Of a DNA stretch of 64,000 nt, positions 1 through 64,000 are shown piece after piece (the first letter of the stretch is position 1; each line of letters starts with the position of its first letter). Position numbers and translations under genes: made by a program. Below the pieces are notes generated by a model. The model saw only the letters and a program-made list of their open reading frames with translations, was not told the origin of the DNA and did not search any database. The DNA comes from Octopus sinensis. Taxonomy: Eukaryota. The stretch spans positions 75,640,001 to 75,704,000 of the forward strand of contig NC_043006.1 in assembly GCF_006345805.1 (NCBI RefSeq), in the 5' to 3' direction.

Positions 1-299
1 TGGGGAATCTCCCACTCTACAATCTTATCCGTATTTTTTGCCATGTATTTTGCCATTTTTGCCATGTTTTAAATTAAAAAGTAAAAAAGGCCAAAACAAT
101 AGTTCACAAATTCAAAAATGAGGGAAAGAAATCAAAAAGAAACAAAAGGAAATAAGAGAAAAAGCTAACAGCTCACTAAGAAAGTCACAACAGAAGAAAA
201 AAAAACATCAGTTCAGCAAAACACACCAAACAAAATTCTTTTGGGCATTCAGGTACTCCACTCCCTATGGTAATCCGATTAGAACCTGGACTGCTCCAG

Positions 300-579
300 T
301 TGAAATACAGCTTTCCAATTAGTGGTAAACGTAGTTGTAAAAATACACACTATGTACAAACAAAGAACAAGTTTTGGTTGAAGGATACGTCACCAAACTA
401 GACTTCTCATAATGAGAAAAAAAATTCACTTAATGTGAACACTTGAAATACAGCTTTCCAATAAATGGTAAATGTTATTATAAAAAAACATTAAAAAGTG
501 AACAACTTTTGGTTGAAGAATAAAGCTCCAAACTGTACTTCTCACAATGAGAAAAAAACAATTTCACTTAATGTGAACA
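300..579. repeat. Diverged tandem duplication, ~143-bp unit x2
   Basis: Two units start TTGAAATACAGCTTTCCAAT (300 and 443) and both end TCACTTAATGTGAACA. Confidence 0.85.
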
Positions 580-809
580 ATATTGCTGAACCGTAAGCAG
601 ACCAACATCCTGAATCCAGTGAGCACTCCTTGTTTAAAAAAAATACAACCACAGACAACAACTCCCACTGGACGCAAGAGACAAAAGTCTTACCTTGCAG
701 CAGCTTCTTTTGGCAGGCTAAACACTGCTGGCTATCTTCTTCAGTGCACAACACAATGACACATGTGTACACTGACAACAAAAGACTCATGGGAAGTCTC
801 AGACTCAAG

Positions 810-852
810 GGTTGGAAAGCAAGCTACTTACCACACAGCCACTGCTACGCCT
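810..852 (-). mobile_element. SINE family B, isolated tRNA-like 5' head fragment
   Basis: Reverse complement reads AGGCGTAGCAGTGGCTGTGTGGTAAGTAGCTTGCTTTCCAACC, matching the heads of the other family B copies. Confidence 0.75.
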
Positions 853-893
853 GTACTACTAGTTCGACAGCACTGCTTGCTTATGTGTAGATA

Positions 894-1110
894 CAGTGTC
901 AAGGAATATAAAGGAGTTTAATGAAAACGGTTTGATGTATATTCGAACTCAAGTTACAGAGTTTCACCAAGATCTTGTTTTTGCCTTACAGATGTTCAGG
1001 ACGGGCATCAGTTGCCTCAAAGTCCATTAGTCTGGGTGGCCAGCAAATGGTGTTAGTCACAATCTCATTTCCTATGAATGTTTTATATGAATCTACGTGT
1101 CTCGACTGTT
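894..1110 (-). mobile_element. Degenerate Tc1/mariner-type 3' remnant
   Basis: TA-CAGTGTC terminus at 892-900. The minus strand gives ICWPPRLMDF, resembling the WPPxSPDLNPxD motif of Tc1/mariner transposases. Confidence 0.4.
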
Positions 1111-1419
1111 CGGAAACAAGGAAAACGAAATATTACCATTGTGATATAACTATTTTTGCGATATCGTTGTTTGAATAATAATAAGGACCGGAAAAAGTGT
1201 CGTGAATGGCGAGGAGAACGATGATGATGATGATGATGATGGCCCTGTGTCCGTTTCCTGTCTAAGTAGATTACTTACAGTTCTTATTTAAAATTTTTTT
1301 TTGTATATAAGGCCATTGTTGTTTGTTTTTCATATGTCCCCAGGTCAGTAATAGTATATGAAAATATTACAGCCAAGCAGACACACACACACACATCTAC
1401 CTAGACATGCGCATATAGG

Positions 1420-1476
1420 CGAATGTAAGTACGTATATGTGAGTGTGTACATATATACATACATATATGTATTTAT

Positions 1477-1507
<31 letters not shown>

Positions 1508-1528
1508 AATGCATATATATACTATATA

Positions 1529-1565
<37 letters not shown>

Positions 1566-1615
1566 TGCATATATGTATATAATATATATATATATATATA
1601 TATACATGCAATATG

Positions 1616-1646
<31 letters not shown>

Positions 1647-1906
1647 CATGCATATATGTAATATATATATATTATATATATATAATATATACATGCATAT
1701 ATGTATATATGTACACGTTCACATATACGTATCTAAATGCGTCTGTGTATGTATATACACGCACACATACACACGACATACACACGACATACACACATAC
1801 ACATATTTATAATCTGCCTAGCTATATGTCTAGGGCTAAATAAGTATATGAATATACACACCCAGAAAGATATATGCATACATATATACATATATACATA
1901 GATACA

Positions 1907-1945
<39 letters not shown>
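1420..1945. repeat. Compound (TA)n/(CA)n/(TACA)n microsatellite
   Basis: Read directly from the sequence. It accounts for the spurious YI/HT ORFs here. Confidence 0.95.
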
Positions 1946-1947
<2 letters not shown>

Positions 1948-2554
1948 ACACATATTATAAAGCAAAAGAAAACGGGTGAGATAAAGGAAGAGAGTATATA
2001 AATAAGAACGATTATACCAGCGGTGGATTATAAATTATATTACTGTGCTATAAGTCTCGTGTTACAACAGTATTTCAGAGAATTGAAATTGTCGTCGTCC
2101 GTCAACCTTAACAGACAAAGGATAAATTAGTTATGTATTTGTATTCTTGTCTCTGTTTTTATTAATTTTTGGTTTGCCTGTTTTTCTGTTATTTTTTTGT
2201 TTGTATTTTTTTTCTTTTTCTATTGATAGTTCGATCAAAATTATAACATTTATTGTAGAATGACCTTTTCCTTTTCAATAAAATCTACAATGTAGTAAAT
2301 ACAAGAGAAATGATTGGCGTCGGAAGAAACAAATAAAATTATCGCCAAACTTTACACTTGACTGATTAATATATAAAAAAAAATAATAACAAAATTATTA
2401 TCTCACCTTTGCTTTGGTGTTATTTAGCCCGGGGTCAACTTCGGTTGAGCACTCCCATTATCAAAGGCTTTTCAGTTGTGACCATTACGTCTGTCATGTT
2501 TCACAAAAAATTTATTTCAGAAATTGTGAGTCTAGGACTTAATAATCTTCCAAT

Positions 2555-2961
2555 AGGTACGGTAGTGGCTGTGTGGTAAGTAGCTTGCTTACCAACCACA
2601 TGGTTCCGGGTTCATTCCCACTGCGTGGCATCTTGGGCAAGTGTCTTCTACTATAGGCTCGAGCCGACCAAAGCCTTGTGAGTGGATTTGGTAGACGGAA
2701 ACTTTAGTCGAGAAAATCGACCCCCCCCCAGGACTTAATCTGTGTAAGCCTAGTACTTATTCTATCGGTCTCTTTTGCTGAACCGCTAAGTTACGAGGAC
2801 ATAAACACATCAGCATCAGTTGTCAAGCGATATTGGGAGAGAAACATAGACACACAAACACACACAAATATATATATACATATATACGACGGGCTTCTTT
2901 CAGTTTCCGTCTACCAAATCTACTCACAAGGCTTTGGTCGGCCCGAGCCTATAGTAAAGGC

Positions 2962-2998
<37 letters not shown>

Positions 2999-3403
2999 GG
3001 TGTCCCAAAAAATGTATACACATAGTGGTACGGCAAAAGAGAACGATAGAATAAGTACTAGGCTTACAAAGAATAACAAATTTACAATTATTTAAGGTGT
3101 GTATACATTTTTTGGGGACACCCTGCATATATATATATATTTATATATATATATATAATATATATATATATATATGTATGTGTGTGTATATGTTTGTGTC
3201 TGTGTTTGTCCCCTCCCCCAACATCACTTGACGACCGTTGCTGGTGTGTTTACATCCCCGTACCTTAGCGGTTCGCTAAAAGATACCAATAGAATAAGTA
3301 CTAGGCTTACAAAGAATGAGTCCTAGGGTTGATTTGCTCGACTAAAGGCGGTGCTCCAGCATGGCTGCAGTCAAATGCCTGAAACGATTAAAAGAGTAAA
3401 AGA
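2555..3403 (+). mobile_element. SINE family B (tRNA head, CORE-like CCTTGGGCAAGT segment, internal microsatellite, LINE-like tail), rearranged with an internal inverted segment
   Basis: Head on + at 2555-2703, inverted tail/body at 2704-2956, tail on + at 3180-3403 ending GAAACGATTAAAAGAGTAAAAGA. Confidence 0.85.
2996..3125. mobile_element. Tc1/mariner-type MITE, 130 bp, inserted in (TA)n
   Basis: ~27-bp TIRs CAGGGTGTCCCAAAAAATGTATACACA / TGTGTATACATTTTTTGGGGACACCCTG, with TA on the left and CA (mutated TA) on the right. Confidence 0.85.
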
Positions 3404-3505
3404 GGCTGTGATTTCGTGGTATGGATGTAATGAGAGTAAGAAGTGAATAATACTTAGAGTTATTATGTACAGTTGTTTCGTTATCTTCTTATTATTTATT
3501 TGTAT

Positions 3506-3797
3506 AAGGCGGTGAGCTGGCAGAAACGTTAGCACGCCGGGCGAAATGCTTAGCAGTATTTCGTCTGGCGCTACGTTCTGAGTTCAAATTCTGTCGAGGT
3601 CGACTTCGCCTTTCATCCATTCGAGATCGATTAAATAAGTACCAGTTACGCACTGGAGTCGATATGATCGACTTAATCCGTTTTGATTGTCCTTGTTTAT
3701 CCCCCCTGTGTGTAGCCCCTTGTGGGCAGTAAAGAAATAGGTATTTCGTCAGCCGTTACGTTCTGAGTTCAAATTCCGCCGAGGTCGACTTTGCCTA
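3506..3797 (+). mobile_element. SINE family A (tRNA head, TTTCATCC..GGTCGAT.AAATAAGTACC central domain), one full unit plus a partial second unit
   Basis: Head AAGGCGGTGAGCTGGCAGAAACGTTAGCACGCCGGG, B-box-like GAGTTCAAATTC, tail GTAAAGAAATAG, then a restart at GTATTTCGTC. Confidence 0.9.
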
Positions 3798-3809
3798 TTT
3801 TTTTATTTT

Positions 3810-4069
3810 AAGGCGGCGAGCTGGCAGAAACGTTAGCACGCCGGGCGAAATGCTTTGTGGTATTTCGTCCGCCGCTACGTTCTGAGTTCAAATTCCACCG
3901 AGGTTGACTTTGCCTTTCATCCTTTCCGTCTACCAAATCCACTCTAAAGGCTTTGGTCGGCCTGAGGCTATAATAGAAGAGACTTGCTTAAGGTGCCACT
4001 CACTGGGACTGAACCCAGAAACATGTGGTTGGTAAGCAAGCTGCTTACCACAGAGCCACTCCTGCGCCT
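3810..4069. mobile_element. SINE A 5' part (+) fused to SINE B 5' part (-)
   Basis: Family A sequence runs to CATCCTTTCC (~3927), then the reverse complement of family B follows (GTCTACCAAATCC...CCTGCGCCT). Confidence 0.8.
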
Positions 4070-4528
4070 ATAATTATATTATAGGCGGTAAATAAACCCA
4101 ACCACTATGCTAGAATAAGGCGCCAAATGTCTCTAAAAACCATTAGAATAGGTTGTAAGGCAGCAGATGATAAAATAAATAAGATTTTTTACGAAAGGTG
4201 TATATATTTATATATACAAACAGTTAAATTTTAACTACGTTCTAACAAGTATTTAAGTACACGCACACCTATATAAATAGTTACGTTTTTTTTAGCTATA
4301 TTCACAAACAAATTTTCTGTCGTCTGCTATGCTTGAGAATGTAAAAAAAAAAAAAACTTAACCGTTTATATTATATTACATGTTTTTTCTGAAATCTTTT
4401 CATTCATCATGGAAGTACAAGCGTGTAACACAATGTTGTTTTGACAGACGAAGGTAAACAAGGATAGCTAACCAAGTAATATGTTTACCTGAATTAAACT
4501 TCATAGTAAGAAGTAGCGTAAGAAGCAG

Positions 4529-4945
4529 AAGGCGGCGAGCTGGCAGAAACGTTAGCACGCCGGGCGAAATGTTTAGCAGTATTTCGTCTGTCGTTAAGTT
4601 CTGAGTTCAAATTCCACCGAGGTTGACTTTGCCTTTCATTCTTTCGGGGTCGATAAATGAAGTACCAGTTACGCACTGGGATCGATGAAATCAGCTTAAT
4701 CCCTTATCTGTCCTTGTTTGTCCCCTCTGTGTTTAGCCCATCTTTTGGGTAGTAAAGAAATAGGTATTTCGTCTGCCGCTACGTTCTGAGTTCAAATTCT
4801 GCCGAGGTCGACTTTGCCTTTCATCTTTTCGGGGTCGATTAAATAAGTACCAGTTACGCACTGGAGTCGATATAACCGACTTAATCCGTTTGTCTGTCCT
4901 TGTTTGTCCCCTCTGTGTGTAGCCCCTTGCCGGCAGTAAAGAAAT
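4529..4945 (+). mobile_element. SINE family A dimer with 14-bp flanking direct repeat
   Basis: Two units joined at AAATAG|GTATTTCGTC. TAAGAAGTAGCGTA occurs at 4507-4520 and 4945-4958. Confidence 0.9.
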
Positions 4946-5659
4946 AAGAAGTAGCGTATCGCTCTGGTCGTTTTCCCATTCTAAGCTATGATTGTGAATG
5001 TACATACATTTTAAGCACACACACACACACAGACACACACACATACACACACACAAATACTTTGCTCACATCTCCGCATAGAGATGAAGATATATGCAGA
5101 AAAATGATTACGGTAGGCCTTTTATATGCATAAAATGCCTCTAAAATTATGTACCCCATCTTCTTTAAAATAAGTAACATGTGATTTATTTCTAGCAAAT
5201 CGTATGAACCCTTAAATGCTTTCTAGATGCTTCAACTAAGCTATAGTTTTGCTTCGGCATGTAAACTTTCTTTTGTTCGCCTCTGACTCTATAGTACGTG
5301 ATACAAAGGTATTACAATGTTTGTAGTAATCTATTCATTATTTATTCATTTCTCTAAAATTGCATCCTTGACACCAGTTCAAAAACCTATAAAAGTGTAC
5401 GAATTGCGCCATAGACCGAAGGAAAAGTTCCAGGAAAACACGGACTACGAATTATTTCGCTTGATTTGAGTTACTAATGAGTATGAGAAAGATTTCGATT
5501 TTACATTTCATTAACCGTGCTCTAGAAAGAAAGAAGCGTCATCGTATCATGCTAAAAATATCCTAAAATTGTACGCAGTTTCATAGCAAACGTGGAAGTG
5601 GAAAAGGAATGATTTTAGTAAGTCAAGCTTTCAGGAAGGTCTCACGTCCGAGAAGTATC

Positions 5660-6065
5660 CATGTGGCTGTGTGTTAAGAAGCTTGCTTCCCAATCACATG
5701 GTTACGGGTTCAGTCTCACAGAGTGGTACCTCGGGCAAATATCTTCTTCTATAGCCTCGGGCCGACCAAAGCCTTGTGAATGTATTTGGTAGGCGGAAAC
5801 TGAAAGAAGCCCGTCTTATATACATACATATATATGTGTGTGTATCTTTGTGTCTGTGCTTCTCTCCTCACCCACCGCTTGATAACCGGTGTTGGTGTGT
5901 TTACGTCCCAGTAACTTAGAAGTTCGAAGAAAGAAACCGATAAAATAACTACCAGGCTTAATAAAAAGTCCTGGTCTCGATTTGCTCAACTAAAACCCTT
6001 TAAGGCGTTGCCCCAACATGGCCGCAATTAAATGACTCAAACAAGTAAAAGAAAAGAATAAAAGA
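5660..6065 (+). mobile_element. SINE family B, near full length
   Basis: Runs from head GTGGCTGTGTGTTAAGAAGC to tail CATGGCCGCAATTAAATGACTCAAACAAGTAAAAGA. Confidence 0.85.
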
Positions 6066-6294
6066 TGCCACTGACATTAATTTTGTTTTATAAGGTAAAA
6101 AAGTATGAATGCTGCAACATTGAATATCGTTCATTTTCTGAACACAATTCAACGGGAAAACCACAAAGTACATAACATGCTTGTAGTCGACCTCGCATCT
6201 TCCTACACAAGTATAAGAAGATACAAGAAGGAGATGGCTCGTCGATTTGATGGCGGAAAAAGAAAGAAAAGAATGATCATAGTATGAAGCAAAG

Positions 6295-6653
6295 AGGCAG
6301 AGCAATATGTTTAAGAAGCTTCCTTTGCAACCACATGCTTTCGGGTTCGATCTCACTGCGTAACATGTTGGGAAAGAGCCTTCTACTATAGCCTCGGTCG
6401 AATAATGCACTGTGAGTGAATTTGCTTGGCGGAAAGTGAGTGGAATTTTAAGGCGGCGATTTGGCAGATCGTTAGCACGCCAGGCGAAATGCTTAGCAGT
6501 ATTTCGTCTGCCGCTACGTTCTAAGTTCATATTCCGCCGAGGTCGACTTTGCCTTTCATCCGATCGGGGTCGATTAAATAAGTACCATTTACGCACTGGG
6601 GTCGATGTAATAGACTTAATCCGTTTGTCTGTTCTGTTTGTCCCTCTATGTTT
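6295..6653 (+). mobile_element. Degenerate SINE B head followed by SINE A (from ~6450), truncated by the gap
   Basis: Sequence similarity to the other copies in the window. Confidence 0.8.
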
Positions 6654-6753
6654 NNNNNNNNNNNNNNNNNNNNNNNNNNNNNNNNNNNNNNNNNNNNNNN
6701 NNNNNNNNNNNNNNNNNNNNNNNNNNNNNNNNNNNNNNNNNNNNNNNNNNNNN
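6654..6753. other. Assembly gap (100 N)
   Basis: Run of exactly 100 N. Confidence 1.
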
Positions 6754-6902
6754 TTACCCTCTGCACAGACGGAAACATACATATAAGCATATAAGCATAC
6801 ACGTATATACCTATCTACACATATGCATATATATATACATACATGCACATACACCTAACTCTACATACTTACATATACATAAACACACGAGCGTACACAC
6901 AC

Positions 6903-6943
<41 letters not shown>

Positions 6944-8090
6944 CATACATATATACACACACATATATACATATATACACATACATACACATACATACAC
7001 ACACACATACACATACATACATACATATACATATATACATACACACACACTCACATACACATACATACACATATATATAGATATATATATACATATATAT
7101 ATCTATATATACATTACACATATACATATACACATACACATACACGCACACATATACACATATATATATGTGTGTTGCACATATACATACATATATACAC
7201 ATATATATCACCATACCCAATATAGCCACATACATGCATAAATGTATACAATATGTTTAAATACAAATGCATACACATACACACACTCACGCGCCTCCTT
7301 ATTATACATAAATACATACATGCATACAAACGCATACTCATGTAATAAATAATGAATAATAAATAATAGATATATATACACATGCAGTTACCCTCTGCAC
7401 AGACGGAAACATACATATAGGCATACACGTATATACCATCTACACATATGTATATATACATACATATATACACACACATATATACATATATACACATACA
7501 TACACAACATAACACACACATACACATACATAAAATATACATATATACATACACACACACTCAATACACATACATACACATATATATAGATATATATATA
7601 CATATATATATCTATATATACATTACACATATACATATACATATACACATACACATACACGCAAACATTACACATATATATATGTGTGTGCACATATACA
7701 TACATATACAAATATACATACATATATACACATATACCATACATATATACACATATACATACATATATACACATATATATACACACAAGCACATACATGC
7801 ATAAATGTATACATATGTTTATACAAATGCAACACATCACACACTCACGCGCCTCCTTATTATCCATAAATAATAAGCATACAAACGCATACATTACTCA
7901 TGTAATAAATAATGAATAATAAATAATAGATATATATACACATGCAGTTACCCTCTGCACAGACGGAAACATACATATAGGCATACACGTATATACCCAT
8001 TACACATATGTATATATATCATACATACACATACACACAACTCTACATACTTACATATACATAAACACACGAGCGTACAACCACCACAAT
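6754..8090. repeat. Tandem ~560-630-bp macrosatellite unit built on (CA/TA)n, at least 2.3 copies, abutting the gap
   Basis: The anchor TTACCCTCTGCACAGACGGAAAC recurs at 6754, 7388 and 7948. CACTCACGCGCCTCCTT occurs twice. Confidence 0.85.
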
Positions 8091-8134
8091 ATATATTATA
8101 TATATAGATATCATATATACATATATATACAAAC

Positions 8135-8174
<40 letters not shown>

Positions 8175-8351
8175 TTCTTTTGAATGAAACAGTTCTAGTC
8201 CTGTAGCTCCTTCTATAAAATAAATTAATTTACTCTGCTATGTATTGAGTACCCTATTTACTGTGGTTAACCCCGACTCAACCCGGGACCTACACACACA
8301 CACACCCACACACACATATATATTATATATATATATTATATATATATATAT

Positions 8352-8860
8352 ATATATTTAGTGAGGGAAGAAATGGAGCTGAACGGATTTTACAAAATTC
8401 CTTTATTATTTTTCTACATATGTTTCAAAGGCTGCAAAGTCCCTAATTCGGATTGAATAAGGAGGACCATTTTGCAGCTTTCTCTTCAGGAAAATCCAGG
8501 AACTTAAATCTCCAACAAAATGCGCAGCAAGCTTTTCGACAAACGCTCTCTAGGAGCCCATGGGCTCCTAGAGAGCAGAGAAAGCTGCAAAATGGTCTCC
8601 TTATTCAATCCGAATTAGGGACTTTGCAGCCTTTGAAACATATGTAGAAAATAATAAAAAGGAATTTTGTAAAATCTTCGTTCAGTTCCATTTCTTCCCT
8701 CACTAAATATATAAAACTTCAAATTTCCGCACTAAGGCACGGTTTTGAGACCCCATGGTCGTAACCTCAACCGTCATTTTTCTGTTGTGATTTTTGCTAC
8801 CCAGGTATCGGTTATAATTTGAATAATCCGTAACAGATAATTCATTTATCCATTTCAATA
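8352..8860. mobile_element. (TA)n-inserted fold-back element with a hammerhead motif (Penelope-type inverted terminal structure)
   Basis: Inverted arms at 8352-8485 and 8577-8713, a 32-bp perfect palindrome at 8545-8576, then a unique tail to (TA)n. Confidence 0.8.
8409..8495 (-). ncRNA. Type I hammerhead ribozyme motif
   Basis: UUUUC-CUGAAGA-[GAAAGCUGCAAA...UUUGCAGCCUUU]-GAAAC-AUAU-GUA-GAAAA. Stems I, II and III all pair and the core is intact. Confidence 0.8.
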
Positions 8861-8979
8861 TATATATATATATATATATATATCTATATATAGTACCATA
8901 TAAGGCGAAAAGAATGGGCGAAAAAGTCGTTATATGTATGTATTTCTGTTATGGGCGTTGGTATTCTTTTAAAAAAATG

Positions 8980-9020
<41 letters not shown>

Positions 9021-9049
9021 AATCTATTGATAAGTACGTAAGTGCATAG

Positions 9050-9085
<36 letters not shown>

Positions 9086-9248
9086 TCACACACACACACA
9101 CATACTTACACACGCTCACACATACATGCATATTTATGTATTTGTGAAAGAGACAGGGAAAGAAAGAGACATATATATATATTTTTTGTACAGTCTTACT
9201 CAAGCCTGGGTATTGTTCATCGTTCTCTGTGTTAATACGAGTGTAAGT

Positions 9249-9308
9249 GATAGAGCGGTAGAGCGATAGAGCGACAGAGCGATAGAGTGACAGAGCGATA
9301 GAGCGATA
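9249..9308 (+). repeat. (GATAGAGC)n octamer tandem repeat
   Basis: About 7 units, read directly. Confidence 0.85.
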
Positions 9309-9769
9309 AAATGATAAAAAAAGTAGCTAAAAAAAATACTATGATAAATTTATAAGACTACTTGTAAACTTACTATTTGAAGACATGCATTCATATACAT
9401 GAGGTTACATACACAACTTTCATTTGTATTTATTTACATTCATGCTGACTTAATTGATATCAAATTTCTTTCTCTCTGTCTCTCTTTAGTTTTTACTAAT
9501 TTCGTTTCTGCCTGTGTTTTTATGTTTACCCTTTTGTACGTTTTCCAATTTGGCGCATATACATATACATGTATCAACAAGAGAAAAAAGAAATTGCATT
9601 TTGTATAATAATTGATAAGGAGAAAAAGAGAGGTGCTGTTAGTTGAGAAATAAAATTTTCTGCTCACTAGTTTTATTGCAGGTTTCAGTGAAGAGGGTGA
9701 AGATCGGGTGGTAATAAAGAAAATACAAATCTTTGTAAGTAAAGATACAATATATATATTCTTTTATGT

Positions 9770-10236
9770 TCTTTTTTTCTTTTACTTGTTTCAGTCATTT
9801 AACTGCGGCCATGCTGGAACATCGCCTTTAGTCGAGCAAGTCGACCCCCAAGACTTATTCTTTGTAAGCCTAGTACTTATTCTTTCGTTGTCCTTTGTCG
9901 AACCGCTAAGTTGCGGGGATGTAAACGCACCAGCATCGGTTGTCAAGCGATGTTGTGGGGACAAACACAGACACACAAATATATACATACACATGCATAC
10001 ATACATACATACATACATACATACATACATACATACATACATACATACATACATACATACATACGTATATACATATATACGTGACGAGCTTCTTTCAGTT
10101 TCCGTCTACCAGCTCACAAGGCTTTGGTCGGCCAAGGCTATAGTAGAAGACAATTGCTCGAGGTGCCACACAGTGGAACTGAACCTGGAATCATGTGTTT
10201 TTTAAGGAAGCTACTTACCACACAGCCGCTCCTGCT

Positions 10237-10240
<4 letters not shown>
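9770..10240 (-). mobile_element. SINE family B, full length, internal (TACA)n
   Basis: The reverse complement matches the family B head, body and tail. Confidence 0.9.
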
Positions 10241-10273
<33 letters not shown>

Positions 10274-10544
10274 CAAAATAGGACAAGAACGCAAAACATC
10301 CCGACAGTTAGGTGATACAAAAAAGGGACAACAAAATGTCCAGATACACGATACAAAGAAAACAATGACGGATCTTTCGGAGTTTTCTTTCCTCAGTCGG
10401 GCTGCTGATTATCTTTGCAATATCGGCCGATTATACTCGAGATTGCTCCAATCTGGCCACCCCCAAGAAAAGACTAAGCTTATATATTCTGATGTTTTAG
10501 GAAATAGATTATGTAAAACGTTTGCGTCTATACTGTAGTTATAA

Positions 10545-10955
10545 ATGTTGGTTTGAAATTGTGGCACATTTCAGAGTAGGGGATAAGGCGATTACATCGA
10601 CCCCAGTGCTCAATTGGTAATTGTTATATCAATCCCGAAATGATGAAAGACGAAATTTGAAATGGACGAAATAACGCTAAACCTGTTTCTCGGTATGCCA
10701 TAGATTCTCTCAGCTCTCCGTCTTTACTGCAGTGATAAGGTTGGTTTCAAATTTTGGCACAAGGCCAGCAATTTTGGAGTAGGGCGTAAAGCGCGTACAT
10801 CGACCCTGTTACTCCTCTGGTACTTATTTTATCGACCACGAAATAATGAAAGGCAAAGTAGACTTCGATAGAATTTGAACTCAGACTATAAAAACGGACG
10901 ACATGCTGCTAAGCATTTTCCCCGATGTGCTGACGATCCTGACACCTTGCCGCCT
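10545..10955 (-). mobile_element. Two older SINE A-related copies (alternative tail TGGCCTTGTGCCAAAATTTGAAACC)
   Basis: Degenerate CATCGACCCCAGT...GGTACTTATTTTATCGAC...GAATTTGAACTCAGA segments at ~10590 and ~10795. Confidence 0.7.
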
Positions 10956-11286
10956 TTGCTGGAGTTATAGTGTTGATAATTCTTGTTGCTGTGTCAGTAA
11001 CACTTGTTTGGTTTAAGTAACAGTGATGTTATTATTGTTTTCTATTGTTTAACCTCTGGTCAGCCCTTATCGAGTAGAACCTGTGTTCAAAGTTATTCCA
11101 TATTTGACCATGCCACCGAATTTTTCGTATACCGCACACTACCTTATTGAATGCATCCTTCGATATTTTAAACAGTAAAGTGTGTCTGTGAGACATTTTG
11201 TTTCTATTTCTAGCTGGTTGGCTAACTACATGGTTAGTCCCTTTCGGTAGATAGTGATGTTTGTGAGTGAAGTTATTATGGTGGTG

Positions 11287-11317
<31 letters not shown>

Positions 11318-11318
<1 letters not shown>

Positions 11319-11570
11319 TTTTTTTTTTCTTCTTTCAAATTTGCTTCCATTTCTTGCCGAGTGTCTTCCCGACTCCTAGGGCAAAGAAACTCATAGTATA
11401 CATTGGCAGGCCATTAAACCAAACTCAATAGTTCGTTCATTTTTTTTTTTTAAGTTAAATTAAAATACATGAGCAGCAACAGTTCTCACATCGACAATGC
11501 TCTTCTCAATACGTGTGATGTACCAGTTAAGACAATCTTTTGCACTTCTTGCAGGGATGGTAAGCCAGGG

Positions 11571-11571
<1 letters not shown>
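11318..11571 (-). mobile_element. R4/Dong-clade non-LTR retrotransposon 3' end, inserted in (TAA)n
   Basis: The minus strand encodes IPGLPSLQEVQKIVLTGTSHVLRRALSM*, the typical QKxVLxGTxxILR C-terminus of REL-type elements. It is flanked by (TTA)n on both sides. Confidence 0.75.
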
Positions 11572-11622
<51 letters not shown>

Positions 11623-12001
11623 TATTATCATTATTATTATTATTATCATTATTATCATTATCATTATTATTATTATCATTATTATTAACATTATTATTAT
11701 CATTATTATTATTATCATTATCATTATTATCATTATCATTATTATCATTATCATTATTATTATTATCATTATTATTATTATCATTATTATTATTATCATC
11801 ATAATTATTATCATTATTATTATCATTATTATTATTATCATTATCATTATTATCATTATCATTATTATCATTATCATTATTATCATTATCATTATTATCA
11901 TTATTATTATTATCATTATTATCATTATCATTATTATTATTATCATTATTATTATTATCATAATTATTATCATTATTATTATCATTATTATTATCATTAT
12001 G

Positions 12002-12047
<46 letters not shown>
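11571..12047. repeat. Long (ATT)n/(ATC) trinucleotide array with higher-order ATTATTATC periodicity
   Basis: Read directly from the sequence. Confidence 0.95.
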
Positions 12048-12048
<1 letters not shown>

Positions 12049-12199
12049 GATAGTAGCTGTATCAATATTTGTCGAACTATTTATGGAGATGATGATTTCG
12101 TTCAGTTTCAATTTTGTGCGACTATCATGAGCAGAAATTTTGAGAAGACGTCGTCGTCACCCTTTCAAACCCCACCCCGCCATGTAAACAGCCGTTACT

Positions 12200-12780
12200 G
12201 CTGCCACCACCACCACCACCACCATCAATATTGTTATTATCACCACCACCACCACCACTATCATCAATATAACTATTACCACCACCACCACCACACCATC
12301 ATTAATATTGTTATTATCAGCATCGCCACCATCATCAATATTACTATTATCACCACCAAAACTACCACACCACCACTACCACCACCACCACCACCACCAA
12401 CACCAACACCAACACCAACACCACCACCTCCACCACCACAACAACAACCACTATTATTGCCATCACCACCATCACCGCTACCACTACCATCAATACTACA
12501 ATTTCCACTCTCACCAGCTTTCTTATCTCCATCAACACTACCTCCATCACCACCACTGTTTTAACTAAAATCCCCCACAAACACTGCCATCTTTAAGATT
12601 ACACAGACAACGACGATGGGCACCATGACCACTACCACTACGACCACCATCACCACAAGCCTTACTACCATCCTAACTGTCCCATCGCTTCCGTCACCAC
12701 GACTCTCCACCACCATCACATTCACCATCACTAACACAACTGTTGTTATCCTTAACACTACGATGGTAACCACCAACAGG
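12200..12780. repeat. Degenerate (CAC/CAT/CTA)n low-complexity tract
   Basis: Read directly. It gives the poly-H/P/T ORFs. Confidence 0.85.
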
Positions 12781-13541
12781 ATCTTTATTTCTGTCTCTTC
12801 TTCGTCTCTTACCAATCATCATCATCATAATTGTAAAAAAAAAAAATAAAAAACTCCTCGTACTTACCGACACAACCACCATCGACGTGCTTCTCATCGT
12901 CGTCTTCGCTGTCCTCCTCATCACCATCATCATCAATAAACACAATTTGGGTAATAAATAGACGTCGTATATTTGGGGGCCATCCATTACGTGCTAGCGG
13001 CAATTTGATAAGAGAAGCCATATTGTTACTGTGTGTGAGTGAGACAAAGAAAGAAAGGAAGGAAAAAAGAAAGGGAATGAAAGATAAAGAGAGAGGGTGC
13101 GAAAGAGAGCGAGTGTAAGACCTATTGTTGGTATTCAATTGGTAGACAATTGATCTGCACAAACTTACTAAGGTTTCGTTCATAAACCCCCACTTTACAC
13201 AGTCAACATATCATTAAATATTCTCCGTTGCTGCACTTAGACGAGTTCACTAACTTCATTTTCAAGTCCATGAACTAGTTACCGGTCGGTTCGTGTTCCA
13301 CCACACACGTCGCACTTTATTTGTGACCAAAATCCACAACCACCGGATGCCTAGTTCAAGTAGACAATAGAAGGGGCAACAGTTATATATATAGTATAAT
13401 ATAATCTGTCTATCAATCAATCACTCATTCAATCTATCTATCTATCTATCTATCTATCTAAACAAGTTATGTGTGTGTATATATATATATATGTATAAGT
13501 CTACACATACATACATACATATATATATTATATATATATAT

Positions 13542-13584
<43 letters not shown>

Positions 13585-13758
13585 CGCTAGCCACTAAACC
13601 TTTTTTACTGTCTCTTCCTGTTTATTTCTGTGTTCCTTTCTGTCGAAGAGCATAGGGTGGAAACGTAAAATACATTCTCATTTCCGAACGTTAAACCAAT
13701 ACATCTGTTTGTTGTTTACACACCCGTCTTCGTCTCTTGTTCTTTTAAATTCTGATTA
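13585..13758 (+). mobile_element. Penelope-type 3' terminal fragment with a degenerate hammerhead (13637-13670)
   Basis: UUU-CUGUCGA-AGAGCAUAGGGUG-GAAACGUA-AAA. The downstream ACACCCGTCTTCGTCT tail is similar to 45610-45762. Confidence 0.6.
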
Positions 13759-15222
13759 TATATATTATATTATAATATATATATATATATATGTATTATA
13801 TTATATATATACATAATATAGCATATACCTCATACATATACCTTCAATATCTATTATCTATATATATATATAGTGAGAGAGAGAGGGAGAGAGGAGAGAG
13901 AGAGAATGAGAACTACTTTAAAATTTAGAAGCATGTAATGTTATGATCATTTTTTCCTTAACAAGTCATTCTGTGTTTGATATACAGGGAGGGGTTAAAT
14001 GGTGTAGACGTGGCGTTTGTCTTCTGGTTAAAATGTCTTGCAAATTTTCTTCCAGTTTCTTTTTTTTTTTTTACGTTCTGAATTGAAATCTCATTACGAA
14101 CAACTTTGTCTTTCATCCTTCTGTCGTCGATAAAATATAATACCAGTCAAGCATTCTGGTGGAAGATGTCAACTAACCTTCGCTTTCCCCAAAACTGCTA
14201 GTCGTGTTTCTACCAAGAGACAATTTCAACCTAGTGAAAGGGGGAGACAGTAGAGCGTCGGGCAAAAAGCCCACGTGGTAATTTTCCCTCCTCTATGCTC
14301 TTTACCTTTTGCCGAAGTCGACTCTGTCGTTTATCATTTCTGGATTGACAAAATATTGAACCAATAAATATCTACAGTCGATAAAATCTCATCCATTTCC
14401 CACCCGAATGCCTGGTCATGTGACTATGTTATAACAATTTATACTGGGAAAGGAGCTAAGAAAGAACATTACCACTGATATCCAATCTGTCGTTTTTCTA
14501 AGACGTTGGAGATTTGGCAAAGTTATTACAGCTTTGGGCGAAATGCATTGCGGTACTGATTACAGTGTTCCGGATTCTAGGTTCAAATCATGCGAAAAGT
14601 AACTTTGCCTTTCAACTATCTGCGATCGATGAATAAGCTGCCAAAGATGGTAGGTTGGGAAAATCACTGGAGCGTCGGAAACTAGCAGTATTTGTTCACG
14701 GTCTTGCATTGTGGGTCCAAGTCATGCAGTGGTCTACGGGGAAATAAAATTAATCCATCATTGTGTTTAACACAACCTCTTGATTTAGGTTATCATTTTA
14801 GCGGAATATATTCTGTTTCAAGCATTCGAGCAAGGCCTCAGTTTTGAGGGATCCTTTTCTCCTCATCTGTTTCTCTTTCTATTTCTCCCGGTAACCTTCA
14901 ACGCCCTTCAAAAAATCATAGCTACCGTCCTCTCACTTGAAGACGTGATTAAAAGACACTGGGTTTAAACTTCAGTTATGATTCAGGAAATATTCGCTTG
15001 AAGAGTAGTAGGAAGCAATCTGTCCATAATTATAGTTTTTTACAGAGTGGTTGGATAGTTAAAAATTTCCCTTCATAACGTCCAAACCATGGGGTTTTGC
15101 GTCCGATTCCATTGCTCGTCACTTTGAAAGCTCCCGCCTATCGTAGCCTCGGGTTGACCAACACCTTGTAAGTGGAATTTGATAAATAATAACTGTGCAG
15201 AAGGCCATTATATATATATTTA

Positions 15223-15476
15223 CGGCATTCTTTCGATATAACTCGGCAAAATCAAAACATTTCCCTTCGGGTATTTCGATTCTGTTTTCTGCTTGGAAAT
15301 TTGCGGAATTTATATACACACATGAAACAGGTAAGAACAAATATGTAAGGCTTTTTTTCTTCAAGTTTAAAATGAGACATTGCTGGCATAATTTCGTTAC
15401 CTCTATACTCCACAACCCACGGAAAGACCGGAAGTGAAATGTTTTGATTTTGTCGAGTTATATCGAAAGAATGCCA
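15223..15476. mobile_element. MITE with ~52-bp TIRs and TA flanks, inside a SINE B microsatellite
   Basis: GGCATTCTTTCGATATAACTCGGCAAAATCAAAACATTTC at the left end and GAAATGTTTTGATTTTGTCGAGTTATATCGAAAGAATGCC at the right end. Confidence 0.85.
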
Positions 15477-15503
15477 TACATACATACATACATACATACA
15501 TAC

Positions 15504-15563
<60 letters not shown>

Positions 15564-15658
15564 ATATATGTATATAATTGTTAAAGAGGAAAACAAACGT
15601 TAGGGCAAGGCAACTTACTCAAGTCATATACATTATTATCATTAGAAGCAAATTCAAA

Positions 15659-15714
15659 GTCTTACAGCTGTTTCTGGGATATACCAGGGTATGGGATATT
15701 CCGTCCTCGGAGAC
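15659..15714 (-). ncRNA. Hammerhead ribozyme motif (core CCGAGGA variant)
   Basis: GUCU-CCGAGGA-[CGGAAUAU...AUAUCCCA]-GAAAC-AGCU-GUA-AGAC. Confidence 0.65.
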
Positions 15715-16097
15715 AAATAGGGAAAATGAGAATGGTATAGATTAATGAAATGACGACATAGAGGACAGGAGTAAAGGAATAAGATGAAGAAAGAGAAGAA
15801 AAGAAGAAGCATAACAATTCACAGTTCAACTTTCCGATCTAGTAGAAATAAATCCATAAGTACTTAGGTGCAATCCTGTGTAAATGCATGTGGATTAAAA
15901 TCCTGGTGTTGCAAACATCCAGAAAGAAGACGCGAACATATCAACGTTCAATAACAGAATGGTAGCGGAGGTAGCTATTAAATGGTAAAAAGAAAGAAGA
16001 GTAAATAAATAGGAAGAGAGTAGATCGACGAGGGGAGGAGTTAAGGATTGGCGTTAAGGATAACGTAAGGTATATAAACATATAGTCTAAGAATATC

Positions 16098-16328
16098 TAT
16101 TTCTTTACTACCCACAAGGGGCTAAACACAGAGGGGACAAACAAGGGCAGACAAACGGATTAAGTCGATTATATCGACCCCACTGCGTAGCTGGTACTTA
16201 TTTAATCGACCCCGAAATGATGAAAGGCAAAGTCGATCTCGGCGGAATTCGAACTCAGAACGTAACGGCAGACGAAATACAGCTAAACATTTCGCCCGGT
16301 GTGCTAACGATCTTGCCAGCTCCCCGCC
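16098..16328 (-). mobile_element. SINE family A monomer
   Basis: The reverse complement matches family A from head to tail. Confidence 0.9.
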
Positions 16329-16615
16329 AGCCGAGAAGATAAGAGAGAGGGGGAGGAGGTAGAAGATAACGTAAAAAGAATAAACAAAATAGAGCAAAAC
16401 GAAAGGAATTTAAAGAGAGTAGTAGGTGCCTGTGGTATTCTTCTAGTCTATAGGGGTTGGGGAGGGAATTTAATAGTTAATACTTGTGTCCTTTCTGGCT
16501 CAGGTCAGTGGCCGTAGAGTTATTTTTAGCAATGGGGTTATGGGTGTGTATGTAATCGTTGAATGTTAAATTATTTAGTAGTAGGAGTTAGAATGAAATA
16601 TTAGGGGATTTTTTT

Positions 16616-16824
16616 ACTCTTTTACTTGTTTCAGTCATGTTAGAGCATCACCTTTAGTCGAGCAAATAGACTCCAGGACTTATTCATTGTAAGCCTAGTA
16701 CTTATTCTATTGGTCTCTTTTGCCGAACCGCTAAGTTACGGGGACGTAAACACACCATCATCGGTTGTCAAGCGATGTTGAAGTGACAAACACAGACGCA
16801 CAAACATATGCACATAATACATAC

Positions 16825-16855
<31 letters not shown>

Positions 16856-17210
16856 ATAATAAAATATTAGCGAATAAATCCAAATTTACAGGGAAAAATC
16901 AGATTTATAGTAAACTATTATATTTATTAAATTAGAGATAAAACCACATTAGGCAAATCATACAATGAAAAACTCAGCCAATACATAAGATTAGTTAATT
17001 TATATTATTTTAATATAATCAAAATTATTAAAAAAAGATAATTAGTATAACACTACGATCGTTTCATGGCTGTCCAATTCTTAAAATTTCGGGTTACAGT
17101 CATTCTTCAGGTGATTTAAATATTTAACTTAGCGAGGTTTAATCATATATACGACGGGCTTCTTTCAGTTTCTGTCTACCAAATCCACTCGCAACCACTC
17201 CTACGCTCCA
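16616..17210 (-). mobile_element. SINE family B with a hammerhead-bearing insert (16860-17145) in its internal microsatellite
   Basis: Tail at 16616-16810, resuming at ATATACGACGGGCTTC (~17147). Confidence 0.8.
17051..17113 (-). ncRNA. Type I hammerhead ribozyme motif
   Basis: CAC-CUGAAGA-[AUGACUGU...ACAGCCAU]-GAAAC-GAUC-GUA-GUG. Confidence 0.8.
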
Positions 17211-18377
17211 ATTTTTAAACCATAACTCCTACTTGGTTATGGTTTAAAAATAAATTAAAGAATTAATATTTATCTTATAGAGTGATGAGGTAAGGTTGAT
17301 AGAAGAGATATAGAGGGTTATGTGTTGATGATCATGGAGATTTATATGTAGGTGTTATTCGTGAGGGGGGAATTTACATTTAGATTTATGAAAGAATTTA
17401 AAAGTGCAGAAGAATTTGTGGTTACACGTTGTGATGGCTACGTTGTACTTATTAAGCAATTGCGGTGAGTTATGGGTTAACATTGTAATGGCTTCTTTTA
17501 AGCAGAGTCCACAAATGCAGTGCTGGCCGTGATATGGGAGTCTATTATAACCCAGGAAAGTCTATATTGTATTTTTCTATTAATTAGATGGTGTGCGTGG
17601 CTGGCTTGTGATGTGGAACTGCTATTCTCTTTATGTTTAAACGAGTTTAAACGTGCATAATATCTTTGTTTAAAATTTGTAGTAGATCCAAAGTAGTAGC
17701 TATAGAAGTTATTTACTATGTTGTGAACGGTGCATTTGTATACGACGTTGAATCTTCTGCACTGGGTTTGCAGCGAGAAGTCTGCCCCAGATCTGTAGTT
17801 GCAGCTATCAGTTCTACGATGGTTTATTGGAGAGAGAGAGATGAGGTAGTACTATAAGAAATAAGCAAAGCAAATGGAAATTTACAAAAGAAAACGATTA
17901 CCTACGTATCATGATTTCATTCTTAATACTTTCAAAAATGCAAATAAAGCATCTGTAAATCCTCAGCGTAGTCTGTCGTATTACAAAACATATTTTACAG
18001 AACTATGCACAGAAACGTTTTCCCGAAAGAAAACTAATATACAGTTCTACAAAATATATTTGTGGTATTTTTCAAATGCCTTCACCTTAGCGCGCTAGTG
18101 CCGGAAAACAACCCTGCAGGTAATAAATTACCGCAGTAAATTCACCGGTTTGAGAACATTGCTATTTTAAATTAAAATACTGAGGGTAGAAATTGATACC
18201 AATCAATTAACATCAATTTAAACCAGTGGTCTAGCACAGTTGTAACTCTATATTTACAACTATGGTGTTGTTGGTACAACATGTTCTTTGTCTATCTCCT
18301 TAACTTCTCGGAGATTTTAAGTAAAATTATATTAATGTGTCCTTCTGTTCTAATTTAATTAAATTATATGTCTTTGT

Positions 18378-18467
18378 GCAGCTGAAGATTACACTATATT
18401 TTAAATTGATGTAATGAAATGATTGCATTGTTCAAGTAAATGGAGTTGCATGAAACGATCGTACTGC
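18378..18467 (+). ncRNA. Type I hammerhead ribozyme motif in a (TA)n-adjacent element (~18120-18505)
   Basis: GCAG-CUGAAGA-[long imperfect stem II]-GAAAC-GAUC-GUA-CUGC. Confidence 0.75.
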
Positions 18468-18499
18468 ATTACCTCTGGATATCCTTGTTGCTTATTTTG

Positions 18500-18576
<77 letters not shown>

Positions 18577-20535
18577 TGTGGTGTGTGTGTGGTGTGGGTG
18601 ATGGAAGTAAGACACGTATATTTTGGAGTCGCTTATTTGACGCACTAACTTTTTTAACATCAGTCATTTTAATGTTTCACTCGTTCTTTTCTACCTTCTC
18701 TTTCTCTCTTTGCTACGCATTCAATGTATGTAGCTATCACTTACCGTCGTTCACTCTCTCTATCTGTATGTGTATATATTTCTCCGCATAGATTCGTGAG
18801 TGTCTGTTCCTCTGTGTACGTACCTATGTGTGTATGTGTGTGTGTGCGTGCGTGCGTATTTGTGGGTGTGCGTTTACCTGTAACCCCAAATACATTGTAC
18901 TCAATACAGGTTAAATGTCTAGTCAGCCGTGTCAGATCCTCAACGTCTATAGAGCTGCTCTCACTCTTCTCATACCAATGGTAGAGCTAACCATCTTACT
19001 CGTCTGACCCTCTAACAGTTTACGAAACAACCACCCCGGACAGAGACTTTCTTTACACACCCAGAATGAGTCAATATAACCGTTTAACCTAGAACCTCAG
19101 ATTTCCGGTATTTTACCACTTTAAGAAATCTAAAGTAATTGTTTTATGTCATGTGTCGAATGATAAATAAAATCATTAGTCTTTAACTCAGCAAAATGAC
19201 TCATGTGGCTGATATGTTTTTTGTGGGGACATCGGTATGGAATTAGAATATGGAATGTATAGTATGTTCAAAACATTTACAATAGAAGTGAGATTCAACA
19301 AAAATCACTTACGTAGTCCAAACCTTAATTAGCATGTGAATATGATGTTGTGGTCATGGCTCGAAGGTCTTTGGTTTGAAACCCACTCGATTTGGGAAGA
19401 ACTGGGGTTTAAAGAACGAAGTGAAATAGAACAATCACGGTCTCGAATCGAAACCGTTTTGCTATTAGTTTAGCAGCTTTACGACGCTTGCCAGTTATGA
19501 AAAATCGTTGAGTGGTAGATTTTTGTAATTAGGGTGTTTCGGTCAATGACTTCGAATCAGAAAGGAAAATAAGGGTTATAACCAAAGGCGTACATAACAT
19601 TAAAAGACAAACAGCAAAATACAATCAAACAAAACAAAACATCGTTCACGAGTAAGGGAAAAGTGAAAGTAACACATGTTTTACGATTCCTTATTTTTCT
19701 TGCTGCCTTTTAATTACATATCGATTAATTTATCTAAAGGGAACGTGTAATTAAAAATTCTAATGAATGAAAATTAATTTGAATACTTTTGAAACACTCA
19801 TAAAGTTAACCAGAATGTTAAAGTTTGAGGAGTATATTTTTTGTTTTTCTTTTTTTACATGGAGACACTATTTGCCAATAACGCCTTGTGTTGTATCTGC
19901 TACTCTTTGAAGAAACTGTCAATAGATTAGAAGCAATAACCAAAGAATCGTTAGAGCCTCAAACAAAGTCCTTTACAGTCACCGGCTCTTCATCTTATAG
20001 GTTCAAGGCTCGCTGAGGTTAGATTCTTCTCCTATCTCTCAGGATTCGATGAAATAACGTACCAGTTAAATATTAAGATAAGGACAGCGTTGGAAAAATG
20101 CTAAGCTCTATTTCTTACGTCTCATTAAGTTCTGAGTTCAAATATTTTCGAAGTCAGCTTTGCCTTTCATCTCTCTGGGTTAGATAAATTCGACTTACTC
20201 CTCCTCCAAAATTGCTGGCCTTGTACCAAAATTTAAAACCATTATCATTGTTATTATTATTATTTATTATCCCTGACATCTCGTCAGACATGAACAAAAT
20301 CATCTTGCTCTGAGTTGTTTCGATGTTTCCCCAGGATAACGGACAAAAAGAAGTAATTTTAATTTTTCATTTTATTTCAAACAAGAACTTTTAGTGAATT
20401 AAACATTCCGGAAAGTGTACCCCTTTCTGGGATTCGTTAGCATGGTCGGTTTTAGAAATATTTTCACTTTTATTTTGCATGCAATGCTAAACCAGATGAA
20501 AAAACCCCTCAAAACATCTCAGACTCGTCAAATAT

Positions 20536-20764
20536 TACTCTTTTATTCTTTTACTTGTTTCAGTCATTTGACTGTGGCCATGCTGGAGCACCAGCTTTAG
20601 TCGAGCAAATCGACCCCAGGAAGTATTCTTTGTAAGTCTAGTACTATCGGTCTCTTTTGCCGAACCGCTAAGTTACGGAATGTAAACACACCAGCATCGG
20701 TTGTCAAGCGATGTTGGGGGGATGCAGACACACAAACACACACACCACACACACACATAATATA

Positions 20765-20796
<32 letters not shown>

Positions 20797-20972
20797 TATA
20801 TATATTATATAATATATATACATATATACGACGTCTACAAAATCCCCACTCACAGGCTTTGGTCGGCCCGAGGCTATAATAGAAGACACTTGCCCAAGGT
20901 GCCACGCAGTGGAATGACCCGGAACCATGTGGTTCGTAAGCAAGCTACTTACCACACAGCCACTTCAACGCC
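20536..20972 (-). mobile_element. SINE family B, full length
   Basis: The reverse complement matches family B. Confidence 0.9.
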
Positions 20973-22132
20973 TGTAAACTTAGCAAAACATCCTTCAAAC
21001 AGTATAAAATGCAAACATGGAAAATTATATCAATGAACAAAGTAAATGGTTCAGAACGAAAACAATAACACTCCAACAGTGTTATAAAACATTTTTGACA
21101 ACCGTGTACCTGCACATACACTAGATCAAAAATGACTATGAACAATGAGTAGTTATCCTCATTGTTCGAACAAAAATACACTCGATATGAACTGTTATGC
21201 TGCACGAACGAAACCTGTGTCACAATTTGTGTGCAGTATAGGGGCCAGCACACACAATGCACCACAGCTTCATATTTTGCGCTTCATATTTTAAATTCTC
21301 CAATAATGTATTGTATATCGTCTTTCACGCTCTTCTCGTATTTATACAAGGATTCCGCTCTTCCCCAAGTCTCTTTATAAACCAACCCGATCTGTTTAAT
21401 ATTATTTCGTAGACTTTTGTACCCATTTGAGCTCCTACAACTAATAAATCATCATCATCATCATCATTATCGTCGTCGTCGTCGTCGTCATTATTATTGT
21501 TACTGTTATTCATTTGAGGTTTATAGATGTGGCTTATTTAAGAAAGACATCAACATTCTCCCCTTCCGCGCTTGCAAATTATATAATGATATATTGTCTG
21601 GCATATCTTCAGGCCAATATTTACTATGGAAGAACCTGTCTGCAACGTTTAACATTTCTCATATCATTTGTTCTTTTATGGTATATTCCCAATTCCTATT
21701 CTTCTTGTCTCGTTGTCATTTACTTTACAGATGCAGCAATCCAATATTACATATAACAAGATGAACATTATCCTTATTTTCTATCGGGATTTAAATTAAT
21801 AGCGAGGAATGTACAATTACTCGGCATCTCAAAGCCTTTGTGAATGCTATCGTAGTCATCCGGCTTTTGTATGCTGATTATAAATGTACGGATGTCCAGT
21901 CTGTCACGTATAATTGTATCAGACGTTTAACTCGTTGACGAGGTAATGACCCATAGGACAATGTTGAATAGTCATTTACCCGAGGTGAATTGTTGCCCTT
22001 ATAGTACATCGTACTAATTCGTCTTAGGCAAGTTGAAAACAAGCTGATGCATGTCATGTGAGTTTCAATCTGTGAGTTTGTGTATGTGTGCAAGCGCGGA
22101 TGTCAATGTGTATGTGTGTGCGTGCATGCATG

Positions 22133-22325
22133 CCAGCACGCCTGGCAAAATACTTAGCGTCATTTCGTCTGTTTTTTCGTTCCGAGTTCAAATTCCGCCG
22201 AGGTCGACTTTCTTTTTCATCACTTCAAGGTCGATAAAAAAGTATCAGTTGAGTACTGGGGTCGATGTAATCGACTTACCCACACCTCCGAAATTGCTGG
22301 CCTTGTGCCAAAATTCGAAGCCAAT
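22133..22325 (+). mobile_element. SINE A-related copy with alternative tail
   Basis: GAGTTCAAATTCCGCCGAGGTCGACTTT...TGGCCTTGTGCCAAAATTCGAAGCCA. Confidence 0.8.
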
Positions 22326-22445
22326 ACTCCTGTCTGCTGGGACATGTTTTCACAGAAATTCGAAATGCATGGTACCATTTGTACGACGGTGCATTGGTTT
22401 ATAACTATAGCGCAATGTCATCAAGAGAATGAAAAACATGCGTGC

Positions 22446-22631
22446 ACATATATACGACAGGTTTCTTTTAGTTTCCAAGAGCAAAATCCACTTTTAAGCC
22501 ATTGGTAAGCCAAAGGCCAAGTAGAAGACACCTGCTGCCCAAGATGCCGCACAGTGTAACTGAACCTGAAACCACATGGTTAGGAAGGAAACACTTTAAC
22601 CACAGCTATGCTTGCACCTTATATATATATA

Positions 22632-22668
<37 letters not shown>

Positions 22669-22800
22669 ATATGTCTCGCGTGTCCCCCAACCATCGCTTC
22701 ACAACCAATGCTAGTGTTTACGGTCCGTGACTTAGCGGTTCGTCAGAAGAGAACGATAGAATAAGTACTAAGCTTTAAACGAATGAGTCTTGGAGTCGAA
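22446..22800. mobile_element. SINE B head (-) and SINE B tail (+) on either side of (TA)n
   Basis: 22446-22618 is the reverse complement of the head. 22680-22800 is the forward tail. Confidence 0.7.
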
Positions 22801-23227
22801 ATCACTTCTTTAACTTTCTAAGGCATCTCAACGCTTCTAAAGCGTTGTTTACGTTCATCGTAATTTGAATATACATACATACAAACATACATACATACAT
22901 ACATACATAGATACATGCATGCATGCATGCACGCACACACATCGTAATCGACTCTGGTATCCATAAGCATTGAAAGTAAACAAGATTACGATATCGGGAG
23001 ACGAATAGAAATAAGGCGAAGGATAATCTCAAATGATGAAGCATATACGCGATTTCGTAAGCTTGATTGCCTTCAGTGCTTGTGGATATCCGAGTTGCCT
23101 TTGACTCTTCTTTTCAGCAAAGCTGTGCACCCGCAAGTATATTTGCCTTTTTTTTCTTTTGCTAATAGCCACCGATATTGTTATTTTTTGTTAATGATAT
23201 CCCCATTACTTATAATTATATATATAT

Positions 23228-23962
23228 ATGAGTGATGATGCCTCTTTCCAAGTGCACATTACCAGGATGGCGACAAAGTGCAGAAGTCTGGCTGGTTGGA
23301 TCCTAAGAACATTCAGAACCAGAGATAAGGAAACCATGATGGTCCTCTGGCGCACATTCGTCCTCAGCCGCCTGGATTACTGCTCACAGCTATGGTCACC
23401 CAACAGTGTGACATTAACTGCGAACCTAGAAGCAATTCAGAGAAGATTCACAAAGATCGCCTCTTTGCAACAGCTCAGCTACTGGGAAAGGTTGAAAAAG
23501 CTAAGAGTCTACTCCCTGGAGAGAAGACGGGAGAGGTTTGCAGTAATATATATTTGGAAGATCCTGGAAGGAATTTTGCCAAATTTTAGCATTGAAAGCT
23601 ACACGAATGCCAGAACGGGACGACACTTCATAGTGCCAAAGATCCCAGCAATGCCATCACGCTTCAGGACCAGTTACTGCAACAGCCTAGGTTTCAAGGG
23701 CCCACAGCTTTTTAATATTCTCCCAATGAGTCTGAGGAACTTGCACAAAGTAGATGTATAGATTTTTAAATCAAAGCTGGACCTCTTCCTGTCGAGAGTC
23801 TCAGATGAGCCAACCTCACAGCAAGAGGTGCAAATGAGGGTAGCTATATCAAACTTCATTCTTCACCAAGTGCCACATATTAGAGGTGCTTCGTAATAAC
23901 AGTGTAGCAAAACGGCGGTGCATCAGCATGGCCGCAGCTCTGAGCTGAAACTAGAGAAAAAA
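23228..23962 (+). mobile_element. CR1-group LINE 3' fragment (RT C-terminal region plus 3' UTR)
   Basis: GWILRTF..VLSRLDYCSQLWSP..LEAIQRRFTK..SYWERLKKLRVYSLERRRER..GPQLFNILP. An in-frame stop at 23759 is followed by FKSKLDLFLSRVSDEP. Confidence 0.9.
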
Positions 23963-23964
23963 TA

Positions 23965-24210
23965 TTCTCTTTTATTTCTTTCAGTTATTAGACTGCGGCC
24001 ATTCCGGAGTACCGCTTTGAAGAATTCCAATCGAATGAATTGATATCACTACTTATTTTTGAAGCCTGTCGCTCTCTTTTTCTGAACTACTAAGTTATAT
24101 GGTCATTAACATATCGATACGAGTGGCCAAGCGGCAGGACGCGCAAACACACGCACGCACCTATACGATGAGCTTCTTTTTGTTTTCCTCTTTAAAATCC
24201 ATTCATAAGG
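23965..24210 (-). mobile_element. Degenerate SINE B
   Basis: Reverse complement of the tail (GACTGCGGCCATTCCGGAGTACCGC) and body. Confidence 0.65.
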
Positions 24211-25086
24211 CATTAGAACTGTCGTTCTTATAATTCAGTTAACGCACTCCCCTATCTTGGTTTGACTGATTTTGATCGAAACCTAAAGAATGAATGATAA
24301 AACTGTCCACGGCGGAGTTTGAAATTAGAGCTCGGTGACCAGGAACAACTACAGGGAAACCATTTTTCCGATGCTTTATCGATTCTCCTATCTTCCCATC
24401 ATTGAGAATTAAACAGCAAAATGTCAACCATTAAATACCGTAATATTTTATTTTCGAATAACAAAGAAAAAAAGCAAACAATTGCTGTGGAAAAGGATAT
24501 ATATTGATGAGAAAAGAATGAGAATGATCCTAAGAAGACATCACATGAATTCAAAGAAGACAAGAGAATATGTAGTGAGAATATGAAACGCTTAAAAGTG
24601 TTTACACAAGCAATATATCGTGTCTTTCCGTTCTCCATCCAATATTAGCACCACACATAACGTGCCTACTTTTAATGCTATTATTTTTCGTTGTTGCTTT
24701 TAACATTCACTTTAGCCGTTGAGAATGTCCGCTTGTTGCCATAATTTAGTTTTGGCAATTGTAAATGATTTATTGTCTTTAGGTGATTTCATACATCTCA
24801 AGTATAACAGTAAGCAGGTTAGAAACTTGAGAGGTAATTTGCACCATTAATAATCACTTTTTACATCGTTTCATGACACTCGTTAAGTTACTTGACATCC
24901 TCTTTTATTCAAATGTACTGTATCAGCGTTCGTGATGTATTGTATACGATGTGACTGTATGACAGATATATGAAAGGTTTATGTAATAAATACATTAGAA
25001 TAATGTGCAGAAAATAATATTTAATGCCAATTTATATACATACATACACACACGCACATATACATATATATATACGTATACATATA

Positions 25087-25138
<52 letters not shown>

Positions 25139-25896
25139 ATATAGATATATATGTGTGTGTGTGTGTGTGTGTGGTGTGTGTGTGTGTGTGTGTGTATATA
25201 TAGATATGTGTGTGTGTGCATGCATGTATGTATGTATGTATGTATGTGTATGTATATATGTATCTATCTTTCTCTCTCTCTCCCTATATATATATATACA
25301 CACACATACACATAAATATATGTATATAAAGCGCATATGTATATATTATATATATACATATGTGTATATGTATATCATATATAAATATACACACATGTGT
25401 ATATATATGTATATATCATATGTATATATGTATGTATGGTGTGTGTACACACAGATACACACACACGCACATATGTAAATGTATGTATGTATGGTATGTA
25501 TGTATGTATATATTATATATATATATATATCATATATATATATATATATATATAAAGAAGAAAGTGAGTCGAAGAGAGAGAGAATGAGGGAGGGAGAGAG
25601 AGAAAGACAGATAATAGAGGGAGAGGGAGAGAAAAAGAAAGGGAGATGTTTGTTGATCGATTTCAATGATGAGGTTGTAGTTGTTCAATCAAATGAGTTA
25701 CTTTCTCTTTCAATAGAAGTGGCTGAGCTTTCCACTGTCGCATGTACTTTTAAACACTATTCACAGACAGCGTAAGCCTCATACGATATCTGACTAGTCG
25801 CAAGCTGTACATGGGGGCAATTGCTCTAGGTGCCATGCAGTGGGTTTCGAAGCGGGCGTGTTAATTAGTTGTCGACCCACACGAACACACACACAC

Positions 25897-25936
<40 letters not shown>

Positions 25937-25980
25937 CACACGCACACACACACTCACACACACAGATACACGCATACACA

Positions 25981-26286
25981 TAAGGCCACTAATATTTTAA
26001 CGTAAAATAATTAACGTTTGGTTAAATTTTTCAAAATTAAGCGCGCAGACCAGCAACTAATTATAAGAAAAAATAAAATATTTCCTTCTTTTTGTATTTT
26101 TTTCTATTGTTGTCACAAGTGGGTTAACATTATACACTAAATACCAGGGCGCAGGAGATTGACGCACATGCATAGGAATATGTATACGTATGTATTCTTA
26201 TAAGTATATAGGTATGTATGTATATAGATATGTATATATATTTATAGATGCATATTTCCATATGCATATCTCTATATGTTTATGTG

Positions 26287-26337
<51 letters not shown>

Positions 26338-26585
26338 GGGAGTATCACTCCTAATGGTTTTATCTCTAATTTATATTTCATATATATATATATATGTTTT
26401 TATGTTTTCATTTCTCATTGTGTTCAAAGTTTTTTATGTCCCGTACCCATAAATTCATGTATATATGCATATATATGTAAGTCTGTACATATATGTATGT
26501 ATACATGCATATATTTATATATTATTTATATTATTATATGATCGAACGCCACGCATCCTTTTCCAAGTAAGTTTCATCTTATACA

Positions 26586-26633
<48 letters not shown>

Positions 26634-27073
26634 CACATAAATACATATACATACATACATACAGACAGACATACAGACATATATACATACATATATATAC
26701 ACGCATGTATGTATATGTGTGTGTATGTATGTGTATATATGTATATACATACACGCTCGTGCAGATCTTTCTATCTCTCCCTCCCACCCCCCCACTCACC
26801 CCCCATATATATTTATTTATATATGTATATATATATTCACAGGCACTCAGACAAATATACATAAATGTCTGTATGGTGGCGGGTGGGGGTGTATGTGTGT
26901 ACGTGACCATATAGACAAGAGAGAAATATAGCTTTACACCAACACACTCCAATAAATTATAAATTTATAAGAGATAACTTCCTGATCAGTTGCTTTGAAA
27001 CTTATTACACCGAAGGAGCGCGGGCACGCACACAAACACATGTAGTCACATACATATACACACACATACGCAT

Positions 27074-27109
<36 letters not shown>

Positions 27110-27507
27110 TCATTCATTCAGATTCCATCACTTACATTTCGTATTTTTTTTCTTTATAATTGAAGTGATTTTAAGATGTTTAGATTGAGGAATTGAATAA
27201 ATCTATTAACAGTGGCGCTGCTATATATAGAAAGAAAGAAGGAAAGGAAGGAAAGAAGGAAAGAAAGGAAGAAAGAGTGCGTGAAAAACACACATAGAAA
27301 AGAGGGGAAAGTGTGGGCGAAGTTGCTCAACGATCAGAACAAGATCAAAGGTAAACTTTAAACAATTTCGATAAAACAACCATGTGATATTTTTCATGCT
27401 TAATTATTTTTTTGCTCTGTCAGTAATAAACCGAAATGTTTTAATGTTTTCATCTAATTCAGATTTAATGTTAAGCCATTTGTGCCAGCAATTAAATAAT
27501 AATAATG

Positions 27508-27576
<69 letters not shown>

Positions 27577-27703
27577 AATACGAAAAGAAGGCAAATATTT
27601 AAAATATTTTTTCTTGTAATTAATTGGTGGTCTGCGTGCTTAATGTTGAAAAGTTTAACAAAACACTAATTAACCATTTCTTGCTGAAAAATAAGTAGCC
27701 TTA
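25981..27703. repeat. Long-range diverged inverted repeat (arms 25981-26098 and 27577-27703)
   Basis: TTAAGCGCGCAGACCAGCAACTAATTATAAGAAAAAATA pairs with TATTTTTTCTTGTAATTAATTGGTGGTCTGCGTGCTTAA. Pairing extends out to TAAGGC / GCCTTA termini. Confidence 0.8.
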
Positions 27704-27782
27704 ATTTGTTCAGGTTACAACGTAGTTTGCTAATATATGCAAATGCGTGCATATACATATACGTATAAATATAAATCGAAGT

Positions 27783-28125
27783 CGGGAGAGGTATACAGTA
27801 ATATACATCTGGAAGGTACTGGAAAAAGATTGTGTCAAATTTTGGTATTGACAGCTACACAAATACCAGAATGGGTCGCCACAGCACAGTGTCAAAGATA
27901 CCAGCAATGCCGTCGCACTTCAGGACCAGTTACTGCCACAGCCTGGGTTTCAGGGGCCCACAGTTTTATTAAAATTCTCCCAAACAGCATGAGGGAGGTT
28001 CGGCAAAAGCGACCGATAGAATAAGTATTAGGCTTCCAAAGAATAAGTCCTGGGATTGATTTGCTTGACTAAAGGTGGTGCTCCGACATGGCCACAGTCA
28101 AATGACTGAATCAAGTAAAAGAGTA
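27783..28125 (+). mobile_element. CR1-group LINE fragment fused directly to SINE B 3' half
   Basis: 27783-27996 is colinear with 23528-23737, then GGTTCGGCAAAAGCGACCGATAG...GACTGAATCAAGTAAAAGAG follows. Confidence 0.85.
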
Positions 28126-28156
28126 ATATATATATATATATACATATTATTATATA

Positions 28157-28412
28157 TCGTCGGCCCCACCTCGTATACGAGCATTGGGCTCGTTAGTTTC
28201 TATCCAGTCTCCTCGGCTGATCTTTATACCGAATGTGACTTTGCGATCCAAGTCGGTGGTGAAAAAGTCATGGGCAGAATTAGTACGGGTCGAGAATGTT
28301 GAAGATGCTCCTTTCTTCTGCGTTTTACCTCGTCATTCTGTTGTCTGTTATGCTCGAAGTAGTTGGTTCCATTGGAGATAGCTGTCCTCAAGGCTGTCTC
28401 ATCCATGGCCAT
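28157..28412 (-). mobile_element. RTE-type LINE extreme 3' fragment between (TA)n tracts
   Basis: [34 protein letters not shown] resembles the AxDRxxWRxxIxxGxxxFExxR..KRxRRK RTE C-terminus. Confidence 0.6.
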
Positions 28413-28591
28413 ATATATGTATATATATATATATATTATATATTCATATATATATACATATATATATATATATACACATATATATATGGCCATATGTTTA
28501 CATATATATGTATAAAAGTATATAGATATGTATATATATATATGTGTATATATGTTTGTATACATATATATGTGTATATATATATTATACA

Positions 28592-30443
28592 TATAACGGG
28601 AAGCTTTATGAAAATAAACAAAAGACGAAGGCAGGTGGAAACAACGAACAATTGTATTAGTATGGCGCTCAGGAAATATAAATAAAAAAGTCTTTAACGT
28701 TTCGAGCCTACGCTCTTCAACAGAAAGATACACAGAGAGAGAAAAACACAGAAAGAAGGAGAGAAAAAATGCGTGCAGTAGCTAACGAATCAACATGGCC
28801 ATCTGATTTCGGCCAGAGTCAAAGATCAAACAGGAGACGCGAGGAAATAGCGAAAAATAAGATAAATGGTTGATAAAAGGGTTGAGGGACCAGCTAATAG
28901 TGCGTAGGAGGGGTCTGGATGTGTGTATGTATAGGGTTGGTGTATGTATTAGTAGTATAAAGGGGGTGTGTTTGTATGAGAGAGTATTCGTGCGTAGGAT
29001 TGGTCTGGACGTGCGTATGTATGGGGTTGGTGTATGATTAGTATGTATTAGTATGTATTAGTACGTATTGGTATGTATAGTGTGTGTGTGTGTGTATGAG
29101 AGAGTATAAGTGCGTATGCGGGGTCTGGACGTGTGTATTTATAGGGGTTGGGTTTGTGTATGTATTAGTATTACTAGTATGTTTAGTACGTATTAGTATG
29201 TATTAGTTGGTGTGTGTATTGTATGGCACATCATATGTGATGTGATGTGTAAGTCATGTGGTGTAGTGAGGAGAAGAGGGGAGGGAGAAAGAGGGCGGAG
29301 AGAATGGGAGGGGAAGAAGAGGGGAGGAGGGGGAGAGGAGAGGATGGGGGAGGAGGGGGATGAAGGAGGAAAGAGGGAGAGGGGGGAGAGAAGGGGAGAG
29401 AGGGAGTGAGGGAGCAGAGGGAAGGGGAAGAGGGAGGGAGGGAAGAGGGAAGAAGGGAAGGGGTAGGGGTGAAAGGATGAAGGACTGAAGAAATAGGGGT
29501 CGGGGGAAAAGGATAGGTGAGGAGGGGGAGAGGGGGGTTAGATGAGAGGGGGGGAGAGTTGAGACCAATGGCGTATATAGCGAAGAGAGAAGATATTAAT
29601 TCCTGTTCACGGGGCCAAACGGGAATCCGGATGGCCTCTGTTTAAGGACAAACCAAACACAGATAGGTGTTGCAATTGGAGTGACCGTGGTGAGCGGAAA
29701 TGCGTGAGCCGGTGTTCGTTCGCAAGGTGGATGTCACGAAGGTGTTCCGCGAACCGGTCAGCCAGCGGCGTCCCGTTTGTCCGATGTACAAGGAATGCAG
29801 AGAGAGCAAGAGATGCAATAGATAATATTGCTGGAGGTGCAGGTGAAGAGTGATGATGGGATAGGGTCGATGGTGGGTGCTAGTGAGGCGGGTGGTGTTT
29901 GGAGAGGTAAGGGCAGTGCGGCAACGTGGGCGGGAGCAGAGGAACGAGCCGGGTTGGGAGGTAGGGTCAGGGAAGGAGCTATGGACCAAAAGGTCTCGAA
30001 GTTGTGGGCTCGTTTGAAAGAGAGGGGAGGGGTCGGTTAGGGAAGAGGTGTGAAGTGGACGGGTCGGACTGGAGATGACTGAAAGCTCGAAGAATGGTGC
30101 GTTGGAGACGTAGGGTTCGTGGGGTGGTAGTGAGGGAAGAAAGGAGGCGGCGGGAGACTACAGGGCGGGTTCGGGGAGAGAGAGAGCAGATACACGGTCC
30201 ACGGACCGTGCTCTGGCAAAGGCGGTGTGGATAGTGGTGAGGGGGTATCCACGTAGGGTGAAGTGGTGAGCCATACTTTGAGACTGAGTCTCAAAGTCAT
30301 GGTCGTCACTACAGAGCCTACGTAGACGGAGGAATTGGGATAGGGAGTGGGGATGGAAAGCTTGGTGTGTTCTGGGTGGGAGGAAGAGAAGTTGAGGTAT
30401 GAGTGTGAGTCTGTGTGTTTGTAGTGAATGGAGGTGGTAAGAG
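28592..30443 (-). mobile_element. Penelope-like element, 5'-truncated (RT thumb, GIY-YIG, 3' region with hammerhead), flanked by (TA)n
   Basis: [69 protein letters not shown] (frameshifted). There is an internal ~100-bp triplication at 28899-29210. Confidence 0.9.
28691..28728 (-). ncRNA. Minimal hammerhead motif with CUGUUGA core variant
   Basis: UCUUU-CUGUUGA-A-GAGC-GUAG-GCUC-GAAAC-GUU-AAAGA. Confidence 0.7.
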
Positions 30444-30583
30444 TATATATATATATATATATATGTATATCTATATACATATACATGTAAATGTATACAT
30501 ATATATATGTAAATATATAGATATATATGTTTATTACGCATTACGCACACATATATATAATATGCATACACATATATATATGT

Positions 30584-30635
<52 letters not shown>

Positions 30636-30688
30636 TACATTTATAGATACACACGCACTAATATACACATACACACATACACACACAC

Positions 30689-30732
<44 letters not shown>

Positions 30733-30754
30733 TATATATATATATATATATATA

Positions 30755-31035
30755 TTGTACTGCTATTAGAACGAATATGCTCGAGGCACGTTCAAACTGG
30801 GAAACAAGTTACTCCCTGCGTTTTCTCTGCCTAGTGTTTGTAAGCGACGAGGAAATAACTACTCTGAAATTCTAGCATCTCACAGTGTAGTTATGTGTCA
30901 CCGCAAGCTGGTCTCAGTGTATACACACCATTTGTCAACAAACGGGATGTATTTTTCGTGACAAAACGCAGTGAATAGCTGGTTCCCCAGTTCGAACGTG
31001 CCTCAAGCATGTTCGAACTGATACTAACATTACAA
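30755..31035. repeat. Imperfect ~70-bp inverted repeat starting at a (TA)n tract
   Basis: CGAATATGCTCGAGGCACGTTCAAACTGGGAAAC pairs with GTTCCCCAGTTCGAACGTGCCTCAAGCATGTTCG. Confidence 0.75.
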
Positions 31036-32544
31036 TTTTACTTTTCACAGCTTACTACTTGCCGTTTTACTACTCCCTATTTCATGATTTTAACGACAAG
31101 ATAGGAAAACTTCATAAGATAGCAGCATTCAGAAATTTTAAGAATATAAAATTTGTGGAGAGTTAGGGCTTCGAAAGAACAAACAATAATAGAGTGGACG
31201 TGTTAAGTAAACAATCGACGAAGACAAATATTATGGGCCGTTAGGCCCAGACGAATGCTAATGGGTAACGTCTAGGAGAAATTTTTAAAGGAAATAGAAT
31301 ATATAGAAGAGAAGAAAATAGTAGAAAAGGAAAAAAATGTCAGGAGGCGAGGGAAATGACGTCCAGGTCGGTGGACGTTTTGTCCAGAAAAGAGAGGTGC
31401 GAGAGAAATGGCCTGTAGTCACGTGTGACTGAGAGGCTGAGGGGAAGGGGACAAGAGAGCGGTTGAGGGAAAGAAACAAAGAGAATGAGGAGAAGAGAGA
31501 AGGAACGAAAAATAGTAGGGAGTGAGAAAAAGAGAACAGCAAAGAAGGACGGTGAGCAACGGAAAATATAGAGGATTATAGAGGGATAGACAGAAAGAAA
31601 GAAAACAGACTGAGGAGTCGCAGAAATTATATATAAATGTTAGAGCTTAGTGTGGATAAGGCTGCGGGGTTTATTTTGTCGTTAAAAGCAGTTAATACCA
31701 GTTTGACTCGGTTCCAAGTTTTGTCGTCTAGTACAACGAATCTATGCCATCAGGCATTTGGAGATAAAGTAACAGGAAATGATACAAATTCCAGGTAGGA
31801 GATCGGCAAATTCCTGACGAGCTATCTTCGTTCTACATACGTACACACACAGACACACACACACTCACACAGACAGACACACACATACACAAAATGGTGA
31901 ACAGTTAAAAGCTTATGAACAATAATACTGTACAATAATTTGTATTTGTTGATCCAAGTTAATTTATATCTTGTTATATGGAGGAGTTTCCCTGTTATCT
32001 GCTTGATTTATAAGATAGAAAAATATACTACACAAGAACAAAACCTACTTCCTGCAACAGAAGATGAGCGAAAATATCTTATAGGTTAAATGATGGAGTA
32101 GCCAGTGGGCAGGAACACGTGATAGGGTAACCAGCTGTGGGTTTTACACAACTTATAAAATCTTTAATAATGTGTCAGCGGAGAATAATGTTATATGGTG
32201 GGGTGGGAGGAAAGAAAGTAATACTAAGAGGGTATTTACTGGCGTTGCATTGTCAATTCAGTTCTTAGAAATTAGTAATACTATGCAACTAGCTTATAGA
32301 GTGGTGAACATTAAAGAGAGAATTTGAAGTGAAGAGATGAAACTGTGAACCATGCTATCAAATGATGTTTTGCATTGCAGTGCCCTATATTTTCTCTACA
32401 TCTGTCCTTGTCTATCACAGGTGTTTGGTTCCAAAAACTCACCGTGTTAAACAAATCAGGACTAAATGACTAATAAAGCATATGGGAAAAACCGGTTTCG
32501 TTTTAAGACCACGAGTTGTTCTTAACCCGGAGACAGCATTGTGG

Positions 32545-32893
32545 ATAATCTCTGGGGAGCGCATGTGGGAGCCAAGTACAGATCAATTCGGAATATGGAG
32601 AAGTTCTTAACCAGATCAAGCCGAAACTGTCGCTAGAAGCTAGGATCACCAAGCATAGATTGGTATATTTTGGTCATATTATGTGGAGAAAATACCTGGA
32701 GAAGGAGACCATACTCGAAATAGTCAGTGGCAAGAGAGGAAGAAACCGACCAAGAATCCGCTTGCTTGACACCATCAAGAGTGACACGGGAATGGCCATG
32801 GCCAATCTGAAAGAAGCAACCCAGGATATAACTGGCTGGAGAACACTGATCCACCGAGTAACCGAGATTCGACTTCGACTGGGCGGATAGTTA
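32545..32893 (+). mobile_element. RTE (BovB-like) LINE 3' fragment
   Basis: EVLNQIKPKLSLEARITKHRLVYFGHIM..LEKETILEIVSGKRGRNRPR..D..WRTLIHRVT..RL. Confidence 0.85.
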
Positions 32894-34084
32894 GTGGCAC
32901 GGTTCAGAATATAATTATTCGTATTATTCCGCATCAGTCATAAAAGAGGATATGTGTATCCCAAAATAACTTATGGCATGATTGGTATCAAATGTTCCTT
33001 TCACAGGCATTATGATATCACACGAATTATATAGAATTTTTAGCGCCGTCTGGTATGGAAGTAAAGGATCGGCGTTGCAGATCTGTAGCTAATTCGCAGC
33101 AGGATACGTAATTATAAAATATACATAGAAATATCAGGGTGGCAGATACTATGTTCATGTTGCATAAATGAATATAATAAAAACAACTATCAGACGCCCG
33201 CTATAATAACACAAATGAGAATGGCCAAAATGCTCTTCGATGGTGGCACTAAAAACTGGATATAAATCATTTCATATTGCAGAACAAACAATTTCAAAGT
33301 GCACAACAAAGAAAGAAAATATAAAACGAAAATGCAAAAAAAAATAATGTAAAACATTACAGAAAGCGAAATACAATTTTCAAAGGACAGATTATAGCCC
33401 CATATGAAACACATATACACACACGCATATGTACATACAAGCACACACACACACGCACATACATGCATGGATATGTACATACAAAAACACTAGCACACAG
33501 AAAAAACTCAGACACACGCGCATATGAAATGATAATGACGTTTGCAAGGATCGTTGCGCTAAGTTTTAAAATAAAAGTCTATAAATCTGCTCAGTTGTTT
33601 TATGTGGAGTACTAAACTTGAAAGTAGTCTACTTCGATTGAACCCAGCTCAACGGAGATAATACACTACACATATACCATACACACACACAGACACACAT
33701 GGATGCGTGTGTATGGGTAATTGACCACGTTCTTATTTTAACCTCTACATTGTTTTGCTCTGCATATTTGTGTGTCTTTATTTGGATCAATAAAATTCAA
33801 CGTATCTGCACTTGCACTTTCGGGTGTGAAGGGCTGCTGGCGTGCATAATTGCTTAAACGAACCATTAACGTTTTACATCTTGATAAGGTTTGTACCAAA
33901 AAAAAAAGTGATAGAAAAAAAATAAAGAATTTAAGCTAAAAAGCTAGTCGTGTTTTCAATACGTGTATAATAAAAGCTATGATCCATCCATGCATACATG
34001 TATGTATGTATGTATGTATGTATGTATACAAAAAATATGTATATATATATACAAAACACTCATGTATGCGTATATAAAAAAAAA

Positions 34085-34888
34085 AGGTAGAAGTCTTAGA
34101 AATCTCCTTGTTAGATGCTTCTCAACTCCCAGCTCTGCACAACCAGGAACCTTTAACGATGTAACACATGCTCCTACATTAACAATATAACCACCATCGC
34201 GGGCCCAAGAAACAATATCAAATAACACAACACTTCTGTAGCACTTCAGCAAATATCATATATTGCATCATATGCAAACTCGGCGGAGCTCTTTACATTG
34301 GAGAAAGAAGACGACGCTTTGGAGATCGCTTTCGCGAACACATCAGAAGCATAAAGCTACGTATGTCAGGACAACCAGTCGTCTGCCTCTTCAACACTGC
34401 GAATCTTTCTTTCGCAGATTTATCAGTGTGTGGCATGGCCTGGCACCACGGACAACTCTTCTCTTCGAAACGAAAGGAGCAACGCCTCACATTTGACCTT
34501 GACACTATGCCACCGATAAGTATGAATGAACGTTTTTTCTTTTATCCTTTCACCTCCTCTTAATTCTTTTTCCCCTTTTTATACTTCCCCCACCCTCTCT
34601 CTTCAGCATTCCCGTATTTACTTACCTCTACTATCTCCATCACTTTTCCCCTCCTCCTTTCAGCACGTCCTCTCCTATAATTTCTGTTTCACGTCTACAG
34701 CCGGTGTTATTCTGCATCCATTATCAGTTGCAGCCAGTTTTTCGAGCTGAAAGCATGTAAAAAACTGTTTATCTTTCTTCACCTTCTCTTTTTCTCTACC
34801 GCCTGAAGGAAGGATTGCGTCCGAAACGTTGGATATTCTACTCCTCACGGCAAATTCACTGTACACCTTTCACTTCTTTCTCTCACTA
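34085..34888 (+). mobile_element. Penelope-like element 3' fragment (GIY-YIG pseudogene plus degenerate hammerhead at 34799-34833)
   Basis: CNTCSYI..STSANIIYCIICK..LYIGE..RFGDRFREHIRSIK..KEQRLTFDLDT, then CUGAAGGA-AGGA-UUGCG-UCC-GAAACGUU. Confidence 0.85.
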
Positions 34889-34913
34889 CACACACACACA
34901 CACACACACACAC

Positions 34914-34967
<54 letters not shown>

Positions 34968-35012
34968 GTGTGTGTGTGTGCGTATGTATATGTGTATGTA
35001 TGTATGTATATA

Positions 35013-35376
35013 TCCTGTAAATAATAATAATGGTATTTTTATATAAGGTTAACGCTTATGGAGATCACGGTGCAATGACTAAGGAAAATAGTCTAACAAC
35101 AGGGCGTATAAGCCCCCGACAGAAAAAAAGAAAGCTTTCCTATCCGCATCGGACTCGAACCCAAATCCCTCTGTTAATGCAACTAAGTTACCTTTAATAC
35201 ACTTAGTAACGTTTAAAAACGGATGCGGGTTCCAGTTCCACGCGGATAGGAAAGCCTTCTTTTATCCTATCGAGGGCTTATACGCCCCGTTATTAGACTA
35301 TTTTCCTTAGCCATTGCACGGTGATCGCCATAAGCTTTAAGCTTATAGAAAAATCCCATTATTATCATTTACAGGA
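35013..35376. mobile_element. ~364-bp almost fully palindromic fold-back element (MITE-like) in a TA/CA microsatellite
   Basis: TCCTGTAAAT...ATTTACAGGA ends. The ~155-bp arms pair imperfectly, for example TAAGGAAAATAGTCTAA / TTAGACTATTTTCCTTA. Confidence 0.85.
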
Positions 35377-35605
35377 TATATACATTCATACACACACATA
35401 CACACACACACACACACACACGCACACACACATATATATATATATAGGGGAAAGTAAGAAGAAAAACAATCGAAAATGCACCTTGGAAATAAAAAAAAGT
35501 AAAGGCATTTTATGAAAAGTAACGATAGATATATACAATTAGATGAACTGAGGTATGAATAAAAATAATAAAAGTCATTATTGTGAATTGTTAAAAAGAT
35601 TTAAA

Positions 35606-35640
35606 AGCATACCGGTTTCGTAAATTTACTAATCATTGCT
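35606..35640 (-). ncRNA. Degenerate minimal hammerhead motif in a (TA)n-adjacent AT-rich element (~35446-36120)
   Basis: AGCA-AUGAUUA-GUAAAUUUAC-GAAAC-CG-GUA-UGCU. The stems are intact but there are two core mutations. Confidence 0.5.
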
Positions 35641-36433
35641 TTGAATTCACACCGATTAATGAACGGTGTCAGGTCTACTAGTCCCCGAGTAAAAAGATTA
35701 TTTGTAAGGGAGGTAAGTAGTTCTGGATTTGGTACAATTAGGGTAGATATAGATCTGTAATGTGAATGGTGTATGGGATATATGGGTATTAGTGGTATTA
35801 ATTAAAAGGTTAGTAGTGCTCTGTATTATGTTTTGTGTTCATATTGAGTTATGGAAGATATTTATTGATGAAAGTCGTCTCTTTATTCATTCTTTGTTGT
35901 ACTGAGGTGTTCTGTGAACATTGATAGAAGGGGAAAATTAGGAAATTTATTTATTTTATCTATCTCTATGTCTTATATTTATCTCAGGTATGTGGCAAAT
36001 ATATTTATTTATTTAATAATTTATCTATTTATTGTTTTCTCTCTCTTCTCCCTTCTGTCATTAGTCATATGGTGTAAAGTGTTAGTGGGTGTTACTGTTC
36101 CATTCGTGTTTTCAATTGAGACTCGGTCTGTCTGTCTGTCTGTCTGTCTCTCTTTCTTTCTTTATGTATATTTATATATATATATATATATATATATAGT
36201 CAAGTAGATATATATGTACTTGTGATTGTGTATTTGCGTAAGTACGGTCATGACTACCTTGTTAGAAAGCTCGATTTTCTTTCGGGTTTAGTCTCACAGT
36301 GCAGCACCAGGGACGATTGCCTTCCAGAATAGCCTCCTAGTGACCAAAGTTTTATGAGTGAATTTGATTTGACAGAAAATGTACGGAAGCCAGTCCTATA
36401 CATACACGCTCGAACACATTCATATATATATAT

Positions 36434-36555
<122 letters not shown>

Positions 36556-37029
36556 TGTATATATATATATACAAATATTCTATAATTATAAACATAATTA
36601 TAATTAGGGGGTCATCTAATTGCTTCACTACATACCGAATTTAGAAATAGGAGGTAAAAATTCATTTTCTACTACCGTAAAAATTTCGCAGACAGTAACA
36701 CACTTTTTTTTATGTTGGCGAAAAGAAAAATAATGAATCTACACGACTCTGATTAGCCACATACGCGTTTAGAGATTAAAGTATATTTACTTATTTCTCA
36801 TCATCAGTGTAGCATTTCCAATATAAAATTTGAAAGTGCTAGGGTTAAATATGTTTACGAACAAGCGTCATCGCGCAACAGATATCCAACCAACACGTCC
36901 AAAATTTACACAGACGAATGTGAATACATATCTGTCATTTGTACCCACGTGTATGTTACGAGCAATTCCGCAGAAACTGAAGTATTTCAATCAGGGTTAT
37001 AAATTATAATTTCAACATATTTTGTTGGC

Positions 37030-37435
37030 ACTCCTGGAGTCTTGGAAGCGTAGAGAGGTTGTTACTTGCAACCTACGGCACCATGCCATTCGTTCTTTTT
37101 AGCCGTCTAATACTTTCCTGATTATTCCGGCCGTGCCAAAGAGACAAACCGTTTGTAAGAATTCTACTGGGCACTCTTTAACAGTTTCCTTTATACCTCT
37201 CTTGATGTCTTCAAATACTGTCGCCAAGGACCTAACATTAATTGGCACTATCTCCACTTTCTTCATTTTCCATAGCCGAGCTTTTTCGTACCTAAGATGG
37301 TTGTATATATCTATGTTTTCGTCTTCCTTCTTGACTATTCGTGGGTCAAAGGGGCATGCAACATCAACTATAGAGCACATGTTCCTCTTGTTCGCTACCA
37401 CTAGGATCGATCTCTTATGCTCTAGCACCTAAACT
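37030..37435 (-). mobile_element. R4/Dong-clade restriction-like endonuclease remnant
   Basis: SIVDVACPFD..KEDENIDIYNHLRYE..RLWKMKKVEIVPI..LATV..LQTVCLFGTAGIIRKVL. Confidence 0.85.
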
Positions 37436-37986
37436 GTTTGATTGATTACATCGATTCCAGTGATTCATTAGTACTTATTTTATCGACCCGGAAAGGGTGA
37501 AAAGCTAAGCTGACCCTGGTAGAATTTGGATCATGAGCGTCAAGAAACGGATGAAATGTCACTATGCATTTTGTTCCGAGTGTAAGCGATTCTGAACAGC
37601 ATTTAATGACCGAAATTCCGTCATTCATGTGTTTGTTGACAAATCAAGATAGGTCAAAAATATTTCTTTTAAGACACTTAAAAAGAAAATGCACGTCCTC
37701 ATGGTGGTGGTGGTGGTAATGGGGGATTGGCGGCGGGAATTGAAAGTGACTTGTGATGAAGTTTTAATTCACCAAAAATTCAGTTAACGGGAAATAGAAA
37801 AAAATAAATCAAATTGCATCCCGCCCATCACTTGATCGCTTTTCGGGGCATATCTGATTCAGAATTTGTATATATATTATATATATATATGATATATATA
37901 TATATATATATATATATTATGTATATACACACATACACATAAGCGCGTATATATATGTATATATGCAATATATATTATATGTATAT

Positions 37987-38044
<58 letters not shown>

Positions 38045-38788
38045 TTTATATATGAAATATATATATTATATATATAAAACAATATATATATACTTATATA
38101 ATATATATATATATATATACATATACAATATTTATATACGCATATACCTATGTATGTAATCACATACATACACACGTATATGTGTCTGTGTATATATGAG
38201 GGTTGTGTCTATACAGAAATGCAAAGGTATGTGTTGACGTATCAAGCTCATTGAATTAATTCTCTCTGGTTTCTTTTTCCTCTTATATTTTAGATCGCGG
38301 TTTCTATTTATCTCTATAATACTCGCTTTGTATTTCAGTTTTATCTATTCACGTTCAACGCCAAATTATGCTTCACAGCAGAATAAACACCCAACACTGT
38401 CGTTCTTTATGCTTTCAATAAGCACATACACCTACTCATAGTATATTTTCTTATTATTAATGTTTATTACAAAGCACAAAACGGTCCTTATTTCAAAATC
38501 AACACATGAGCACCAATTACTGACTTCCTTTTACGCCCAATATCTCACATCTTTTAATTAGCGTGTAATTAACTTTATTTCAATCTTTAATGCTCTTTTC
38601 CCTCTTTCTCTCACTGTTTTGCGATTGTATGTTTGTTGTTGATTTTTGTATTTTGGCAGAATATTTTTGCCTCTGTATTTCATTTTACTCTATCCGCTCC
38701 GAACTGTTAACAGTTTGTCTAAACGTATGTAGTATTCTACACTTATCTGAGACGGTCGACAACCATTCATTCTCGGCTTTCGAAATCT

Positions 38789-38852
<64 letters not shown>

Positions 38853-39035
38853 CACACACACACACGCACACACACACACACACACACAAAATATAACAAT
38901 AAACAAAAATCAGCAAAAATTCTACTTAAACTTTATCAGGCCTAGTTGAATGAGAAAAGAAATCCTTGTGATTAACAATTCAATTGAATGTTTATGGCAG
39001 AAGCAAAGTCAAATAGACACTCTTCAGAAATGTGA

Positions 39036-39055
39036 TACTACTACTACTACTGCTG

Positions 39056-39088
<33 letters not shown>

Positions 39089-39167
39089 TACTACTACTAT
39101 TACCACCACCACCACCACCACCACCATCACGACCGCCGCCACCGCCTCCACCATCACCATCACCACC

Positions 39168-39221
<54 letters not shown>

Positions 39222-39262
39222 GATGATGATGATGATGATGATGATGATAACATCAATATTGA
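39036..39262. repeat. (CTA)n-(CCA)n-(CTA)n-(TGA)n compound trinucleotide repeat
   Basis: Read directly from the sequence. Confidence 0.9.
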
Positions 39263-39385
39263 TAATAATAAGTACCAGGCTTACAAACAATAAGTCCTGG
39301 GGTCAATTTGTTCGACTATAGGCGGTGCTCCAGCATGGCTGCAGTCAAATGACTGAAACAAATAAAAGAAAAAGAATAAAAGAAT

Positions 39386-39790
39386 ACTGTTGAGTCAAGA
39401 AGAGCAGATATCATTAGAGAGTAAAAAGAAACAGTTAGTGTAAAATAATAGACTTTGCAATACCATAAGTTAAGATACTGAAGAAATTGAGAAAATTAAA
39501 TGAAAAATATAAGGACGTAGCCGTGGATATGAGACTGTCAAAAGACGAAGATGACAATTATTTCTGTGTTAATTGGCATATTTGGTATAATACCCCAGCT
39601 GCTACTTTAGAGGCAGAAATATACTGGAATTAAATCTCGCATTGTTTACTTGTAGAAAATTGTAATCCTGTATTTTGCAAGGGTCCTTAGATACATTGTG
39701 GAAATGTGAGGCAATTGTTGTCATCAGATATCAAGTAAACATCCCTGCTAGTAAAAGTTGTACGCAGTAGGTTTACAACAACAACAACAA
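39386..39790 (+). mobile_element. Degenerate R4/Dong-like endonuclease remnant
   Basis: Frameshifted VESRRADII..KIIDFAIP..EKYKDVA..ISVLIGIFGIIP..KIVILYFARVLR, ending in (ACA)n. Confidence 0.55.
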
Positions 39791-40387
39791 CACTATAAAA
39801 TGGTTTCAAATTCTTGCACAAAAGCAGCGATTTGGGTGGAGATGGGATAGGTCGTTTTTGCAGCGACCCCAGTGTACGACTGGTATTTATTTTACAAACC
39901 TCGAAGAGATGAAAATCAAAGTAGGCCTCTGTTCTTCGAAAGCAATTCGATGACCTGTTACTCATGCGTTTGAATAGGGAGAGCACACCTCCGTTGCGCT
40001 CTGTCGTAGGGAGAATTCTAGTTTCGTTGTCCTTCTTCGTACTTGCACTTGACACAGGTTTCAGCTGCTGGTTAACATCGGTTCTTTGAAATTATTAAGA
40101 TAATCAGTACAAAGTAGACGGTCATTTTCTCTCACTGGTTGACAAATAACTAAAGCGTCCACTAAATATGTTACAAACGAAGTAATTTAATTATTTTTAT
40201 TTGGTTGATTTTGTTTTGAAATTTAATTCAGTAATTCCGTGTACAGGACCCAGATGTCAAAGTTGGTGTTTTTTATTAGTGAATATAGATAACATGATAG
40301 TGTTTAGAAAGGCATCCCATACGACTAAGGAGCGTGTCCAGTTCCAGTCATTAGCATTAACGTGCTGACTTAACACTAAAGGGTTAA

Positions 40388-40608
40388 CCCTTTAGTATTT
40401 AAACTGGCCAAATCCGGCCCAATATATTCTACATGTTTTATATTTGAACTAGCCATATCTAGCCTCTCACACCTAACCTACAGTGACATTTTAAAAATAA
40501 ATATTCACATCATTGAAACCTCAAAGCTATAAGGTAATGCGTGATTAATTCAAAACAATTTAAATAAATAAGCATTACATTTAACAGAGTAATCTGAACA
40601 CTAAAGGG
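40388..40608. mobile_element. piggyBac-type non-autonomous element (221 bp)
   Basis: TTAA-CCCTTTAGT ... ACTAAAGGG-TTAA. Confidence 0.9.
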
Positions 40609-40790
40609 TTAAGCATACAAACGCACCTACTTGTGAAGGTATTTCGATAATATTGTAGCATAAAAGCGAAACATTGGATATAGGTGCACACATGTATCAT
40701 ACACACGCATTTACATATAAACATGGAAAGACACACAGACACACACAACTCTCTCTCACACACACACACAACCACACACACACACACACA

Positions 40791-40844
<54 letters not shown>

Positions 40845-41244
40845 CGTTGACAAACTCAAAAGTATACAAACACGCGCATATACACACGGGCGCCCATTTA
40901 CTACAACATTCACTGCTGAAGTGGCTCGATAATGAAAGAAGAGCCCAATCTATTGTAAAGTTCAAGTTTATTGACACTTTAAGTGTTTCACCTTCGGCTT
41001 TGCCAATTTTTTTTCAGGACATCATTCCAACTACACCCGCACCCCACCACAAAGACACGCAGAAACACAAACATACACACCCTGATACACACACATGCAC
41101 ACACATTCATACATGTACACACATATAATGATTATGTATATACATGCATATATATATAACCATGTGAGCGTATGTGTGCACATGCGCATGTTTCTCATAT
41201 GCCATAATGTACATATATACATATGTGGTTATTACATAGTTAAA

Positions 41245-41287
<43 letters not shown>

Positions 41288-41338
41288 GTGTTTTGTGAAA
41301 ATATATATATGTATGTATACATATAATATAAATATATA

Positions 41339-41386
<48 letters not shown>

Positions 41387-41483
41387 ATATGTGTGTGTGT
41401 GTGTGTGTGTAGTGTGCCCAGCATGACTAAAGTCTCAGGGCTGAGACATATGCAACAATAAAAGAACAGGTATATACGTGTAT

Positions 41484-41515
<32 letters not shown>

Positions 41516-42170
41516 TATATATATATATACATATATACGTATATCTATATCTATATCTATCTATCTATCTATCTATCTATATATGTATAAAGATATATAT
41601 ATATATGTATGTGTGGTTGTGTGTGAGTGAGTGTGTGTCTTTGTGTGTGTTTATATATATATATATGTACGTATATATATGTGGGTGTTGTAAAAGCAAA
41701 TGAATTTAAATCAAATGAAAGTGTACAATATAAATAATACATGAAATTCATTAAATGAACAGCTATACACATATAAGTTTACTTTATCAATCCTCCCTCT
41801 CACCGCAAATGAAAAAAAAAAAAACACAAAGCCAAAAGTAATCTATTCACATGATTGATGAAAACGATTCTAACGAATCTGGCAGATAAGTTTTGGCTGG
41901 GAGGGAATATCTACTGTTGTTGCAGATAATTATTTTACTTATCCTCAGGCCAGAACTACAGAAGGAAAAAAAAAAAAAAATTAAGCGCCCGAAGATATCA
42001 GATTAGATTTTTCATTTTCAGTTTCTCGAGACTTCGTTATGTGATTTCAGGAATTGATGACGTTTTCGATTTTGGGATAACAGAATGCAAATAAGCTGAC
42101 GAAGAACTAGTACAAACAATACACACAACTACATATAATTCACACGCACGCGCAAAGACAAACACACAGC

Positions 42171-42203
<33 letters not shown>

Positions 42204-42208
<5 letters not shown>

Positions 42209-42467
42209 TAGATTAGGGTATCTACGAGATACCACCATGCTGAAAATAGCAGCCATGATCTGACTTTAAAACCACCTAAATTTTCAATATATCAACACGG
42301 GAAAATTTAGGAGGGTTTTAAAGTCAGATCATGGCTGCTATTTTCAGCATGGTGGTATCTCGTATATACCCTAATTTATAATTTAATAATTATCACCTTT
42401 GAAGGTTATTTTTTCCATGCTGACCACTTGATAAAATCGTTATTTATTTTTAAATTAACGATCTTAT

Positions 42468-42471
<4 letters not shown>
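42204..42471. mobile_element. (TA)n-flanked fold-back element, ~82-bp arms with a 15-nt spacer plus unique tail
   Basis: 42204-42285 is the near-perfect reverse complement of 42301-42382. Confidence 0.85.
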
Positions 42472-42538
<67 letters not shown>

Positions 42539-42543
42539 TTATA

Positions 42544-42602
<59 letters not shown>

Positions 42603-42885
42603 AACAATTGAGGGTAAAATTAATTAGTTATTAATCAATTTCACCAAAGTAGTGTCCAGTATGTAAAAGGACCATTTAAGGCGAATTCAAAATATTACAT
42701 TATATAATTAGGGCTTAGTAAAATAAATTACTTTGCCACATACTGAACTTTCTAGAAATAGCAGCCAAAAGTTTTTTAGCCATTTCCACTACTTTAAGAA
42801 AATTTCTCTCAGATAATGTTTACTCAAAAATAACTCACGAAGATATGGAGGTAAAACAGTAAAATATCACAAGTACAAAGATCAT

Positions 42886-42947
42886 TTGAGAACGTCAACG
42901 TTTCTAGATTAGCCAAATAAAACTCAGCATTTCCTTCGTCAGCTCAA
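42886..42947 (-). ncRNA. Type I hammerhead motif (inverted copy)
   Basis: Reverse complement of 43503-43564. Confidence 0.75.
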
Positions 42948-43502
42948 CATTTCTTAATTTTGGATTTGAAAGCACTAAAAGAATGAACATACCCCTCCGG
43001 CAACGTATCACCTCAGACGAACACGCTCAGACTGCCAGTACTAGCAAATTCAAAATGTACAAGCGAAGATTCATGTTCTCTCCCCTAAGTAGTGGAAATG
43101 GCTAAAAAACTTTTTGGCTGCTATTTCTAGAAAGTTCAGTATGTGGCAAAGTAATTTATTTTACTAAGCCCTAATTATATAATGTAATATTTTGAATTCG
43201 CCTTAAATGGTCCTTTTACATACTGAACACTACTTTGGTGAAATTGATTAATAACTAATTAATTTTACCCTCAATTGTTGATATTATAATTCCTTTCTCT
43301 CTGTTCTATTGCTACGGTTCTCACCGTTAAAATATATGTTTACTAGATAACTCACGTGGGTGGAAGGGGAGAGAACATGAATCTTCGCTTGTACATTTTG
43401 AATTTGCTAGTACTGGCAGTCTGAGCGTGTTTCTTGAGGTGATACGTTGCCGGAGGGGTATGTTCATTCTTTTAGTGCTTTCAAATCCAAAATTAAGAAA
43501 TG

Positions 43503-43564
43503 TTGAGCTGACGAAGGAAATGCTGAGTTTTATTTGGCTAATCTAGAAACGTTGACGTTCTCAA
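43503..43564 (+). ncRNA. Type I hammerhead ribozyme motif
   Basis: UUGAG-CUGACGA-[AGGAAAUGCUGAG UUUUA UUUGGCUAAUCUA]-GAAACG-UUGA-CGUU-CUCAA. Confidence 0.75.
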
Positions 43565-43793
43565 TGATCTTTGTACTTGTGATATTTTACTGTTTTTACC
43601 TCCATATCTTCGTGAGTTATTTTTGAGTAACATATCTGAGAGAAATTTTCTTAAAGTAGTGGAAATGGCTAAAAAACTTTTTGCTGCTATTTCTAGAAAG
43701 TTCAGTATGTGGCAAAGTAATTTATTTTACTAAGCCCTAAATTTATATATATGTAATATTTTGTATATATAATATATATATATATATATATAC

Positions 43794-44418
43794 ATGATGC
43801 ATCCTTCCATGTGCATGTTGATAAGTTGGCAATGAAATGCAGGAGGCTGACCGAATGGAGTCTTAGAACCTTTAGAACGAGAGATCAGGAATCCATGATG
43901 GTCCCCTGGAGGACACTTGTTCTAAGCCGCTTTGACTATTGCTTCCACCTATGGCCACCAACCAGTGTAAAATTAATTACAGAACTTGAGGCAATCCAAC
44001 GAAGCTACACGAAGAGGATAGCCTCTATGCAGCATATAGCTACTGGGAATGACTCAAGAGATTACGATTCTATTCCTTAGAGCGTAGGCGGGAAAGATAT
44101 GCCATAATGTACACCTGGAAGACCCTAGAGGGACTTGTCCCAAACATTGGCATCGAGAACTACATTAATGCTAGAACAGGGCGCCACTGCATAGTTCCCA
44201 AAACTCCAAATTTACCATCAGGTGTAGGACAAGATATTGTAACAGCCTGAGCTTTAAAGGCCCACAGCTCTTCGATATCTCCTGAAGGACTTGAGAGACC
44301 TGTTACTGTCAAGTGTCCCAGATGAACCAACTCTGCAGCAGGAAGTGCAGATGAGCGCAGCGGCATCAAACTCCCTCATGCACCCAAACGTCAATTTCTA
44401 AAAAGAATTAGTGAAGTA
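43794..44418 (+). mobile_element. CR1-group LINE 3' fragment (same family as 23228)
   Basis: KCRRLTEWSLRTFRTRDQESMMVPWRTLVLSRFDYC..ELEAIQRSYTK, with frameshifts. Confidence 0.9.
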
Positions 44419-45047
44419 AAATTTATATTTATATATACATGGATACGCGGAGTAGATAAAAGAGGGGACAACTGATGGAAGGAATGTTCTTTATGTTGCA
44501 TGTCTCATTTCTCATTCTGTCCACGTTTCTAATCCTGTCCACGCTTTTTATGTCCTGAACCCATATATGCATCAATATATGCATATATTTATATATTATT
44601 TATATATTTATTAATCATATAAGATTTTTAGAGTATATTTAATAATTAGTGGCTTTTAATCATTTAAATTATTCAATTTATTCTGTATTAAGTATTATTT
44701 ATAATAGTTATTTTATTAATAAATCTTATTGTATAGAGTGATGTTATTCTTTATTTGTGACTTCATTCTATTTACACTTATTAATAAACCATTACTGTTC
44801 TCATTCACAATCTTCATTGATAAAGCGTATTTGTTCCTCACGCTTAATGAATTCTTCAACAATTTATTCTTTTTTTGCTAATAACGTAATTCCACGAGTA
44901 TTCTTATAAACGCTGTAAAGACGTTTTCCGATTCAAAATTTTAGTTCATTACAAAACCTCGCTAAGATAAGTATTTATTTATATTTAAGATCTTTAAATT
45001 GTAAATTTTAATATTTTATAAGTCTTTGGTGTAATAATATTTTTCTT

Positions 45048-45572
45048 ATGTCAATCACAAAAAGGATAGATGGCATGACAGGCCTCGACTATTGGGGTCG
45101 ACAAGAAAAGCTAAAACTTTATTCTCTCCAATGTCGCCGTGAGGGCTACATCATCTGCATGATGTGGAAAATATTCCCTCAGCATTGCCCAAATGATGTT
45201 GGCATCACCTTTAAGGTACTTCCAAGGCTTGGGCCCCGTGCCATCCGCCCACAACAAAAATCGCACTCTCATCTCATAACAACAATACGGCACAATTATT
45301 TCACCTCAATTGGCCACGCTCTCTTTAACATTACACCAAAACACATTAAAACAGAAACAGACCCTATAGGGTTCAAGAAGTCTTTGGACAGATTCCTTCA
45401 AGAAATCCCGGATAAACCTCCTACACCAGGATATGTCTCTGTAAACAATAACTCTCTACTTGAGTGGGCTATAGTGCCCAAATTCTGACTTGAAAGACTT
45501 CACCAGGTGGTGCTATTAAGTTAGACATGGCCTGGGTCAATAATGGCCGAAACCTATCAAAGTATCAAAGTA
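45048..45572 (+). mobile_element. Second CR1-group LINE family, 3' end with (TATCAAAG)n tail
   Basis: GLDYWGRQEKLKLYSLQCRREGY..LFNITPK..FKKSLDRFLQEIPDKP, with the 3' end GAAACCTATCAAAGTATCAAAG. Confidence 0.9.
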
Positions 45573-45609
45573 TATATAATATACATATATATATATATAT
45601 TTTTTTTTT

Positions 45610-45762
45610 TCTCTCTCTGTGCTTTCTGTTGAAGAGCGTAGGCTCGAAACGTTAAAGAATTTGTTTTTATTTATTATTCTGAGCGCCATACTAATACAAT
45701 TGTTCGTTTGTTTTCCACCTGCCTTCGTCTTTTGTTTTTTATTTTCATAAAGCTTCCCGTTA
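45610..45762 (+). mobile_element. Solo Penelope 3' terminus with CUGUUGA hammerhead (45622-45657), same family as 28592-28745
   Basis: Near-identical reverse complement of 28592-28745, flanked by (TA)n. Confidence 0.85.
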
Positions 45763-45996
45763 TATATATATATATATACACTCAAACGCACATATGTAGG
45801 ATGTATGCATATATATATATATATGTACACACACTCAAACGCACATATGTAGGTGTGTATGTATATATGTGTATGCGCATATGCATATATGTGAGCCATA
45901 CTAATCTACATTATTATACCTATATATACGTATCTAACTGCATATAAATGTATGCACACACACAGTCACACACACACGTACATACATACATATATA

Positions 45997-46289
45997 TCAC
46001 GTGATCACGTGACCGACCAGACCATCAGATGTTGCTACACATCGCTGGTCACAATGCGTTCGCATTGTTTTAGCCTTCGAACGACGCCACCCCGTTGGCT
46101 AAGCGAGCAGGCCAACAGAAGAAAGAGTGGTGAAAGAGGACAGCAGGGATCACCCCCCCCCGCCGGAGCCTCGTGGGGCTCTTAGGTGTTTTCGCTCAAT
46201 AAACACACACAACGCCGGGTCTGGGAATCGAAACCGCGATCCTCCGACCGCGTGTCCACTGTCCTAACCCCTGGGCCATTGCGCCTTCA
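45997..46289 (-). mobile_element. SINE family C (head GGCGCAATGGCCCAG.GGTTAGG), tail type 1
   Basis: tRNA A/B-box-like head, with the tail ending GGTCGGTCACGTGATCACGTGAT. Confidence 0.85.
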
Positions 46290-46295
46290 CACATG

Positions 46296-46326
<31 letters not shown>

Positions 46327-46878
46327 AATTAATAAATAAATAAAACATATCCATATATACATATATGTACGTACCTACCTCTACATGTATATATACATGC
46401 ATATATGGGTACAGGACACCAAAAAAACTTCGAACACAATGAGAAACGAAAACATAAACACAAAACCAAGGAAATGGACATTTTTTTTAAAACAACGAGT
46501 ACAGGACATACAAAACAAGGACAATTCCCCTTCTTCAGTCGCCTTAATTTCATCTACTCCATGTTTCGAAGGTCCCGCGAAAATCAAATTAAATACAATT
46601 TGAGATTTTTTTGCGGATGGTAACAAAAACAGGACAGTAACGACAGTACAAAATATAAACAGTAAAAGACAGGACAGAGAATAACAGTAACACAAACAAG
46701 AAGGGCTATTAAGCCAAACGAGATAAAAAAAATTTACGAACGCTATTGTTTGAGGACGGTAGAGAGAACAGATTACCGTCTCTACTTGACGGAGTCCAGG
46801 AGAAGAAAGACAGAAATAGCCATCTCATCACGTGACCGCGACGGGAGGGAGGAGGAGGAGTAAGAGAAAGGGAGAGAA

Positions 46879-46930
<52 letters not shown>

Positions 46931-46999
46931 ATGGGAGAGACTATATATATAATTTTTTTTTCTCCGTCTTCCCTTCCTTGGACGTTTCCTATTTCTATG

Positions 47000-47032
47000 T
47001 TTCTGACGAAGAGGTCCACTCGAAACGTTAAA
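47000..47032 (+). ncRNA. Minimal hammerhead motif, ~95 nt upstream of (TA)n
   Basis: UUU-CUGACGA-A-GAG-GUCCA-CUC-GAAAC-GUU-AAA. Confidence 0.7.
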
Positions 47033-47123
47033 TCCTCCTTCTTTCTTCCTTCCTGAGCGTCCAATAACACAACCTGTTCCACGTCCTCGCATTGTTGTGT
47101 TTTCTCTTTGTTCATATTTGGAT

Positions 47124-47186
<63 letters not shown>

Positions 47187-47784
47187 CATATACACACACA
47201 TTATACTATATATTTCGTCGTTTATGTCAGTTTTTTAAGCTTCGAATGATGTATTCGTGTTGAAAATATTTGTTTTCTTTTTGTGGACATCATCGTTCTT
47301 GACTTCGTTTCATAAAATACCATCGCCCCCCAACAGGATAATATAAAAATTAAATGTGCTTTTTATTGTCCTTAATAATTGAATTGACATTACAAATTAA
47401 TTAATTTGTGTTTATTGAGAAAACACCTACTCAGGTTTAGTACAATGTAAGAAAACTCTACGGTTTTGTAACTGCTAACAGTGCTGCTACTGGTGCTGCT
47501 GCTCTTGATGTTTAATAACGATGGTGATGGGGAAGAAATAAATTTTTTTTTTATATGTACTCAAATTTCTGATGTCCTATCTAAAAATTATAGAATGATT
47601 TGTTAATGTATATATGTATGCATGAGAGTGTATGTGTGTATGTGCGCGTGTGCGTGTTTGTGTGCGTGTGTGTGTTTGTGTGTATGTGTATTTGTATGTG
47701 CGTGCAAATGATTTTTGAATATGATACACGCACAGTCACCTGCACACACACATATGTATACACACACAAATATATATGTTCATA

Positions 47785-48609
47785 CAGAGTGCGATGGGTA
47801 AATTTTCGCCAATTTATAGTTTAATTTATCGCATGCGCCTTGGTTGTTTTTGATTTTGTCGACTACGCAGTATGGTGGATCAGTTGGGCACTGTCTGTGT
47901 GAAAAGTAGCACCAAGATGCAAACTGCTCAACCAGAAATTTGAAAACAACACGCTGCACTGCTTGGCATTCGTGCCGAAGACTCCAATACGAACAGTGTT
48001 TGGGTGTCAATCTGGGGACAGTGCAATCTGTGGACATGTACCGAGAGTGATAATAATCAAACAACCAGTCAACATCAAGGTGTTTGTAGTGATCATCAAT
48101 GATGACGACGGTATGCCTCTATTCATCTTCTCACACGGCCTAGGTAAAGAAGATGACTGCTGGAAGACCTATATCTGGCAACAGGGCTCTGCACCATGCC
48201 ACACAAGCAGGAGAATCCTTTCATGGCTGTCAGGCAATTTCTGTGACCACGCCACCCCTAACATCTAGCCACCTAACTTCTCAGACTGCAACCCCCTTGA
48301 TTACTATGTGTGGAACACAGTTGAAGGAGAGTCCATCAAAACTCCTTGTAACACCCAAGATGAACAGAAGGCAAAGATTATGGCAGCATTCAGCGACTTA
48401 AACGAAGAGATCGTCCGGAAGAGTTGCAGGAGATCCCGAAGTCGTCTGGAGGTCGTAGTGGAAGCCAATGGCGATTTTATTGAGTAAAGTTACTGTTTAG
48501 TATTTCAACATATTCTTATGTAATTTTGGCCAATATAACTTTTAAAATGAGATGTCAGTGTTATTTTCCTTTTTCCGCAATTTAGACGACGATATATTCA
48601 TCGCACCCC
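47785..48609 (+). mobile_element. Internally deleted DD37D (maT-type) Tc1/mariner element
   Basis: Degenerate TIRs CAGAGTGCGATGGGTAAAT / ATATATTCATCGCACCCC. WQQ(G)SAPCHTS..I*PPNFSDCNPLDYYVW gives 37 residues between the second (mutated) and third catalytic positions. Confidence 0.8.
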
Positions 48610-48642
48610 CCTCTCTCTCTCCCTATATATATATATATATAT

Positions 48643-48679
<37 letters not shown>

Positions 48680-48681
48680 AT

Positions 48682-49062
48682 GGAGGCGCAATGGCCCAGT
48701 GGTTAGGGCAGCGGGCTCGCGGTCATAGGATCATGGTTTCGTTCCCAGACCGGGCGTTGTGAGTGTTTATTGAGCGAAAACACCTAAAGCTCCACGAGGC
48801 TCCGGCAGGAGATGGTGGTGATCCATGCTGTACTCTTTCACCACAACTTTCTCTCACTCTTACTTCCTGTTTCTGTTGTACCTGTATTTCAAAGGGCCGG
48901 CCTTGTCACTCTCTGTGTCACGTTGAATATCCCCGAGAACTACATTAAGGGTACACGTGTCTGTGGAGTGCTCAGCCACTTACACGTTAATTTCACGAGC
49001 AGGCTGCTCCGTTGATTCGGATCAACCGGAATCCTCGTCGTCGTAACCGACGGAGTACTTCC
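48682..49062 (+). mobile_element. SINE family C, tail type 2
   Basis: Head GGAGGCGCAATGGCCCAGTGGTTAGGGCAG and tail CCTCGTCGTCGTAACCGACGGAGT. Confidence 0.9.
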
Positions 49063-49066
49063 ATAT

Positions 49067-49108
<42 letters not shown>

Positions 49109-49109
<1 letters not shown>

Positions 49110-50375
49110 GAGGGGCGTTCAATAAGTAATGCCCCTGACCCACTTCCCATAGCAGTAGCGCAACGAAACTTGGCACAGTTATTAGTCTTTTTCTACATAG
49201 GAACCACCCATAGTTACGCATTTCTGCCATCGTTTGATGCAGCGCTGGAGACCGTTTTTGTAGAAGACCCCAGCTTTGTCCTCCAACCACGACGTGACTT
49301 TAGAAATCAAGGCTGCATCATCTGTGAAATGCTTTCCTTTCAAAAAAAACTCCATGGCTGGGAAGAGGTGAAAATCAGAGGGTGCAAGGTCAGGAGCGTA
49401 GGGGGATGGGGGAGGAGTTCATAGCAGCACGCCTGTGCTTCTGATCTGGCGACACGCGAGTTGTGGACCAGAGCGTTGTCCTGCAGGAGAAGGATGCCTT
49501 TGCTGATCTTGCCCCACCTCTTGATTTTGATAGCTTCTCATAATTTCCTCAAAAGTGAAGCATAATAGGCTCCTGTAATTGTGGTACCCTTTGCCAGGAA
49601 ATCTGTCATCACTACTCCGTCCTGGTCCCAGAAGACTGTGAGCATGACCTTGACAGCGGAGGGCTGCACCCTTGCTTTCTTTGGAGGAGGTGAGTCACGG
49701 TGCTTCCACTGCATTGACTGGGCTTTGGTCTCTGAATCATAGTGATGGACCCAGGTTTCATCCTGTGTAATCAGTCTTTTGAAAACTTTTGACTCATCTT
49801 CTTGGCACATCTCCAAATTCATCCTCGAGCACTCGACGCGTTCTTGCTTCTGGAAAGGCGTGAGCAGCCTGGGAATCCATCTCGCAGATGCCTTTTGCAT
49901 ATGCAAATGGTCATGAATGATAGTTTCCACAGACCCGGTACTAATCTTGACCTCATGGGCTATTTGGCGAATAGTTATGCATCGATCTTCCAAAATGGCA
50001 GCCTCAACTTGACGGACAGATGCCTCATCAATGGCAGAAGGGGGTGACCAGATCTGGGAGCTGTTTCCACAGAATTCCGACCATGTTTGAATTCACGATG
50101 CCAGCGTTTTACAAGGTCATATGATGGGGCATCATCACCATAAGTTACTTTCATTTCATCAAAAGTCTCCTGTGGTGTGCGTCCTTTCAAATACAAAAAC
50201 CGGATCACTGCTCGACACTCAACAGGCTCCATTTCACACTTGACTCAGTTCAAACATCTGTAAATCAGAAACCACAATTAGCTCAGAGCTGTAATCTGCC
50301 ACTTAATCTATAGAGATATAAATAATTGCACATGCAATTTCAGCTAGATCAAACCACTGCAAGTGGGTCAGAGGC
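49109..50375 (-). mobile_element. Mariner (DD34D) transposon, near full length, 5' TIR partly lost
   Basis: TA-CGAGGGGCGTTCAATAAGTAATGCCCCTGACCCACTT at one end. Only AAGTGGGTCAGAGGC remains at the other. Confidence 0.92.
49182..50232 (-). pseudogene. Mariner transposase with 2 frameshifts and 1 stop
   Basis: Motifs WIPRLL, TQDETW, QDNA-x-PYAPDLAPSDFHLF (D34D) and C-terminal YVEKD*. Breaks at ~50040, 49538-49540 and ~49400. Confidence 0.92.
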
Positions 50376-51929
50376 CACTAAAATAAGTGTTGTTTGGGAA
50401 CAAACATACCAAAGAATCCATAACTCTCAAATACGTTTACCCTATGTACAATAGTATCGGTAAATAAATTCAATAAGTAAATCTGTAACCAACTTCTAAA
50501 TATGTAACTAAACAGCGACCAAACCTTTAAGTCATACAAAAAAAATATTCCCTACAGTCTTCCATAGTATAATATAAAAGAAAAAACTTAAAACCACATT
50601 CATTAAATCTAAATATAGGCAGGATGAAATACTAACTTTAAAATTAAACTGCAACAATGAAACACATCTGTATCGGTATTGATAGCAAACCTATACTAAC
50701 TAAATTATATAACTAAATAACAACCAATCTTTAAGACCATACAAATATTAATCCCATTAGTCTTCCATAGTTACTACTATAGTGAAAAATTAAATGCTTT
50801 ACATTTCATTCTCTCCAATATATATATATATATATACACACACAAACACATATGTATATGTGGGGATTAAGTATGCCACTAATAGGTTCATTTTTGAAAG
50901 GATTTCCCTAGTCTTTACGCGATCAACATTTATATAAAATTAAGTAGTGGAAAGAAACCCCCAAGGGAGCCGAATAGCAAAAGCTCTTCAGAGTATAAAT
51001 CAGTATTTGCAAGATTGTACATCTTGATAGTTGTTCTATGATTTTTAGCGATTTTATCGTTTGGTGTTTGTAAGACCGCCTACATATACATATACATACA
51101 TACATACATACATACATACATACATACATACATACATACATACATACATACATACGTACGTACGTACATACATACATGTATACACACACCTACACACACA
51201 TATATGTATATGCATACATTTATTTATATATGTATATGTTTATGAATATGTAGCTGCAGGCGTAGATCTATGGTAAGAAGTTTCCTAACAATATATATAT
51301 CTATGTGTTTGTGTGTGTTTGTGTGCGTTTGCTTGTGGGCATGTTTATCGACATATACGTATGTATAAATGGTTATATGTAGATCAATCCTGATAATCCG
51401 ATAAGGAGTACTCACACCGCTGTGAAATTCTTCTATCTGCAGCCCTTTACATCCGAATACACGCTCCATTTGGATGCCACCACGCCCGACACATTGAATG
51501 CCTCCAAGCGGAAAAACGCAAATAGTCATTTAAAACTGTCAAAGTCACTCGTCCTGATATTATCCTTTCTCTTAACAATCGATACACTCTTGGGATAGCA
51601 CATATCTTTTCACAGCCTCTAAACCCGATTTCTTTCTCTTTTCTCCCCTGAGAATAAACACAAACTTTGGAAATACACAACAATCTGTCACATTTCTAAG
51701 AAGGTAAATACTCTTAAACTGTGGTCATACACTTCCATGATCTCACAACTGGAGCGAGCCATTAACAACATCGTCCTTCAAAACCTTACATCTTTCTCTA
51801 TTACAATTTTCGAAAATTCAGATCTTCTTAGAATCTACTCGCTCGTGCAACATACCGTTAGGCTTCGGCCCACAACAGACTTCGTGAAAACTGTTGTGGC
51901 AAATTATTTTAGCCAAGCACCCAAGTATT

Positions 51930-52152
51930 ATTTATCTTTTATCTTTTACTTGTTTTATGCGGCCACACTGGAGCTCTGCTTTCAGGAATTCTATTTGAAA
52001 AAAGAACAAAATAAAACAAAAAGAAACAACAAAAAAACGACGCCATTACATTTTGCTTTAAGACTGTTACTTTTTCTATCGGCGTCTTGATTCCGGACCG
52101 CTATGTCAAGGGTACCTAAACACACCAAAATCGGTTGGGGGACAAACACACG

Positions 52153-52195
<43 letters not shown>

Positions 52196-52199
52196 CCAC

Positions 52200-52230
<31 letters not shown>

Positions 52231-52400
52231 AACACACACACACACACGACGCGCTTCTTACAGTTTTTGTCTACCAAATCCACTCAAAAGGCTTTGGTCG
52301 GCACCTAGGCTATATTAGAAGACACTTGCCCAAGGTGCCACGCAATGGAACTAAACATGGTTGGGAGGCAATCTTCTTAACACAACCACGCCTGCGCCTA
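51930..52400 (-). mobile_element. SINE family B, degenerate, internal (CA)n
   Basis: The reverse complement matches the head (52245-52400) and parts of the tail. Confidence 0.75.
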
Positions 52401-52585
52401 TGTCAAGAATAACTGCTAACCTATTGGCAGTAGCGAACTCTCGGCTTTTGAACCAGTAGCACCCTCTTTTTCTCTCTGTCTCATATCATATCGAAGAAGT
52501 AGCGTGTTGATCAATATTTCATCATTTGGTGCCCTCCCAAATTTCGTTTTGTTCCTCATTCTCTAACTTGAATACATCAACGACC

Positions 52586-53004
52586 TTCTTATTCTTTACT
52601 GCTGACAAGGGGATAAACACAGAGGGGACAAACAAGGACAGACAAACGGATTAAGTCGATTATATCGACCCCAGTGCGTAACTGGTACTTAATTTATCGA
52701 CCCCGAAAGGATGAAAGGCAAAGTCGACTTCGGCGGAATTCGAACTCAGACATACCGGCAGACGAAATACTTATTTCTTTACTACCCACAAGGGTCTAAA
52801 CACAGAGAGGACAAACAAGGACAGGCAAACGGATTAAGTCGATTACATCGACCCCAGTGCGTAACCGGTACTTAATTTATCGACCCCGAAAGGATGAAAG
52901 GCAAAGTCGACCTCGGCGAAATTTTAATTTACAACGTAACGGCTGACAAAATACCGCTAAGTATTTCGCCCGGCGTGTTAACGTTTCTGCCAGCTCGCCG
53001 CCTT
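52586..53004 (-). mobile_element. SINE family A dimer
   Basis: Two units joined at GACGAAATAC|TTATTTCTTTAC, the same junction as the dimers at 3741 and 4764. Confidence 0.9.
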
Positions 53005-53057
53005 AAAAAATATAGAACGTTTCACGAATTTGCGTGTCATCCTTGTGCAAGGGCCAT
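53005..53057 (-). pseudogene. U6: U6 snRNA 3'-half pseudogene fragment
   Basis: ATGGCCCTTGCACAAGGATGACACGCAAATTCGTGAAACGTTCTATATTTTT differs from the canonical metazoan U6 3' half by 4 transitions. Confidence 0.92.
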
Positions 53058-53586
53058 CAACCACCTTCTTACACCCCAATTACCTCCGACAGTGCTCGTT
53101 CATAGATAGTCAATTTTATTCTTGTTTAAAGTTTATTCTTGTCACATCTAACCCTCCACATGCTACCTAGACACGTATGGGTCATCGTTATATGATACTC
53201 ATAAGGCTGGTGATGATGATGATGGTAGTGGTGGTGGTGGTGAAGATGATGATGATGATGATAAGGGCGATTATGTTGGATAATTATTGAAATTTGTTGG
53301 ACTTACTCGAAGTTGATTTAAATCACGACTGTTTAATATTTTAAATTCTATGTTCAATAGCAGTGATAGCGATGAGGGCGATGATGGTGAGCGTGATGGT
53401 TGTGGAGGTGGTCGTGATGACGATGATGATGATGGTGATGGTAACGGTGGTAATTGTGGCTGTGCTACAGCTACTGCTTCTGCTGGTAATAGTAGGGCTG
53501 GTGAAGATGTAGCGGTGGTAATGATGATAATGATGATGAGGGTGTGGCGATGGAGATGACGACACTAGTGATGCTGGTCATGCTGT

Positions 53587-53915
53587 TACTTCTTCTTTTT
53601 CTTCTTCTTCTTCTTCTTCTTCTTCTTCTTTCTTTTTCTTCATGTTCTTCTTCTTCTTCTTTCTTTTTCTTCATGTTCTTCTTCTTCTTCTTCTTCTTCT
53701 TCTTCTTCTTCTTTCTTTTTCTTCATGTTCTTCTTCTTCTACTTCTCCTTCTTCTTCTTTCTTTTTCTTCATGTTCTTCTTCTTCTTCTTTTTCTTCTTT
53801 CTTTTTCTTCATGTTCTTCTTCTTCTTCTTCTTTTTCCTTTCTTTTTCTTCATGTCCTTCGTCTTCTTTCTTTTTCTTCATGTTTTTCTTCTTCTTCTTC
53901 TTCTTCTTCTTCTTC
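53587..53915. repeat. (TTC)n array with recurrent TTTTTCTTCATG higher-order unit
   Basis: The motif recurs about 7 times at 30-50-bp spacing. Confidence 0.9.
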
Positions 53916-54390
53916 CAATCAGGACTCACGCCATTAGCCACAAAGAATATTCTCCAATTCGAGCCTACTCTAAGCTACTAAGAATGCGTGCCTCAACTTG
54001 AAGATCCACCCACCATACGCGATAGACTAGCGGTTGCACGGCGCGAAAGCTACGTTGTTATCCTCATTCCGTAAACGGTGGCTTTTAACGGGTGGAGAGC
54101 TGAACCATCCTGGGGTACAGAGGATTCGCAATCTAGACCAGGGTATGAAAGTTTACCACACCATAGTGGGTTACACTATGGTTCCTCTGCTTTGTGGCAG
54201 AAGTAGGAAGATCGAGTGAGAGAAAGTTGTGATGAAAGAGTACAGCGGGGTTCACCACCACCCCCACCGGAACCACGTAGAGCTTAGGTATTTTTGCTTA
54301 ATAAACACTCACAATGCCCGGTCTGGGAATCGAAACCGCGTTCTTATGATCGTGATACTGCTGCCCTAACCACTGAGCCATTGCGCCTCC
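53915..54390 (-). mobile_element. SINE family C head/body with a third, ~290-bp tail running into (GAA)n
   Basis: The head at 54390-54290 and body to ~54200 match 48682-48870. The downstream sequence is unrelated to tails 1 and 2. Confidence 0.65.
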
Positions 54391-54653
54391 ACTGCCGCTG
54401 CTGTTGCTTATGATGATGGTGATAGTAGGGATGGTGAAGATGTAGCAGTGGTAATGATGATGAGGGTGGTGGTGATGGAGACGATGACAATAGTGATGCT
54501 GACCATGCTGTTGCTGCTGCTTATGAAGAAGACAGGGGTAGTGGTGGTAGTGATGACGATGGTGTTGATGATGATCATTATCATGATTATGATGATCATG
54601 TGTTGATGGTGGCAGTGGTTGTGGCGATGAAAACGAGATCGACGACGATGTTA

Positions 54654-54692
<39 letters not shown>

Positions 54693-55029
54693 TGATCACG
54701 TGAAAGCTTCTGTTGCTGCTGCTGCTGCTGGTGATGATAATGATGAAGACGACGACGACGACGGCGACAAAAGTGGTGGAGACGATGACGTCGATCATGG
54801 TTTCGAAGACTTTGATGTGGTTTCTAGTTGCCGTGTTTGGTTGGGGATGGGGGGGGTGTTTTCATACATTTTTTTTTTAAAAAACTGATTTAAACAATAT
54901 GATTATTTCACCTATTTAATTCAAATGTTTGTTTTGCTGTTCATTTAATCGATCTCTTACAATAGATTTTCATTTTAACGATCAGATTTCCATTTGAGAT
55001 GTTAGATGTTCATCAGTACAAGCAATATA

Positions 55030-55092
55030 AACATTATTATTATCATCCTCATCATCATCATCATTATTGTAATTATTATTATTATTATTGTA

Positions 55093-55131
<39 letters not shown>

Positions 55132-55134
55132 GTA

Positions 55135-55189
<55 letters not shown>

Positions 55190-55222
55190 TATTATTATTA
55201 TTATTATTATATTATTATTATT
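55030..55222. repeat. (ATT)n array
   Basis: Read directly from the sequence. Confidence 0.95.
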
Positions 55223-55297
55223 TTTAATGATTTCCCATGAGAACACATAATGCAAAAAATCTAACTATTGTGTATCTGTCTCTTTTTTCATTCACAT

Positions 55298-55335
<38 letters not shown>

Positions 55336-55486
55336 ATCTCTCTTACTTTTCCTCTTTATATGGTCTCTTGTGAACGCAACGCATACACATGATAACACTC
55401 TAAAACACACATTTACCTTCCTTTTATTGAGTTCGACGCACCGATTAACAAAAACATGTACATACACGCACAGACGCCTACATAAA

Positions 55487-55888
55487 CAGAGTGCGATGGG
55501 TAAATTGTCACCATTTTATATTTTTAATTTCACGCATGCGCGGCACCTTGGGCAAGTGTCTTCTACTATAGCCTCGAGCCGACCATGGCCTTGTGAGTGG
55601 ATTTGGTAGACGGAAAACTGAAAGAAGCTCGTCGCATACACACACACATACACACACATACACACAAACATTTATATATTTGTGTGTGTGTCTGTGTTTG
55701 TTCTTCCACTATCGCTTGACAACCAGTGTTGGTGTGTTCACGTCCCCGTAACTTAGCGGTTCGACAAAAAGAGCCCGATAGAACAAGTGCAATGGTTACA
55801 AAGAAAAAGTCCTGGGGTCGATTTGTACGGCTAAAAGGCGGTGCTGTATCATGAGCGTAGTCAAATGACTGAAACAAGTAAAAGAATA
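55487..55888 (+). mobile_element. maT-type left end (55487-55540) fused to a headless SINE B
   Basis: CAGAGTGCGATGGGTAAATT is identical to 47785. It is joined at TGCGCGGCACCTTGGGCAAGT. Confidence 0.8.
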
Positions 55889-55981
55889 CCTATATCTGCT
55901 TTGGTACAAAGCACACTCCTTCTGTTTGCCGGCTACACATAGAGGCCCTGACATTATTCCCCTCGAATTCCCTGTTTTTAG

Positions 55982-56270
55982 TGAAGGCGCATGGCTCAGT
56001 GGTTAGGGTTTTCAGGTCATAAGTGCGATTACCGACAGCGTGTTGTGCCCTTGAGCAAAACACTTTATTCCACGTTGTTCCAGTCCACTCAGCTGCTCAA
56101 AATGAGTAGTACCTGCATTTCAAAGGGCCAGCCCTGTCACATTCTCTGTCACACTGAGTCTCACTGAGAACTACGTTTAGTTTACACGTGTCTGTGGAGG
56201 GCTCAGCCACTTGCATGTTAATTACAAGAGCAGGCTGTTCCGTTGGTCAGATTAACTGGAAACCTCGTCG
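55982..56270 (+). mobile_element. SINE with C-like head, different central domain (GTTGTGCCCTTGAGCAAAACACTT) and tail type 2
   Basis: The tail is shared with 48880-49062 and the central domain is shared with 61688-61928. Confidence 0.8.
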
Positions 56271-57147
56271 TCGTAACCGACGGAGTGCCAGTATTATGAC
56301 TGTTGTAGACTATTTTATAATACTCATAACATTTAATTATGGATTACTACGCACGTCTATATACTCATTTATATAAGAACGCACACATGTTCAAGCAAAC
56401 ATCATTAAATTTCTTTTATATATAAAGAAACATTTAGCCTGTATATTGTAGTTATCCACATAACACGTTTAAATATCAGTTGTATAAACAGTAATAGAAC
56501 CACCATATCTTCAGCCAGTACATAACAGATGAATCATCTCTTACATAAAATGCGTTTTGTCTGTGTGTGTGTGTGTGTGGCTTCTAGGATCTCGGGCATC
56601 ATCCATCAGGGCGTGTATAAGTCTTGAAAAAAATCGATTCCAGGTGAGAATGCGATCGATAAAGCCATGGGAAATCGTTTTTCTTTGGAATAGAAAAAAG
56701 TCTATCTTTATTTCTTTTTTTTGCTAGTGTCTCAAATTTAGGTTAAATCAGTGTTTCTTGAAGGAGAGGAGGCCTATGGGACGGTCGGACAAGTTGTTTT
56801 GAGAAAATTTGGTTTAAATGTTTGACAACTCAACACTGTCCATTGGACGGGGTGCGTTTTGCTCGTATATCTCATATGATACAAAATAATATGACGTTCG
56901 GATGGTAGTGAAAGAAATGAGAGTAGTATTAAGCATCTCAACTCGTTTAGGTAAAGAAGCTGGGTATATTTGTTCTCCCAAATCATGGAAAATGAATGAG
57001 AGAACTAGCCCAATTTTAGCTGGAGATAGAGATGTAGACGTTGTTTGTTCGAATAATGTATAGACTAATGGAACACTTCTCTGAACCGGACACAAGAAAA
57101 GTTCGTCCAATGTCACCTCCAGCGACAATAGTGTTTTCCTTCAAGAA

Positions 57148-57825
57148 CAAAGGTTCTCAACCCATTTTGGCCAAAGGCTTCCTTTTGACCCTTGGAGTTA
57201 CAAATGGTCCCACCTAGGAAATATTATTATTTTTCAATATATGACTTATTTGATATCAGCAGATAATGATTGAAAAAATTAAGGACGTTGTTTTACATAT
57301 GCACTTGTACGCAGTCGGGAGTACAGATGTACAAATTGAAATGTATAAAAGCGAAATAATGAATTGATAGTTTGATAATTACGTTTATTTCCACCACGCG
57401 GTACATGAGATCAACGTGTCGTCTATCGAAAGAGAGCTCTTTGGTACAAGTAAATGCCGATGAAATCATTTCAAACCTTTCCGATTTGCTTTAGCAAAAC
57501 AGCTAGAAATTGTGCAACAATCTGACATATAAGTTATTGTCACTCGGGAAGAGGATTTTTATACTCAAGAAAGAGAGTGTATTTCATAGAAATTGCTGAA
57601 AGACTTATGTACTTAATATGAGTAGCAAATTGTGGAGGATGGTATACACTGTACTTGGATCTAGTTAGTTTGAGTCATAAAATAAACCTCCTTTTGAAAT
57701 GGCATAAAAATATTTGAAAATTTGTCATATGAAAAACATTCATGTCTTATTCAGGACTTAGTTTGTTTCATTCATAAAATCTGCATTTTTTAAAAGGAAG
57801 TAAAAAAATCTGAAAATTGGTTACA

Positions 57826-57880
<55 letters not shown>

Positions 57881-58314
57881 TCTCACACATACACACACAC
57901 GCACACGTTCAGCTTTTCCCTTTTATTCATTACTTTTTTCTTTTAATCGTCTGTCACTATTCATCTGTTTTTAGTTTTTGTTTTTTGTTTTAGGGTTTTT
58001 ACTTTAGCGGCACCTGTTACACATAGCACGCGTAATAATAAGCTTGGTGTCGTTAAAGTGGAAAAAGTGTTTTTGTAAGTTTCTGAAAATTTGAAGCAAA
58101 AATACATGGGTTTTTAAAACTGACTGTCGCAGAGATGTGAAAACATGGCTGCTACTTGTTAATTTCAAATTAAAATTACCAAACACGAGTTCTTCCAGCG
58201 CCCCCTAGCACCCCCGAGTGTCTTAACACCCCCAGTGCCCCTTTGCTTCAAACGCCCCCTTCGAGCTCCAAATGGCCCCCGAGTGGCCATATACGCCACC
58301 GTTGAGAACCTTTG
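57148..58314. mobile_element. hAT (Charlie-like) non-autonomous element, 1167 bp
   Basis: Perfect 14-bp TIRs CAAAGGTTCTCAAC / GTTGAGAACCTTTG. The 8-bp flanks TTCAAGAA and TTGTAGAA are each one change from TTCTAGAA, the NTCTAGAN target of Charlie-type hATs. Confidence 0.8.
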
Positions 58315-58653
58315 TTGTAGAATTCTCAAACACAATGGCCACAACCTATTGAAATTGGGCCCGAATATGAAGTTCACGTTTTCGAAATGACATCCCTTAA
58401 AGATAGAAATACTTAGTTGCCTCCGCATGAAATATGTGCTGTAATAATACAGAAAGTATAGCTCTGAAGGTTGCATTAAGGTCGTACATATGGACCGCCT
58501 TAACAACTGAATACTGATAGTGCAGGTGCACTCATGAATATAATAAACATTTCCGCCAAAGTATATTATCGTCTGAAGGATCGCAGCCACGTTCTCCTTG
58601 TGTGTAACAGTGGCAAGCGGAGTAACAATGGTATGAATTTATCGATTATTTTC

Positions 58654-58687
<34 letters not shown>

Positions 58688-59770
58688 CTATATTTGTGTG
58701 CGTGTGTACATGTGTATGTGTTTATGTGTGTGTATTTGTGTCTGTGTGGGCATATAATCATGCCGTAAAAATATTCTCATATTTCATTCTCATCACCATG
58801 TACCAGTACAATCAACCACGGTGTCTCATATATTTGTGAATATGTGTATACATATACATACATACATACCTACATATATACATACATAAATTACATACAT
58901 ACATTCAACCGCACACATATATATATTTCAGATTTATATATACATAAACTTACACATAAATAAATATATGTATTAATAAGAATACATGCATATTAATACA
59001 CACAAATGTATGACTATAAATATATGTATGCATGCGTATATATATACATATATATATGTGTGTATATGTGTGTATATATATCTGTATATATATGTATATA
59101 TATATGTGTGTGTATATATGTATTTATATATATATGTATACATGTGTATATATATTTATATATATATATATATATTACAGATAGACGTATATAGAAAGAT
59201 TCATACATATTTACACACTCTCACGAATGGCATACTCGTAGAGAATCAATAATTTTCAATCAACGCTAAGCTATGCAGTTAATATTCATAACAATAAAAC
59301 TGACTCGTGTGTAATTAACTGTATAAAAGCAACCCCGATCGAACACCGAAACGTCACATAAAGCGAAGCTTTCTAGTAATGATTCAAAATTAATTCTGAA
59401 ACCAGGAAATGGAAGTTACATATTTGAATGCTAATTAATGACGTGTTCATTGAATTATTTTACGATTGTGTACCAAGATCTTTATCAGAAGAACATACTA
59501 CACGAAGTGAATGGACAATCGACATCCGTTGATGTTAAGAAGCCTGTGTGTTTAATTTCAACGACAAATAATATAATTCGTTAGACAGATATAATACGAA
59601 GCCTAAACATATACATACGCACACATGAATATATTAATACGGACATTTACATACAGGCATGTGTTTTCATACATAGTATTGTGTACAAACATGTACACAT
59701 AAACGCATATGAATATACGTGTGTGTGTCTAGCTAAGTATATATGTATGTGTATATAAAGATATGCTTCT

Positions 59771-59855
<85 letters not shown>

Positions 59856-60749
59856 GTATGTATGTGTGTGTTCGTGCGTGTGTGTATATTCATGTTTCTA
59901 TTCATATCCATATATAAACATACTTTCCAATACCATGGCAGCGTTACCTCAATTGGCATGAAGGCGTATAGTGCGTCTGAAGGAATGAATATTTCAATAT
60001 TTACTCCCACGATTATTTCACTCTCGTTCAGCCTATCTTCTCTGTTGTATGTAATTGTAACAAAAGCATCTTTTCTGAATAATTTAGGAAGCTGGCCTAT
60101 ATATAATTCTTCACAATAGATTATTTGTAATGCATTTCTTGAGGGTTACATCTTTTGCGGTTAATTTTGGTTTCTAGCTTTCTTTGTATTTTCTGTATGT
60201 TCTTTAAACTTACTGCTCTATTATGAATTATGAATATGAGACAGAACAGAATGGCAGCACTTCAGGTTGACCTTTCTTTTGTTTTGTTGTGATCTGGTAT
60301 GTATTTATGGGAGGTTTTGATAGTTTCATGTATATGAAGTTATTGTTATTTGCTTGTTCATACCTTTGTTCTATGCTTAATTCTGAGGTTGTTTTCAAAA
60401 TGGAGGTTTTTACCGTGTGATTACTTACTTTTCAGTTATAATGACTTCCTGTCACTGGAACGTATCCTCCAATCGACATTCTAATCGTGACCTACCATCC
60501 TTTCTGACACGAACAAAATTATTCAGTATATTCAGTCATTTCTAAGAAGATAGGTTAAACTTACGTAGGTTCCGTCTGTCATCTCTCTATCGTCAGGCAG
60601 ATCCCTCAATGAATTTAAATATATTTTTACTGGAAAACGTTTGACATTGACTTCTGAGTTTCACCGTTTGGCTAAATGTTACTCTTTCAAGTTGTTTCAT
60701 CTGCTTGGTTTATGGTTTTGTGAGTGGAGACTTTTAGTTGCAAGGGGGC

Positions 60750-61060
60750 TACCCTCCTCTTCCTCTTCGTCGTCGTCGTCCTTCCTCCTCCCCTCCCCCT
60801 CTTCCCTCTTCTCCTGCTCCCCCTCTCCTCCCTCTCCTCTTCTCCTCCTGTTGCTTCTCCTCTTCTCCCTCATCTTTCGCCCTCCTCTTCCTTTCCCTTC
60901 TCTATCTTTCTCCTCCACCTTCTTCCACCTTCCTCCTCTTTCCTCTTCCTCTCCCTCCTCTTTCTTCTTCCTCCTTCCTTGTTCTTTTTTTCTTCATCTT
61001 TTCCTCCCCTTCCTCCTCCTCCTTTTTCATCATCACCACCTCCACCACCATCCTCATCTT
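60750..61060. repeat. Polypyrimidine (CCT/CTT) tract
   Basis: Read directly from the sequence. Confidence 0.9.
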
Positions 61061-61687
61061 GTTTGATTACCTTCACCAAAAAATCTTAACTCTAGTTTAA
61101 TGTGTATATTATATAACACACGCTTTTGCTCATCCGATCAAACAATCCAATAAAATGTCTTTTTTATATTTATAAGAATACTACATTAAACAGAAACTAG
61201 ATTGCAATCACTAAACTCCCACCCACAAGATATGCCAAAATATATACAAAATATATACAGCGGCTAGAAATACTAAATTCTTAGTATCTGGCGAAGACAT
61301 CAAGCGAAGAAACTTTGAAGCCATTTTAAAATTTCTTCTTATGAACACATTTACATGCATATACAAGTATATATATCTGCCCCATATTATTTGCTACACT
61401 GCTCGGCATTTTCCTCACTTGTTTATTTTACTTTGGAAAATACTCTTCCCCACTCTCGCTGTTTTACTTTCTGAAGCCCATCGTCATTTTTTCCTCCTTT
61501 CGTTCAGTTGTTTCTTCTTTTCTGTCATTGTAACAATCTCTGTTTTCCTTGTCTTATAACTGTTTTCACCCCGAATTAATGTTTGACACAACCTTCTCCG
61601 TTTTTATTGTCTTATTACAATTTCAAGCCCGTAGTAATATTTCAAACAGTCTTGTCTTACATTTGTCGTTTACGTTGAAAAAAAAAT

Positions 61688-61928
61688 GTTCCTTCTCAAG
61701 CAATGCCAGGCTCATAAGGGCCGGTTTCCCGGTTTCAGTGGCGTAGAAATTCCCCACCTGGACGGGACGCCGGTCTATCGCAGGATTACTCATTTTTACC
61801 AGCTGAGTGGAGCAACGTGAAATGAAATGTTTTGCTCAAGAACACAACGCATCGCCCGGTCCAGGAATCGAAACCACAACCTTGCGATCATGAGTTCAAC
61901 ACCATAACCACTAAACCATGCACCTCCA
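61688..61928 (-). mobile_element. tRNA-headed SINE with CCTGCGATAGACCGGCGTCCCGTCCAGG 3' domain
   Basis: Head GGAGGTGCATGGTTTAGTGGTTA..GTTTCGATTCC, with the central domain as at 56040. Confidence 0.8.
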
Positions 61929-62672
61929 CTTACGTTGAAAGGTTTTGTTTTAACTATTTCTACACTGGATTTGTTTTTACATTTCCCCCCTTAGTGTCCT
62001 CGTATACTAAATTTCATTTCATAGTCTTCTCTACTTTTCTTCAATTTTATGTTCTATGCGTCTATAACCAAGCAAATTTGTGCCGTTGACACCACTGGAT
62101 TTGAAGATCATTGCTGGAAGGTGTGGCCATCGTAATGATATCCTGTTGGCAACAGATAAAACGACTGAATTTACCTATGTTCTTCTCCTTCGTATTTTCG
62201 TTTTGCCTTACGTTGCAATTACGGAAAAAAAGATGGTTGACAAATAATTGTGTTGGGAGCTAAATGCAAGGATGGTAAATACGGTAATAATGAAAGGGAG
62301 TCGTTAGCAAAACTAAATTCCAGAGAGTAATGCGAAGTACCTGATCCAATATTGTATAACTCTTTTCTCAATTACTTCATTCTATAAAATATTGGTATAA
62401 AAACATGTGAGGTGTAAGACACAAAAGACATTAAAAGAGAATAAAGGAAGTGTTTGGGAAACCCTTAGAAATATTTTTTAGAATTAATATAGTGTAAATT
62501 TAATGCGGCGAGCTGGCAGAATAGACGGAGATTGGCAAAGAAGCTGAATAAAAGATTCGTTCGTTTACTTGAGAAACTACCAGTCTCTAGAGCAATGCAC
62601 TGAATGAGAATTTATAATAGAAACAAACGTATATTATATATACACACACACACACATACACACACACACACA

Positions 62673-62718
<46 letters not shown>

Positions 62719-62729
62719 GGGGGTAGCAT

Positions 62730-63062
62730 GTGCCGCCTCTCGTGACGTGGATTAATCTGGTATCTCAGATAAAGAAATTTGTCCAGGCGTTCTCTGAAGA
62801 CCTCCAAATCTACACTCCGTAAATGACAGACGTTGTTAGGCAGAATGTTGAATAGTTGTTGACCCCCTTAATCTAAAGCTCTTACAGTAGTGGGTCCCTG
62901 TTTTAGGTAGAGAAGACCGTATCATTGGTACTATGCACTACCGTTCGGTTCGATGTCTGATATAGCTTTCAATTCCAAAGTTGGCTGCTAGAACTTCCAG
63001 GTACATATCTTTCGCCTCTTCTCTTTTCGGAGTAGAGTTTCTGAGCCCTGTTTAGGAGCTCG
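62730..63062 (-). mobile_element. Degenerate CR1-group LINE 3' fragment
   Basis: KLYSEKRRGERY..NFGIESY..HYCKSFRLRGQQLFNILPN..VFRERLDKFL, colinear with 23500-23800. Confidence 0.75.
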
Positions 63063-63120
63063 TCTATCATAAGTGAACAGAAACATAGTTTAAGAATAGA
63101 AGATACAAGACATTATACAG

Positions 63121-63454
63121 TAAGCGTTTAATATTTAAACAGAGAGAATACCGCCATGGTTTTCAGAGTAGAGCAATTGATTTCGGGGATTCAGTGAAAT
63201 ATGTCCCCGGGAGAAAGTCACAAAACAACTACTATATAATGATTCTCCACTTATACCAAATGTGGCTTTTGCCATAGGATATATATATATTTATAAGCGT
63301 TTAATATTTAAACAGAGAGAATGCCACCATGGTTTTCAGAATAGAGTAATTGAAGTCGGGGATTCAGTGAAATATGTCCCCGGGAGAAAGTCACAAAACA
63401 ACTACTATATAATGATTCTCCACTTATACCAAAGGTGGCTATTGCCATAGGATA

Positions 63455-63496
<42 letters not shown>

Positions 63497-63607
63497 ATAT
63501 ATATATTATATATATATATATATCCTATGGCAAAATCCACTTTTGGTATAAGTGGAGAATCATTATATAGTAGTTGTTTTGTGACTTTCTCCCGGGGACA
63601 TATTTCA
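63121..63607. repeat. 173-bp tandem duplication ending in (TA)n, plus an inverted 86-bp copy across the (TA)n
   Basis: TAAGCGTTTAATATTTAAAC occurs at 63121 and 63294. 63522-63607 is the reverse complement of ~63366-63451. Confidence 0.9.
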
Positions 63608-63614
63608 TGCGCCC

Positions 63615-63770
63615 TTACGTTCAGAGTTCAATTTTTACCGATGTCGACTTTACCTTTCATCCTTTCGGGGTTGATAAAATAAGTACGAATCGACCACTGG
63701 GGGGTCGATGTAATCGACTTACCCCTCTCCTAACATTGCTGATTGTGTGTGCCAAAATTTGAAACCAATA
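63615..63770 (+). mobile_element. SINE A-related copy with alternative tail
   Basis: TTTCATCCTTTCGGGGTTGATAAAATAAGTAC...TGTGCCAAAATTTGAAACCA. Confidence 0.8.
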
Positions 63771-64000
63771 TTTTGTCATTGCGTGTTTCATCTACTTTCT
63801 TTCGTTTTATTGTCTTTCTTCGGTTTCGATAAGAGGAAACCTTGCAATAATCATAAATGCGAAGACATCAAACTAGAAAGATTTCTCTTAAGAGTCTAGT
63901 GAACAATATTAAATTATATTGACGATTATTTCGCAATAAAGTTCATTCGGCTATATCAGTAATACACACCCTCAGCGGAGACAAACATACGTACAGACAC

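Follow-up and report, generated by a model that had tools for sequence, protein, structure and literature searches.

Dispersed hammerhead repeats in Octopus sinensis that probably move as non-autonomous Penelope-like elements

Animal non-LTR retrozymes are non-coding tandem repeats that carry one type I hammerhead ribozyme per unit, have a low GC content and a self-paired predicted RNA, and coexist with autonomous Penelope-like elements (PMC7229834; bioRxiv 10.64898/2026.07.22.740005). Units of 170-400 nt were described in PMC7229834, where a circular-template model was also proposed, while a later study of vertebrate genomes argued for a Penelope origin of animal retrozymes, reported consensus lengths of 51-972 bp and saw terminal-repeat kinship to an autonomous element for 21 of 57 Xenopus families (bioRxiv 10.64898/2026.07.22.740005). 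As a rule, the non-autonomous elements described so far are similar to the ends of their partner (PMC8557442; bioRxiv 10.64898/2026.07.22.740005), and the mobilisation of animal retrozymes by Penelope-like enzymes has hitherto been a hypothesis drawn from co-occurrence and terminal-repeat similarity. Penelope-like elements themselves leave a footprint in which one end bears a tail of 30-40 bp and a 5'-truncated copy stands in inverted orientation, and a preference for (TA)n has been reported for those of the Hydra clade (PMC8557442). Work on the Anolis Poseidon element PAc places the tail between two internal reverse-transcription starts, with both target strands cut and extended and a dimer predicted (PMC11167929). 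For octopuses, the supplement of PMC8557442 lists Hydra-1_Obim, and the accessible sections of PMC8967140 mention Penelope expansions in general terms only. We found no literature report of cephalopod retrozymes, of a rule assigning one start site to each arm or of edited retrozyme RNA fixed in DNA, although the family described below may already sit in repeat libraries such as Repbase or Dfam.

The window analysed here is a 64,000-nt stretch of the Octopus sinensis genome (assembly GCF_006345805.1, contig NC_043006.1, positions 75,640,001 to 75,704,000, forward strand), and positions are counted from its first letter. It holds an insertion of about 1.2 direct units of 567 nt and a 486-nt inverted arm, flanked by (TA)n (Table 1), which is one of thousands of dispersed copies of a ~560-base non-coding hammerhead repeat. 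Judged by its sequence, this family fits the definition of a non-LTR retrozyme and appears to behave as a Penelope-like element of the non-autonomous type. Elements of this kind are already known, and the size is not new either: the initial annotation had regarded the monomer as unusually large, and units of 531-588 nt do exceed the 170-400 nt of PMC7229834 but fall inside the 51-972 bp of bioRxiv 10.64898/2026.07.22.740005. Unlike retrozymes, the octopus family has a hammerhead whose long stem II and mismatched base bring it nearer to Penelope-type variants, and it had no matching partner terminal repeat among the sampled loci; the accessible sections of the retrozyme reports mention neither such strict targeting of (TA)n nor termini fixed at two sites nor insertions with two arms.

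Three Penelope-like systems come close in other respects. Hydra-clade elements likewise insert into (TA)n, carry a hammerhead upstream of their 3' ends and leave, besides an inverted copy truncated at its 5' end, a tail at one end only (PMC8557442). The octopus family differs in lacking an ORF; its sequence matches none of the terminal repeats in the four Hydra-like families that we examined, and its tail measures 98 nt where 30-40 bp have been published. As proposed for our family, PAc has two starts downstream of its hammerhead that define the tail and cuts and extends both target strands at AT-rich DNA; unlike it, PAc is autonomous, with a short tail and start sites inside its ORF, and the sections of PMC11167929 available to us report neither a one-site-per-arm rule nor a template common to both arms. 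Finally, non-autonomous Chlamys elements such as MRC1, from green algae, share a non-coding, Penelope-derived make-up with pseudo-LTRs and insert as several copies head to tail, but their 3' ends resemble those of their autonomous families, a match that was not found here (PMC8557442).

Table 1. Parts of the hammerhead-bearing insertion, in window coordinates
Feature	Position	Strand	Basis
Left (TA)n target tract	42471..42599	.	Tandem Repeats Finder
Inverted arm; 5' truncation at monomer 279, 3' end at B within (TA)n	42593..43086	-	alignment, blast, arm classes
Type I hammerhead motif of inverted arm; core 42942, predicted cleavage triplet 42893-42891	42886..42947	-	
Complete 567-nt non-coding monomer (33% GC), (+) strand strongly self-paired	43087..43653	+	alignment, fold
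Hairpin and internal copy of terminus A; inferred reverse-transcription start site 1	43145..43190	+	sequence, fold, termini of other copies
AT-rich hairpin and internal terminus B; inferred start site 2	43237..43288	+	fold, termini of other copies
Type I hammerhead motif of full unit; predicted cleavage after GTT 43557-43559	43503..43564	+	
Partial second unit, terminus A (~43757) in (TA)n	43654..43766	+	alignment, arm classes
Right (TA)n target tract	43744..43792	.	Tandem Repeats Finder

Taking 43087-43653 as monomer positions 1-567, the direct body (43087-43766) comprises 1-567 followed by 1 to ~104-111. The 567-bp direct repeat named in the initial annotation is real, the sequence from 43087 returning at 43654, with the second unit present for ~104-111 nt only. 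The inverted copy said to precede it is also there: by alignment and blast, 42593/42601-43086 on the minus strand corresponds to monomer 279-567 and then 1-202. This arm does read through from the end of the monomer into its start as claimed, but the junction at 43087 is no boundary of the element. The family's fixed boundaries are its two 3' ends, A (monomer ~104) and B (~202), and 43087 is just the point at which this copy is inverted; the window copy ends in B at the left and in A at the right. Since the arms differ by just 2 substitutions and 8 short gaps, the insertion is young, as first proposed. Its placement inside (TA)n was likewise read correctly, and six-frame translation of the doubled monomer yielded no long open frame, in keeping with the claim that it holds no ORF of note. 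Contigs of two DNA and two presumed-RNA runs cover the family in short pieces, too short to bear on the layout of the window copy, on expression or on a circle.

We searched the 2.7-Gb genome with the monomer, as had been suggested, and recovered a dispersed family, with 150 matches from the 40 scored of 2,459 candidates. The octopus origin of this genome is borne out by one of its retroelement ORFs, to which proteins named from Octopus species are 66-87% identical. An exact 29-mer of the family matched 7,156 times (control 0), a degenerate core pattern 5,588 times (control 29) and the window's own 18-nt core 125 times. The 79 full units extracted (531-588 nt) form 8 clusters up to 26% apart, and as in retrozymes the non-coding units stand in tandem, in arrays of up to 4.6 units. 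A sister family has a 600-nt unit with its own hammerhead and ~70% identity to the window family in the 3' region. Its copies are mostly 97-100% identical and its arrays, which have A/B ends, reach ~14 units (L080:2735-3340; L323-L327), making it the best candidate for a currently active family.

Each unit carries one type I hammerhead motif, which agrees with the initial annotation and with retrozymes; the window has a second copy in the inverted arm. The motif of the full unit consists of the core CTGACGA at 43508, GAAA, a stem I of TTGAG/CTCAA, an extended stem II and a self-complementary stem III of 3 bp. An Rfam scan at gathering thresholds did not detect it, which is no evidence against a hammerhead as the motif is atypical: the first pair of its stem II is an A-A mismatch, and across the family this base is A-A, U-U or G-U. 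With such a stem II base and a 3-bp stem III the predicted ribozyme is weak on paper, and its self-cleavage would be plausible. In co-folding, two copies can pair via the self-complementary stem III, as described for Penelope-type and newt hammerheads (PMC4209133). The hammerhead descriptor matched 63 of the 79 full units; 14 of the 16 misses belong to a single U4C lineage and 2 are single lesions. In the U4C lineage a stem I pair goes from U-A through U-G to C-G, so that pairing is kept, and this change lowers activity in vitro yet is tolerated in a viroid (PMC3088659). Arrays at the U4C loci L166, L167, L173, L182 and L197 look longer, with 3-6 cores per locus, and cores of the U4C type are found in autonomous elements, too (L280, L303).

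The predicted RNA is highly self-paired, again as in retrozymes. For the linear window unit the hammerhead strand folds with a z-score of -7.4 (100 shuffles), and when 5 units were folded as circles the scores ran from -5.2 to -8.1 on this strand against -1.6 to -4.9 on the opposite one (15 shuffles each). Among 16 representative units, 97% of 127 structure pairs are kept, and 15 show a compensatory change compared with 6.7 in shuffles, a lenient control because the pair structure came from the same alignment. Hammerhead stems I-III are 98-100% paired.

The ends of the copies point to the way in which they were inserted. Copies end at A or at B, each directly after a hairpin and running into TA, while their 5' ends vary; the ~98 nt from A to B constitute the tail. 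Exact matches to the B-to-TA junction number 880 across the genome, and B is read through 1,979 times. We mapped the arms in 70 loci, namely 40 of ~46 clusters from the first 100 29-mer positions listed and 30 selected from loci found earlier, and found 50 adjacent inverted arm pairs: 43 A+B, 1 B+B, 0 A+A and 6 with one end unclassified. Thus 43 of the 44 classifiable two-armed insertions combine one A with one B end (binomial p 2.6e-12), which is the Penelope-like pattern of two alternative 3' ends, one at each end of the insertion, and 5' truncation, partial tandems and an inverted 5'-truncated copy complete this footprint. Hydra-like elements in the same genome pair their long and short ends likewise, in 5/5 two-armed copies of a first family (tail ~115-120 nt) and in 7/8 (one unclassified), 4/4 (tail ~70) and 5/5 (tail ~70) of others. 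Given the match to the published footprint and the same rule in local Hydra-like elements, the inverted head probably represents a second cDNA, whose synthesis was primed at the opposite end of the target, rather than a flip within one cDNA, and the strand inversion invoked in the initial annotation gives way to a standard Penelope-like two-armed insertion. In 13 of the 50 pairs (4.6 expected) the 5' ends of the two arms map to one monomer position to within 16 nt, often at hairpins, and we hypothesize that these shared positions may reflect how the two cDNAs are joined. A handful of 5' ends fall at monomer 474-485, but we dropped 5' ends at the cleavage site as a sign of cleavage, the distribution being broad and skewed to monomer 520-60.

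What served as template can be approached from the 123 arms with an A or B end. The cleavage site is crossed by 82 of them and passed twice in 27, and 53 are longer than one unit. A single reading of a cleaved linear monomer cannot produce such arms, and the suggestion that the template was longer than one linear monomer stands. We then compared variants among 65 of the 79 units (the three largest clusters minus three outlying units). In 58 of 59 cases a variant known from other loci was carried by every unit of the multi-unit locus concerned, and in the remaining one it was carried by some; private variants were carried by every unit 11 times and by part of the units 34 times. This clonality of inherited variants favours a single monomer, likely circular, as template. 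Within multi-unit loci, 36 of 50 units have their nearest relative in their own locus, also across arms, and 14 do not. Both arms of one insertion share private variants, and the predicted cleavage-site junction is clean in the units listed, with no scars of template jumping. A single monomer sequence is thus likely to have templated both arms, which would fit a circle.

We consider it probable from these sequence patterns that the dispersed family is a non-autonomous Penelope-like element, that is, a non-LTR retrozyme, likely templated by a circle and moved by an autonomous Penelope-like enzyme, probably of the Hydra type. The candidate cephalopod retrozyme of the initial annotation has accordingly become a non-coding hammerhead retroelement of octopus. 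In such a cycle, tandem transcripts would be cut by the hammerhead, probably as dimers, and the monomers ligated to circles. A reverse transcriptase-endonuclease, likely a dimer, would nick both strands of a TA tract, and two cDNAs would be initiated on a single RNA, one from A and the other from B. Both would run round the circle until they stopped, and the resulting 5'-truncated copies would then be joined head to head. For the window copy this would mean an A-primed cDNA of ~670 nt and a B-primed one of ~490 nt.

The most serious alternative retains mobilisation by a Penelope-like enzyme but assumes a linear template, either uncleaved read-through of arrays or end-to-end jumping on linear monomers, with arrays lengthened or homogenised after insertion and the hammerhead dispensable or serving another role. 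Uncleaved RNA is the main substrate of the Anolis enzyme, and hammerhead cleavage is not needed for its insertion in vitro (PMC11167929); 8 of 9 Xenopus retrozyme dimers did not cleave (bioRxiv 10.64898/2026.07.22.740005). A successful lineage of the octopus family bears U4C and amplifies well, and the 14 of 50 units not closest to their own locus also count against the circle. Young, homogeneous source arrays would give clonal daughters too, and unit subsets share private variants in some long arrays: in three long sister arrays such variants occur in several but not all units (6/9, 5/7, 3/9), a distribution that suggests assembly error, conversion or subsequent duplication and not a single pass of a circle. 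Against a linear template, arrays have gathered 34 unit-specific changes, yet just 1 of 59 inherited variants is confined to some units, so mixed source arrays were not copied as such. The clean cleavage-site junctions lack the scars that jumping would leave, and private variants common to both arms would not arise by later tandem expansion. On balance we regard a linear template as unlikely, though it deserves to be kept in mind.

An array of the sister family offers a further look at the template. In a two-armed insertion (L323-L324, G000:C6:55418100-55428060), four A>G changes on the hammerhead strand are present in all 15 units. One of these four variants has 33 matches genome-wide; 17 belong to that array, and the other 16 fall on a single unplaced contig that shares its flanks and junction. 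This contig (G000:C10246) holds two copies of the array with the same flanks and is likely a haplotig or assembly duplicate. A-to-I editing is extensive in cephalopods. In the sister family, A>G accounts for 5 of 6 clonal private changes (two loci) and for 2 of 31 single-unit changes, a skew that suggests A-to-I editing and is best taken as a lead; the window's own family shows no such excess (2/11).

It is very improbable that the copies are instead 5'-truncated remains, or pseudo-LTRs, of an autonomous Penelope-like element. This explanation would draw on the same insertion footprint, a similar hammerhead type and the many intact Penelope-like ORFs in the genome. Yet in the loci examined the upstream neighbour of a unit is another unit (up to 4.6 units, and ~14 in the sister family) and never the end of an ORF. 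Searches of 42+40+40 family loci, some overlapping, by tblastn with local Penelope proteins and by ORF scans found no continuity with a Penelope ORF, and the Penelope matches near family loci were neighbouring fragments set apart by TA or other flank. No reverse transcriptase and GIY-YIG ORF was found between repeats, and the join to a Penelope ORF that the initial annotation had named as its counter-case was seen in no locus examined. Two core pairs, 4.4 kb apart (C10) and 10 kb apart (C18), were considered as ORF-flanking repeats and rejected as duplicated short copies.

Possible helpers are nevertheless at hand. The genome has intact ORFs of 781 and 775 aa whose motifs suggest that they are Neptune-like. 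It also has at least four Hydra-like families (L259, L283, L303, L308), recognised by the motifs RWK, DKT, CxCx5C and CxxC/CxH given in PMC8557442; their ORFs are intact or long (650-990 aa), and they carry hammerheads and tails of 70-120 nt. All Neptune-like and Hydra-like families examined insert in TA. The tail of the Neptune-like 781-aa family is ~30 nt, and the octopus repeat shares both the (TA)n target and a long tail with the local Hydra-like families. A Hydra-type helper is therefore likely. Counting against the model, no autonomous partner with matching terminal repeats was found: the monomer had no match in the terminal repeats of ~190 ORF-bearing Neptune-like and Hydra-like loci (top-scoring families of 5,029-31,352 candidates). 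Monomer matches near the Neptune-like 781-aa and 775-aa ORFs and the four Hydra-like families proved to be separate TA-flanked insertions, so these gave no sequence-related partner, and a 653-nt repeat around one Neptune copy was rejected as a pseudo-LTR because it is unrelated flank. As separate observations on these elements, the Hydra-like clade gave 16,000-31,000 first-look candidates, suggesting very high abundance, and in one Hydra-like family simple repeats make up a 3' region of ~2.5-3.3 kb. A young Neptune-like family (L061-L064) combines its 781-aa reverse transcriptase-GIY-YIG ORF with an overlapping upstream frame of up to 479 aa, which is unusual for single-ORF Penelope-like elements.

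More tentatively, and with the balance still somewhat against it, a dimeric Hydra-type enzyme might start two cDNAs 98 nt apart on one circular ribozyme RNA, one for each nicked TA strand, roll round it up to ~14 times and fix its A-to-I edits in DNA. If this were true, twin-start reading would explain the Penelope puzzle of a tail plus an inverted copy, the insertions would be direct genomic evidence for rolling-circle retrozyme transposition, and the RNA would parasitise the enzyme via its shape and not via common sequence. The octopus insertions themselves bear the Penelope integration footprint thousands of times, and their near-absolute rule of one arm per start site limits the ways in which such elements can integrate. 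Because this genome offers intact Hydra-like ORFs alongside a very young sister family, the model of twin starts on a circular template can be put directly to the test in vitro.

It is scarcely credible that the element is a satellite or foldback repeat of the ordinary kind or that misassembly at a TA microsatellite created it: the region is AT-rich and repeat-dense, the short gaps between the arms resemble long-read errors and the layout of the window copy is known from the assembly alone, but thousands of dispersed copies have fixed ends, 43 other or same-type insertions at unrelated loci have the same asymmetric layout, and folding is strand-biased with compensatory changes.

The neighbourhood of the insertion contains other repeats. 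Adjoining it on the left, in the same TA tract, is a short two-armed insertion with one short and one long end (42205-42470), a distant relative of the monomer 3' region with an alignment score of 68 against a maximum of 49 in 300 shuffles. To the right of the TA tract, 43795-44400 is a broken coding remnant with a presumed resemblance to the 3' end of a LINE. Elsewhere in the window we noted a broken Hydra-like endonuclease remnant (17540-17830), hammerhead-bearing element ends of further families at 17110 (-), 18382 (+) and 8489 (-), and the 3' half of a U6 snRNA (Rfam) at 53006-53058 (-), probably a retroposed fragment.
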